Of a stretch of 64,000 nt of DNA, positions 1-64,000 are shown piece by piece. The notes beneath the pieces are model-generated. The model made no database searches, was not told the origin of the DNA, and worked only from the letters and a program-made list of their open reading frames with translations. The position numbers and the translations under genes are program-made. The DNA comes from a virus: IMG/VR virus record IMGVR_UViG_3300036398_001591, positions 18,556-82,555 of that record, one strand, 5' to 3'. How positions within the stretch are numbered: the first letter of the stretch is position 1; every line of letters starts with the position of its first letter.

Positions 1-16
1 GAACCTACTCTAAAAC

Positions 17-92
17 TGGCTCCGGTCTCAGGATTCGAACCTGACTTCAAGGATTAACAGTCCTCCGCCCACACCTAGTTTGCTTCACCGGA
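17..92 (-). tRNA. tRNA-Asn(GTT)
   Basis: Cloverleaf on minus strand, anticodon loop CT-GTT-AA, TTCGAAT T-loop, encoded CCA. Confidence 0.9.
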
Positions 93-101
93 ATAAAAAT
101 A

Positions 102-166
102 ACAGGATGATTTTTGTCGCTAGACAACCAAAAAGTTTAGCTAATTTTATTTGCTGTACTCATCCT
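102..166 (-). ncRNA. Short structured non-tRNA RNA candidate within the tRNA array
   Basis: Terminal 7-bp stem AGGATGA/TCATCCT, internal hairpin, sits in a tRNA-sized slot with the same A-rich spacers; no anticodon arm or CCA. Confidence 0.45.
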
Positions 167-172
167 AAAAAC

Positions 173-246
173 TGGTCTCGATGGCAAGAATCGAACTTGC
201 GCTACATGGTCCCAAACCACGGGTGATGCCATTTCACTACACCGAG
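173..246 (-). tRNA. tRNA-Pro(TGG)
   Basis: Anticodon loop TT-TGG-GA, TTCGATT T-loop, CCA. Confidence 0.9.
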
Positions 247-251
247 AAAAC

Positions 252-317
252 TGGAGCAGTCACTACGATTCCCACGTAGATAATGGGTGGACCCCATCAC
301 GGTTAATATCCGACTGC
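252..317 (-). ncRNA. Degenerate tRNA-Gly(TCC)-like RNA (66 nt)
   Basis: Acceptor GCAGTC/GACTGC plus T-CCA, stem-loop carrying TCC, T-arm CTACG-TGGGAAT-CGTAG with non-canonical loop, reduced D region. Confidence 0.6.
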
Positions 318-324
318 ATAAAAC

Positions 325-398
325 TGGAGCGGAGTGAGAGAATCGAACTCTCAACAACAGATTGGAAATCTGTAGTTTTACCATTAAACTAACCCCGC
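325..398 (-). tRNA. tRNA-Gly(TCC)
   Basis: Anticodon loop TT-TCC-AA, canonical cloverleaf, T73-CCA. Confidence 0.92.
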
Positions 399-406
399 AA
401 AAAACT

Positions 407-480
407 TGGTGCCCCATGACAGAATCGAACTGCCGTAACCTGATTACAAAACAGGTGTAATACCATTATACTAATAGGGC
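407..480 (-). tRNA. tRNA-Thr(TGT)
   Basis: Anticodon loop TT-TGT-AA, CCA. Confidence 0.92.
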
Positions 481-485
481 GAAAC

Positions 486-559
486 TGGTAGCGGGTGACA
501 GATTCGAACTGCCGATGCACCTGGCTTATGAGACCGGTGTGGTGGCCACCCTACCCGCA
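486..559 (-). tRNA. tRNA-Met(CAT), initiator-like (1:72 mismatch), short D-arm
   Basis: Anticodon loop CT-CAT-AA, T1:T72 mismatch, TTCGAAT, CCA. Confidence 0.75.
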
Positions 560-565
560 AATCTT

Positions 566-594
566 ATTATAACATACTCTATATATGTTGGCAA
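566..594 (-). promoter_or_regulatory. Sigma70-type promoter inside the tRNA array
   Basis: TTGCCA-17 bp-TATAAT filling the Tyr/Met spacer. Confidence 0.7.
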
Positions 595-595
595 C

Positions 596-683
596 TGGTG
601 GAGCCTGAAGGAATCGAACCATCCGCCAACCACCCTTCAATTAAAGGCAACGGATTTACAGTCCGCTGAAGGGAACAGGCTCC
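596..683 (-). tRNA. tRNA-Tyr(GTA)-like, lacking a canonical D-arm
   Basis: Acceptor GGAGCCT/AGGCTCC-A-CCA, anticodon arm GCGGA-CTGTAAA-TCCGT, TTCGATT loop; only about 10 nt between acceptor and anticodon stems. Confidence 0.75.
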
Positions 684-689
684 TAAAAC

Positions 690-764
690 TGGTACCGATG
701 GACAATTTCGAAATGTCGGCCTTTCGCTTATCAAGCGAATGCTCTTCCTCTGAGCTACATCGGT
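690..764 (-). tRNA. tRNA-Ile(GAT)
   Basis: Anticodon loop TT-GAT-AA, CCA. Confidence 0.9.
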
Positions 765-770
765 AAAAAC

Positions 771-845
771 TGGCGGTCCTAAGGGGTAACGATCCCCTTC
801 TTTTGGCGTGACAAGCCAACGTGCGTCCATGAACACTTTAGAACC
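771..845 (-). tRNA. tRNA-Asp(GTC)
   Basis: Anticodon loop TT-GTC-AC, T-loop ATCGTTA, G73-CCA. Confidence 0.88.
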
Positions 846-852
846 TAAAACA

Positions 853-928
853 TGGTGCCCTAGGAGAGACTCGAACTCTCAGAACCTGGTTTCTAAGACC
901 AGTACGTATACCATTCCGTCACCAGGGC
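853..928 (-). tRNA. tRNA-Leu(TAG), short variable loop
   Basis: Anticodon loop CT-TAG-AA, 76 nt, CCA. Confidence 0.88.
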
Positions 929-938
929 AAAAATCCTT

Positions 939-1013
939 TGGTGTGGGTGGAGAATTTCGAAATCTCGACTCTCTGGTTAAAAGCCAGATACTCTGCCTCT
1001 GAGTTACACCCAC
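939..1013 (-). tRNA. tRNA-Lys(TTT)
   Basis: Anticodon loop CT-TTT-AA, CCA. Confidence 0.9.
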
Positions 1014-1017
1014 ATAT

Positions 1018-1072
1018 TACCATATTAAAACATACTGCGTATTTTCAGCCAGTAGTGTGCTTTAATATGGTA
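1018..1072 (-). repeat. Long hairpin whose base includes the CCA end of tRNA-Glu
   Basis: TACCATATTAAAGCA...TGTTTTAATATGGTA inverted repeat, 15 bp with one G-U. Confidence 0.75.
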
Positions 1073-1142
1073 CTCCGTACCAGAATCGAACTGGTCTTAT
1101 CGGGTTGAAAACCCGGTGTCCTAACCGATAGACGAACGGAGT
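1068..1142 (-). tRNA. tRNA-Glu(TTC)
   Basis: Anticodon loop TT-TTC-AA, CCA. Confidence 0.92.
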
Positions 1143-1145
1143 AAA

Positions 1146-1172
1146 AATTACACTTAACTTTTTAAAGAACAT
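1146..1172 (-). promoter_or_regulatory. boxA-like antitermination element (copy 1)
   Basis: TGTTCTTTAAAAAGTTAAGTGTAATTT between promoter and first tRNA; the GTTCTTTAAAAAGTTAAGTGTAATTT core is repeated at 2124-2149. Confidence 0.7.
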
Positions 1173-1199
1173 TTGATTGATTTCTCAATTCATGGATGA

Positions 1200-1251
1200 A
1201 TTATAGCACAACCAGAATCTTTGTCAACCATGTTGTTGTAATTTAACAACA
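1200..1251 (-). promoter_or_regulatory. Sigma70 promoter (16-bp spacer) with upstream TGTTGT-N6-ACAACA palindrome
   Basis: TTGACA-16-TATAAT at 1200-1227; palindrome at 1234-1251. Confidence 0.8.
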
Positions 1252-1259
1252 ACTAAATT

Positions 1260-1335
1260 TGGAGTCGGTGACAGGATTCGAACCTGCATGTAACGGATTT
1301 GCAATCCGCTCCCTAGCCTTTCGGGTCACACCGAC
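1260..1335 (-). tRNA. tRNA-Cys(GCA)
   Basis: Anticodon loop TT-GCA-AA, T73-CCA. Confidence 0.92.
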
Positions 1336-1336
1336 A

Positions 1337-1525
1337 TTAATCTTTTTTGCGAGATATCCATCCATTGTACAACGGATCTTTCACCTCATCAACACCGAAC
1401 TTACCAACAACTTCAAAGTCTGTACCTTTGATAGTCACAAACTCATTCATATGTTTAGCAAGATTCATTGCTTCGGCGAGTGTAAGAACCTTAAATGATT
1501 CTTCTTTTCCTATCACTTTAAACAT
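1337..1525 (-). CDS. Hypothetical protein (62 aa) in the tRNA array
   Basis: ORF with AAAGGTGA RBS exactly fills the gap between tRNAs. Confidence 0.75.
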   Translation of the reverse strand: MFKVIGKEESFKVLTLAEAMNLAKHMNEFVTIKGTDFEVVGKFGVDEVKDPLYNGWISRKKD

Positions 1526-1539
1526 ACTCACCTTTCATT

Positions 1540-1631
1540 TGGTACCTCGACTGAGAATCGAACTCAGATGAACCAATTATCTGTTGCTTACGGGATATAA
1601 ATCCGCCGTTTTACCATTAAACTACCGAGGC
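1540..1631 (-). tRNA. tRNA with TAT anticodon (Ile-UAU) and long variable region
   Basis: Acceptor GCCTCGG/TCGAGGT-A-CCA, loop TT-TAT-AT, about 22-nt variable region, TTCGATT. Confidence 0.75.
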
Positions 1632-1632
1632 A

Positions 1633-1722
1633 TGGTGGAGAGTCTGGGAGTCGAACCCAGTGACCTTATCTCTAAAGCCTGCGGTTTAGCAAACCGGTGC
1701 ATTACCATCCTGCCCACTCTCC
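1633..1722 (-). tRNA. tRNA-Ser(GCT)
   Basis: Anticodon loop TT-GCT-AA, long variable arm, CCA. Confidence 0.9.
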
Positions 1723-1862
1723 AATTCTTCAATCCTATTTGCCGCTTCTTCAAGCAAATCGGCAATTCTATCTGGTGCATTTTCTTGCACAGACTTCCTT
1801 GTAGGAATTTGCCTACGAATTTCGGCACGTTTTCTCAAACGAAAAACTAAATCTTCATTCAT
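1686..1862 (-). CDS. Hypothetical protein (58 aa, MNEDLVFRLRKRAEIRRQIP...) overlapping tRNA-Ser(GCT)
   Basis: Hand translation; GGAG RBS; amphipathic helical sequence; TAA stop lies in the tRNA anticodon loop; below the ORF track size cutoff. Confidence 0.75.
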   Translation of the reverse strand: MNEDLVFRLRKRAEIRRQIPTRKSVQENAPDRIADLLEEAANRIEELESGQDGNAPVC

Positions 1863-1877
1863 AAGAACTCCTAAAAT

Positions 1878-1969
1878 TGGTGGAAACGGTGAGATTCGAA
1901 CTCACGGACCCATTTCTGAATCGACAGTTTTCAAGACTGTAGCAATAAACCGGACTCTGCCACGTTTCC
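1878..1969 (-). tRNA. tRNA-Ser(TGA)
   Basis: Anticodon loop CT-TGA-AA, long variable arm, CCA. Confidence 0.9.
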
Positions 1970-1975
1970 AATTAA

Positions 1976-2050
1976 CCATATAAAAACACATTGTTACACC
2001 CAATAGGATAATAATCCTCATACGAGAATCACCAATGTGTTTCTATATGG
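1976..2050 (-). repeat. Long hairpin whose base includes the CCA end of tRNA-Gln
   Basis: 18-bp stem CCATATAGAAACACATTG/CAATGTGTTTTTATATGG with a structured loop. Confidence 0.75.
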
Positions 2051-2121
2051 CACCCGAAATAAGAATCGAACTTATACTAACAGAGTCAAAGTCTGCTGTG
2101 CTACCACTACACCATTCGGGA
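2048..2121 (-). tRNA. tRNA-Gln(TTG)
   Basis: Anticodon loop CT-TTG-AC, G73-CCA. Confidence 0.9.
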
Positions 2122-2123
2122 TC

Positions 2124-2149
2124 AAATTACACTTAACTTTTTAAAGAAC
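2124..2149 (-). promoter_or_regulatory. boxA-like antitermination element (copy 2)
   Basis: GTTCTTTAAAAAGTTAAGTGTAATTT, identical core to copy 1. Confidence 0.7.
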
Positions 2150-2156
2150 TGTGTGT

Positions 2157-2209
2157 ATTGTACATGATTCTTAATCTTTGTCAATACATGTTGTTGTAAG
2201 ATTACAACA
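2157..2209 (-). promoter_or_regulatory. Sigma70 promoter (16-bp spacer) with upstream TGTTGT-N6-ACAACA palindrome
   Basis: TTGACA-16-TACAAT at 2157-2184; palindrome at 2192-2209. Confidence 0.78.
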
Positions 2210-2214
2210 CTTCC

Positions 2215-2250
2215 AAACAAAAAACCCTCAGAACTTTCGTTGTGAGGGTT
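2215..2250 (-). terminator. Rho-independent terminator (possible attenuator)
   Basis: AACCCTCA-caac-GAAA-gttc-TGAGGGTT followed by a T tract. Confidence 0.8.
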
Positions 2251-2276
2251 GTGAAACTTTAGTTTACTTTTATGTA

Positions 2277-2393
2277 TTACTTAATTCCACTAACCCTTCC
2301 GTGCGCCCATGACTGATTATCGCTACCAATAAACGGTGTGCGATACTCGGCTGTCAAGCAAGATTTCGAGGGGGTTGAAGTTATTTTAATCAT
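2277..2393 (-). CDS. Putative leader peptide (38 aa, MIKITSTPSKSCLTAEYRTPFIGSDNQSWAHGRVSGIK)
   Basis: ATG 7 nt downstream of a -10 box (leaderless); ends just before the terminator. Confidence 0.5.
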   Translation of the reverse strand: MIKITSTPSKSCLTAEYRTPFIGSDNQSWAHGRVSGIK

Positions 2394-2399
2394 AGTGTT

Positions 2400-2428
2400 A
2401 TTATATAGGCTTTTTTTATTATTGGCAA
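2400..2428 (-). promoter_or_regulatory. Sigma70 promoter
   Basis: TTGCCA-17-TATAAT. Confidence 0.65.
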
Positions 2429-2447
2429 CCATTTTTTTAAAAAAATT

Positions 2448-3176
2448 TTAAATATTTTCCCACTTACCATGTTCGATTGGAACCCAATGTGCAGGATCAC
2501 GGACAATTTCAAATGAAGTTGGTGGCCATGTGATACCATGGCTTGCAAGATGTGTTTGCATCAGGTATTCGGGATTGTATTTGATACCTCGATTGTACAT
2601 CTGATCGAAATGATCTACTGCATCCGCATAGATAGACATTGCGATTGGTAATCCAATGGCAAATTGGTCATTGAAGTTTGGTTCATAACCATAACGCTGA
2701 TTGTTAGGTGTATATATTGTACCTGGTGATTCCAATAAACATCTGTGAGCCAACTGCAAATCAATCGGCTCAGATAAACCAAAATCTGTACGTGAACGAA
2801 TCACCAAATCATAATCATCAAGTTCTCTACGCCATTTATCACAATATTGGAGACACTTGTATTGTTGCCAAACATTTGTTGGTGTGCTGTTATATGCTTC
2901 GTATTCTCTTGGTGCATCTTCGATTGCTGAAGGATCAAGCACCTCAATGAATTTGATTTTATACCAAGGCGGTAGATGTGCTTGTAGTTTATCTCTGACT
3001 TGGCCGGCAGATTTCAAATCACACCAATTCTTGGAGATTTTTGGATCCCAACCAAATGGCCTTCGCCAAAGTACAATGTACAAATCGATTGCGGATTTAG
3101 TTAGATTTTGGAGTTGTGAATCAAAGTCGACCGAAAATCGTGGATTACCGGTTAGAAGAAGTGCTGTTTTCGTCAT
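2448..3176 (-). CDS. Hypothetical protein, glycosyltransferase-like
   Basis: ALLLTGNPR N-terminus, YDLVIRSRTD and NDQFAIG motifs seen in viral GT-like proteins. Confidence 0.6.
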   Translation of the reverse strand: MTKTALLLTGNPRFSVDFDSQLQNLTKSAIDLYIVLWRRPFGWDPKISKNWCDLKSAGQVRDKLQAHLPPWYKIKFIEVLDPSAIEDAPREYEAYNSTPTNVWQQYKCLQYCDKWRRELDDYDLVIRSRTDFGLSEPIDLQLAHRCLLESPGTIYTPNNQRYGYEPNFNDQFAIGLPIAMSIYADAVDHFDQMYNRGIKYNPEYLMQTHLASHGITWPPTSFEIVRDPAHWVPIEHGKWENI

Positions 3177-3684
3177 TCAAATATTTCCATTTTATATCGA
3201 TTTTTTCTATAGGACCATCAGGATTACTGATACCCTCAAACACATTCCATAGTTCTTCTTTGACTGCAAACTTAGTCCACAGTCCAGTTTCTAGACTGTA
3301 TGCTTCTAATTCCCATGGATGTTGATAGTAATCTATAGCATCAGCATCGATTGAAATTCCTTTCCATTTGGAAAGAGTTTCATTTGTTTCACCGTGGGCA
3401 AACTGTTTGATGTGTACCATCTCATGTGCAAGTGTTCTTAGTATTTCTGCGGCACCGAGCCATGGATGTATTTCAATTAAAAATTCTCTTGCCTTGTTTG
3501 AAGCATTATATTCTTCTATTGATGCGAGAGCCCAAACAGTTAATTTTGGATTGAACTTGACCGTCAGATAAATGTTATCTCTTAGTCTTTTGGAGTGTAT
3601 TAGATTTTGAGCGTAAAACTCTACTGCCCTTTCTACAAAGGGTTTGAAATCTTTATCCGGACAGTTAATTATTCTGACCTTCAT
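3145..3684 (-). CDS. Putative Zn metallopeptidase (HExxH)
   Basis: TLAHEMVHIKQ plus downstream PWELEAY. Confidence 0.8.
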   Translation of the reverse strand: MKVRIINCPDKDFKPFVERAVEFYAQNLIHSKRLRDNIYLTVKFNPKLTVWALASIEEYNASNKAREFLIEIHPWLGAAEILRTLAHEMVHIKQFAHGETNETLSKWKGISIDADAIDYYQHPWELEAYSLETGLWTKFAVKEELWNVFEGISNPDGPIEKIDIKWKYLNDENSTSSNR

Positions 3685-3739
3685 TTTTGTCTCCAGTTGC
3701 TATCAATATTTAGGTACTGGAAAATTTCATAATGTGAAA

Positions 3740-4216
3740 TTAAACTTGAGTTATTTCTACTCCTGCTTTCTCCAAGAATCGAAGGCCCGCATCAGAACGA
3801 TAACTATTACGATAATACACAGAATTGATACCACTTTGATAAACAAGTTTGGCGCAATCAAGGCAAGGGGCATGAGTAACAAAGAGAGAAGCACCGTTGC
3901 CAGACTCAGTGCTTTTTGCGAGTTTTGCGATGGCGTTGGTTTCTGCATGAAGTACCTCCGGTTTTGTTACAAGTTTATAACGAAGCCATGGAAGATTTTC
4001 AGTTTTTGGTAACTGTTGTTCAGACCAGTCTCCATCATCACAATAAATTTTATCTTCACAAACATTATCCCAACCAGAGGGCATTCCATTGTAACCAATA
4101 GAAATGATGCGGTCATCTTTTACGATAATCGCACCAACATGAAGTCTCACGGCAGACGAAAGACTCGCAAAAGTCTCTGCGGTTTTCATATACGCATCAA
4201 TAAATTTTTGTTTCAC
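3740..4216 (-). CDS. cd: dCMP deaminase
   Basis: VGAIIVKD, GYNG, HAETNA and APCLDC Zn motifs. Confidence 0.92.
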   Translation of the reverse strand: MKQKFIDAYMKTAETFASLSSAVRLHVGAIIVKDDRIISIGYNGMPSGWDNVCEDKIYCDDGDWSEQQLPKTENLPWLRYKLVTKPEVLHAETNAIAKLAKSTESGNGASLFVTHAPCLDCAKLVYQSGINSVYYRNSYRSDAGLRFLEKAGVEITQV

Positions 4217-4626
4217 TTAGTTTGTTCCGCTAATATCTTATAACCTTTACCCGTTGGATGAATACCATCGGCACTCATGTTACCAACAGGCCTTAAAAGT
4301 ACAACATCACCATATTCTTTTGCAATTTTTGTCATTGCTTCATGCGGAATAGGTTTGCGGTCTTTTCCCGGATCAATCCAAAAGACACGTTTGCCTTTAA
4401 TTGCTTCACGCATCTTTCTCAGTTCTTGTTCCGTTTTCACACCTTTGTGGTCATTTGCACCAAGGCTGATAATGATTGTTTCATAAGGTTTTGTGGTAGA
4501 CTGGCTCAAGTAATCTTTATTCCACTGCCAACTATTCCAACCACCTTTAGAATAAGAAACACATTCTTTACGAACCATTGAAACACCAACGGCGATAGAA
4601 TCACCTATAATCATGCAATCAATCAT
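4213..4626 (-). CDS. SGNH/GDSL-family hydrolase
   Basis: GDSIA, LGAND and DGIHP blocks. Confidence 0.85.
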   Translation of the reverse strand: MIDCMIIGDSIAVGVSMVRKECVSYSKGGWNSWQWNKDYLSQSTTKPYETIIISLGANDHKGVKTEQELRKMREAIKGKRVFWIDPGKDRKPIPHEAMTKIAKEYGDVVLLRPVGNMSADGIHPTGKGYKILAEQTK

Positions 4627-4757
4627 AGCGTTTCGTATTCGTCTTTACCAACACCACATTCTGGACACAAAAAGTCATCAGGTAAAGTATCCCATGCGCC
4701 TTCTAGTTCCTCATCGTGGACATGTCCACATACTACACATACATGATCCGGACTCAT
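4623..4757 (-). CDS. Rubredoxin (44 aa)
   Basis: Hand translation MSPDHVCVVCGHVHDEELEGAWDTLPDDFLCPECGVGKDEYETL; two CxxCG knuckles; ATGA overlaps with both neighbours; missed by the ORF track. Confidence 0.92.
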   Translation of the reverse strand: MSPDHVCVVCGHVHDEELEGAWDTLPDDFLCPECGVGKDEYETL

Positions 4758-5203
4758 AGTGCCTCCAATACTTGTTTATACGCATTTGCGTGGCGTTCTT
4801 CAACTTTCTTCAATGCAGTGAAACGCTTTTCAGCTTTTTCTAAAATTGCTTTGAATGCTTGTGCATGTTCGTTAGATTCACGACCCTGTTCGTTGAATTC
4901 TTTTACAGCTTCAATGTTTTGTTCAGCTTTAGCAATTCGTTCAAACTGTGGATACATTTCCGTAAACTCATAGGTCTCACCTTCGATAGCAAGTTCTAAG
5001 CATTCTTTAGTAGTTGGTTTACCAACCAACAATTCTAAATGACCCCATGCGTGTTTAATTTCTTGGTCGGCGGTGTGTTCAAAGTGTTTAGCAACTTCCT
5101 CAAAACCTTCTTCACGTGCCAACTTTGCAAAATAGCGATACTTGATATGTGCCATAGACTCACCAGCCAATGCACTCTCAAGATTTTTTAAAGTAATAGA
5201 CAT
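4754..5203 (-). CDS. rbr: Rubrerythrin (ferritin-like di-iron protein)
   Basis: ALAGESMA, QEIKHA, EGETYEFTEMYP and VEERHA di-iron motifs; start moved to ATG 5203 because the upstream part is a tRNA. Confidence 0.9.
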   Translation of the reverse strand: MSITLKNLESALAGESMAHIKYRYFAKLAREEGFEEVAKHFEHTADQEIKHAWGHLELLVGKPTTKECLELAIEGETYEFTEMYPQFERIAKAEQNIEAVKEFNEQGRESNEHAQAFKAILEKAEKRFTALKKVEERHANAYKQVLEAL

Positions 5204-5217
5204 TTTTTTCCTTATTT

Positions 5218-5292
5218 TGGTCCGGCGTACAGGAATCGAACCCATATTCGGGGCTTAGAAGACCCCTGTATTATCCATTATACGAACGCCGG
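5218..5292 (-). tRNA. tRNA-Arg(TCT)
   Basis: Anticodon loop CT-TCT-AA, CCA. Confidence 0.92.
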
Positions 5293-5297
5293 GAGTT

Positions 5298-5582
5298 TTA
5301 TTTAGTATAATCAATCGTATGAATGAGTTTATCCACGTCCATCCAATGAGAACAGAGTTCAGACTTATCATCTTTCAAACGATTAATCATTTCGGTGACA
5401 CCTTCACGGGTAGTCTCACGCCCCTCGATGATTTGCTCACCGAGAAACTTTTGAGTTACTTCATCGAATTCACGACTGTGTTCAGTCATCACTAATTCGT
5501 CATATGCATGTTCAAGGCTTTCGGCCTCAATTACATACTTATTACGAAAAGTGCTTAGTACATCTATTTCAAATAATGGCAT
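5298..5582 (-). CDS. Hypothetical protein (94 aa)
   Basis: ORF from ATG (MPLFEIDV) immediately after the phosphoesterase stop. Confidence 0.75.
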   Translation of the reverse strand: MPLFEIDVLSTFRNKYVIEAESLEHAYDELVMTEHSREFDEVTQKFLGEQIIEGRETTREGVTEMINRLKDDKSELCSHWMDVDKLIHTIDYTK

Positions 5583-5583
5583 A

Positions 5584-6486
5584 TTAAACCTCAATAAATT
5601 GGAGTTGGAAATTATCAGCTTGTGCTTCGTAGTTGACATAACCACGTGGATTAGCAACAATACGTGTCGAGCCAATCATATAATCAAAATTATGGTGAGT
5701 GTGACCATGGGTCCACAGTTTGATTTGTGGATGATCCAAAATGAATTCAGACAAGTCTGAACTGTAAGCACCGTTTACCATAACATCATTTTCATATTGC
5801 GGCTTTGTAGATAACTTGGATGGAGCATGATGGCCAACAACAATCCAATTTTTGTCGGAATGTGAACCGATTGCTTCTCCCAATGCAACCAAAGTAGCCT
5901 TATGTTCTCTCACAGATTTTTCTGGAGAAAATTTTCCTGTGCGAGTATGAAACTCTTGACTGACAATGTTATCGTAGTCTGTACTTCCATCTTCTTTGGT
6001 ACCATATACTGGAGATTTAAAATGAACTAACTCATTACTATCTTCAATGATGCGATAATCATTCATGTAACCTTTAATACCATACAAGGTATTTGGATCT
6101 TCTTTGTTCATGTCTGTCCATAATGAAGCACCAAAGATCATCATACCATTGATATCAACGAATTCTTTTTCTAGAATATGAAGATTGACCAGATAACCAA
6201 GGTTAGTACGGAGATTTGTAAGAGACTTAGCAAAATCACCGTGATAATGTTCATGGTTTCCGAGAATGTAAATGACATGAGGAAATCTTGCAGAGCATTC
6301 TTGGAAGAATGTATGAATTTTATTAGACTTATCATTCTCACCTCGGAGGTTATAAGAATCACGGGCAAAGACTTCCTTGGCAATACAAATGTCACCAGAA
6401 AGAATCAACACCTCGGCGTTTTCGGTGTTCTCTAAGGAGATCGTACCGAATTCCAGGTGAACATCAGAACATAGAGCAACTTTCAT
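5584..6486 (-). CDS. Calcineurin-like metallophosphoesterase
   Basis: SDVHLE, GDI, GNHE, HHAP and HGHTH motifs. Confidence 0.9.
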   Translation of the reverse strand: MKVALCSDVHLEFGTISLENTENAEVLILSGDICIAKEVFARDSYNLRGENDKSNKIHTFFQECSARFPHVIYILGNHEHYHGDFAKSLTNLRTNLGYLVNLHILEKEFVDINGMMIFGASLWTDMNKEDPNTLYGIKGYMNDYRIIEDSNELVHFKSPVYGTKEDGSTDYDNIVSQEFHTRTGKFSPEKSVREHKATLVALGEAIGSHSDKNWIVVGHHAPSKLSTKPQYENDVMVNGAYSSDLSEFILDHPQIKLWTHGHTHHNFDYMIGSTRIVANPRGYVNYEAQADNFQLQFIEV

Positions 6487-6487
6487 T

Positions 6488-6643
6488 TTAATCTTTCTTC
6501 GTCTTAATACTTAACATACAACCAAGCGCCAACAAAAACCACCAAGGCGACCAATCATAAAATTGAACCAAACAAGCGGTACCAGAAAGTACAGCCAAAT
6601 TATAACACAAAACCATTGCAATGTCAAGCGAATTTTTATTCAT
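6488..6643 (-). CDS. Small membrane protein (51 aa)
   Basis: Hand translation MNKNSLDIAMVLCYNLAVLSGTACLVQFYDWSPWWFLLALGCMLSIKTKKD; fills the gap exactly. Confidence 0.65.
   Translation of the reverse strand: MNKNSLDIAMVLCYNLAVLSGTACLVQFYDWSPWWFLLALGCMLSIKTKKD
6599..6627 (-). promoter_or_regulatory. Consensus sigma70 promoter
   Basis: TTGACA-17-TATAAT. Confidence 0.8.
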
Positions 6644-6837
6644 TATGCTTTGACCTTTTCCAAGGAATCTTTCCGCATATAGTGAATAGTTTGTGTGTTT
6701 GATTGTGAGGGTGGTTGTTTTACAACCGGCAAGAATTCAACACCATCTATTTCTTTAGATGGCCAATGAGAATATGTATAATATACTTCTGTTTGAGAAA
6801 TTCTATTACGCATTTTAATTGGGTTATACATTTTCAT
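6643..6837 (-). CDS. Hypothetical protein (64 aa)
   Basis: ORF abutting its neighbours on the coding strand. Confidence 0.7.
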   Translation of the reverse strand: MKMYNPIKMRNRISQTEVYYTYSHWPSKEIDGVEFLPVVKQPPSQSNTQTIHYMRKDSLEKVKA

Positions 6838-6959
6838 AATCTAATCAGCATAATCAAAAAACAAACGGCAAGGATTCCAAAAGTAAATGTCCGACCCAAT
6901 AGTGCGCCTAGGAATGCACCTAAAACAAAAAGACTATATGAGGATAAGAAGATTTCCAT
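6834..6959 (-). CDS. Small hydrophobic protein (41 aa)
   Basis: MEIFLSSYSLFVLGAFLGALLGRTFTFGILAVCFLIMLIRL; ATGA overlap with the next gene. Confidence 0.6.
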   Translation of the reverse strand: MEIFLSSYSLFVLGAFLGALLGRTFTFGILAVCFLIMLIRL

Positions 6960-6984
6960 GTTAGAATCCAAGTTACTTACAAGG

Positions 6985-7013
6985 ATTCTAACAAACTCAC
7001 GTTACTTTGTCAA
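6985..7013 (-). promoter_or_regulatory. Sigma70 promoter
   Basis: TTGACA-17-TAGAAT at the end of hsp20. Confidence 0.7.
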
Positions 7014-7472
7014 GACTTCTGTTGTATTTTTGCTACAACCAATCTCAATTTTACGTGGTTTCTTTTCTTCTGGAATGATGTTTACCAGATTGATGACCAA
7101 TAAACCGTCAACGATATCAGCATCCTTAACAACAACGGTGTCGGATAGTACAAACTTATGGGAAAAATCTCTTGTACCGATACCACGGTGTAGATACTTA
7201 TCAGAGGTTCTTGTGGTCTTGATTGCTCCATTCACATAAAGTTTTCCACCTTCCGAAGTGATTTCGATTTCATCACGCTTGAAGCCAGAAACGGCAATTT
7301 CAATCGTGTAATGCTCATCATCTTCTTTAAGAATGTTGTACGGTGGATAGCTTTGAACCTTAGCACCTTGACCGAGAAGATTGTCGAATTCCTCGAAAGT
7401 GCTTAGTAGTCGGTCGAAACCAACGGTAGAAGGAAGCAAAGATTTGCCGTATGGCAATGATAGATGTGTCAT
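7002..7472 (-). CDS. hsp20: Small heat-shock protein Hsp20 (IbpA-like)
   Basis: VGFDRL, YPPYNI, YLHRGI and DGLLVI...IPEEKKPRKIEI motifs; follows regA. Confidence 0.93.
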   Translation of the reverse strand: MTHLSLPYGKSLLPSTVGFDRLLSTFEEFDNLLGQGAKVQSYPPYNILKEDDEHYTIEIAVSGFKRDEIEITSEGGKLYVNGAIKTTRTSDKYLHRGIGTRDFSHKFVLSDTVVVKDADIVDGLLVINLVNIIPEEKKPRKIEIGCSKNTTEVLTK

Positions 7473-7477
7473 AGTTT

Positions 7478-7618
7478 TCTCCTAAAAGCGAGTTAATTAA
7501 AATTACTACCCCGAAGGCATAGTAGTCCTGCTTACTTAATACAGGGTCAACTAACGGGTGACAGTGCAATTGCCCGGACGCCTTTTACCGTAGCATCAAA
7601 CAGCCCTAAGGTGGGCTC
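7478..7618 (-). ncRNA. Structured 5' leader of hsp20 (candidate cis-regulatory RNA)
   Basis: GC-rich 140-nt intergenic region with five consecutive hairpins preceding the AGGAG RBS. Confidence 0.55.
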
Positions 7619-7621
7619 TTT

Positions 7622-8035
7622 TTATTTATCCAAGGATTGTGGTTTTTTGCTACCAATGTTATACTTTGGTACAAGTTGCCAATCGTTCTTCTCTTTGTGA
7701 GACAGAATCTTAATCTGAGATAAAGAGACTGTTGGCTCCACAGTCTGGTCTTTTTTGACAATCTTAATGAGTTCCCAATCTTCTAATAGGTTGGCTACCG
7801 TATTTCTCCGAGCAATATCGTTCTCGGTCAAATCCGTTGGTTTACCATCCAAAGAAAAAAGTTCTTTAAAATGCACGATGTAATACTTACCTTGCTTATG
7901 TAGAATGTGGCAAGATTGGTAAAGTATTTTTTCTTTTTTGGATGCAACACCAATGCGTGTAAGAGTTTCACGTACTTTTAAAAAGTCGTCTTTTTCACCT
8001 AGTGTCACCTCCACCATATCTTCTATTTTAATCAT
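7622..8035 (-). CDS. regA: Translational repressor RegA
   Basis: DDFLKVRETLTRIG and LYQSCHILHKQGKYYIVHFKELF. Confidence 0.96.
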   Translation of the reverse strand: MIKIEDMVEVTLGEKDDFLKVRETLTRIGVASKKEKILYQSCHILHKQGKYYIVHFKELFSLDGKPTDLTENDIARRNTVANLLEDWELIKIVKKDQTVEPTVSLSQIKILSHKEKNDWQLVPKYNIGSKKPQSLDK

Positions 8036-8418
8036 TATTTCTTCACTCCGCCTTTATCTAGTTTTTCTTTTATCAAAGCGATTTGTTCATCCGATAGAAT
8101 ACGTAATGCTTCTTTGGCCTTTTCGTTGGAATAACCAAAGTATTCTTTAACACACTCTAAATCCTTAACCGCTGCCTGTTTTTGCCAGGCGTGAAACTTG
8201 CGTTTCATAGGTCTAATTGTATTTAGAAGATATTGGAATTGTAAAGTTTCTGGTAGATGATGATTCATATTCAACTCATTTACATATAAAATGCAATCGA
8301 GTTGATATGAGAGTGAACGATTAATAAGAAAGGGTTTATATGATTTGAAATCTAATTCTTCATCAGAAAACTTATTTCTTTTGTTTAGAATTACTTCAAC
8401 AAAATCAAATGGACTCAT
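8035..8418 (-). CDS. gp62: Clamp loader small subunit
   Basis: YKPFLINRSLS and VKEYFGYSNEKAKEAL; synteny. Confidence 0.92.
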   Translation of the reverse strand: MSPFDFVEVILNKRNKFSDEELDFKSYKPFLINRSLSYQLDCILYVNELNMNHHLPETLQFQYLLNTIRPMKRKFHAWQKQAAVKDLECVKEYFGYSNEKAKEALRILSDEQIALIKEKLDKGGVKK

Positions 8419-8425
8419 ATCATTC

Positions 8426-9364
8426 TCACTTAAAAGAACAATCAGCCATCAATTCTGTTAAGAATGCCATCAGATTAATCTCTTGGTCTGCAACAAATGC
8501 AGACTGATACTGATATTTTGCAAGATGTAAAACTGCTTGAGGAATACTATCTGGTGTCATAACATCATAGAGAGACTCATAAATCTTCCTGAAAATGGAA
8601 GCAGAATCAGAATCAATGTTATTGATAACCCACTTTCGAGCCAGACCAAAGTCTTTCTCTTTTACAGCTTTAATCAAATCTGAAATTTGTAGGTCGGACA
8701 CAGACGCAAGAATGCCCTTGTCAATCGTACCTCCAACAGAATAACGCTGTAGTTCATTGAGAACACGGCGGTTATCTGGAAAGTGTTTTGTAATGACTGA
8801 GGCAACAACTTGCTTATCATATACAATGTTCTCTTGTTCAAGAATCCATTCCACACGTTTGAAGAACTGTGCGGCCATCTTTGCTTTTTGACCATTCTGA
8901 ATCTTAAATTCAACCACAGAACAACGAGAGTGCAGTGGATCAATGATACGATTCTTGAAGTTACAAGTAAAGATGAAAGAACAGTTAATTGCGAATTCTT
9001 CCATAGCACCACGAAGTGCAGGCTGTGTGGAATTGGGATTTAGGTAATCTGCTTCATCGATAATGATGACCTTGCGGCCACCAGAAAGACTCATTGATGA
9101 GGCATAATTTTTGATTTTGTTACGGAATGTGTCAATGCCGCTTTCGTCCGACCCGTTGATGACGATGTAATCACACCCGACTTCTTCACATAGTGCTTTT
9201 GCGATTGTAGTTTTGCCAACCCCTGCGGATCCAGCAAGTAACAAATTTGGGATTTCTTTTCTGTTGACATATTCCTGAAACGTAGATTTAATAGAATCCG
9301 GAAGAATACAGTCCTCGATTTTATGAGGACGATACTTTTCCACCCATAACATTTGTTCGCTCAT
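8426..9364 (-). CDS. gp44: Clamp loader large subunit (AAA+)
   Basis: WVEKYRP, GVGKTT, IIDEAD and SRC motifs. Confidence 0.96.
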   Translation of the reverse strand: MSEQMLWVEKYRPHKIEDCILPDSIKSTFQEYVNRKEIPNLLLAGSAGVGKTTIAKALCEEVGCDYIVINGSDESGIDTFRNKIKNYASSMSLSGGRKVIIIDEADYLNPNSTQPALRGAMEEFAINCSFIFTCNFKNRIIDPLHSRCSVVEFKIQNGQKAKMAAQFFKRVEWILEQENIVYDKQVVASVITKHFPDNRRVLNELQRYSVGGTIDKGILASVSDLQISDLIKAVKEKDFGLARKWVINNIDSDSASIFRKIYESLYDVMTPDSIPQAVLHLAKYQYQSAFVADQEINLMAFLTELMADCSFK

Positions 9365-9387
9365 TCAAATTCTCCATAATATAATAA

Positions 9388-9648
9388 TTAAAAGGGAGAG
9401 CCATCATGCCACTCCCAACCTAAACATAGTTTCATCATTGTTCTATGAAACCAGTTTGGTTTTTTCTCCAAAGAAACACTGAGACCACCGTTTCCGCCGA
9501 TTCGATAAGAGCCTTCATATTTTGGCACTATGGTGAAACTGTATGGATCATTCACGTGAATGTTTGTGTATGTCCAAGAATTTGCGAATGTCCAAGAATT
9601 TTCAAGTGTAGATTCGGATATTTCTATGGTCGAGTTTGCTTCAATCAT
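9388..9648 (-). CDS. Hypothetical protein (86 aa)
   Basis: ORF with KKPNWFHRTMMKLCLGWEW C-terminus. Confidence 0.7.
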   Translation of the reverse strand: MIEANSTIEISESTLENSWTFANSWTYTNIHVNDPYSFTIVPKYEGSYRIGGNGGLSVSLEKKPNWFHRTMMKLCLGWEWHDGSPF

Positions 9649-9920
9649 TTTGTTTCAGTCATTCCAATATAAAGTGCTTCAAACTCATTATCTTCAGTAA
9701 CTTCTTCTTGGAAAGATTGTTTGTGATGCGTCTTTGCCATACGGCGAAGAACCTTTTTTGGAATTTTAAAGTTATCATAGAGTGCATCGATAACGTCTTT
9801 GATAGCTTCTTTGTGTGAATCAATTACCGACATTTCATTTGAAATTTCAGAAAGAGCATCACGAATAGATTTTAGTTGGTTCTCATCAAAAGAACCATAG
9901 AGGGTAGTCACCGCAGTCAT
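9645..9920 (-). CDS. Putative dsDNA-binding protein (T4 DsbA-like)
   Basis: Helical 91-aa protein, IPKKVLRRMAKTHHKQSF...EFEALY; synteny after gp45. Confidence 0.6.
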   Translation of the reverse strand: MTAVTTLYGSFDENQLKSIRDALSEISNEMSVIDSHKEAIKDVIDALYDNFKIPKKVLRRMAKTHHKQSFQEEVTEDNEFEALYIGMTETK

Positions 9921-9922
9921 AA

Positions 9923-10606
9923 TTATTCTCCGTACTTAGAACCAGTTTCAGTAGTCACCCAATATTCAACAGGAACAGTTGTGTTCTTGAAATGACCGAT
10001 ACCTTTAGAAGCAATAGTAACTTCATATGCACCATGAACAAAACGCAGGTTTTCAGTAGCAAAGACCATACGATACTTTGTGCCGTTACCTGCCACATTT
10101 AGTGTTGTTGAGTTGACATGTGATGCATCATCTTTTGCATCAAAAGTTTCGATTGTGCAGGTTTCACCATTAGAAACAAAAGCAATGTTAGGAGAACCAA
10201 GTGCTGATGCAACTTTAGAAATCCATTCTAGGTCTTGTGCATCAAGTGAGAATTTAATCTCTGCATTTTCCATAGAGATAGTCTTATCAGGCGGAACAAG
10301 AATAGTTTCTTTAGCCGCTTTGCGGTACTTGGTGCTAGAACGACCACCAAGGCCTTTGATGACAATGTTCTTTTCTTCAACTTCAATTTCAGGTTGTGCA
10401 TCACGTGCTAGTGTGAGAGTGCCCAAGAAATTGTTGAGGTCGTGAATGCCAAATTCCGATTCGAACGTGTCGGTCAATTCTGCTCTCGCAAGAATGTTTT
10501 TTTGTTTAGAGATGGTTTCAATAACATTACCCGGCTTAACATAGATACCCTCATTAATCGTGGCAAAGTTTTTAAAAATACTCATTGTATTTGTGGAAAG
10601 TTTCAT
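9923..10606 (-). CDS. gp45: Sliding clamp
   Basis: MKLS..T..IFKNFATIN and FGIHDLNNFL. Confidence 0.94.
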   Translation of the reverse strand: MKLSTNTMSIFKNFATINEGIYVKPGNVIETISKQKNILARAELTDTFESEFGIHDLNNFLGTLTLARDAQPEIEVEEKNIVIKGLGGRSSTKYRKAAKETILVPPDKTISMENAEIKFSLDAQDLEWISKVASALGSPNIAFVSNGETCTIETFDAKDDASHVNSTTLNVAGNGTKYRMVFATENLRFVHGAYEVTIASKGIGHFKNTTVPVEYWVTTETGSKYGE

Positions 10607-10617
10607 AACAATACTCC

Positions 10618-11268
10618 TTAAGTAGGTTCACGAATTATATCAGTTCCGAAGGAACTAATCAAGCAATTCTTCAATTTTTTCTTTAAGTCTTCCAGACTTC
10701 CATCGTTGTCGATGGTGTGGTCAATATCACCACCAACCCATCTCCATTCCGATTCATGTACACCAGATTGGTTAATCATAAATGCTTCAGCTTTGTGGTC
10801 ATCACGATTTGCTTTTGCCGCAATTTCATACCAATGTGGTGTGATGCCACGTTTAATTTCAATTAATGTGCCACCGTGTTTGTTGATAAAAGAAATTTCA
10901 TTCTGAAATCTAACATCAGTGATAACAAAATTTTGTTCGGGTGCGTTGTCAATGTAGTTTTTCAACTTAATCACCCAAAAATCTTTATGAAATACATCAC
11001 GACCAACTTCTGTACCCATTAATTGTAAAGCATAACGGGGGGTGAATTCTTTTCCGAATTCGTATGACCAGAAATCGTCCGGCTTTTCTCGCCATTCACG
11101 GGAATGTTGTGTATCACCTTCCAATAAATGACGAGGCCAACCAAACATTTCTGCTGTAACATCCTTAACTCCTTTTGCAAAGGATACAGGTGTGAAACCC
11201 ATATCTTTAAGGATGTCACCTGCCGTACCTTTACCTGAACCAATAAATCCAAGTAAACCTACGATCAT
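10618..11268 (-). CDS. gp1: Deoxynucleoside monophosphate kinase
   Basis: GFIGSGKGT, TPRYALQLMGTE, ITDVRFQNE and HESE. Confidence 0.92.
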   Translation of the reverse strand: MIVGLLGFIGSGKGTAGDILKDMGFTPVSFAKGVKDVTAEMFGWPRHLLEGDTQHSREWREKPDDFWSYEFGKEFTPRYALQLMGTEVGRDVFHKDFWVIKLKNYIDNAPEQNFVITDVRFQNEISFINKHGGTLIEIKRGITPHWYEIAAKANRDDHKAEAFMINQSGVHESEWRWVGGDIDHTIDNDGSLEDLKKKLKNCLISSFGTDIIREPT

Positions 11269-12065
11269 TACATTTCTCCGACAAAGTTCGCAACGGCAGG
11301 CATGTCACCTTGAAAATGGTAAGTACCAATGTGTTGTGTACGCATCCATGGGCATAGCCAGATTTGACCACCCATATTACGCCACCATTGGCAGAACATG
11401 TAATCTTCGGAGAGATAACGCTCCGACTTTGGATCAATCACGGTATCAAAGTATGCATGAATGTAGCGTGAACCATCAAAGTGTGCTTGACCAACGTGGT
11501 CTGGCTTGTACTTGAGATGTGGATATTGTTCTGCAAATTTAGGGAACACTTCACGCTTAATCATCATAAAACCGGTACCGATTTCCATGACTTCAAGTGG
11601 TTCAGACACAGAGAATTGTGCGGTACCCTTAACTGGGTTGAAAACATAATCACCAGTAACTTTTTCGAGGACATGTGGTTCAATGTCGGGATGCATTTGA
11701 ACTGCCTTCTTGACGTTACCCCATTTGATAGCCTTCTTAGGATAAGGACCACCAATAACATCTTTATCTAGTGCCAACAATGCAATCACATCTTGTGGAT
11801 TGAAGTTGATATCAGAATCGATAAACAACATATGTGTACAATCAGAACGATTTAGGAATTCATCCACCAAATAGTTCCTTGCACGTGTAATCAAAGACTC
11901 ATTGAACAAGAATGAGAACTTGACTTCGATACCATATTGAATACACATACCTTGTAGATCAAGACATGCCTTCATATAGAGTCCATGGTTTTGCCCACCA
12001 TACATCGGTGTGGCTACAAACAACTTATGTTTTCTAAGTTCGTCTGTTTTAATTTGAATTTCCAT
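11268..12065 (-). CDS. GT-A-like glycosyltransferase/conserved phage protein
   Basis: FVATPMYGG, ESLITRARN, LFIDSDI (DxD), GTGFMMI and LSEDY. Confidence 0.7.
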   Translation of the reverse strand: MEIQIKTDELRKHKLFVATPMYGGQNHGLYMKACLDLQGMCIQYGIEVKFSFLFNESLITRARNYLVDEFLNRSDCTHMLFIDSDINFNPQDVIALLALDKDVIGGPYPKKAIKWGNVKKAVQMHPDIEPHVLEKVTGDYVFNPVKGTAQFSVSEPLEVMEIGTGFMMIKREVFPKFAEQYPHLKYKPDHVGQAHFDGSRYIHAYFDTVIDPKSERYLSEDYMFCQWWRNMGGQIWLCPWMRTQHIGTYHFQGDMPAVANFVGEM

Positions 12066-12077
12066 TTGTGCTCCAAA

Positions 12078-12117
12078 AATAAAAAAAAGGAGAGACCATT
12101 AAAAAATGGTACTCTCC
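12078..12117 (-). terminator. Rho-independent terminator
   Basis: GGAGAG(T)ACCATT/AATGGTCTCTCC hairpin followed by a T tract. Confidence 0.75.
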
Positions 12118-12132
12118 AGTATCAAACCAAAA

Positions 12133-12405
12133 TTAAGCGGTTTGTGGACGAACGCCCATAGCACGGCATTGTGCTTTGAAAGACTTGGAAGGAGTTCCAA
12201 GACGATAGATAGCAACCTTAGAGCCATCAGCACGTGACTTAATGTTGGTGTAGATAGCATAGCCTTCGTTACGCAATTCAGCAATACGTGCGGCAACGTT
12301 AGTGATGCCAAAGCGTGAGCGAGCCTGTGCTACGCTGAATGTATTGTAACCTTCCTTCTTGGTCAAGGTTTGCAACATTTTTTCCTTAGCGGATACTTTT
12401 TTCAT
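12133..12405 (-). CDS. Winged helix-turn-helix protein
   Basis: NVAARIAELRNEGYAI wHTH signature; own promoter and terminator; start chosen from the GGAG RBS. Confidence 0.75.
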   Translation of the reverse strand: MKKVSAKEKMLQTLTKKEGYNTFSVAQARSRFGITNVAARIAELRNEGYAIYTNIKSRADGSKVAIYRLGTPSKSFKAQCRAMGVRPQTA

Positions 12406-12454
12406 AATAAACTCCATTTTAAAGTTAAGAACACTGCTCATACGAGCAAATCAC

Positions 12455-12483
12455 AGTATACAATTATGTAGGATAAAAGTCAA
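12455..12483 (-). promoter_or_regulatory. Sigma70 promoter
   Basis: TTGACT-17-TATACT. Confidence 0.75.
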
Positions 12484-12508
12484 GTGTTTTAGTGGCACAC
12501 TTGAGAAT

Positions 12509-13864
12509 TTACCGTCCTACTTGCGGCAAATATTTGGATTTGGTTTCTTCCCAAGTCATGTAAACCAGGTCGTCATAGAAAAGAGTTTCATATGAAACAT
12601 TGTTCTTCTTTTGCAGTTGGCGAATACGACCTTTGGCATATTTGTTCTTCCAGAGTTCCGAAAGGGCTTCTTCGGAAGTGTCGAACGACTTAATGAGTTG
12701 GTCTTCCGTGATTTCTCCACGGAGAAACTCATTGGTATTATTGTAGAGTGGTGAGAAGTAGATACCACGTTGGTGCGCTGTACGTGTCAACTCTTTTGGA
12801 ATACCAAGTTTCGGGTACAAGAAGTGTAGTGAACGATTCTTGTGGTCACGTTTGAAAGGAAGACCCTTATCATTCTTGGCTTCCCACCACTCAAAGTATT
12901 TCTCTGTGTGGTTTTCTTTCAGCCAATTCCAAAGCATGTTTAGCGTAGACTTACGGGGTTCGAAAGCAACCGAACCAGATGAGAAACCCATTTTATTCCA
13001 GTGTTCAAGGCCATCGTACTGAGAAAGACCACCAGACTTAGTATTTCCATATAGAGAAGTGGTTGTAACACCGGCAAGAACATCACCGTACTTTTCTTTC
13101 CACAAACGTTGAACTGTGTCAGAGAGGCAAAGCAATGCAAGAAGTTTACCGCCCATGTAATTGAAACCGAGAGGCTGAAGTGGAACAATAGATGAACCGA
13201 TTGCAGTATGATTAATCATACCACCTTGAGTTTTCTTTTCACGTTCCCAACCAATAGCGGTATCACGTGGTGTCAAATCTAGGAAATCGGAAGAAATACA
13301 AACGACACCAAGGTACTTACCAGTCACATCATCTTTGACAATGAAGTTGAGATTGCGACCAATGTTTGAGTTGTTCTTCATCGTGGAGATAAAGGTACGT
13401 GTCGTGTTCCATAATATAGGAAGGTCTTTGGTGCGCTTTTTGTCGCTTTTTATGGTCGTACCGTCAATTCCTGTCGTGATTTTGTGTCCGGAGTCATCAG
13501 TGAATTCCATAACAGGACGCAAGTTCATAAAGTCATCAGGTGATTCTGGTATCCAGATGTTGCTCTTAGCAATGTCGATGTACTTACCCTGTTCTTCGTC
13601 AACAAGAACCTTCTCATCACCCCAAAAAGTGTTGTTTGTTTTTGTGGGAAACTTTTCTTGGATTTCACACCACTTCTGAAACAAAGTATATTCTTTAACG
13701 TCCATGTTGGACGCATAGGTCAAATCTTCTGTGAGAACTTTTTTCAGTTCTTCGGTATCAACATGTTCAAATGAACTTTTTGGATTCTTTTCGGACCATT
13801 CTTCCCACTGTTTCTGCACATGTGTGGGCCACTTTTCGTTCTCAATATCAGAATCGTTTGACAT
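12509..13864 (-). CDS. DUF4338 (Druantia DruA-like) protein
   Basis: LTPRD..IGW, PLGFNYMGGKLLALL, TTTSLYG and SQY motifs. Confidence 0.7.
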   Translation of the reverse strand: MSNDSDIENEKWPTHVQKQWEEWSEKNPKSSFEHVDTEELKKVLTEDLTYASNMDVKEYTLFQKWCEIQEKFPTKTNNTFWGDEKVLVDEEQGKYIDIAKSNIWIPESPDDFMNLRPVMEFTDDSGHKITTGIDGTTIKSDKKRTKDLPILWNTTRTFISTMKNNSNIGRNLNFIVKDDVTGKYLGVVCISSDFLDLTPRDTAIGWEREKKTQGGMINHTAIGSSIVPLQPLGFNYMGGKLLALLCLSDTVQRLWKEKYGDVLAGVTTTSLYGNTKSGGLSQYDGLEHWNKMGFSSGSVAFEPRKSTLNMLWNWLKENHTEKYFEWWEAKNDKGLPFKRDHKNRSLHFLYPKLGIPKELTRTAHQRGIYFSPLYNNTNEFLRGEITEDQLIKSFDTSEEALSELWKNKYAKGRIRQLQKKNNVSYETLFYDDLVYMTWEETKSKYLPQVGR

Positions 13865-14486
13865 TAAATTTTTCTTTCACCTTGTTAATCATCATTTTTT
13901 GCATCTTGCGTCTTTGCTCGGCAAGTTTAGAACGCTTCTTCATTGCCATTTGCATAGCCAAGGGCTTCACATGCATAGTGTACACTATTCCGTTCATGTG
14001 GTCAAGTTCATGTTGGAAGCAACGTGCAGTTATTCCGGCAAACTTTGCTGTTTTGGTAGCACCGGTGAAATCTTGGTATTCAACTTCAATTACGGATGGA
14101 CGTTCAATGTTTAGGAATAAATCCATATAAGAAAGGCACCCTTCTTCCATTCTGGTTGTTTCTTCTGAAACAGAAATGATTTTTGGATTAAAGAATGCAA
14201 CGTATTCATCACCTGAACCCATAACAAACACACGATAGTTGTACCCACATTGGTTTGCGGAAAGACCCAAACCATTGTATTTCTTACAAGTTTCAACAAG
14301 TGAACTGGCAAATTCGGCCGGATTAACTGGTGGATTAGCAAAGTCAAACTCCGGTAGTTTGGATTTTAATTCGGGATGAGTTTCAGGTACGAGAGGAAAA
14401 ATTTCAATCTTTTTGGAGATTGTAGGTAAATCTTTTTTCCAAGAATCGGTATCAATTACTAAAACATCTTTTTTTACATCATTCAT
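13848..14486 (-). CDS. def: Peptide deformylase
   Basis: GLGLSANQ, EGCLS and QHELDH motifs. Confidence 0.95.
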   Translation of the reverse strand: MNDVKKDVLVIDTDSWKKDLPTISKKIEIFPLVPETHPELKSKLPEFDFANPPVNPAEFASSLVETCKKYNGLGLSANQCGYNYRVFVMGSGDEYVAFFNPKIISVSEETTRMEEGCLSYMDLFLNIERPSVIEVEYQDFTGATKTAKFAGITARCFQHELDHMNGIVYTMHVKPLAMQMAMKKRSKLAEQRRKMQKMMINKVKEKFNVKRF

Positions 14487-16198
14487 TTCACCACCTGTGA
14501 GAAATTATTTGTCTTTTGAAATTTAATTACGGACCGAAACTTATCAAAAAGCTGGTCACCTTTATGTGAGATTACAAATACATTCGTGCTATTATCTAGG
14601 CTGTTGAGAAGTTTAAGGAATTCTTCTGTTCCTACTCCATCGAGAGAAGAATCGAACACTTCGTCTAGAACCAACAAATTGGTATTTACTGAGTTCTTCA
14701 TCTTGGCAATTTGGCGCCACGTAAACAAAAGTGCAAGGTCGATACGCATCTTTTCCCCTTCTGAGAAAGATGCATATGAAAATTCATCACGGTGCCTGGA
14801 CTTAATTGTTTCTTCGAATGATTCATTCAGGTTGAAGTTAACAAAGAAGTCCATCGAAGTTAGGTACTTGTTAATCAATTTGTTCATAACTGGCAAATAT
14901 TGTTTAATTATTTTTGTTTTGATGCCAGTATCTCTAAGTAGTGTTGCGGCAAACTCATGGTACTGTTTGTCAACCGAAAGTTGTTCGGCTGAGATATGAT
15001 AACCTTGTAATTCTTCATTCAATAGTTTTAATTTACCATCATCGTTTTCAGTAAAAACAGTACGTGTTCGGAGTTCTTCAATTTCTTTTAGCAGTTTGAC
15101 ATTGTAAGAATTGATGCTTGTTACCTGTGTGTTTAGCTTAACCACCTCAGAATTGTGTTCGTTGATATGTTTCTGTATCTTTTCTATTTCTTTCAAACGA
15201 TTGCAAACATTATTGAGTTCTTCATCCAGTTTAGTTGTTGCAGTTTGTATTTCTGTAATCTTAGACTGTTTTTCCGTCACATGTTTATCTTTGGTTTCTG
15301 AAACAATCGCCTGCTGACAGGTTGGGCAGTTATCGTTATTCTCATAGAAAGAAATTTCTTTGTTTAACTTTTTGACGTTATCTTCAAACTTGGATTGTAA
15401 AGTTATAAGTTTTGTATTTCTTGTAGATACGGCAATTTTGTCTGATATTTTAGAAGTCAGTTGCTGTATGTGTTTTTGTATTAACAAAATGTTTTTTGAA
15501 ACGTTATTTAAGTGTGTATCATTGTCCGTAATCTCTTGGGTTTTCTTATTGATTTCAACGAGATGGTTTTTCTTATTGTCTTCAATGTTCTGTTTTTGTA
15601 AAGAAATTTTGGCATCAACAAGTTTGATATTATAATCAACCGTTTTCTGTTCATCCTTAATTGTTGAAATCTTATTCTTTACGATTGCATTCATAGAGGA
15701 GAAAATCTGAATGTCGAGCAAGTCCTCAATAATTGCTCTACGGTCAGCAGGCGATAACTGCATGAATGGAACAAAAGAAGCGGAACCAAGTATCACTACT
15801 TGCGTAAACGATTTATAATTAAGTTTAAGAATGAACTTTTCGAGGTGTTCTTGGTAGTCTTTTGCCTTTGCATCTTGATTAACAAGTACAGCGTCACAAT
15901 AAATTTCAAACGCATTTGGTTTAATACTCCGTACAACTTTGTATTGTTTCTTACCAATCTTAAACTCAATTTCAACCACACAATCGGAGTTGTTAATTGT
16001 GTTCATCAACTGTGGTTTGTTAATCTTACGGAAAGGTTTACCAAAAAGACCGAAGGTGAGGGCATCCAAAATGGTTGACTTGCCTGCACCGTTGTGTCCA
16101 ACAATTAAGGTGTTTGTAGACCGTGTTAGGTCGATTTCTGTAAATGAGTTACCCGTAGAAAGAAAATTCTTCCAGCGAACTTTTTGAAAAATAATCAT
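14483..16198 (-). CDS. gp46: Recombination endonuclease ATPase subunit (SbcC/Rad50-like)
   Basis: GHNGAGKST, CPTC hook, FSEGEK and LDEVFD. Confidence 0.96.
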   Translation of the reverse strand: MIIFQKVRWKNFLSTGNSFTEIDLTRSTNTLIVGHNGAGKSTILDALTFGLFGKPFRKINKPQLMNTINNSDCVVEIEFKIGKKQYKVVRSIKPNAFEIYCDAVLVNQDAKAKDYQEHLEKFILKLNYKSFTQVVILGSASFVPFMQLSPADRRAIIEDLLDIQIFSSMNAIVKNKISTIKDEQKTVDYNIKLVDAKISLQKQNIEDNKKNHLVEINKKTQEITDNDTHLNNVSKNILLIQKHIQQLTSKISDKIAVSTRNTKLITLQSKFEDNVKKLNKEISFYENNDNCPTCQQAIVSETKDKHVTEKQSKITEIQTATTKLDEELNNVCNRLKEIEKIQKHINEHNSEVVKLNTQVTSINSYNVKLLKEIEELRTRTVFTENDDGKLKLLNEELQGYHISAEQLSVDKQYHEFAATLLRDTGIKTKIIKQYLPVMNKLINKYLTSMDFFVNFNLNESFEETIKSRHRDEFSYASFSEGEKMRIDLALLFTWRQIAKMKNSVNTNLLVLDEVFDSSLDGVGTEEFLKLLNSLDNSTNVFVISHKGDQLFDKFRSVIKFQKTNNFSQVVK

Positions 16199-16833
16199 TA
16201 TTTAAATTTTGGACCTACAGCCCACACTGTTATAGATTGTCTATTGCCCGAAATAATTGGTGCCACTTTATGTAGTAGAAATGAAGGGAACAACAAAACT
16301 GATCCTTTCTTAAGGTTTGTTTCCCAAGGAAATTGTTCAGAGAAGTGATTGATTTGGAAATTACCTCCCTCAAAATCAACTCCCGGCTCATTTAAAAGTA
16401 AAACAACTGTCAACTTACGGAGGTTTTCCATGAGATTGTGATCTACTCTTTTTCCACCAAGTGGTAAATCCATATGAAATTCGTGTTTATCACCAACATC
16501 ATACTTTGCAAATTGCAAATAGTTAAATCCATACAAATCAAAATTGAAACTTTTGTCATTGTAATGTGCAATGATGTTATTAAACTTTTCCCACATCCAA
16601 ACGGTTTGTTCATCCGGTTGAGTCATCAATACAACATTCGCTTTACGTTGTTCAGGTATATTTGATGTGTCTGAGTATTCACGACCTCGATGTGTGATAT
16701 GATTAACTTCAAAATATTGTGAAATAAAATCACATTCACTATGTGTGAAAAATTGATTGTCAACAATGAATCGTGGAATAAAAAACATTTTTTCCACCAA
16801 CTCAGTATTAACCATCATTGTTGGTGCGCTCAT
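16198..16833 (-). CDS. 2OG-Fe(II) oxygenase
   Basis: HMD...RKLT...FEGG...FPSFLLHKV.P...GNR. Confidence 0.88.
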   Translation of the reverse strand: MSAPTMMVNTELVEKMFFIPRFIVDNQFFTHSECDFISQYFEVNHITHRGREYSDTSNIPEQRKANVVLMTQPDEQTVWMWEKFNNIIAHYNDKSFNFDLYGFNYLQFAKYDVGDKHEFHMDLPLGGKRVDHNLMENLRKLTVVLLLNEPGVDFEGGNFQINHFSEQFPWETNLKKGSVLLFPSFLLHKVAPIISGNRQSITVWAVGPKFK

Positions 16834-17894
16834 TCTGATTCCTCATTCAATGCTTCAACATACAAACCTCTCAAAAGATTTTTGATTCTATCTTTTTCCA
16901 AATCAGTTGTCAAGTTATCAACGTACTTATTTAAGATGGTTGTGGTATCTTCTGCTTGATTCACATCATCATTTTGAATATCTTCCTGTTCGGTAAAATC
17001 TTCTGCAATCGTAATGTCGATGGGTCCAACTTGATAAAGCCTATTAATTAACGTGTCAAATAGGTATGGATTGATTTTATTCACAACCACAACTTTGACG
17101 TAGCTAGTCTTTAATTGTGTTAAATCCATGGAGGTGATGGTTTTAATGTCATCCACTTTATCATCATAGATAAGTTTTTTGAACATCTTATTCGGATTTT
17201 GGATAAATTCCAATTTATGAGTCTTCAAATCAAACAAGTGAAAACCTCTTGGATCATCGTAGTCCTGCCAGGTCAACTCATATGGATTACCAAGATAATG
17301 TATGTTTCCACGGCTAGATTTGTGGTGATAGTGACCAGAGAATACCATATCGAACTTATCAAACATCTTTGGTTCTAGACCCTCATGTGAAGGCGCACCA
17401 CGATACATTTGAAAGCCCTCAATCTCAAAGTGACCCATACAGACCGTTGCTTCTGTAAGTTTCAATGTGGACATAGAATGCTCATAGTTTTCGGCACAAA
17501 TCCACGGCATCATGCAAATTGAGGTGTCATCAATTCGTATTGTAGCTGGATTCTTTATGATATTGATGTTATCGTATTCTTCCAAAACTAACTTCGGTGA
17601 GTTAACATCGTTTGTATTCTTGTAGTATGTGTCGTGGTTACCCACCAACATATGAACACGAATGCCACGGTCCTGAAGTTTATCAAAGAACATCTTCTTT
17701 GCACGTTGAAGCGAATAGAAGTTTACATACTTACGCCTGTCAAACGTGTCACCAAGAATAAGCAAAGTATTAATTCCGGCAGCATCAACAGCAGGAAAAA
17801 ATGTTTCATCATAAAATTTTTCATAAAAATCCAAAAAGTGTAGTGAATCATTTCTTGCACCAAAGTGTTGGTCAGTTATTATTGCGACTCTCAA
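16830..17894 (-). CDS. gp47: Recombination endonuclease nuclease subunit (SbcD/Mre11-like)
   Basis: TDQHFG, GDTFD, GNHD and SGHYH. Confidence 0.95.
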   Translation of the reverse strand: MRVAIITDQHFGARNDSLHFLDFYEKFYDETFFPAVDAAGINTLLILGDTFDRRKYVNFYSLQRAKKMFFDKLQDRGIRVHMLVGNHDTYYKNTNDVNSPKLVLEEYDNINIIKNPATIRIDDTSICMMPWICAENYEHSMSTLKLTEATVCMGHFEIEGFQMYRGAPSHEGLEPKMFDKFDMVFSGHYHHKSSRGNIHYLGNPYELTWQDYDDPRGFHLFDLKTHKLEFIQNPNKMFKKLIYDDKVDDIKTITSMDLTQLKTSYVKVVVVNKINPYLFDTLINRLYQVGPIDITIAEDFTEQEDIQNDDVNQAEDTTTILNKYVDNLTTDLEKDRIKNLLRGLYVEALNEESE

Positions 17895-18276
17895 TTCGTT
17901 TCCTCAATTCGGTACTACTATACGTATGTGGACGGGTATTATAATAATACTCTTTGTCCAGATGTTTACCAGTAAAGGCTTTAGTCCTATACTCCTCGCC
18001 AAGTATTCTAACATCATAGTTCACTGTTGTCAATAGGTTCAACAGGTCTTCTTCAGTAGAATACGGTATAATTTCATCAACATACTTGCAACCTTTGAGT
18101 TGTACATACCGTTCGTAAACTGTTTGTACCGGTTTATTTTTTTCTGGTCTGTCTATTGTTGGATCGGTTTGAAGACCAACAATCAGGTAATCACAGTGTT
18201 GCTTTGCTTCTTCGAGCATAAGAACATGGCCAGCATGAAACAAATCAAAACATGAACAAGTGAATCCGATTTTCAT
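17872..18276 (-). CDS. Glycerol-3-phosphate cytidylyltransferase-like (TagD family)
   Basis: FDLFHAGH, LIVGL and SSTELR. Confidence 0.85.
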   Translation of the reverse strand: MKIGFTCSCFDLFHAGHVLMLEEAKQHCDYLIVGLQTDPTIDRPEKNKPVQTVYERYVQLKGCKYVDEIIPYSTEEDLLNLLTTVNYDVRILGEEYRTKAFTGKHLDKEYYYNTRPHTYSSTELRKRIESRNNN

Positions 18277-18277
18277 A

Positions 18278-18841
18278 TCATTCCTCCAAAAACTTCTCTA
18301 TACCCTTATTCTTTTTTATTTCCTTTTTCTTTTTCTTTGTTTCTTCAAAAGTTTCAATGAAGTCGGAAATGTTATCGTATAGTTCAAAAGGTTTGGCTGG
18401 AGTGTCATCGTAACCCATCAGTTCAGATTCATTGAAGATACCAAACTGTTCTGTGGCTTTGTACTTCACATACAATTGCTTTTTTTCTTTTTGTATTCTA
18501 CGAAGGAATGCATAGTAGATAATTTGTGTGAAGTATGCAAATGGATTGCTTGATTTGGAAACGTCAAAGTTTTCAAAGTACATGAGGCAGTTTTCAATGC
18601 CATCACCGACCATCTCATCTCTATATGTATAGTTAATAAAGTTTGGTTTGTGTGACAGTCCTTCAGCAATCTTCATAAAGCATTCACCAATGTAATTGGG
18701 AATTTTCGGTTTCGGTGCTCCAGTCTTTTTTGCCTCAGCTACAGCCGCTTGGTATTCCAAAAGTGCTTGGCAAAAATCTGCGTTGTTGATGTAATGCCTT
18801 TTTGGTTTTGCAACCGGCATTGGTATTGTTTCTTGTTCCAT
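18278..18841 (-). CDS. gp55: Late-transcription sigma factor
   Basis: HYINN, YIGECFMKIA and NPFAYFTQIIYYAFLRRI. Confidence 0.95.
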   Translation of the reverse strand: MEQETIPMPVAKPKRHYINNADFCQALLEYQAAVAEAKKTGAPKPKIPNYIGECFMKIAEGLSHKPNFINYTYRDEMVGDGIENCLMYFENFDVSKSSNPFAYFTQIIYYAFLRRIQKEKKQLYVKYKATEQFGIFNESELMGYDDTPAKPFELYDNISDFIETFEETKKKKKEIKKNKGIEKFLEE

Positions 18842-18863
18842 GATATATTTACCTTTAAATTGC

Positions 18864-18892
18864 TTGACTTCCACTTGACAAAGGTCTACACT
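18864..18892 (+). promoter_or_regulatory. Antisense sigma70-like promoter upstream of gp55
   Basis: TTGACT-17-TACACT on the plus strand, with an overlapping TTGACA. Confidence 0.5.
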
Positions 18893-18917
18893 CCAGTATG
18901 TAGCCTCTGCATGTTAA

Positions 18918-19310
18918 TTAATGTACTACGGATATATCTGGACCAACCAGTTCTAACATCGTAGTCATCAAATCTTGACTCATTCCTTCTTCGTCCGAAT
19001 CGGACACTTCTCTCCCCGCAGACTTGGCTCTGTGAATAGTATCCACAGCATCTTCAAAATATTCTGAGAATTCAGATGTGGGTTCCAAAATAGTAACAAT
19101 CTCATTCTCTGTAATGAATGCTTCATTGTGTTGTATAAGTGGTGCAGGCAACCAATGATCCATCATAATGATCTGTTTACCAGATTTCATATCACTCTTA
19201 AGGAGAACTACCATAGGTTCTCTGACAATGAAATTCAATTTATCCACTTGTTCGAGATATGCTATAATATCTTCACCCGATTTAAGACGTAGTATTTTTA
19301 TTGCTTCCAT
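18918..19310 (-). CDS. Conserved T4-like hypothetical protein (Sm-like fold)
   Basis: IKILRLKSGEDIIA N-terminus; lies between uvsW and gp55. Confidence 0.75.
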   Translation of the reverse strand: MEAIKILRLKSGEDIIAYLEQVDKLNFIVREPMVVLLKSDMKSGKQIIMMDHWLPAPLIQHNEAFITENEIVTILEPTSEFSEYFEDAVDTIHRAKSAGREVSDSDEEGMSQDLMTTMLELVGPDISVVH

Positions 19311-20808
19311 TTTTTAATCCTATCTTATAGAGTTTGTAGATAAATTTCTCCTCATTATATATCTTAGTTCGTTCTACAAAATGTTTGAGTGTGAAATTCA
19401 TATAACCCTTATAACGTAGGTCATCCGCTATATCGTAAAGAATTGCTTCAACCTTGTTGTCACCGATTCGTAAACCCCGTCCAATAGATTGGAGATTTCG
19501 AACTCTCGATTTGGATGGAGATGCGAATATAATATTATGGAGATTCCTAATATTAATTCCAGTGCTAAAGGTACCATAACTAGCCACAATAATAGCGTCA
19601 TTTTCTTCCTCGGTGATACGCCTAACTTCTTCTCTTGTTTCTGTGTCGGTTTTACCGTAAACAAAGAAGACCTTCCTATTGCCGATATTCTCGGTTTTAG
19701 TTATCATATCATACAATATTTTACCATGTTTGTCAACATATTGGTAAAGAATTAGAGTATTTCCATTCAAAGATACCGCAAGATTTTTAATGAATTTGTT
19801 TCTATTCTCATTTAGAATTAAATATTCTATTTCTTCCTGATAAGTTTTACCTTTCATCAACTTACAAATTTCATCATCATGTTTCAACACCAAACATTTG
19901 ATTGAAAAATCCGCAATCTGTTTGTTGTCCATTAGTTCTTTGGTTGTTGTTACCTTTTCAACAGGTCCAAAAAGACCTTCAAGTACGAGTTTGTGTGTCT
20001 TAGTTCCGTCAAGTGTACCAGTAAGACCAATACGATATTTTGCATTGATACAGTTGGACATTATGGAAACAAGAGACTGTGCTTTGAATAGGTGTGCTTC
20101 GTCACCAATGATAAAATCAAACTGGTGAAAGTATTCTTCAGGTTGTGTATACAAAGATTGCCATGTAGATATTGTGAGAGGCAAGTCCGTGTTCTTGTCT
20201 TTACCTTGGTAGATTCTGTGTATGTTTTCTGAAACATCGAAACCATTTGCTGTTGAATAATCCGCAAAATCGGAATACAACTGTTCAACAAGTGAGGTGG
20301 TCGGAACAATAATAAGTCCCTTTTTACATTTGTATGTTAGCAGTTGACGTATTGCAAGGTATATTATTAGGGATTTGCCCGATGATGTTGGTGAGAGTAG
20401 AAGACACCGTTTGTTTCGCATAGCATGTACGTATGCATTTTTTTGGTAATCTCTAACTTCTATATCATTATTTCTTGACTGTAACTTCAAGTCTGTGATA
20501 AACTTGTCAGCATGATACACAGAATAATCATCAGTCAAATCGGGTCTTGGATCACCATACTCCAATGTATACTCACGTTCTTCACAGAAGTTTTCTATGT
20601 AAGGAAGAAGACCGTGATAAACCTGAAACGTTCTAAGGTCAAAGAGCCTTATTTTTCCATCCCAAATTTTATTACGAAACGCTGGAGTAAATTGATGACC
20701 AGGTACGTAGAAGGTAAAAAACTCCGACAATTCTTGTGCTGTCGAACGTTCACAATTTACCTTAACATACGCCTCATTTCTTTTCGTTACGATTAGTTTA
20801 GTTTCCAC
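19282..20808 (-). CDS. uvsW: UvsW helicase
   Basis: WDGKIRLF, SPTSSGKS, GDEAH and QSIGRGLR; GTG start at 20808 preferred over TTG at 20829. Confidence 0.95.
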   Translation of the reverse strand: METKLIVTKRNEAYVKVNCERSTAQELSEFFTFYVPGHQFTPAFRNKIWDGKIRLFDLRTFQVYHGLLPYIENFCEEREYTLEYGDPRPDLTDDYSVYHADKFITDLKLQSRNNDIEVRDYQKNAYVHAMRNKRCLLLSPTSSGKSLIIYLAIRQLLTYKCKKGLIIVPTTSLVEQLYSDFADYSTANGFDVSENIHRIYQGKDKNTDLPLTISTWQSLYTQPEEYFHQFDFIIGDEAHLFKAQSLVSIMSNCINAKYRIGLTGTLDGTKTHKLVLEGLFGPVEKVTTTKELMDNKQIADFSIKCLVLKHDDEICKLMKGKTYQEEIEYLILNENRNKFIKNLAVSLNGNTLILYQYVDKHGKILYDMITKTENIGNRKVFFVYGKTDTETREEVRRITEEENDAIIVASYGTFSTGINIRNLHNIIFASPSKSRVRNLQSIGRGLRIGDNKVEAILYDIADDLRYKGYMNFTLKHFVERTKIYNEEKFIYKLYKIGLKNGSNKNTTS

Positions 20809-21241
20809 CGATGAATCTTTCCCATGCAATATAATCTTTTAGCTGGAAAGTTCTGCTTCTAAGTTCTTGTAGAATAGATTCACACACGGCAATTGCTTCA
20901 TCGTGATACATTTTCTTTTCTAACAAACGAATAAGTTCTGCGTCAGATTCAATGTACTTCTCAATTCCCTGTTTCGTCTTTACATTTAACAGAAAAGGTT
21001 CCCAACCATATTCTTCTAGTTCTTCCTGTGAAAGAGAACCGTTATAGTATTCTTCTTTGACTTTACGCATACGTGAATAATCAAAGTTTACACGCTTCAT
21101 AGCAAGTCTGTGGTTCACAAGAATCTTTAGATACTTATTATGTAGTGTGGGTATTTTTAATAGTTCTTTTCCTGGTTCCGTAGAATCAATCACAGAATCT
21201 TTTTCCCACTCTTTTAAAATTTCTTCAAGTTTGCTCATCAT
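20798..21241 (-). CDS. uvsY: Recombination mediator UvsY
   Basis: WEKDSVID, KIPTLHNKYL and IAWERF; synteny. Confidence 0.92.
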   Translation of the reverse strand: MMSKLEEILKEWEKDSVIDSTEPGKELLKIPTLHNKYLKILVNHRLAMKRVNFDYSRMRKVKEEYYNGSLSQEELEEYGWEPFLLNVKTKQGIEKYIESDAELIRLLEKKMYHDEAIAVCESILQELRSRTFQLKDYIAWERFIGGN

Positions 21242-21261
21242 AATCTCCATTGCAAAATTAC

Positions 21262-21290
21262 ATTATATCACGATATTTTTTCCAAGTCAA
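21262..21290 (-). promoter_or_regulatory. Sigma70 promoter of the uvsY-uvsW-gp55 unit
   Basis: TTGACT-17-TATAAT. Confidence 0.78.
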
Positions 21291-21765
21291 ACCAATCGTA
21301 CCTAAAAGTTGCTGTTGCATACATGTGGTCTTCTGCCGACAAAGTGGTATCGAATTCTAAATCACTAAGAGAAAGTGGAAAAATATCATTCAGTTTGATT
21401 CTAAATTTTGGATTGTTTAGATTAGACATTACGGTAAATATAGCCTGCTTAGTACTTTCTTTTCTTCTTGCATAGCTATTATCAACGGAAGATAAATCAC
21501 TCATCCATTTGTAGATGTTTGTCCATGCAGACAGGTCTTCGTTTACCATAAAAGTGATATCAAACGTATTGTATTCTAGCTTTGTACCAGAGTGAAACAA
21601 ATCTATGTTTGGTGTTTGTTGTACAGCCATACCCAAAGAAACACCAGGTATGTTGGCTTTTTGGCAAAAATACATGGTCTGTGATATTTCTGGAAATGTC
21701 ACCACATATTTTGTGGGTTGTAATAAATTTGTTGTACTTGGTGTAGTTATGATAGCTCCACTCAT
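21268..21765 (-). CDS. gp3: Tail completion/tube terminator protein
   Basis: NLLQPTKY, FCQKANIPG, FPLSLS and ATF.Y. Confidence 0.88.
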   Translation of the reverse strand: MSGAIITTPSTTNLLQPTKYVVTFPEISQTMYFCQKANIPGVSLGMAVQQTPNIDLFHSGTKLEYNTFDITFMVNEDLSAWTNIYKWMSDLSSVDNSYARRKESTKQAIFTVMSNLNNPKFRIKLNDIFPLSLSDLEFDTTLSAEDHMYATATFRYDWFDLEKIS

Positions 21766-21796
21766 ATTATCTCCTTAATGATCTTAGTATTTAGGA

Positions 21797-21829
21797 ACCA
21801 AAAAAAGAGGAGCATTTCTGCTCCTCTTT
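21797..21829 (-). terminator. Rho-independent terminator after the major capsid gene
   Basis: AAAGAGGAGCA-GAAA-TGCTCCTCTTT followed by T tract. Confidence 0.88.
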
Positions 21830-21868
21830 GAAACGCCAATCTGCGTTGGCTTTTTTCCGTAACCGTAA

Positions 21869-23221
21869 TTACATTAAGTTTGCAACACGGAAAATACGGT
21901 AGTACGTATTACGCTTAGAGTACAACTGACCTAAATCAGCGTCTGTACCGGCAGCAAACGGATTTGCAACCATGCCGTAACGAGTCTTGAAACCAATCTT
22001 TGGTTGGAATGTGTACTGGTCAACTGCACGAACCATTTGTAGCGGAACGTATGGGCAGTAGAATAGACCAGCGTCATAAGGAGAAGAACCCTTATAACCG
22101 ATTGTTACCAATTCTTGGTTAGATGTGTAACCGCCGAAGTATGGGTCGATATAAACCTTGATACGGCCGTGTAGCAAACCAGCGAATGTGTTACCAGTGT
22201 CATCAACTTGCAAGTCTGTAGACAATGCAGGAGTGTACTGTAGAACACCAGCCATAGCCATAGCGGAAGCAACGTCAGATGATACGATCATCACGTTGCC
22301 CTTACCTCTACGAGTTTCTTTGGCAATAACGTTAGCGTCACGTTCAACTTGGAAAATCAAACCTTTGAAACGTTCAACAGACCAACGACCGTTAGAGTCT
22401 GTGTCAAGGTCGAAAGTACCAGCAGTTGTTGTACCAAACTGAGCACCGTTTTTAGCAACAGTGTAGATTGTACGGATAACTTCACGGTTGATTTCAGCTA
22501 GAATTTCTGTGGACAGAATGTTAGACAATTCTGTTTCAGCGTCAAGACCGTGGATAGCCTTCAAGTCTTGAGCAAGTTCTAGTGAGTATTCAGCCTTCAA
22601 TGCACGGCTTTGAGCGGTAACAGTAACCTTCTCGATAGAGAAAGCCATTTGACCGAACTGTGTGTTCGCTTCTGAACCCAAGTATTCAGCAGTAGCCGTA
22701 GGCATGCCGATACCAGTTGTGAATGTGTTAGCTGTAGTGAAACCGTTACCAACTGGGTTAGTTAGTGTATCACCAGTAGTGTTGTTTGCGAAACCGAAAC
22801 GGTTAGTGTCGGAGCCAATACCAGAGAACTTGGTGTTGGCTTCGTTGAAGAAGGCTTCTACACCAGACGCTTTGTTATTTTCGCCGTACTTGGCACGCAT
22901 TGCAAAGATCAAGCCTGTTGGGCCTGTCATTGGCTGAACGCCAGCAACATCATAAGCGATCAAGTTAGGTAGCGCACGGCGTACCAAAGAGATCAAGATT
23001 GGATCAAAGTTTTGAATACCAGAACCAGTAGCCATTGATGGGCCGGTGGAAGTAGTTTCGTTAATCATGCCCATTTGAGCACGATCAGACGCCATAGCTT
23101 GAGATTGGTTCTCAAGAACCATAGCTGTAACAGCTTTCTTGTATGGATCCTTAATAGCTTCTAGTTCTGGGTGATCCAGAACAGGTTGCCATTTTTGTTT
23201 TAGTTCTTCAGATAGTAACAT
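21869..23221 (-). CDS. gp23: Major capsid protein
   Basis: VQPMTGPTGLIFAMR, SRALKAEYSLELAQDLKAIHGLDAE and FQPKIGFKTRYG. Confidence 0.98.
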   Translation of the reverse strand: MLLSEELKQKWQPVLDHPELEAIKDPYKKAVTAMVLENQSQAMASDRAQMGMINETTSTGPSMATGSGIQNFDPILISLVRRALPNLIAYDVAGVQPMTGPTGLIFAMRAKYGENNKASGVEAFFNEANTKFSGIGSDTNRFGFANNTTGDTLTNPVGNGFTTANTFTTGIGMPTATAEYLGSEANTQFGQMAFSIEKVTVTAQSRALKAEYSLELAQDLKAIHGLDAETELSNILSTEILAEINREVIRTIYTVAKNGAQFGTTTAGTFDLDTDSNGRWSVERFKGLIFQVERDANVIAKETRRGKGNVMIVSSDVASAMAMAGVLQYTPALSTDLQVDDTGNTFAGLLHGRIKVYIDPYFGGYTSNQELVTIGYKGSSPYDAGLFYCPYVPLQMVRAVDQYTFQPKIGFKTRYGMVANPFAAGTDADLGQLYSKRNTYYRIFRVANLM

Positions 23222-23258
23222 TTAAGTAACTCCTATTTTAAAATTAAATGTGGTATAT

Positions 23259-24464
23259 TTATTTGGCCACAGATTTTGAGATTGAATTAACAACGGCGTT
23301 GATTAAAGGATCAGCAGATGCGTTTGATGGCTTATCTTCTGGTACTTCTACGCCTTCTTCTAGGGCAGATTTTTCACCAGCCTTAACAGTAGAAGGAGCA
23401 TATGCTTCTTTCAATGTGCTAAGTTTTTCTGTGAAATCTTCCTCAGTCGTGAACTCAACACTCTCTGCGAGTGACTTAAGTTTTTCTACCTGAGTCTGCG
23501 TTAGGCCTTCGCAAACTGCTTGCACAGCCTGTACTTTCTTATGTTCATTGATTTCTTTTTTGAATTCAATAGAACGAGAAATTTCTTCGTTCAATTTGGC
23601 TTCTAGTTCTTCAACTTTGTCGGCCATTTCTTGAACAACATCCACTTTTTCTTCTGGAATGTCAATGTAGTGTTCAGCGAATAGATTCTTTAGACCACCA
23701 ATGAAGTCTTCTACGATTTCAGCACGTAGACCAGATTCGATTGCTAGTTCATTTTCTTTCATCCATTCTTCTACCATGTAATTTAGGTAGTCATCGATTT
23801 TAGCGGCAAAGTCTTCTTTGAGTTCTTCGACTGCTTGTTCGAATTGTTCGTGAAGTTGTGACTCTACTTCTTCCGCAATTTCTTCTACACGTGACATAAC
23901 GGCAGCTTCAAAAATTGTGGTAGCTTTAGAAACAAATTCTTCTGATAGGTCTTCACCTTGAAGCAATGCATCAATGTCTTCTTTTAGACCTTTTTTAGCC
24001 ATCATTTTTTTCATCATGGCTTTGTCTTTCTTTTCATCTTCGTGGCCTTCTTTGTCTTCTGCTTCAGAAACGACTTCGCCGTCTTCTTCTACTTCTTCAT
24101 TCTTTTGGCCACCATAAGATTGGAATGTAGCGTCTTTGTTTTTGTCCATCATTTGTTTACCAGGCTTGCCTTCAGGTGCTTCAACAGAACCTTGTTCAGC
24201 AGGTTGGCCTGACAACTTCTTAGCTGGTTCAGAACCTACTGGAGGTGTAGCACCTGGAGGTGTGGCTGTTGCAACACCTTTAGTAGCATCTGGACCAGAG
24301 TCAGTTGTTTTGGTAACTTCTGTACCAATTTCACCAACGTCTTTTTGGCCTGCAACTACAGATGTAGGCAGTTTAGAAGGACCTTCTGTCCCTTTTTTTG
24401 CTGAAGAAATGCTTTTGTTTAGAATGTCAGCGGCAGCTTCAGATAGATTGAACTTTTTAACCAT
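23259..24464 (-). CDS. gp22: Prohead core scaffold protein
   Basis: KATTIFEAAV, YLNYMVEEWMKEN and EHYIDIPEEK. Confidence 0.93.
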   Translation of the reverse strand: MVKKFNLSEAAADILNKSISSAKKGTEGPSKLPTSVVAGQKDVGEIGTEVTKTTDSGPDATKGVATATPPGATPPVGSEPAKKLSGQPAEQGSVEAPEGKPGKQMMDKNKDATFQSYGGQKNEEVEEDGEVVSEAEDKEGHEDEKKDKAMMKKMMAKKGLKEDIDALLQGEDLSEEFVSKATTIFEAAVMSRVEEIAEEVESQLHEQFEQAVEELKEDFAAKIDDYLNYMVEEWMKENELAIESGLRAEIVEDFIGGLKNLFAEHYIDIPEEKVDVVQEMADKVEELEAKLNEEISRSIEFKKEINEHKKVQAVQAVCEGLTQTQVEKLKSLAESVEFTTEEDFTEKLSTLKEAYAPSTVKAGEKSALEEGVEVPEDKPSNASADPLINAVVNSISKSVAK

Positions 24465-24492
24465 TTAAAACTCTCCTTGGTTTTGTATGTGG

Positions 24493-24500
24493 ATATTTAT
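24493..24500 (-). promoter_or_regulatory. T4-type late promoter TATAAATA
   Basis: Exact TATAAATA upstream of gp22 and again near 26999; NATAAATA/CTAAATA variants precede gp23, gp19, gp18, gp13, gp3 and the gene ending at 42302. Confidence 0.75.
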
Positions 24501-24504
24501 AATA

Positions 24505-25149
24505 TTACAATTTTTTAAGAAAGGATTCGAAAATTTGTAAACTTACTTGTTCGATTTCTTTACGTGAAGCCTTACGAACTTGTTGTATTGCTTCTTGAAG
24601 ATGAACTTCGGTCCACTTACCATCTACTAACATCCATTCTTTGCCCTCCATAATTCCCTGTACAAATGCACCAGGTGCAGAAGGATCGGCTACAATATCT
24701 GCCGCTGTGGCAAGATAGAAATCGGGCTGCACAACGTTCACACCGTTGACCATTTTTAGAGAACCCATACCACGGGAAGACACACCTAATTGTGCGCCAC
24801 CTTCGATAAGGCTTCTTGCAATGTTACCCATAGGTGTATCAAGTATCTTTGCTTTACCAACCCACTGGTTACCATCTTCACGGAGACCAGTAATCATGTG
24901 AGACACACGATCTAAATTGATTGTTGGAGAATCAGGATGACCTAATTCACCAAAAGCACGATTCTTATTGATATAATCTTCGGTGTATCTGTGAACTTCT
25001 TTACGTAGTGTATTGAATTCGTAGATACGACCGTTTTTGTTTTTCTTTTCGGCAACAAGGAATGGTCCTTCAATATGAAGAACTTTTTTACCATCAGCTT
25101 CTTCCGTAAGATAGCTGACTGTTTCGGTAATTTCTTTAATAAGTTTCAT
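24505..25149 (-). CDS. gp21: Prohead protease
   Basis: GELGHP, GVSSRGMGS and DIVADPSAP. Confidence 0.96.
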   Translation of the reverse strand: MKLIKEITETVSYLTEEADGKKVLHIEGPFLVAEKKNKNGRIYEFNTLRKEVHRYTEDYINKNRAFGELGHPDSPTINLDRVSHMITGLREDGNQWVGKAKILDTPMGNIARSLIEGGAQLGVSSRGMGSLKMVNGVNVVQPDFYLATAADIVADPSAPGAFVQGIMEGKEWMLVDGKWTEVHLQEAIQQVRKASRKEIEQVSLQIFESFLKKL

Positions 25150-25556
25150 CTTACACCCATTGCCTTTCGTTTTCTTAACGATATTTTTCTTTTTCGTAAG
25201 ATTTGATTTTTCTTACTTCTAAGTTTAATTTTTGCCCTACGTGCCCCCATCTTACGATGACGCCGTTCCTGTGCAGACATTCTTACGACTTTGCCTCCAC
25301 GTATTGTATATCCCGGTACAGTTGAAAATTTCTTTGCCCTCTGTACTTTGCCAGCACGTATACGTACACGTACTAACTTTGTTCTGCCCATTTTTAAGAT
25401 GTTTGCTTCATCCAAGCCTAATTTCTCGGCTTCTTCTACAACTATTCGTTGTTTAATTATTTCTAATTTTTGTTCGAATAGTTCTTTAATTCTTTCGTCT
25501 ATTAACTTTCTGGCTTCATTTAAGTTACCAGAAAGAAAACTATCAACAAGTGACAT
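25146..25556 (-). CDS. Basic prohead core/internal protein (gp68 position)
   Basis: Acidic N-terminus, K/R-rich C-terminus; located directly upstream of gp21. Confidence 0.7.
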   Translation of the reverse strand: MSLVDSFLSGNLNEARKLIDERIKELFEQKLEIIKQRIVVEEAEKLGLDEANILKMGRTKLVRVRIRAGKVQRAKKFSTVPGYTIRGGKVVRMSAQERRHRKMGARRAKIKLRSKKNQILRKRKISLRKRKAMGVR

Positions 25557-26089
25557 TATGGTCTCAAACCGTAATTGCCGAAGTTGAATGCCGCAGGATC
25601 ATTGAACTGACCACGCTGATAATGTGCATTGTCTTTACGTAGTTCCAAAATAATTGTATAACTATCTCCGTTACCCATGCCTCTTGTTATGATACCAATG
25701 TTACCATTTGAGCCTGCCGCACCTGCTGTTGGATTTGGAATTGTAATCCAATTACCAGCACCATCATACTCACCATTGGCATTCAAATAGAATATAGTAT
25801 TTGATGCTGTTGCAGACCAAAACAATTCTACGTCTGTATTAGCATTACCTGGTGTATCATACCACATTCTATTTACAGCTAACCCGTAATATGGAAGTGT
25901 TGTGTTTGCAGAACCGCCTTGTGAGTTAGCTACAAGGAAACCGTTTGTTGCTAAAGCACCAGATAGTGTGTTAGCTGTAATTCTTGATGTGTTAGATTCT
26001 TGACCGCTACCATCAAATCTAGCTGTCAGTTTAATCACAGCATGTTGTGTGTCATCTTTTAGTACGTTAATTCCATATACGTTTGGCAT
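25556..26089 (-). CDS. Conserved virion-associated hypothetical protein
   Basis: SYTIILELRK motif; in the head gene cluster. Confidence 0.75.
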   Translation of the reverse strand: MPNVYGINVLKDDTQHAVIKLTARFDGSGQESNTSRITANTLSGALATNGFLVANSQGGSANTTLPYYGLAVNRMWYDTPGNANTDVELFWSATASNTIFYLNANGEYDGAGNWITIPNPTAGAAGSNGNIGIITRGMGNGDSYTIILELRKDNAHYQRGQFNDPAAFNFGNYGLRP

Positions 26090-26091
26090 TT

Positions 26092-26799
26092 TTAATCCTT
26101 AGAAAACTTTGCGATAGTTTGAAAATGTTTTGCGGAGGCTTCCAACATATCCAACATCTTTGCTTTATTGGCCTCATTAATTTTTTTGTGTAACTCTATC
26201 ATTTGTTTTGCCATTTGAGGAGTTACCTCTGATGTAGAACCGTCTATATGCTCTACAACAATGGATTTTTTACTTTCATTTACCTGTTTAACCTTATCAA
26301 AAACAGTTTCTTCATTAGCCGACCATTGCATATCTTCATATGGAACAGTAACATACTTGTTAATTTTATCCACGTAATAGAGTGCAACCCGTTGACCATT
26401 TGGAAATTGGCGCACAGATTTTCTACGCATAATTAAAACGGCAGGTGGATCCAATTCACGTGATAAGGAATTTTTACCTTCCATAACTGGAGTAGAAGTT
26501 GCCACTAAAGCGGAATTGTTTTTTAACTTAGAGAGAACCGGATCGTGTGCATTTATTTCATGGCCAGCCGCATGTAATCGTTGAACATCATTAAGTTTCT
26601 CCATAATTGGAGCAAGATATTCTGGATGATGTGCATGAAACATAATATGTGCCGCATAATCACCAAGGTCAACAGTACCACGTTTCTGAATATCTAAATG
26701 ATGGTGCAATTCTGTCGGCGACAGTACACCATCTCCATTTTCATCTGGAGAACCGTCTTCTTTAATTTCTCTCTGAAGAAAATCTTTTAGACTTTTCAT
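26092..26799 (-). CDS. Prohead-region protein with an EF-hand-like loop
   Basis: MKSLKDFL start, DENGDGVLSPTEL loop, DPPAVLIMRRK motif. Confidence 0.75.
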   Translation of the reverse strand: MKSLKDFLQREIKEDGSPDENGDGVLSPTELHHHLDIQKRGTVDLGDYAAHIMFHAHHPEYLAPIMEKLNDVQRLHAAGHEINAHDPVLSKLKNNSALVATSTPVMEGKNSLSRELDPPAVLIMRRKSVRQFPNGQRVALYYVDKINKYVTVPYEDMQWSANEETVFDKVKQVNESKKSIVVEHIDGSTSEVTPQMAKQMIELHKKINEANKAKMLDMLEASAKHFQTIAKFSKD

Positions 26800-26975
26800 T
26801 CTTCCGTTTCAGTTTCAGGTTGATGTTGTGCAATTAAATTTTGTGCAATAACTTGTTTTCTTTGCTCAATAGCGGCAAAGATTTTATCATTGATTTCATT
26901 GTATAGTGCATCACGCATCTGTGTTGCGTTATCTGTAAATGCATTGTCAACTACTGCTCTAAGATTATCATTCAT
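26796..26975 (-). CDS. Small prohead core protein (gp67 position)
   Basis: Short helical ORF directly after the portal gene. Confidence 0.65.
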   Translation of the reverse strand: MNDNLRAVVDNAFTDNATQMRDALYNEINDKIFAAIEQRKQVIAQNLIAQHQPETETEE

Positions 26976-27001
26976 ATTATTCTCCATTAAACATCAAATA
27001 T

Positions 27002-28693
27002 TTATAACACTCTCTGAAGCATACGCATCGCAGGTGTATACTCATTATTTAAGCTAAGGTCTCCCCTAGGTGTCTGTGCGTTATCTTGTGGTGATGGATT
27101 TGGAGCAGGTACTGGTGCACCACCTCCGCCGCCACCTGCACCGCCGGCGCCATCTGGATTCATCAACTCTTGTTGGCCTTGCTGTGCAATTTGCATTGGA
27201 TCCATAATTAGACCGGCTGCTTTTTCTTTATCAATTTGTTTCTGCATCTCTTTAATATCATCGTCAGATAGACGTAGAACATTACGTTGAATCCATTCCA
27301 TAGAATAGTATCGACCAACATATGGATCAACTGAACCAAGAAGTGATAGACGTTCACGCACCAATTCTGCTTCTTTAAGTTCGGCAAAATTATTGTCTTT
27401 TATGAAATCATAATAAATATTTTCTTTGAACTCATCGAATTCTTCTGCCGTACAAATACCTTTAAGTACACACTGAACTCTTAGTGCTTGGTCGAAAATT
27501 TCGGAAAACTTTTGACGTTGACGATCTACAAATTTTGAAAATTTAACTTCGTCACGTGATATTTCACCAACACGACCTAGTGAGAATCCAGATTGGTTTG
27601 GATCTAAACGTGAAACTGGAACGTTCAATGATTTGTATAGCTTCTTTTCGAAATACTTTACGTCTTCCAATTCACCAAGGTTTTGACCACCTGGTAATGT
27701 TGTGATTTCGGTACCTTTACCGCCTTCACGGCGAGGTAGCCAGAAATCTTCCATCATAGAAAGATGTTTACGGTCATCACGTACTTCACCGGTCTGTGCA
27801 TCATACACTAACTTGTTTTTGTACTTGACCATGATATCACGGAGATATTGTTCTGCTTTTAATTTAGGTAAATTACCTACGTCAATGTAGAAAATTCTAC
27901 GTTCAGGCGCACGTGAGATACGGTAGATAACCGTTGCATCTTCAATCATGCGGAGTTGGTTAAGTGGTTTAATTGCCTTGTGCAAGTATGATAGAACAAC
28001 TGCACGGCGAGAATCCATTAAACCAGAATTAACGTTAATGATTGCGTCTTTAGCAATACGAACACCAACTGGACCGTAACTGGAAGAAGAACCTGATGTT
28101 ACTTTATCGTTATAGATGTAGTATTCGTTGACCGTTTGTACTACGTCAACTGATGTTCCCGTGTCTTTATCTTTTTTAATTTCACGCACTTTGCGAATCT
28201 TACGTGGATCAATATAACGCAGTGCTTTGATACCTTGTGTTGGGTTTTCTTCGTCTAAAATAACATGATAAAATATTCGTCCATCAACATAGAATCTACG
28301 GAAAGTATCTGTAGCCATGTTTTGGTAATTTAACAATCGTAGAACAATACTGAATTCTTCTTCAATTGCTTTTTTAATTTTTTCAGGTTGTTTCAAATCA
28401 TCCATAATAATACGAATTGATTTTCCATCATCGTTTTGAACGATTGCTTCGTTGATAATATCATCGATAGCCGATTCAATTTCTGGTTGCATTGCCATTT
28501 CACGATAGCGGGAAATCAACTCAACTTCATTTTTCGCAGTACCATCTAAGTCAACATATGTGCCATAATAAGCGGCAGAAGAAATCGTTAAAGCACCGTC
28601 TTCATTAGAAGGCGGCGCAAAGGTTTTCTCCGACTGTTGCTCAACATCAGTCTTTTGCCTGGAGATTTGAAAACCGAAAAGATTTAGTGCCAT
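27002..28693 (-). CDS. gp20: Portal protein
   Basis: RAPERRIFYIDVGNLP and EDFWLPRREGGKGTEITTLPGG. Confidence 0.98.
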   Translation of the reverse strand: MALNLFGFQISRQKTDVEQQSEKTFAPPSNEDGALTISSAAYYGTYVDLDGTAKNEVELISRYREMAMQPEIESAIDDIINEAIVQNDDGKSIRIIMDDLKQPEKIKKAIEEEFSIVLRLLNYQNMATDTFRRFYVDGRIFYHVILDEENPTQGIKALRYIDPRKIRKVREIKKDKDTGTSVDVVQTVNEYYIYNDKVTSGSSSSYGPVGVRIAKDAIINVNSGLMDSRRAVVLSYLHKAIKPLNQLRMIEDATVIYRISRAPERRIFYIDVGNLPKLKAEQYLRDIMVKYKNKLVYDAQTGEVRDDRKHLSMMEDFWLPRREGGKGTEITTLPGGQNLGELEDVKYFEKKLYKSLNVPVSRLDPNQSGFSLGRVGEISRDEVKFSKFVDRQRQKFSEIFDQALRVQCVLKGICTAEEFDEFKENIYYDFIKDNNFAELKEAELVRERLSLLGSVDPYVGRYYSMEWIQRNVLRLSDDDIKEMQKQIDKEKAAGLIMDPMQIAQQGQQELMNPDGAGGAGGGGGGAPVPAPNPSPQDNAQTPRGDLSLNNEYTPAMRMLQRVL

Positions 28694-28752
28694 ATTAGTT
28701 TAGTTCCAATTCAAATAAACATGAGGGGGGAAATTAATCCCCCCATATATAA

Positions 28753-29295
28753 TTAAGATGTAGTGTCTGATTCCCACCACTGATATGCTAGGGTTGCTGA
28801 AAATTCTTCGATAGTATCGTTAGAACCCCAATCCAAATCAATAGGCGATAAATCAACAGGGAAAGCACCAACAAATTTGTAAGTCTTCAAAATATTACCA
28901 GACTTATCATATTGGTCTACTTTAGCATCAACAGAATATCCAGAAGGTGAGCCTGCTGCCGCATTACGTAAATTTCCACCATGTGAATTAATACCATTCA
29001 TCCACGATTCGAAAGCCTTACGGACTTTGAAGTTTTCATCATTGATAATTGTGATTGTCCAGTCAGCAAAGTTTCGGTTTCCAACAAACTTTAACTCACG
29101 ACCAAAGTAATAAAGTGGAACAGTACCAACAGTTGAACCTGGCAATTGTGCAGTCTTGCAAAGGAATGTTAGTGCTTGTCCAGAATTTACTGGGTCGTTA
29201 GCAAAAGTTGGGAAAGTCATTGTGACTTGGAACAGATTAGGACGAGCACCATCTCCGATGAGATTTGCACGAAACTCTGTTACGTTAAAAGCCAT
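28753..29295 (-). CDS. gp19: Tail tube protein
   Basis: GARPNLFQV, WTITIINDENF and IEEF. Confidence 0.95.
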   Translation of the reverse strand: MAFNVTEFRANLIGDGARPNLFQVTMTFPTFANDPVNSGQALTFLCKTAQLPGSTVGTVPLYYFGRELKFVGNRNFADWTITIINDENFKVRKAFESWMNGINSHGGNLRNAAAGSPSGYSVDAKVDQYDKSGNILKTYKFVGAFPVDLSPIDLDWGSNDTIEEFSATLAYQWWESDTTS

Positions 29296-29321
29296 TGTTT
29301 TCTCCTATTTCTTATTATTTA

Positions 29322-31055
29322 TTACACAGCACCAACGATTTCATTGAAACTTACACCAGTGCGTACAGCAACAAAGTTCAACTGAATGTAGTTGACAGAA
29401 CGTGCTGGTTTGATGTAAATATCTCCAATAAATCTATTGGCATCGATAACCTCAGGAGTATTATTTGTTGTATCGCAAACAACACGATAGTCATAGATAC
29501 CACGGCGACCTTTAACGTCACGTAGGAATGGTTCAACCAGAGCAATAAATTGAGCACGTGTAAATTCATCGTTCAATTCGAACAATGCATATTTGGATGC
29601 AGTTGCAATAGCTTTTTCTAGAACAATAAACAATCTGCGAACGTTAATACGGCTGAATGCCGAAGGTTGTGTTACCAAAGTCTTATCGCCATATAACATG
29701 GTTCCTTGACCAGGGAAAGATACAACTGGATTTACACCAACTGAATAAATGGTATCACGTTGTGCTTCTGTTGGATTCCATGCCAACTTAACAACGTTCT
29801 TAATTGCACCACGATTTACACCTGCTGGAGAGAACCAAGGGTCACGTGTTTGATCTGTACGTACACATAGACCAGCAATATCACCGTTCAATGGAATCCA
29901 ACGATATACGTTGTTGTACTTGTCAAATTGATATTTCCAACCAGAATCTGCAACGGCATATGTAGATGCACGGGATAGTGTTGAAACCCAAGAAGTAATA
30001 GCAGTATCGGGCGTTGCACCACCAACAATACCAGCTTGTGGAGGAGACAAGAATGCTACACAATCTTTACGTGCGGCAGCAATTGAATCAATTGCATATT
30101 GTTGCACTGTGGTAAAAGAAGAAGCACCTCCAGCGTCACCCGTAACAATTAAAGAAATGTCAACAACATCCGGATTTGTAAACTCATTATAAGCTGTTGT
30201 ATAGTCGGCGGCTGTTACCGCTAAGTCTGAACCATTCACCAAAGAAACGGTTGAGCCAACGTTAGCTGTTGCCATAAAACAACCACCAAATTGTGTATTA
30301 GCAGTTTGACCCCATGTACCAGATGTGTTTGCTTGGTCAACTGGACCTAATGCATAGATATATTTTGATTGTTCACGCAAAACTGTTCTGTAGTATGAAG
30401 TTGAACCGTCATCATTCGTAGCATCAGATGCTTTTGAAAGATATGGGAAAACTTCTAAAACAGTACCTTTTGCACCTTGGCTAAACAAACCATCTTCATC
30501 TACAACAACCAAGTGAATTTGATCGTTTGTACCACCAGAAGTAGAAACATAAGTTGATGTACTTGGTGCCGCAGGAAAATATGATTTATATGTCCAAGAA
30601 GTAAATGATGAACCGCCGGCCGCGGCGTTAGAAGTGTTTGAATCCCAAACAGAAACTCTCAATGAGTTCCCTAGGGCACCAGGATAACGAGCAACAAAAG
30701 ATTGTCCCAATGTATCTGAAAGGTATGCAGAATCATATACGTCATTATTTTTAATTGTAAAAACAGTGGCGTTTGCACCAGCATTTGTTGATGAATTGTT
30801 TGCCGCACGTACAACTTGAAGATTATTTCCATAAGCTAAGAAGTTAGCCGCTGAAAAGAATGAAGTCGCAGTATTGCCGTTTGGTTGCCCAAACCTGTTA
30901 ACTAAATCTGTTTCGTGTGATACGAGTGTTCTTTTTTCCACTGGTCCCCATTGAAATGGTCCAGCGAATGCACCGGCTGTAGTAGATACCGCTGGAACAA
31001 CTGTTGTTAAGTCGACCTCGGATACATTTACGCCTGGAGAAATTTGAAACGCCAT
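29322..31055 (-). CDS. gp18: Tail sheath protein
   Basis: SPGVNVSEVD, PWFSPAG, RINVRRLF and IKPARSVNYI. Confidence 0.97.
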   Translation of the reverse strand: MAFQISPGVNVSEVDLTTVVPAVSTTAGAFAGPFQWGPVEKRTLVSHETDLVNRFGQPNGNTATSFFSAANFLAYGNNLQVVRAANNSSTNAGANATVFTIKNNDVYDSAYLSDTLGQSFVARYPGALGNSLRVSVWDSNTSNAAAGGSSFTSWTYKSYFPAAPSTSTYVSTSGGTNDQIHLVVVDEDGLFSQGAKGTVLEVFPYLSKASDATNDDGSTSYYRTVLREQSKYIYALGPVDQANTSGTWGQTANTQFGGCFMATANVGSTVSLVNGSDLAVTAADYTTAYNEFTNPDVVDISLIVTGDAGGASSFTTVQQYAIDSIAAARKDCVAFLSPPQAGIVGGATPDTAITSWVSTLSRASTYAVADSGWKYQFDKYNNVYRWIPLNGDIAGLCVRTDQTRDPWFSPAGVNRGAIKNVVKLAWNPTEAQRDTIYSVGVNPVVSFPGQGTMLYGDKTLVTQPSAFSRINVRRLFIVLEKAIATASKYALFELNDEFTRAQFIALVEPFLRDVKGRRGIYDYRVVCDTTNNTPEVIDANRFIGDIYIKPARSVNYIQLNFVAVRTGVSFNEIVGAV

Positions 31056-31130
31056 TTTACTCTCCTTGTTTTTATAATGTTATTTGGCAGTAATAACCTA
31101 TAATATATTTATGAATTGATGGTTTTATAG

Positions 31131-32798
31131 TTAGCTCATAAAGAAGCTAGAAAGACCTTTATCTTCTTCTTTTGTCATCCAAACGTCACCACCCTCTACA
31201 ATGTAATTCTTATCAGTACCATCATCAAAAATACCAAAAGATGGCATTTCTTCGTCTGATTGATTCAACATTTCTAACTGCATTTGTTTTCTTAAATCAT
31301 GATTAACAATCTCTTTGAAATACTGTTGAGTTGTCATCCATGCAAACATAACCAGTGTCATCACAATATCGTCATTTGCACCTTCTTCTGCCTTAAAACT
31401 ATTGAGAGATGACACAAAAGTTGTTAGCTGAGAGATGGTATCAAAATCGTTAATAATTAATTTATCATTTTCTATCAAAGTCTTAAGGTTGGAACAACCA
31501 ATCCTCTTGACTTGTGGTGACATTTTTAGTCCAAGCTGAATGCCACGACCAAAACCTGTACCCATTGCTTGTGCTTTTTTGTTACCGGTTTCAATCTTCA
31601 CTACGTTTTCATATTCAAGGTCCTGATGCAAAGTATCAGCAATCTGTGGTGTGTTATTTATCTCTATTAAAACGTATGCATCGTTGAACAGTTTAGCTGT
31701 ATTGTAGATGACAGTTGGAAATAAAACAGGAGAAATCGATGAAGAATTGTACTTGGCAACCTGTTTATATGGTATTGAAGACACATCAAATACTGTGAAA
31801 CTGGAAGCATCCAGATTTCTACCTTCGGCTGGGTCAACCGTAATTGCATAGATGTGGTCAGCCGAACGTTCATCATCACCTTTAACTGGATATTCATAAA
31901 TGTCCAGCATTTCATGTTTGGCAATTGGTTCTTTATAAACCAACTGTGCAAGTTTAGAACCAGAAATAAGCGTATTGGTAGAACCCAAGAACTCACATTC
32001 AAACTCCTGACGGAACTGTTCTTCAGAAGTGTTCTTAATTGTTTCTTCTTTCCACTTTTCATCACGACCTGGAACCATAGACCAGTGAATCTCAAAAGTC
32101 TTGTATCCGTTCTTCTTACCAATGGCATCCATCCAGAGTTTGTAGAATAGATTCATGCCGTTAGGTGTAGAAACGATAATAATTTTGGTGGTCTTACCAG
32201 ATGAGATAACTGGGTAAACAGAGTTAAAGAATTCGTTGGCAATGTTGGCTGGAACGAACGCAAATTCGTCCAAGAATACTACGTTGAAAGAACCTCCACG
32301 AACAGCAGAACTTGATGTAGATGCCGCAATAATTTTAGAACCATTTTCTAGTTCAACGTTACCTTTATTCCATGTCACAACACCTTGTTGTAGCCATATA
32401 GGTAAGTTTTCATAAGCAAGTTGGTACTTAGCAAGAATATCACGTGCTAGTGACCCTTTGTTGGCTAGAACTGCTATGTTTTGTGAGTCTGAAAATAGTG
32501 TGAGCCAAAGGAGATAAGCAACTGATGTGGTAGTTTTACCGACTTGACGAGGACATTTCGTGATTGAAAACCGATTCTCATGGTATGTTTGAATCATTTC
32601 CTTTTGGAAATCCCACATACGAAACGGCATAAGACCTTCATCAACGTTTACAATCTTAATGTATTTCATTGCAAAATACACCGGGTCTTTAGCACATATT
32701 ATATACTCATCAACTTCTTCTTGTGTATAAGCGTGTTCAACCCCTGCTTTTTTCAGTAAAGGATTATCACGATAAGAATCTTTATTATTAATCGGCAT
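31131..32798 (-). CDS. gp17: Terminase large subunit
   Basis: PRQVGKTT, LDEFAFV, STPNG and QEFECEFLGS. Confidence 0.97.
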   Translation of the reverse strand: MPINNKDSYRDNPLLKKAGVEHAYTQEEVDEYIICAKDPVYFAMKYIKIVNVDEGLMPFRMWDFQKEMIQTYHENRFSITKCPRQVGKTTTSVAYLLWLTLFSDSQNIAVLANKGSLARDILAKYQLAYENLPIWLQQGVVTWNKGNVELENGSKIIAASTSSSAVRGGSFNVVFLDEFAFVPANIANEFFNSVYPVISSGKTTKIIIVSTPNGMNLFYKLWMDAIGKKNGYKTFEIHWSMVPGRDEKWKEETIKNTSEEQFRQEFECEFLGSTNTLISGSKLAQLVYKEPIAKHEMLDIYEYPVKGDDERSADHIYAITVDPAEGRNLDASSFTVFDVSSIPYKQVAKYNSSSISPVLFPTVIYNTAKLFNDAYVLIEINNTPQIADTLHQDLEYENVVKIETGNKKAQAMGTGFGRGIQLGLKMSPQVKRIGCSNLKTLIENDKLIINDFDTISQLTTFVSSLNSFKAEEGANDDIVMTLVMFAWMTTQQYFKEIVNHDLRKQMQLEMLNQSDEEMPSFGIFDDGTDKNYIVEGGDVWMTKEEDKGLSSFFMS

Positions 32799-33210
32799 TC
32801 TTTGCTTTTAATAATTTTGAAAGTTCTGAAGTTGATCCTACAAAAATAGCCTTGTCAACATTTACACCAGAATCATTCTTCTTGATGTTCTTTAGTTCCC
32901 TAATGGTCTTTTGCATAACCATTAATTTTTCGTTTGCTTCTGCTGTATTCTTAATGAGAGTGGCAACTACTTCAAACGCACGTGGATGTTCTGTTTCAGA
33001 TGCGATTGCAAGAAGGTGGTCAATTGCTTGATTGCCTTTTACTACCAATTCTTTGAGTGTCTGCCTCGATTCTTGATAATCATCATCAAGATCACCATCC
33101 AGATTTTTGGTAACCAGCGATTCAATTTTAGCTGGCAAATGTTCCGTTTTTTCGATAACAGTTGGTGTCACATCAAATATTTCTGTCATACTCTTTTCAA
33201 ATTTTGACAT
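32788..33210 (-). CDS. gp16: Terminase small subunit
   Basis: HPRAFEV and FVGSTSELSK. Confidence 0.92.
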   Translation of the reverse strand: MSKFEKSMTEIFDVTPTVIEKTEHLPAKIESLVTKNLDGDLDDDYQESRQTLKELVVKGNQAIDHLLAIASETEHPRAFEVVATLIKNTAEANEKLMVMQKTIRELKNIKKNDSGVNVDKAIFVGSTSELSKLLKAKNAD

Positions 33211-33211
33211 G

Positions 33212-33832
33212 TTATGCTATGGCGGATTTGAATAACATAAACCCTAATAATGGTTGTTCCGGTGGCGAAGGATCATTTGAGTTGTTACGAACAGTAATAA
33301 TTGCAGACCCATTTTGTGGTGTTGCCGTAATGTCATATAACGACATTGTTCCGTTACTAATGTGTGCAATATAAAGCAAATCGTTCGCTGTTATATAAGA
33401 ATTATTGAATATGAATGTGTCTGAATATTCGGCAGGAACAATAACATTAAAAAGAAGAATTCTTCCGGTTACAGCATTTAAAGTTACAGGTGTAGTTCTT
33501 GAAGTTAATTGAGTTACATAACCACCAGAACCTTGTCTATAACCAATACCTGTATTTGCAAGTGTTACGTTAGATGTAGTAATATTGCCCGTGACAGTTA
33601 GTGACCCATCTAGAGTTCCCGTTGTATTTGCGAGTGCATTATTTGCTTTATTAAAAGCGGCATTTGAAGTATTGTATGCTGAATTTGCATGTATACTAAT
33701 ATAATTTCTAAGCGTATCAACTTTAACGGAGTTTGTAACCGAAGACGCTGTGTTTGAAATTGGAATTAAAAGGTTTCCAGGCACACTGGAAATATCATTT
33801 AAATTTGTTAACTCTGAAATCTTTTTTGACAT
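33212..33832 (-). CDS. Putative virion structural protein
   Basis: MSKKISELT start; AYNTSNAAFNKAN segment resembles the fibre repeats. Confidence 0.7.
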   Translation of the reverse strand: MSKKISELTNLNDISSVPGNLLIPISNTASSVTNSVKVDTLRNYISIHANSAYNTSNAAFNKANNALANTTGTLDGSLTVTGNITTSNVTLANTGIGYRQGSGGYVTQLTSRTTPVTLNAVTGRILLFNVIVPAEYSDTFIFNNSYITANDLLYIAHISNGTMSLYDITATPQNGSAIITVRNNSNDPSPPEQPLLGFMLFKSAIA

Positions 33833-33836
33833 TTTT

Positions 33837-34913
33837 TTATTCCTTTAGAATGACTATATCTTGTCCGTCTTCTGTTTTTATATCTTCGCCGAGTTCCGTT
33901 GTAATTGGATCGGTCAAAATCATATTTGGATATTCGGTGGTCGATACTGAATATGTATAATTATTAGGCAATACAACATCAATTGGATTCGGTTCAACTT
34001 TAATGGTTACCAAATTGGTTGGTGTTACTACGAATGAAGATGGTGTCCAAGTTGCATTTGTTACCAAGCCTTTGATTGGTGTGTTTGTTACAAAGTGACC
34101 ATTTAATTCTTTTAATTCCAATTTTTTGGTGTCTTGATACCAAGAAGAAACTTTTGCTGTCGCTGTCGCCATATCATAAGAATAACCCTGATAAACTGTT
34201 TCACCAGCCTGATAAATTCCTAAACCTCCTATATTCATAACCGCAGTCGTGCTGTTATTTAACATAGAAGTGTCATCATATATATTAGTTATTGCGGTTT
34301 TGATAATTTTTGGTTGTGACACTGGACCATACAAATATCCCTTAACTGTAAAGTCTAATGTCCATATGATACTTCGAACTTTTGAATTGTAATCACCTTC
34401 GTAATCATTTTCATGTGAAACACTTTTTAAAATTATAGGCAATTGCTTAACAATACCCATTTCAGGTATTAAATTAACATTGACAGTATAATCCGGTGTA
34501 AAATAAGGAAGAATTTTCTCCATCAACTGAGCACCATCTTCGATGTTTCGCACATAAGCCACTAAAGAAAAATCAAAATCAAATGGGACAGGATTGTAAA
34601 CTGCCAAACTTGTGCCGGTGTCTCCGCTGTGGGAGGTATTTTTCATGTTCGTGTTTAGTTTACGTGCGGCATCATATGACATGTTTGTCATTTCAAACGA
34701 CATGATGGGCAAAGTTATTTGAACTTTTTTGTCTAAGTCTGGATCACCTTCCAAACGAGAAACATATTTTTCTTTTCCACCATAAACAATTGGAACCAGA
34801 AAATGTTCTTGCTCAACGCCGTTCGAATCATAACGTGCCAATTTAATTTCGTTGAAAAGATTGCCAAATGCAATAACAACTTTTCTGATTATTCTGTGGT
34901 ATGCGTAACTCAT
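33837..34913 (-). CDS. gp15: Tail sheath stabilizer/terminator
   Basis: AFGNLFN, VPIVYG, LPIMSFE and ILPYFTP. Confidence 0.93.
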   Translation of the reverse strand: MSYAYHRIIRKVVIAFGNLFNEIKLARYDSNGVEQEHFLVPIVYGGKEKYVSRLEGDPDLDKKVQITLPIMSFEMTNMSYDAARKLNTNMKNTSHSGDTGTSLAVYNPVPFDFDFSLVAYVRNIEDGAQLMEKILPYFTPDYTVNVNLIPEMGIVKQLPIILKSVSHENDYEGDYNSKVRSIIWTLDFTVKGYLYGPVSQPKIIKTAITNIYDDTSMLNNSTTAVMNIGGLGIYQAGETVYQGYSYDMATATAKVSSWYQDTKKLELKELNGHFVTNTPIKGLVTNATWTPSSFVVTPTNLVTIKVEPNPIDVVLPNNYTYSVSTTEYPNMILTDPITTELGEDIKTEDGQDIVILKE

Positions 34914-45300: not shown

Positions 45301-45747
45301 TTGTACTGGAGAGGCTATAAATGGAAGTGTGCTACCCTCACCTAATTGGCCTAGGTTGTTTCTACCCCAAGTGAATAATAATCCATCAGATCTAATTGCG
45401 ACAGTGTGTGAATTTCCACCCGCAACCTTTGTCCAATTATAAACATCTGTAGGTCCAGTGAAAACACCCAATTGATAAAATGTGTTATTACCCCAGACAT
45501 ATAAAAAACCTGGTCCTGGTGGGCCTATTGTACCTATGGCCGCAAACATTGTGCCAATATCCACACCACCACTTTGAAAACTTGTGGTACCAAAAGCTGT
45601 GCCACCATTAGCTACACTGTAGTAATAGTTAGAAATGTCGGTGCCACCGACTGTGTAATTCACATCGGCTCTTTTTGAAGACCCGCCTATTGGTTCAAAG
45701 AGCGTATCTAGGTCAGCACCGGTAACTCTAAAACTTGTGGTTGGCAT
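42334..45747 (-). CDS. RCC1/BLIP-II repeat protein (about 21 blades), putative adhesin
   Basis: Repeated SSPVQIGSSSWTAV...AIRSDG.LF.WG....GQLGDG units. Confidence 0.9.
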   Translation of the reverse strand: MPTTSFRVTGADLDTLFEPIGGSSKRADVNYTVGGTDISNYYYSVANGGTAFGTTSFQSGGVDIGTMFAAIGTIGPPGPGFLYVWGNNTFYQLGVFTGPTDVYNWTKVAGGNSHTVAIRSDGLLFTWGRNNLGQLGEGSTLPFIASPVQIGSSSWTAVSAGTYLSAAIRSDGRLFLWGRNNYGQLGDNTTIGKSSPVQIGSSSWTAVSAGGVNTAAIRSDGLLFLWGRNTSGQLGDGTTVSKSSPVQIGSSSWTAVDIGGFLNTAAIRSDGLLFAWGSNFFGQLTTEAEGPASTIFSWTAVSTGATHTAAIRSDGLLFTWGRNYQGRLGDGTTTSRSSPVQIGSSSWTAVSASNSHTAAIRSDGRLFAWGAGTNGRLGDGTTVNKSSPVQIGSSSWTAVAAGQAHTAAIRSDGLLFTWGIGTTGTLGDGTTVAKSSPVQIGSSSWTAVQAGAAFNVAIRSDGLLFTWGAGAQGQLGDGTTVAKSSPVQIGSSSWTAVSNQIGYTNLAIRSDGILFSWGLGQQGQLGNSSTLNRSSPVQIGSSSWTAVSTSNGQVSLAIRSDGKLFSWGRNINSQLGDGTTTSRSSPVQIGSSSWTAVPASSFTHTSAIRSDGILFIWGTNPYGTLGNSRTSPVSFTEASPIVVGGQGILFDRSSPIQIGSSSWTAVSAGDQFMTAIRSDGYLFTWGSNFGFSNVTGQLGDGTRASARSSPVQIGSSSWTAVSTGESNVAAINSDGKLFGWGSGGLAGSSSPVQIGSSSWTAVSSSSHTNVIAANNRLYAIGTNSAGQAGIGITTFTAVNTLTLVGGNIIIPSSEFSPRQSGSSSWTAVGNGEQHSIAIRSDGRLFTWGRNFYGRLGDGTTIDRSSPVQIGSSSWTALAAGATHAVAIRSDGLLFAWGAGNSGRLGDGTTSDRSSPVQIGSSSWTAVSAGQNSTAAIRSDGYLFTWGNGTYGQLGDGTTVAKSSPVQIGSSSWTAVNSGFIGRHVAAIRSDGLLFIWGRNTLGQLGDGTTVVKSSPVQIGSSSWTAVSIGDSHTAAIRSDGRLFTWGSGNYGRLGDGTTVNKSSPVQIGSSSWTVVAAGNAHTAAIRSGGTLFTWGQNYQGRLGDGTTTSRSSPVQIGSSSWTAVSAGGTHTTAVLKG

Positions 45748-45756
45748 TTAAAATTA

Positions 45757-46044
45757 TTATTCTTGTGTAGGTTCTTCAGCCGGTGGTTGAGGAATTTCTA
45801 ATATATCTCTGTGTTCATACACTTCACCATTTTCTACGGTGTAATTTAGGTAATCCGACATTTTATGAGTTGCTGGATTGAATTCTGTTGTATCTCTAAT
45901 GATCTTAACGAATTCGTTTTCCCTCATAAAGTTTTCGTCAACTTTACATTTCAAGTCGAAATTATCATTGCCATTCCAATTTTTAGGTAACAGGTCATAA
46001 ACACCTTTTATTTCACCATCAATTAAATTTGCATATACTGTCAT
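45757..46044 (-). CDS. Hypothetical protein (95 aa), possible fibre assembly factor
   Basis: Lies between the fibre and RCC1 genes. Confidence 0.7.
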
Positions 46045-48806
46045 TTTTTTCCTCCTAATGAATCAGTGTTATCTAATAAAATATTTATCTTCTTTTCCAA
46101 CTCTTTTATGGAGCCTTGTTGTTCTTTAATTGCTTCAATTAGTAAACCAATAATGCTGTCATATGAAAGTGACATAGTACCGTTTTCATTTGTGTTTACA
46201 ATTTCTGGAAGTATTTTTTCCACTTCTTGAGCAATAACACCTATTGATTTATTTCCGTTGTCTTTCCATGTAAAACTTACACCTCTCATCTGCAACACTT
46301 TATACATAGCATCTTCTAACGTATGTATATTTTCTTTAGTATTTACGTCAGACAGTGTGTTGAAAATTGTGGCATTCAGTGTGCCTGTCGAAGGATTAAA
46401 ATACAATTTCGTACTGCTTGCTTCAGCAGTTTGATTCGATCCAACTCCAGCAACAAATACTGGGTAATGGTTGGCGTTAGTTGTGCTTTCTTCTGCCGCA
46501 TTAATTGTCGTAGAAGGTCCTGCTGGTCCGATTGGTCCGATTGGTCCAATGGGTCCTTGTGGTCCAGCGTTGCCTATTGGACCAATGGGTCCTTGTGGTC
46601 CAGTATTACCGATGGGTCCAATAGGTCCGATTGGTCCAATGGGTCCTTGTGGTCCAGCGTTGCCTATTGGACCAATGGGTCCTTGTGGTCCAGTATTACC
46701 GATGGGTCCAATAGGTCCGATTGGTCCAATGGGTCCTTGTGGTCCAGCGTTACCAATTGGTCCGATTGGACCTTGTGGTCCTGTTGCACCTCTTTGACCG
46801 GCAGCAGTAATTGTCCACGATGAAGCCGAAGTTGTACCAATATTAAAATCTGCCGCAATAGCAAAAGTTGTTCCACCAGTTATAGTTACTGTGCCCTCAA
46901 AGAAGTTTGCTACCGTGTTAACGGCACGAACTCTCGAACCGGTAATAAATGCGCCTTGTGTATTTGTTGTGAGCGTGATAGTACCGGTTGAGGATGGAAC
47001 CGCAGTAGTTGTTGACGTTACACCGTCAAAACCTATTCCGATTGGGCCGATAGGCCCTTGTGGTCCGATGGGTCCAATAGGTCCGATGGGTCCTTGTGGC
47101 CCAATGGGTCCAATAGGTCCGATTGGCCCAATAGGTCCGATGGGTCCTTGTGGCCCAATGGGTCCAATAGGTCCGATTGGTCCAATAGGTCCGATGGGTC
47201 CTTGTGGCCCAATGGGTCCAATAGGTCCGATTGGTCCAATAGGTCCGATGGGTCCTTGTGGCCCAATGGGTCCGATTGGTCCGATAGGTCCTTGTGGTCC
47301 GATTGGTCCAATAGGTCCGATAGGTCCAATAGGTCCTTGTGGTCCAGTTAAACCGATAGGTCCGATTGGTCCTTGTGGCCCAATGGGTCCAATTGGTCCT
47401 TGTGGTCCAGTTAAACCGATTGGTCCAATAGGTCCTTGTGGTCCAGTTAAACCGATGGGTCCAATGGGTCCAATCGGCCCAATTGGTCCTTGTGGTCCAG
47501 TTAAACCGATGGGTCCAATGGGTCCTTGTGGTCCAGTTAAACCGATGGGTCCAATGGGTCCTTGCGGCCCAATAGGTCCAATGGGTCCAATTGGACCTTG
47601 TGGTCCTGTTGCACCTCTTTGACCAGCAATTGTTACAGTCCAAGAAGATGCTGTTGTTGTACCTAAGTTGAAATCTGCGGCAATAGCAAATGATGTGCCG
47701 GTGATTGTGACAACACCTTCAAAAAAGTTTGCAGTTGTGTTTGTTGCTCTTACACGATTTCCTGTTACAAAATCATGGAAAGTTGTGTTAACAATTAATG
47801 TAATTGTTCCTGAGCCTGCTGGGGTAGCAGATGAGGTTGAGGTTACTTGTGAACCTGGTCCTGTTGCACCCGTTGGTCCAGTGTTGCCGATTGGTCCAAT
47901 AGGTCCAATTGGTCCTTGTGGTCCTGTATTACCAATAGGTCCAATTGGTCCTTGTGGTCCTGTATTACCAATAGGTCCAATAGGTCCGATGGGTCCAATA
48001 GGTCCTTGTGGTCCGGTATTACCGATTGGTCCAATAGGTCCTTGTGGCCCAATCGGTCCAATAGGTCCTTGTGGCCCAATCGGTCCAATGGGTCCAATGG
48101 GTCCTTGTGGTCCAGTGTTGCCGATGGGTCCAATAGGTCCTTGTGGTCCTGTAGGACCAATAGGTCCGATTGGTCCAATAGGTCCTTGTGGTCCGATTGG
48201 TCCAATAGGTCCGATAGGTCCGATAGGTCCGATAGGTCCGATAGGTCCAATAGGTCCTTGTGGCCCAATTGGTCCAATGGGTCCTTGTGGTCCAGTTGGT
48301 CCAATATTACCTACAATATCAAACTGAAGCGAACACGGTTCATTCGTATCCAACGGGTTTTCTATACCTGAAAGATATGTTATTCCAAATTGAACATATC
48401 CTGTTTGTGCTGTTACACTATTAATTTGATAAGTAAGAAGTTCGAGAGATCCAAATATTCTTAAATATGCTTTGGGTGTTCCCGTTGAATTGTTAATAGC
48501 CAGTAATGCGGCACGAACATTATCTGATCCACCTGTTAAATCATCAATGTACAACTCTGTAGCTGATGATTGTGTGGCATTATTCAGTCTAAACAAACCA
48601 GTGCCAGGATCCACATTTGTTGTGCTAGAGGAGAAAGTGTAGGGATATCCCGCCGTTTGCCCAGTGGCTCCGGTACTTCCAATGGGTCCTTGTGGACCAG
48701 TTGGACCAAAAGTTCCGGCACCAACCCATTGACCGTTAGCCGCAATAACAAACGTATTGCCTACCGTTAAGCCATTTTTGACTACGAATGTATTTGCTGA
48801 TGCCAA
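46041..48806 (-). CDS. Collagen-like tail fibre with C-terminal peptidase S74 chaperone
   Basis: Three long Gly-Pro-X tracts; C-terminal SDVNTKENI...GVIAQEVE...[14 protein letters not shown]; TTG start with GGGGAG RBS. Confidence 0.88.
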
Positions 48807-48837
48807 GGTTCACTCTCCCCTAGGTGTGTTATTCTTA

Positions 48838-49305
48838 TTATTTGTAAAAACCGGTTCTAACTATTTTAATCGTTAGTCTCTCGCTTGTTGTTGGTGTGAA
48901 AAGTAAATTCACGATATTTGTTTTAGCTGAAGGTGTTAAGTTAGCGGAGAAAGTTCCAAGTGTTCTGTTAAACAATGTTCCTTGTTCAGTTGTGTAAACA
49001 TCATTTTCATCTTGTAAAAGATATATTGTTGTAAACAAAAATCTTTTTGTGTCACCAGAAGAACCGTCAACAATTATCGAATAAGTTGCCGCACGAAAAT
49101 CATCGGCATCAAACGAGTCAATTATTTTCGTGCTACCTGAATTCGATATTACAGTATTCGATGTAATCGAAAACGCACCATCCGACACCAGTGTTCCAAC
49201 ATTCAATGCACCAGTAACAGAGCCATCACCAAAAAGGTTGAACTGCCCCACATTTGTTGTGGGGGTTCCAATTATTAATGCATCAAGTACCGCTTTATTG
49301 CTCAT
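48838..49305 (-). CDS. Putative virion structural protein
   Basis: IDSF....FRAATYSI...VYTTEQG...LGTFSA domain typical of T4-like fibre accessory proteins. Confidence 0.7.
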   Translation of the reverse strand: MSNKAVLDALIIGTPTTNVGQFNLFGDGSVTGALNVGTLVSDGAFSITSNTVISNSGSTKIIDSFDADDFRAATYSIIVDGSSGDTKRFLFTTIYLLQDENDVYTTEQGTLFNRTLGTFSANLTPSAKTNIVNLLFTPTTSERLTIKIVRTGFYK

Positions 49306-49306
49306 G

Positions 49307-52300
49307 TTATGCTTGTGCTTCTGTCCATGATAGTCTAGACTGAATCTGTCTTGCGTTTGTATTTAAACTTGTTACAACAACTGTCACAACGTCAGGACCA
49401 TCTGGGAATACTTGTGAACCTGCGTTGTTATTTGTTCCACCACCGTTCACAGAATTTCCTAAGTCACGAACGAGATTCAAATCTTGTTGTGTAGCAGAGT
49501 AAATTGTACCACCGCCATCGTTATTAACGAAGAACGCATAAATCAAGTCTCCGCCACGAACGTTACGCCCTGTTGTATGATAGCACACTTGTGAAAGACT
49601 TGGAGCACCAGCAGTTTGCCATAGATCACCAGAATCTACAACACCGTTCAATACTAATTTAACCAAAAAAATACCATTCGTTAAAATGTCCAATTGGCGG
49701 AGTGTCAATTGCATTGTGTTCAGAACTTCACGTTGACCAAGAACACCAGGAATACCAGAGTCAACTGATGGCGCTAGTCTGAGTGAAAGAACTGCGTTTG
49801 TTGCTCCGGCCGCCACAGCCAAAGATGATGTTGATGGTGTTGAGAACACGAAAGATTTATCATCATCGTAACGGCCATCCATAATAACAGAAGACCCCCA
49901 ATGTGATATAGCTGGAACAAACTGAGGTGCCGCCAGCGACACGGCAATTGGTGCAGTAGCAGAGTAGGTATGTCCTGTTGCTGTTGCACCCATTGGATCA
50001 ACAATTAATGTTAAGCCAGAACCTGCGGCAGTTGCGGCACGGCTCATCTGAATTGTATTTGGAGAGCCAGCAGTAATGGAAACAATAAATGTTCCTGTTG
50101 AAATTCCTGTACCTGTAATTCTTTGACCAACTTGAAGACCCGTTGTTGGTGATGTTGTTGTCATTGTTGTGGAACCACCAACAGTTACACAACCAGTGAG
50201 TGCAGTATTACCTGCCGCACCACGGGTCACACCTGTAAATGTACCAGAAGTTTTACCCGAATAGTTTACATACTCCATACCAGCAGGATCTCTAATCAAT
50301 AAAGAACCGGCTGATGGGAAATTAGCTGTGTTTGCAACAGAAATTGAAGTGTCACCCGAACCAATTGTTCCAGTGATTAATGTTTCTGGTACATATGTGT
50401 TAACTTCATAACGTGCTGGAAGATTACCAGAACGTAGATATGCTTCTGTCAAATTATTGTTGTGAATAAATCTGTGGCAATATATGACTTGACCCGCTTG
50501 GTCTTTAAAACCAAAACGTATTGCACCAGCACCATACCATGAATAGTCTATATAGAACATCTGTATTTTAGCCAAATCGATGTTGTATCCAGATGGTCCT
50601 GTTCCGTCCATACGATCCAAATTCCATGCAGTTTGTGCAATTTTAGTGTCAATAATTTCAGAGATAACTGCTGTTGTTTTACCTGTTAATGACACGCCAC
50701 GATATGGTGGAGAAATTTGTAATGATGTGTCTGATGCAATAGACATGACACGGTAACACATACCACGAATGGAAATAAATTGACCTGGGAAACATTGTTT
50801 AGAGAACAGTGTTGATACACCGTTCACTGTTGCACCAGTTACTGTTGAAGATCCATTGGTTACGTTCACATAACCTGAGAGTTGTGTTGTTGAACTTCTA
50901 CGAACAGCCCATAGGGTTTGTCCGTCATATTCAAAGAACATACCGTTCGTTGCAGTGAACATACCAATACGTGCTGATGCACCATACCAATTTGTCACAC
51001 TTAATAGAGAGTTACCGGATGCTGGCGTTGCAGATGGTGTTGAGAGTGCTGTATAAGTAAATGTATAGTTTGTTGGAGTATCGACAACAGTAAAGTTTCC
51101 GTTGTATGCAGTTTCATTACATCCGGCAATTGTTATAGAAACACCCGGAAACAAAAAGTGTGCAACTTTAGTTGTGACAGTTACTGTTGTACCAGAAGAC
51201 GAAATTTGGTCAACAATAATATTTGGACGAAGAATCGTGCCTGTTGACCATTGAATACCTTTACCGGATTGGTAACGGAAATAACGACGGGTTTGACGAA
51301 CAATTGAATTTCCCTCTGCACCAGTGCCCATCGAGATTGATGTACCACCATCAAAAGGTCTGTGGACTGCTAAGCCGTATGGTTCAGCATAAACTCCACC
51401 GCCAGCACCGACCGCAATAGAACCAGTAGGCGCACTTGCTACACGAACTCTAAATGTGGTTGATGTTGGTACAGTAACGACAGTCCAGTTTCCATTAGGA
51501 GCATTTGTCGATGCTGTTAAGCCATAGCAATAAATGGATGAACCAATATTCAAACCGTGTGGTTCGTTTGTTGTAAATGTTACTAATGTGCCTGAGTTAG
51601 TAATAGATGCAATTGAATATGCGGCACCTGTGTAGAAACCACCAGAGAACACTTGTGTGGAAATAGAATTAAAAATAGCTTCCGTTACGTTGGCATTGCT
51701 TGTTCCAGAATAAGTTACGTTTGCACCTGTTCTAGAGTCTGCAATAAACAATCCATTAAAGTCATCATTGTACGAGTCTTGTATCTGAATTGGTGTTCCC
51801 GCTTCAGGCACCTGCGTTGGTGTAATATTATAAGATGCACCGGATAAATTGACGTTAGCAGTTGCCTGTAGTTGCAGTGAAGTGTTGTTTGCAACAGTAG
51901 AAACAGTACCAATGAATACGTTTCCGGAAGAATAAAGTGCGGAACCTGGAACAAGTTGGCCAGTGAAGTTTGTTCCTGCACCTGTTATTGTTGCACCAGA
52001 GTTGGAAATTGTTCCTGTTCCAGCCGTTTGTGTGAATGTAATTGTGGATGTTTTTGAGCCAGAAGTTGTTATAATATTTGTAACCGTCAGAGGTTGCTGG
52101 AGGTTTGGATAATATGTTGAACGGTTCGATAAGTAGTTTACTGTTTCCCATTTTGTCGGCTGTAGTCCATATTCAAAATCGGTATCAATCAAAGATTGTG
52201 GAGTAGAAATACGAAGTTTACTTACCGGATCCATCAATGTTTCTGATGGCATAATGGACTGGTCAACTTCATCAACAAGAACCGAAATCTTGTCAGTCGA

Positions 52301-52546
52301 AGACATGGCTCCAGTGTTGTATGAAAGAACAATCGTGGTTTGTGTTGAACTTGGTGAGCCAGGAGTAACCGTAGCAGTCAGAACTGGATCAGAAAAGTTG
52401 TAGATGACCTTGTTACCAGCAGTTACGTTAGTAATAAGAACAAGTCTCTCCGCAGGATAGTAATGCGGAAGAATGATTGTCTTAGTTGCAGGATTAAAAG
52501 AATAGCCTGGGTTGGTACTATTCTCTAAAATTACTCTACGTGCCAT
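49307..52546 (-). CDS. Large virion structural protein
   Basis: T/S/G-rich beta modules; QTRRYFRYQSGKG and IDYSWYGAG motifs. Confidence 0.8.
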   Translation of the reverse strand: MARRVILENSTNPGYSFNPATKTIILPHYYPAERLVLITNVTAGNKVIYNFSDPVLTATVTPGSPSSTQTTIVLSYNTGAMSSTDKISVLVDEVDQSIMPSETLMDPVSKLRISTPQSLIDTDFEYGLQPTKWETVNYLSNRSTYYPNLQQPLTVTNIITTSGSKTSTITFTQTAGTGTISNSGATITGAGTNFTGQLVPGSALYSSGNVFIGTVSTVANNTSLQLQATANVNLSGASYNITPTQVPEAGTPIQIQDSYNDDFNGLFIADSRTGANVTYSGTSNANVTEAIFNSISTQVFSGGFYTGAAYSIASITNSGTLVTFTTNEPHGLNIGSSIYCYGLTASTNAPNGNWTVVTVPTSTTFRVRVASAPTGSIAVGAGGGVYAEPYGLAVHRPFDGGTSISMGTGAEGNSIVRQTRRYFRYQSGKGIQWSTGTILRPNIIVDQISSSGTTVTVTTKVAHFLFPGVSITIAGCNETAYNGNFTVVDTPTNYTFTYTALSTPSATPASGNSLLSVTNWYGASARIGMFTATNGMFFEYDGQTLWAVRRSSTTQLSGYVNVTNGSSTVTGATVNGVSTLFSKQCFPGQFISIRGMCYRVMSIASDTSLQISPPYRGVSLTGKTTAVISEIIDTKIAQTAWNLDRMDGTGPSGYNIDLAKIQMFYIDYSWYGAGAIRFGFKDQAGQVIYCHRFIHNNNLTEAYLRSGNLPARYEVNTYVPETLITGTIGSGDTSISVANTANFPSAGSLLIRDPAGMEYVNYSGKTSGTFTGVTRGAAGNTALTGCVTVGGSTTMTTTSPTTGLQVGQRITGTGISTGTFIVSITAGSPNTIQMSRAATAAGSGLTLIVDPMGATATGHTYSATAPIAVSLAAPQFVPAISHWGSSVIMDGRYDDDKSFVFSTPSTSSLAVAAGATNAVLSLRLAPSVDSGIPGVLGQREVLNTMQLTLRQLDILTNGIFLVKLVLNGVVDSGDLWQTAGAPSLSQVCYHTTGRNVRGGDLIYAFFVNNDGGGTIYSATQQDLNLVRDLGNSVNGGGTNNNAGSQVFPDGPDVVTVVVTSLNTNARQIQSRLSWTEAQA

Positions 52547-52563
52547 GTTTTAAACTCCATTTA

Positions 52564-55500
52564 TTAATAACCAGTCATAATTGCTATTGGACTGAAGGGG
52601 TATCTCTTTGTTTGTGCTACTGTTATCTGATTTGGTGCAAGAACTCTAATTGTGCAATCCATGTTGGTTTGTGGTGCCGAAGAAAACGATATTTGAGAAA
52701 CGCTTCCTGTGTTTGCTACACTGTAACCTTTTGTGAACGCTAAGAAGTTCGAACCAAAAACTATATCATATGTATTTATGAATGGAGGAATCGACATACC
52801 TCCCAATTGAACTAGAATTTGCTCAGACGCCAAAATATTTACTACATTTGAATCTGCATAGAGATTAAATGTTCTCATAATACCATCAAAATATGCCGAA
52901 ATATCATCAATTACTGTGATGTTTGTTGTTGCGGTGTTTGCAACTGCATATGCGGCATTCGCTGTTGCATAGCCAGCATTCGCGGTAGCATAGCCAGCAT
53001 TTGCTGTAGAATATCCAGCATTAGCGGTTGCATAAGCCGCATTCGCCATGTTGCTGACACTCCAACCCAAACGACCTCCGATTGGAAGACCAATTTGTTT
53101 ATAAGCATCTGCTGCCGCAAATGATGACCAGTTTTGGAAAGTATTCTCAGTCGATACAATAATACCATCGGTATTACCATTCGCGGAGATTACCCATTGA
53201 CCACCAGTAATACCAAATTCATTCCAACGAAGGTATGTATTCGATTGATTGCCACGGTTGATAACCAACTGGTTGTTTGAAGTTGGTGTAATTGCTGTCG
53301 TTAGACCAGCACTCATCGTAATAACGTTAGTCTGAACGTCTAAGTTTGCAGATGAAATTGTTGAGAATGAACCTTGAACTTGTAGATTACCAGTAATGAT
53401 TACGTTACCGGTAATAAAACCTTCACCATTAACATCAAGTGTATAACGTGGATCACTTCTATTAACACCCAGTCTTGCACGTTCTGCATCATAGAGCATG
53501 ACACCAGTATTACCTGTTGCTATACCAACAGTTAAGTTACCATTTGCAGTTACTGTTCCAGCATAAAGGTTTGCGGTTGCACCAGTAAGATACAACGGAC
53601 CAGTCATTGTGTCACCGGTCTTAGATACTTTTAGTGCGGCGTTTCCTGTAATTTCACCGCGAAGTGTTGCTACGTTTGTAGAAACAATACTGTTTGTGTA
53701 TAGATTTGTTGATGATGCATTAGCCGTAATTCTGGAATTAATTATCACGTTGGCTGTAGCCATGTTTGCCGTGATATAAGAATCGGTATTCAAACGAAGT
53801 GTGGAAGCATTACCAGTGATGGATGAATTTAGTGTATTTACGTTTGATGTTACTTCACCACGAATTGTTGCCAAGTTCGCGGCAATCATCGAAACACTCA
53901 ATGCATTGGCTGATGCCGCATTTGTAGAAATTTCACCACGAAGTGTTGCTACGTTAGCTGAAACTGTGCTATTGATTACGGAGTTAGTTGATACTGCATT
54001 AGCAGTAATAGAACCATTAATTGTTGATACGTTAGATGAAATCTCACCACGAAGTGTGGCCACATTGGCTGATATGTTTGTATTAATTACAGAGTTGGCC
54101 GAAGCCGCATTTGCTGTAATGGAACCATTGATTGTGGCCACGTTAGCAGTAATCTCACCACGAAGTGTTGCTACATTAGCTGAAATGTTGGTATTGATTA
54201 CTGAATTTGCCGAAACGGCATTAGCAGTAATAGAACCATTGATTGTGGCTACGTTAGCCGTTATTCTACCATCAGTATATTGATTAGCGGCAGTATTGTT
54301 GGCTGTAATCTCACCACGGAGAGTTGCTACGTTAGCAGAAATTTCACCACGAAGTGTCGTGGTATTAGCCGCAATTGAACCGTTAATTGTTGATACATTC
54401 GAGGTAATAGAACCATTTAAGGCTGCAACGTTGCCTGATATTTCCCCACGTAGTGTGGCTACGTTAGCGGAGATGTTGGTATTGATTACAGAGTTAGCAC
54501 TTGCCGCATTGGCTGTTATTTCTCCACGAAGTGTGGCAACGTTGGATGTTATTGAACCATTTAACGTGGCTACATTGGATGTAATTGAACCGTTTATTGT
54601 AGCAACGTTAGCCGATATGTTGGTGTTAATGACCGAGTTGGCTGAAGTGGCATTGGCAGTTATTTCTCCACGAAGTGTGGCTACATTGGCGGATATGTTG
54701 GTGTTAATTACAGAATTAGCACTTGCCGCATTGGCAGTTATTTCACCGCGGAGTGTGGCAACGTTGGATGCTATTGAACCATTTATTGTGACTACATTGG
54801 ATGTAATTGAACCATTTATTGTAGCAACGTTACCTGATATTTCACCTCGGAGTGTGGCTACGTTAGCTGTTATTTTTTGATCCATCGCAAGGTTTGCAGA
54901 TAAAGACTGCGTTGCAATAGATGAGTTAATTGTTGTTACATTAGATGATATTTCACCACGAAGTATATCAACGTTGGCCGATAGTACAGAATTTACATAA
55001 GAATTAGATGAAGTTGCATTCGATGTAATCTCACCACGTAGTGTTGCTACGTTAGATGTAATTGAGCCGTTTATTGTTGCTACGTTAGCGGAGATGTTGG
55101 TGTTGATTACGGAGTTAGCACTTGCGGCATTGGCTGTAATTGAACCGTTAATTGTAGATACGTTAGATGATATTTCACCACGAAGTGTAGCAACGTTAGC
55201 CGAGATGTTAGTATTAATTACAGAATTTGCAGATGCCGCATTGGCTGTAATAGAGCCATTTATTGTGGCCACGTTAGCGGATATTCTAGTATTAATTACA
55301 GAATTTGCAGATGCCGCATTGGATGTAATCTCACCACGGAGAGTCGCAACGTTAGCCGATATATTGGTGTTGATGACCGAGTTAGCTGATGCCGCATTGG
55401 CTGTAATAGAGCCATTTATTGTGGCTACGTTAGATGATATTTCACCACGAAGTGTAGCAACGTTAGCCGATATATTGGTGTTGATGACCGAATTGGCTGA

Positions 55501-56931
55501 AGCCGCATTGGCTGTAATAGAGCCATTTATTGTGGCTACGTTAGCGGATATTCTAGTATTAATTACAGAATTTGCAGATGCCGCATTGGCCGTAATTGAG
55601 CCGTTGATTGTGGCTACGTTAGATGATATCTCACCTCTTAATGTAGCAACGTTAGCCGAAATGTTAGTATTAATAACTGAGTTGGCTGAAGCCGCATTAG
55701 CGGTAATAGAACCATTTATTGTGGCTACGTTGCTGGATATTTCACCTCTTAATGTAGCAACGTTAGCCGATATATTGGTGTTGATAACAGAATTTGCGGA
55801 TGCCGCATTGGCCGTAATTTCACCTCTTAATGTAGCAACGTTTGCGGATATGTTAGTATTAATAACGGCATTAGCACTTGCGGCATTAGCTGTAATCTCG
55901 CCTCTTAATGTAGCAACGTTGGCCGAAATTCTGGTGTTGATAATAGAATTGGCAGAAAGTTGAACATCATTAATTGTGTTGTTTATCGTTTGAACATTTG
56001 ACGATATTTCAGCGCGGAGGGATTCTACATTGGAACTAATATATGAATTTGTATTAGTTATTGATGTGTTTACTGTAACATAAGCCGCATTTGCCGTAGC
56101 ATAGCCAGCATTTGCGGTGTCATAAGATGCATTAGCTGTGGCATAGCCAGCGTTTGATGTAGCATAAGATGCATTTGACGTAGCGTAGGACGCATTGGCT
56201 GTGGCATAGCCAGCGTTTGCCGTAGCATAAGATGCATTGGCTGTAACATAAGATGCATTTGCCGTAGCGTAGGACGCATTCGCCGTGGCATAGGACGCAT
56301 TTGAAGTTGTATAACCAGCATTTGCGGTAGCATAAGATGCATTGGCTGTATCATAAGACGCATTTGCCGTGGCATAGGATGCATTAGCTTGGTTAAATGA
56401 TGGCTGAATTTGTGGTGTTACATTATTGGCTGCCTCATATGCCGCATTGGCTTGTGCATATGCACCATTTGCATAACTATCAATCGCAATCTTTTCGTAA
56501 TAAAAGCCAGTATTTGTTAAGAGCCAAGATTTATCAACTTCCGACCAAATAAGGGATGTATTTGGTTCATCACCTCTAGCAATTTCAATACCTGCATTTG
56601 AAATTGGAGTTCCATATGCATTTGCATTCAGTGTAATAATATTGTCGTTGACTAAAAGTATCTGTGTGTTTGTATAAACTGTGTTACCATTAACGACAAA
56701 ATCACCATTAATGGTAACACTACCACCAATCGTGCCGCCTGAAGAATCAAATTTTAAATTTGCTGTATCGTATGCAGAATTAGCGTGTGTGTATACGGTG
56801 TTAATTTGTGCATAAACCGGAATCAACCCTTGACCGGCCGGAACATATTGTATGTTTCTAACCTTTGTTGGGTTTTGTTGGCTACTTGATATTTTTACTG
56901 AGCCAATTGTTATTGTATTACCTGTCGCCAT
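52564..56931 (-). CDS. Long fibre protein with heptad and hendecad coiled-coil repeats
   Basis: (ANASYAT)n, (ANVATLRGEIT/SNVATINGSIT)n, VSKTGDTMTG fibre motif. Confidence 0.85.
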   Translation of the reverse strand: MATGNTITIGSVKISSSQQNPTKVRNIQYVPAGQGLIPVYAQINTVYTHANSAYDTANLKFDSSGGTIGGSVTINGDFVVNGNTVYTNTQILLVNDNIITLNANAYGTPISNAGIEIARGDEPNTSLIWSEVDKSWLLTNTGFYYEKIAIDSYANGAYAQANAAYEAANNVTPQIQPSFNQANASYATANASYDTANASYATANAGYTTSNASYATANASYATANASYVTANASYATANAGYATANASYATSNASYATSNAGYATANASYDTANAGYATANAAYVTVNTSITNTNSYISSNVESLRAEISSNVQTINNTINDVQLSANSIINTRISANVATLRGEITANAASANAVINTNISANVATLRGEITANAASANSVINTNISANVATLRGEISSNVATINGSITANAASANSVINTNISANVATLRGEISSNVATINGSITANAASANSVINTRISANVATINGSITANAASANSVINTNISANVATLRGEISSNVATINGSITANAASANSVINTNISANVATLRGEITSNAASANSVINTRISANVATINGSITANAASANSVINTNISANVATLRGEISSNVSTINGSITANAASANSVINTNISANVATINGSITSNVATLRGEITSNATSSNSYVNSVLSANVDILRGEISSNVTTINSSIATQSLSANLAMDQKITANVATLRGEISGNVATINGSITSNVVTINGSIASNVATLRGEITANAASANSVINTNISANVATLRGEITANATSANSVINTNISANVATINGSITSNVATLNGSITSNVATLRGEITANAASANSVINTNISANVATLRGEISGNVAALNGSITSNVSTINGSIAANTTTLRGEISANVATLRGEITANNTAANQYTDGRITANVATINGSITANAVSANSVINTNISANVATLRGEITANVATINGSITANAASANSVINTNISANVATLRGEISSNVSTINGSITANAVSTNSVINSTVSANVATLRGEISTNAASANALSVSMIAANLATIRGEVTSNVNTLNSSITGNASTLRLNTDSYITANMATANVIINSRITANASSTNLYTNSIVSTNVATLRGEITGNAALKVSKTGDTMTGPLYLTGATANLYAGTVTANGNLTVGIATGNTGVMLYDAERARLGVNRSDPRYTLDVNGEGFITGNVIITGNLQVQGSFSTISSANLDVQTNVITMSAGLTTAITPTSNNQLVINRGNQSNTYLRWNEFGITGGQWVISANGNTDGIIVSTENTFQNWSSFAAADAYKQIGLPIGGRLGWSVSNMANAAYATANAGYSTANAGYATANAGYATANAAYAVANTATTNITVIDDISAYFDGIMRTFNLYADSNVVNILASEQILVQLGGMSIPPFINTYDIVFGSNFLAFTKGYSVANTGSVSQISFSSAPQTNMDCTIRVLAPNQITVAQTKRYPFSPIAIMTGY

Positions 56932-57282
56932 TTATAACATACCTGCTGTTTTTGTTACTTGCGGTAAAACATTAACAATTCCTTCCAAAACTCTCACCCT
57001 AATATTTTGAGCCGATGTAATATACACATCATAAACGTATCTTCCCGCATAAATATTTGCCGTATTTGCCGAAGTCATACTCATGGTTATTGTTCCTTCA
57101 GAACCACCCGTTTCAATTAAGAATGTTGCTGATGCATTTGATGAGTAATAAGACTTTCTCATTTGAGAAGTTGCTGTATAACTCACCAAATTCATAGGCG
57201 TGCCAGACACATCATCAAGAGTGATTGTAGTATTAAAGTCTGCGCCTTGTTCTAAGAATAGTTCTGAATAACCTGCTGGCAT
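56932..57282 (-). CDS. Conserved virion protein (fibre/baseplate adaptor-like)
   Basis: EQGADF, QMRKSY, GRYVYDV and RVLEG. Confidence 0.78.
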   Translation of the reverse strand: MPAGYSELFLEQGADFNTTITLDDVSGTPMNLVSYTATSQMRKSYYSSNASATFLIETGGSEGTITMSMTSANTANIYAGRYVYDVYITSAQNIRVRVLEGIVNVLPQVTKTAGML

Positions 57283-57339
57283 AACGTTAGTTTCCTTTTA
57301 ATATATTATATTTATTGGCTTCGGGAACTTAACGGTAAC

Positions 57340-60300
57340 TTAAGGGTTTTTTTTCTTCAGTTCTTTTATTTCATTCGACAATTCTTTAACCGCTTCAATG
57401 AGAACGCCAACTATGTTACCATATGCAACTGACAAATATTCGGATTCATTTTCTTTATGCACAACTTCCGGTAAAACCTTTTGAATTTCTTGTGCAATAA
57501 CACCAACACCAGTCCTACCTTCCCGGTCAAATCTTACTCCTCTCATATTTTCGATACACAGGAGAGCATTTTCAATAGTTTGAATATTAGTTTTTAATCT
57601 TTCATCTGAATATGCTGTTATATTACCAGGAGCAGTTAAGTCTCCTGTGCTAGGATTGAATGTGAATGCTGTTGCTGTTGTTCTAACACTCGGTGTTTGA
57701 TTGGAGCCTGCACCCGCAATAAACACTGGATAAAATGTAGCATTTGTTGTTGTATCTGTTGCATTAATTGCAGTTGATGGTCCAATTGGTCCAATCGGTC
57801 CAATGGGTCCGATAGGTCCTTGTGGACCAAGTGGTCCGATGGGTCCAATTGGTCCGATAGGTCCAATCGGTCCGATAGGTCCTTGTGGACCTGTTGGTCC
57901 TGTTAAACCAATTGGTCCGATGGGTCCTTGTGGACCTGTTGGTCCTGTTGGTCCTGCTAGTCCAATTGGTCCGATAGGTCCAATCGGTCCGATAGGTCCT
58001 TGTGGACCTGTTGGTCCAGCTAAACCAATTGGTCCAATAGGTCCTTGTGGTCCTGTGTTGCCTATTGGTCCAATCGGTCCGATAGGTCCTTGTGGACCTG
58101 TTGGTCCAGCTAAACCAATTGGTCCAATAGGTCCTTGTGGTCCAGTTGGGCCAGCTAAACCAATCGGTCCAATAGGTCCTTGTGGTCCTGTTGGTCCAGT
58201 TAAACCAATTGGTCCAATAGGTCCTTGTGGTCCAATTGGTCCAATAGGTCCTTGTGGTCCAATTGGTCCGATAGGTCCAATAGGTCCTTGTGGTCCCGAT
58301 GGTCCAGCTTGACCTGCTCTGGTGAATTGTATCATCACCAAATCACCGTTGGTAAATGAACCTACACCAGAAACGTATGTGAGTGCAACAGTTCTGTAAC
58401 CTGTTGAGTTGGTTACAGTGCCTGTTGCATATACTGCATATTTGGTTGTTGGTGCACCAAATACGGAAAGTCTAATGTATCCTTTAGTTGCACCGTTTGC
58501 TTGACCCCATTCAGTAGTAATTGCAGAAATATCATTACCATATGTGTCAAGGTCATCGAAATAACCAGCAGTTGCAGATCCAGGAACAGCATTGAGCCTA
58601 AAGAAACCTGCACCAGGATCAGAAGCTGTAGTTGTTGTTGAATATTGTTGTGCGACACCAAGAACTGCACCAGAATTCAATACGTTAGCAGAAACTTTTG
58701 CGTTTACATCCAAACGCATCGCATTGATTTGATTAGCTGTAGCGGCTAGTGTTGTGCTTGTGCTTGTGTTCGAGTCATTCAACTGAACAATACCAGCATT
58801 GTTTGTATTTGCTACATACTTTTCAGTAACGATTGTGTAGTAAGTGTTTTGTTCTGCACCTGCGGCACCATTTATGCCACGAATTTTCCATTGTTTGTCT
58901 GCGTTTTCAAACTGAATGTATGCATTAGGTGTGAATGTTGCATTTGTATTTTCACCACGATTGATACCAAAACGTCCAGATTGTGATGCAGTAATTGGTG
59001 TTGAGCCATATAAAGAAAATTCATTCGAATTATAAACTGTACCACCTTCAATAACAAAATTACCCCTAACAGTAAAATCTTTACCAGCAATGATAGAATT
59101 GTTTGCAAAAATATTAGTTGCATTTATAGACGGTGTGTAAATCTCCGTATTAGCTGTCAAGAACCTTGTATTGATATTATCAACAACAGAAATAACTTGT
59201 ACATTCGCAGACTGTAAATTAGCAATTCCGTTGGAGGTTAATCTGTTTGTGTATATGTGTGTGACTGCTGAAATTGAACCAGCATTCAATGTGTTTGCAT
59301 TAGCAACACCGAAAATGTTAGCGGAACCACCAGACAATACTGTATTAGCAGTAATTGTTCCGCCAACTAGACTTGTGTTGGCAATTATCGTGGCAATTCT
59401 AGCAGAACCCGCATCAATACCATTGATTACGTTGGCAGAACCACCGGACAATATTGTATTAGCAGTTAAAGTACCACCAACTAAACTTGTATTGGCTATG
59501 ATTGTGTTGATTCTAGCGGAGCCAGCATCGATGCCATTGATTACATTGGCTGAACCGCCGGACAATACAGTATTAGCCGTTAAAGTACCACCAACCAAAG
59601 ATGTATTAGCAACAAGAATACCAATTCTAGCCGAACCCGCATCAATACCATTAATTACATTGGCTGAACCAACGTTTAGTTGGGTGTTGGCGGTTAAAGT
59701 GCCACCAACCAAGGATGTATTGGCTATGATTGTGTTGATTCTAGCCGAACCCGCATCAATACCATTAATTACATTGGCTGAACCACCAGACAATACTGTG
59801 TTGGCAGTTAGAGTACCACCAACCAAGGATGTGTTGGCTATGATTGTCGCAATTCTAGCAGAGCCAGCATCAATCCCGTTGATTACGTTAGCTGAACCAA
59901 CGTTTAGTTGGGTGTTGGCGGTTAGAGTACCACCAACCAAAGATGTGTTGGCAACAAGAATACCAATTCTAGCAGTGCTTGCATCAATCCCGTTGATTAC
60001 GTTAGCTGAACCAACGTTTAGTTGGGTGTTGGCAGTTAGAGTACCACCAACCAAGGATGTGTTGGCTATGATTGTCGCAATTCTAGCAGTGCTTGCATCA
60101 ATCCCGTTGATTACGTTAGCTGAACCAACGTTTAGTTGGGTGTTGGCGGTTAAAGTACCACCAACTAAACTTGTGTTGGCAATTATCGTGGCAATTCTAG
60201 CGGAGCCTGCATCAAGTAAACCAACAATGTTAGCTGTGCTGGTATTTAACTGTGTATTGGCTGTAATTGTGCCACCGACCAAACTTGTGTTGGCAATTAC

Positions 60301-60894
60301 TGTGGCAATTCTGGCTGAACCAGCATCTAATAGACCAACAACGTTAGCAAATGCGGCATTTATTGCACCATTTGCTGTAAGTGTTGTGGCAAATGTCGTT
60401 GTTGTGTGTGCTAATGGTGTTATGATCCAAGTGTTGGATGTTAAGTTTGCAACTCTTGTATTACCACCAACAACTAAATTGTTTGCAAGTGTTGTGTTAC
60501 CATTAAGGGTAGTATTATTTGCAACATAAAGGCTAGGGCCACCTGCATTGTTTAGACCTGTACCGAGAATTTGTAGATTTGCAATGTTCGCCACACCTGC
60601 AACATTAAGTCCAAGACCTATTGTATTTGCCGCAAAAATTGTGCCTTGAGAAACTGTTAAGTTATTTTGAATAGTTGCAGAAGAACCTGTACCAGTAACT
60701 TGAAAGGAACCTTGAACGATTGCATCATTCGCAACTTGCAAACCAGTTCCGGCGGAACTTACAATGAAAGTGCCGGTATTTTTGGTATAATTGTTTGCAC
60801 CAATATCATTGGTTTCCGCCAATACCCTATTGGTTGTAGTTACCCAATCACCAAATGTGTTGGCATAGTTTAGTGGTGTAATTTGATTAGCCAT
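57340..60894 (-). CDS. Tail fibre with 38-aa beta repeats, collagen tract and S74 chaperone
   Basis: [11 protein letters not shown] anchor, tandem 38-aa repeats, GPI collagen, SDERLKTNI...GVIAQE. Confidence 0.88.
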
Positions 60895-61114
60895 TTCCGC
60901 CTTTACCTATTAATTGCTTCAGCAAATCTTTAATATCGTTAACATCATTTTTGATTGATGAGATTTCTGTCTTTATGTTATTTATTTCTTCTTTTTGTCG
61001 CTTAATCACTTTTGTTTTGTTTAAATACTCCTCTTTAGCACTTCTATCATTATTGATGAGTGCCATAGAGGTAGTATCTCTCAAATAATTTGTATCATTA
61101 ACTTGCAATAGCAT
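60887..61114 (-). CDS. Conserved small coiled-coil protein
   Basis: YLRD..S.A.IN...IK.D...IK.LL pattern that follows VrlC-like genes. Confidence 0.75.
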
Positions 61115-61115
61115 A

Positions 61116-63998
61116 TCAAACACCAGAAGGTAGAGCGAGAACTCTTAAATCATGCAGTATAGGTGTTCTTGTTGAATCAGAAGTTGCCAAAACTATCTTT
61201 ATAGCAAATTGGCTAAACTGGTCATAATTTAAACCACTTGTACTTGTGTAAGAAATTTTATTATCAGGTGTATTGTTTGTTCCTGGAGCATGAACAAACT
61301 CCCTCAAGTCATCTCTACTCAAAGAGAATGAGTTTGAGCCTTCTATTTCAGTCATAATTTTCCAGTTTTGGTCTTCAAATTTTTCAGTGTCATTTCTATT
61401 TTGAATTTTATAATATACATTTATGCTTGAGCCGACAGGCTTATATGCTGTATAATATACACGAATATCACCAGAGTCGTTACCTGGAGTTAACACAACT
61501 TTTTTGGTTATGTATTTCGCTAAACCATTTCCACCTGAACTGGATGTTTCACCTTCAACCACAGCAGTTGCTGAGATTGCACCACTGTTTGCCGCTATAG
61601 TTACTGTTGGAGTTGTTATGTATCCAGATCCACCAGTGGTGATATTGATTTTATCTACAATAAAACCACCTGTTCCGTTTGACACCAAGTTTGCTGTTGC
61701 AAATGCTTGTTGACCTCCCAACGCAGTGGGTGCGGAAATTGTTACTGAAGGTGGTGTGGATGTATATACAGCAGTTATATTTGCCGTATTACCACTTGTC
61801 ACACGCACATCTGTGTTTGCTATTTCCATATTTGAAATGGAATACTTAATCGCATATACAGAAAGTCCATCATCGGATAAAACCGGAGAAACATACTTAT
61901 CACTTGAAGACAATCTTGCCGTAACAACGAAAGAACTATTCGAGTTTGCGTCAAGCACTCTTGGACCATTTCCATCATCAAGATAGATGTGGTCCTGCAT
62001 TGTTGTACCAAACTTACCAGGCTGAATATCTTTAGTTGAATCAGCAGTGTAATTAGAATACAAAGACGGTGTGTATGTGTAAGAAAGATTGGTGTTTGTT
62101 GGTATAAAATCAGTTGTTGTAACGTTAAACGCATCAACAATTACATCTTCAGCGTATAGTGTTCCGTCTATGTTAGAGGCTGTGTTTGCGTTACTAATAT
62201 ATTCCAAATCATTAAACATTTTTTTACGAAGGGGTATCTTCTTAGGTACAACATATTGCACTGTTGGTGCGGCTGCCGTATCGAATATACAGTTATCGAT
62301 AGTGAACATCAGATTCTTTGTTTGATCTGCGGTCCAAGTTATACCGTTCTGTGATTCGAATAGTGCTCCGATATATGGTGAACCACCAATTTTTGTAATT
62401 ACGGATGGTTCTGGATCAGAAGGTAAATTTTTAACTGAAGATGGTATAGCAATTGAGTTTTGAGCGGCAGCCCAAACTGTATAATCTGCTGATGTTGTCT
62501 GTAAAATAAATGCAAATAAATTTCCAGAGCGTATAAAAACAGGTGCCTCAAATTCAAATTCAGTAAATGTTGAACTATTTAAATATTGTGGATTAACTGA
62601 AACATTAATTTCTTGAGCAGTTTTTGTAACAAGACTACCATCAAGAACTTGTCCGTTCGGATAACCGTTGAGTGTGTCAGTTATAAACAATTTTACAGGT
62701 ACAGCAGATGTTCCTGTAGGTTTAGTTCTGAAGAATAGTTTGATCGATTTAATGAACGCACCATTTGGATAAGTTGCTTGATCGATAATAAATGTTTGTG
62801 CTATCGGATCAACCGTAAACGTGGTCGTATTGATTAGTTGATTTGATACCCTTTCTGTAGCAGTAAACACGGTGCTTTTTGCGGCAGCTTGTATTGTTCC
62901 ACCAAAGTTGAGTGAAGTACTCTTTGTTGAAATGGATGATGCAGTAAAAATACCTTGAGCAAAAGTGGTAGCAGAACTTGGAGTAGTATCTGTTGCTCTA
63001 TTATCAATTCTAATTATTTTATCACCGGTTCTAAACGTTCCACCAGGCAACTGTAACAATGCAGTAAAGCTACCTTGTTCATCAGTGGAAAGATTAGGAA
63101 CTTTTTGAGATGACGTTGATTGTGTCATCAAGAATGTTGTACCTTTTATAGAATAATTACTTACTATTCGAGTTGACTGTCCTCCAGGTGACGAAGCATT
63201 ATTACCAAAGGACAAATTAACCACATTCGAAAGTGTAGCAACTTTTGTGGACCCAACATAATCACTTATTGTAGCAGAAAATGTTTCATTGAATGTTTCA
63301 TATTCAATGTACTCATATGATATTGTCACTCTTCTTCTACGCCAGCCTCTTCTAACTGTTGTATAACCAGTTTTAGTAATTTGTCTTTGGTTGAGTGTGT
63401 TAAAAGTTATGGTTGAACCATTATAGAAATCATCCGCACTCGAAGACATGGCAGAAAGTGTAACCGTATTTGCACCAGTTACATAAGTGCCGCCACCAGG
63501 AAGCGTAGAACTTGAACCTGATCCTGCTGATTGAACTTCACCGCTCAACGAAATTTGAAACGATGCGGCGCTCGAATAGGTTCCACTACCCGAAGGTGTT
63601 CCCGTGTATTGTCCGGAGATATTAAACTTACCTGCTATTAATGTAGAAGAAGGTGAATATGCAGACTGTGATTTATTATCGGAAGATAAGTACAATCTTA
63701 CTTTATTAGACGATAATTTACTTACAGAAACAACCCTTGCTGTTGGAACAAAATTGCCAGACGATATGTAACCTACAACATCACCTTCTTCAAATACACC
63801 AGTAACGTTTGTTAATTCCACAATGTTAGGATATACAATATAGTCATTAACTTTTGTTCCATCGAAATACACCGATACTTGTGTATTAATCTTCATACCT
63901 TTTGCTCTCAGAATTAAATTCTGGGAACGTATGTATGGCTGAACTGAAATATCTGTAATAAAATTTCCACTCACAGAAGAAACTTTATCGTAATTGCC
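61116..63998 (-). CDS. Large structural protein (VrlC/DUF4815-like), 5'-truncated by the window edge
   Basis: PYIRS, DPIAQTF, LFESQNG.TW and F.QFAIKIV motifs; frame stays open to the window end. Confidence 0.85.
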   Translation of the reverse strand, partial: GNYDKVSSVSGNFITDISVQPYIRSQNLILRAKGMKINTQVSVYFDGTKVNDYIVYPNIVELTNVTGVFEEGDVVGYISSGNFVPTARVVSVSKLSSNKVRLYLSSDNKSQSAYSPSSTLIAGKFNISGQYTGTPSGSGTYSSAASFQISLSGEVQSAGSGSSSTLPGGGTYVTGANTVTLSAMSSSADDFYNGSTITFNTLNQRQITKTGYTTVRRGWRRRRVTISYEYIEYETFNETFSATISDYVGSTKVATLSNVVNLSFGNNASSPGGQSTRIVSNYSIKGTTFLMTQSTSSQKVPNLSTDEQGSFTALLQLPGGTFRTGDKIIRIDNRATDTTPSSATTFAQGIFTASSISTKSTSLNFGGTIQAAAKSTVFTATERVSNQLINTTTFTVDPIAQTFIIDQATYPNGAFIKSIKLFFRTKPTGTSAVPVKLFITDTLNGYPNGQVLDGSLVTKTAQEINVSVNPQYLNSSTFTEFEFEAPVFIRSGNLFAFILQTTSADYTVWAAAQNSIAIPSSVKNLPSDPEPSVITKIGGSPYIGALFESQNGITWTADQTKNLMFTIDNCIFDTAAAPTVQYVVPKKIPLRKKMFNDLEYISNANTASNIDGTLYAEDVIVDAFNVTTTDFIPTNTNLSYTYTPSLYSNYTADSTKDIQPGKFGTTMQDHIYLDDGNGPRVLDANSNSSFVVTARLSSSDKYVSPVLSDDGLSVYAIKYSISNMEIANTDVRVTSGNTANITAVYTSTPPSVTISAPTALGGQQAFATANLVSNGTGGFIVDKINITTGGSGYITTPTVTIAANSGAISATAVVEGETSSSGGNGLAKYITKKVVLTPGNDSGDIRVYYTAYKPVGSSINVYYKIQNRNDTEKFEDQNWKIMTEIEGSNSFSLSRDDLREFVHAPGTNNTPDNKISYTSTSGLNYDQFSQFAIKIVLATSDSTRTPILHDLRVLALPSGV

Positions 63999-64000
63999 AG

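Follow-up and report, generated by a model that had tools for sequence, protein, structure and literature searches.

What kind of gene lies at positions 596-683 of this phage DNA, where both ends and the anticodon arm of a tyrosine tRNA are present and the D arm is missing? The gene is on the minus strand of the window (the whole stretch of 64,000 nucleotides analysed), which is part of an 82.5-kb IMG/VR contig with an estimated completeness of about 49%. The contig is that of a T4-like myovirus, with genes for a sheath, a portal, a terminase, and a gp23-type capsid protein; the capsid protein has 62% identity to those of Methylophilales phage Melnitz and Pelagibacter phage Mosig, and DNA near-identical to the contig is found across many lake-water metagenomes. 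A minus-strand tRNA array is located in the window's first 2.1 kb and the preceding 7 kb. With ARAGORN, 16 tRNAs are called in the window and 27 in the contig as a whole; the gene at 596-683 is not among them. The Rfam tRNA model (RF00005) also scores the gene below the family threshold, without a match at E <= 1, and the best Rfam model is the one for tRNA-Sec (RF01852), at 30 bits against a threshold of 47. A homologue from the cultured phage Rembedalsseter reaches 26.3 bits with RF00005, where the threshold is 29. The answer proposed here, which comparative sequence evidence makes highly probable, is that the gene specifies a tyrosine tRNA (GUA) of the phage, folded in a conserved way that departs from the cloverleaf.

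Read on the minus strand, so that RNA position p equals 684 minus the window coordinate, the gene consists of the segments GGAGCCU GUU CCCUUCA GCGGA CUGUAAA UCCGU U GCC UUUAAU UGAAGGG UGGUU GGC GG AUGG UUCGAUU CCUU CAGGCUCC A CCA. A D arm, which would be a local hairpin at positions 10 to 25, is absent: only 10 nt separate a 7-bp acceptor strand from the anticodon stem, or 9 nt if the acceptor is counted as 8 bp, and no local complement exists. The first-pass annotation of this DNA had reported the loss of the D arm, as well as the complementarity of CCCUUCA to UGAAGGG and the UGGUUGG that follows, and the minus-strand sequence agrees on each of these. It had also listed the acceptor, A73-CCA, the GUA anticodon arm, and the T-loop as intact; all are present, with the anatomy corrected to an acceptor stem of 8 bp and a T stem of four positions (Table 1). 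The features shared with canonical tRNAs are the CCA end, an anticodon arm with a 5-bp stem and a 7-nt loop containing U33 and a purine at 37, and a T-loop of the form UUCRANY.

Table 1. Coordinates of the elements of the D-armless tRNA-Tyr gene and of its immediate neighbours (RNA numbering in the first column, window numbering in the second).
Feature	Window coordinates	Strand	Basis
Whole gene, non-canonical tRNA-Tyr(GUA), 88 nt, CCA encoded	596..683	-	Sequence; covariance model R1, 107.1 bits
Acceptor stem, 5' strand, nt 1-8 (GGAGCCUG), pairs with nt 77-84, 8 bp	676..683	-	Pairs 1-7 covary; pair 8-77 in 72/72
Connector U9 U10, 2 nt	674..675	-	UU in 53/72 homologues
Strand a, nt 11-16 (CCCUUC), 5' strand of the helix standing in for the D stem, continuous into the anticodon stem	668..673	-	Covariation, RNAalifold
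Anticodon arm: closing pair A17-U35, 5-bp stem 18-22/30-34, loop CUGUAAA	649..667	-	5/5 stem pairs covary; 17-35 in 64/72
Anticodon GUA	657-659	-	Sequence
Strand b, nt 36-38 (GCC), 5' half of the 3-bp stem in the variable arm	646..648	-	Combinations of b and b' covary
Linker, A/U-rich, nt 39-45 (UUUAAUU)	639..645	-	5 to 11 nt among homologues, sequence unconserved
Strand a', nt 46-51 (GAAGGG), partner of nt 11-16	633..638	-	Covariation, RNAalifold
D-loop-like segment U52 G53 G54 U55 U56	628..632	-	4-6 nt in 69/72; GG in 70/72
Strand b', nt 57-59 (GGC), partner of nt 36-38, crosses helix a-a'	625..627	-	Covariation
T arm: 4-position stem 62-65/73-76 (U63.U75 mismatch), loop UUCGAUU	608..622	-	Pair counts
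Acceptor 3' strand nt 77-84, discriminator A85 (= A73), encoded CCA	596..607	-	A73 in 72/72; CCA in 62/72
Promoter-like site TTGCCA-17-TATAAT (with TG), directly after the Tyr gene	566..594	-	Kept in relatives
tRNA-Ile(GAU), upstream neighbour in the same operon, CCA end 6 nt before the Tyr gene	690..764	-	ARAGORN, sequence

The gene belongs to a family. An exact 23-mer search recovered six near-identical copies in other viral contigs, with different upstream flanks, and pattern scans of viral contigs found the same design at no fewer than 92 loci, representing at least 72 distinct sequences; these counts are lower bounds, and the scans were pattern-biased. The search patterns imposed the letters of CUGUAAA and most of those of the T-loop, so the invariance of these parts is partly built in. 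Close relatives could have carried a normal D arm, as would follow from a recent deletion or an assembly error in this copy, but those at loci L002-L007, L034, L045, L051, and L208 all have the D-armless design. Family members are 86-96 nt long and have 22 nt (21 in two members) on the 5' side of the anticodon loop, whereas ordinary phage tRNA-Tyr genes recovered with the same patterns have 31-34. Scores from a covariance model built on 20 members (R1) are bimodal, with the family at 61-107 bits and ordinary tRNAs at the same loci at 34 bits or less. Ten of the 72 sequences do not encode CCA (the 3' ends are CUA, UUA, AAC, CAA, UAC, AAA, or GUA), and these members would therefore need the host CCA-adding enzyme.

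The family loci come from lake, soil, marine, and gut phages, and unannotated copies are carried by five cultured phage groups: SCYZ1, Rembedalsseter, and Lyrsu01-03 from Pseudomonas, RHph_N3_2 from Rhizobium, and crAss001. The copies in the cultured Pseudomonas and Rhizobium phages were detected by blastn with other family members as queries; blastn with the window's own copy recovered no cultured phage. The crAss001 member (from a Bacteroides phage; MH675552 4141-4238, L502:1501-1598) is divergent, at 38 bits, and appears to combine a 7-bp acceptor and a 5-bp T stem with a 5-bp cross-helix (CAUCA/UGAUG) and a 4-bp variable stem (CUCC/GGAG), without an encoded CCA. With cultured phages of Pseudomonas, Rhizobium, and Bacteroides as carriers, experiments are feasible. 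No family member was found in the cultured relatives nearest by capsid protein (Melnitz, Mosig, HTVC008M, and S-SKS1, 62% identity). Searches of cellular genomes with R1 at E <= 1e-8 gave none in 151 genomes of the Vibrio hangzhouensis (G001) class and none in 151 genomes of the Rhizobiaceae MAG (G005) class, about 29 candidates per genome being scored in each, and a pattern scan of cellular genome contigs gave only chance matches among the matches listed (at least 120).

Evidence for the fold comes from pair counts in an alignment of the 72 distinct sequences, for which the aligning model did not include the cross-helix. Nucleotides 11-17 and 45-51 are 94% paired, and six of the seven pairs have changes on both sides; for example, one position is U-A in 31 sequences, C-G in 16, G-U in 12, G-C in 6, and A-U in 4. 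None of 500 shuffles matched the observed values, shifting the partner strand removes the signal, and RNAalifold, run on the same alignment, independently recovered helix a-a' along with pairs 17-35 and 8-65. The proposal that the D stem is replaced by a long-range pairing to the variable region, for which the first-pass annotation had suggested a covariation check among homologues, is thus upheld by compensatory changes. The helix is real, but its extent was given as 7 bp, and it is best read as 6 bp (11-16/46-51), with A17 preferring U35 (64 of 72) to U45 (51 of 72).

The acceptor and anticodon stems covary as expected, the latter (GCGGA/UCCGU) at all five pairs. An eighth acceptor pair, G8-C77 (or 8-65 in canonical numbering), can form in every sequence (GC 44, UG 11, AU 8, UA 8, CG 1), while the canonical pair 49-65 can form in only 14 of 72, which makes the RNA an 8/4 tRNA. 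The T stem is weak: it has four positions, of which one is U.U in the window copy, and across the alignment 52-62 and 53-61 are invariant G-C, 51-63 is paired in 63 of 72, and 50-64 in 40 of 72. A second covarying helix, missed in the earlier anatomy, joins GCC at 36-38 to GGC at 57-59 in 72 of 72 sequences, with a middle pair of CG in 42 and UA in 16. The combinations of its strands are GCC/GGC (53), GUC/GAC (15), GUC/GGC (2), GUG/CAC (1), and GCC/GGU (1), and one longer copy has GCCC/GGGC. Helix b-b' lies at the site of a class II variable-arm stem, one nucleotide past the anticodon stem and two before the T stem, and since it crosses a-a', the fold is a pseudoknot. Taken together, covariation supports four features of the predicted structure: the 6-bp cross-helix, the 3-bp crossing helix, the eighth acceptor pair, and the 17-35 pair.

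Two other folds were considered and rejected. A local hairpin within the variable region (CCUUU/GAAGG) is paired in 53% of cases, compared to 52% in shuffles. The minimum-energy fold of the single sequence differs from the fold backed by covariation and was not retained as the conserved structure; for the window copy it comes to -33.6 kcal/mol, whereas the proposed fold reaches -27.5 when its nested part is scored and the pseudoknot is left out.

The chain of an ordinary tRNA departs from the acceptor stem close to the top of the D stem, descends to position 10, goes up through the D stem to a D loop that touches the T loop, and then comes back down into the anticodon stem. In the rewired RNA, a stack of 6+6 bp would replace the arm of the L shape that is otherwise made of the D stem and anticodon stem. 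The chain would enter the 6-bp helix at its elbow end and run straight down to the anticodon stem, and the return strand would come from the variable-arm loop up the helix, with the polarity of D-stem strand 10-13. The stretch bearing GG would then sit at the place of the D loop, and the chain would reach the T stem by way of the variable stem's 3' strand. Because the chain enters the helix at the elbow and exits toward the T stem, no D hairpin would be needed. In this model both helices would form simultaneously and the GG stretch may contact the T-loop, and the short spacing urges caution.

That spacing is one argument for a different placement of the UGG stretch, in which the cross-helix is real and the stretch does not mimic G18-G19; it would serve as loop 3 of an H-type pseudoknot, lodged in the groove where the top of a-a' is rich in C-G pairs, with the elbow held in another way. 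Only 4-6 nt separate a' from b', with exactly one nucleotide after GG in 19 of 72 sequences, which is short for a round trip to the T-loop. C-G is nearly invariant for the pairs at the top of the helix (71, 58, and 50 of 72), and one cultured member has UGUGU in place of UGG. However, GG is kept at a fixed place after the elbow-ward strand in all but two sequences, the commonest forms being UGGUU, UGGCU, and UGGC; by geometric inference the polarity is that of D-stem strand 10-13 followed by the D loop; and the T-loop stays canonical UUCGAUU. On balance, placement in the groove is regarded as rather unlikely, though it deserves serious attention, and the preferred model retains GG at the D-loop place.

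Does the RNA work as a tyrosine tRNA? The tyrosine identity elements in bacteria are G1-C72 and A73, with U35 (PMC9976931). The pair G1-C72 is GC in 72 of 72 homologues, as invariant as A73, and in two scans with the anticodon unfixed the family members had GUA only; the other scans required GUA. The 27 tRNAs called by ARAGORN in the contig cover 19 amino acids, and the sole absentee is Tyr. Similarly, 16 of 17 related arrays with at least 17 isotypes each have no canonical Tyr by ARAGORN, and eight of them miss Tyr alone. These array data argue for a real decoder over a mere mimic. If this is true, then ARAGORN and Rfam systematically miss one isotype, and phage sets seemingly without Tyr may be complete. 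Shigella phage Sf14, described as having 26 tRNAs for 19 amino acids, was considered as a hidden case and rejected, as an ordinary tRNA-Tyr is present.

The gene is the last of six behind a consensus promoter, with a second promoter after it; since the promoter-like site at 566-594 starts the next tRNA operon, the Tyr gene ends its own. It would be transcribed as the last gene of this six-tRNA operon and matured like its neighbours. No TyrRS gene was found on the 82.5-kb contig (approximately 49% complete), and the 43-47-kb phages lack room for one, so that host TyrRS would have to charge the RNA. Charging would take place through G1-C72, A73, and the GUA anticodon, and UAY codons would be read.

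Several other elements of the array were observed. Sigma-70 promoter-like sites at 566-594, 1200-1227, 2157-2184, and 2400-2428 (minus strand, 11-12 of 12 matches) divide it into short operons. At 1540-1631 (minus strand), ARAGORN calls a 92-nt tRNA-Ile(UAU), which scores 53.7 bits with the Rfam tRNA model; its anticodon stem contains an A.C mismatch, and its variable arm is long and resembles that of class II tRNAs, which is uncommon for an isoleucine tRNA. The 3-bp stem of this arm covaries among diverged relatives (CAA/UUG, CGA/UCG, CGC/GCG), and the 7-nt loop CAGAUAA that it encloses is kept; the loop displays GAU and resembles an Ile anticodon loop, and the arm may serve as a handle for IleRS. 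Between tRNA-Pro and tRNA-Gly, an intergenic stretch of about 79 nt (247-325, minus strand) is 95-99% conserved in close relatives. Also atypical is the tRNA-Met(CAU) that ARAGORN calls at 486-559 (minus strand): its D arm is reduced to a 3-bp stem and a small loop, the anticodon falls at position 30, and the first pair of the acceptor is mismatched.

A tRNA-Tyr look-alike could also act outside translation: it might be a regulatory RNA, or it might serve as a decoy that soaks up host factors which bind or cut tRNA-Tyr, such as Septu/PtuAB-type nucleases or modification enzymes. Canonical tRNA-Tyr occurs beside the rewired one in six loci from three or four phage lineages (L016, L273, L348/L383/L403, and L394), the genes lying within a few hundred bases of each other; for example, L016 (IMGVR_UViG_3300017565_000001, 424 kb) has two canonical tRNA-Tyr copies and a rewired one. 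This coexistence means that not every phage depends on the rewired gene alone for decoding, and while it fits a back-up role, it also keeps the decoy reading alive. Small phages likewise retain the rewired gene as their sole tRNA-like gene, as in Rembedalsseter and RHph_N3_2, which have no other tRNA gene; SCYZ1 and Lyrsu03 have one more. This distribution fits a special value of tRNA-Tyr better than a general codon supply. Against a decoy, the gene fills the only or nearly only missing isotype in 16 of the 17 near-complete phage sets and in its own phage, and G1-C72, A73, the encoded CCA, the 12-layer acceptor/T arm, and the exact 7-nt anticodon loop are strictly kept, though a decoy for a variable-arm nuclease could do without them. 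A role purely outside translation therefore appears improbable, and the gene is treated here as a decoder.

The remaining reading, a decaying tRNA-Tyr pseudogene or an assembly artefact minus the D arm, has in its favour that tRNA finders reject the gene and that no covering RNA contigs were seen, but it is given next to no credence and is already refuted by covariation, with compensatory changes in five helices or pairs, the same design repeated independently at the 92 or more loci (at least 72 distinct sequences, five cultured phage groups), and an almost identical gene in close relatives with differing flanks. In metatranscriptome contigs (four sets, at 90% likeness, which includes tRNAs of other organisms) the neighbouring ordinary tRNAs are covered; for the Tyr gene, 596-632 has a depth of 10.5 in one run and 633-669 has none, a coverage that weighs neither for nor against expression.

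If the RNA is a decoder, then the reason for its unusual fold may lie in phage defence. Septu and the PtuAB nuclease of retron-Eco7 stop phages by cutting the variable arm of host tRNA-Tyr, and T5-like phages escape via their own tRNA-Tyr (PMC11555353, PMC13096335). The tRNA-Tyr of phage T5 is reported to be resistant owing to its distinctive variable loop (PMC13096335). This published work on PtuAB gives a phage a reason for carrying tRNA-Tyr in particular (PMC11555353, PMC13096335). The first-pass annotation had raised resistance to host nucleases, or mimicry, as possibilities, and both are still speculative. A tRNA-Tyr with its variable arm cut to 3 bp and the loop locked in a helix is an obvious candidate for nuclease escape, and the literature on variable-arm nucleases makes resistance plausible (PMC13096335). 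It is tentatively suggested, as a possibility short of a favoured explanation, that the pseudoknotted, D-armless 8/4 fold is an anti-defence device that keeps what TyrRS, EF-Tu, and the ribosome need and removes or buries the free variable arm, along with the D arm, targeted by nucleases of the Septu/retron PtuAB type. More speculatively, selection may have favoured the fold for being neither recognised nor cleaved by host nucleases that attack the tRNA-Tyr variable arm. If so, this would explain why phages of 43-47 kb have the rewired Tyr as their only tRNA, and no earlier tRNA would have been shown to function in bacterial translation with a fold other than the cloverleaf. It would also provide a testable link to the arms race between phages and Septu or retrons over tRNA-Tyr.

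To our knowledge, the cloverleaf is treated as universal for elongator tRNAs outside organelles. If the reading proposed here is true, then this widespread RNA, which host enzymes must still process, charge, and use, would widen the limits of tRNA architecture and would offer a natural scaffold for orthogonal tRNA engineering. The design was not described in the literature covered by full-text searches, a 2020 review of non-canonical tRNAs (PMC7609411), and the paper on 8/4 tRNAs (PMC5389517).

Compared to canonical class II tRNA-Tyr(GUA) (RF00005), the rewired RNA has the same CUGUAAA loop with GUA, G1-C72, A73-CCA, and UUCGAUU T-loop, and the variable stem likewise begins one nucleotide past the anticodon stem and ends one or two short of the T stem. 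It differs in having no D hairpin (22 instead of 31-34 nt before the anticodon loop), in being 8/4 and not 7/5, in that the loop of the variable arm holds the partner of the D-like helix, forming a pseudoknot, and in that RF00005 does not score it. The tRNA-Sec family (RF01852) shares the longer acceptor stem, the 6-bp D-type helix, and the long variable arm; the weak tRNA-Sec score of the gene is due to the 6-bp D-type helix, 6-bp anticodon stem, and lengthened acceptor, which also mark tRNA-Sec. However, the rewired gene has GUA and not UCA, no D hairpin, a T stem of four positions, and a score below the threshold.

Among viral RNAs, the phage T5/T6 tRNA-Tyr species that counter retron-Eco7 and Septu PtuAB are also phage-encoded and have a variable region unlike that of the host, but they are cloverleaves, and the rewired fold is only a candidate for resistance (PMC11555353, PMC13096335). 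The tRNA-like structure of brome mosaic virus is viral, rewired in topology, and charged by TyrRS via A73 and anticodon-like nucleotides; in contrast to the rewired gene, it is the 3' end of a plant RNA virus genome, has identity of the C1-G72 type, does not decode, and has no homology in sequence or architecture (PMC9976931).

The nearest described forms are the 8/4 allo-tRNAs, in which the D hairpin is kept, and the D-armless mitochondrial tRNAs, which are truncated and have no rebuilt helix. The (8/4) allo-tRNAs, and the 8/4 tRNA-Ser and tRNA-His known from bacteria and from bacterial phages, resemble the rewired RNA: they occur in phage tRNA clusters and have an 8-bp acceptor with a 4-bp T stem (a 12-bp branch), an anticodon stem and a D-type helix of 6 bp each, and an extended variable region, but they keep a long-stem D hairpin with a tetraloop and are Ser, His, or suppressor species (PMC5389517). 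Mukai et al. in 2017 described neither a Tyr species nor any pairing that links the variable arm with the D region (PMC5389517). The D-armless tRNAs of mitochondria, such as nematode and mammalian mt-tRNA-Ser, are functional decoders without a D hairpin; however, they are shortened, have a flexible connector in place of the arm, and operate in a co-evolved organellar setting (PMC7609411). In comparison, the rewired tyrosine RNA is of full length, its helix would be rebuilt from the variable arm with covariation on both strands, and its setting would be that of bacterial translation.
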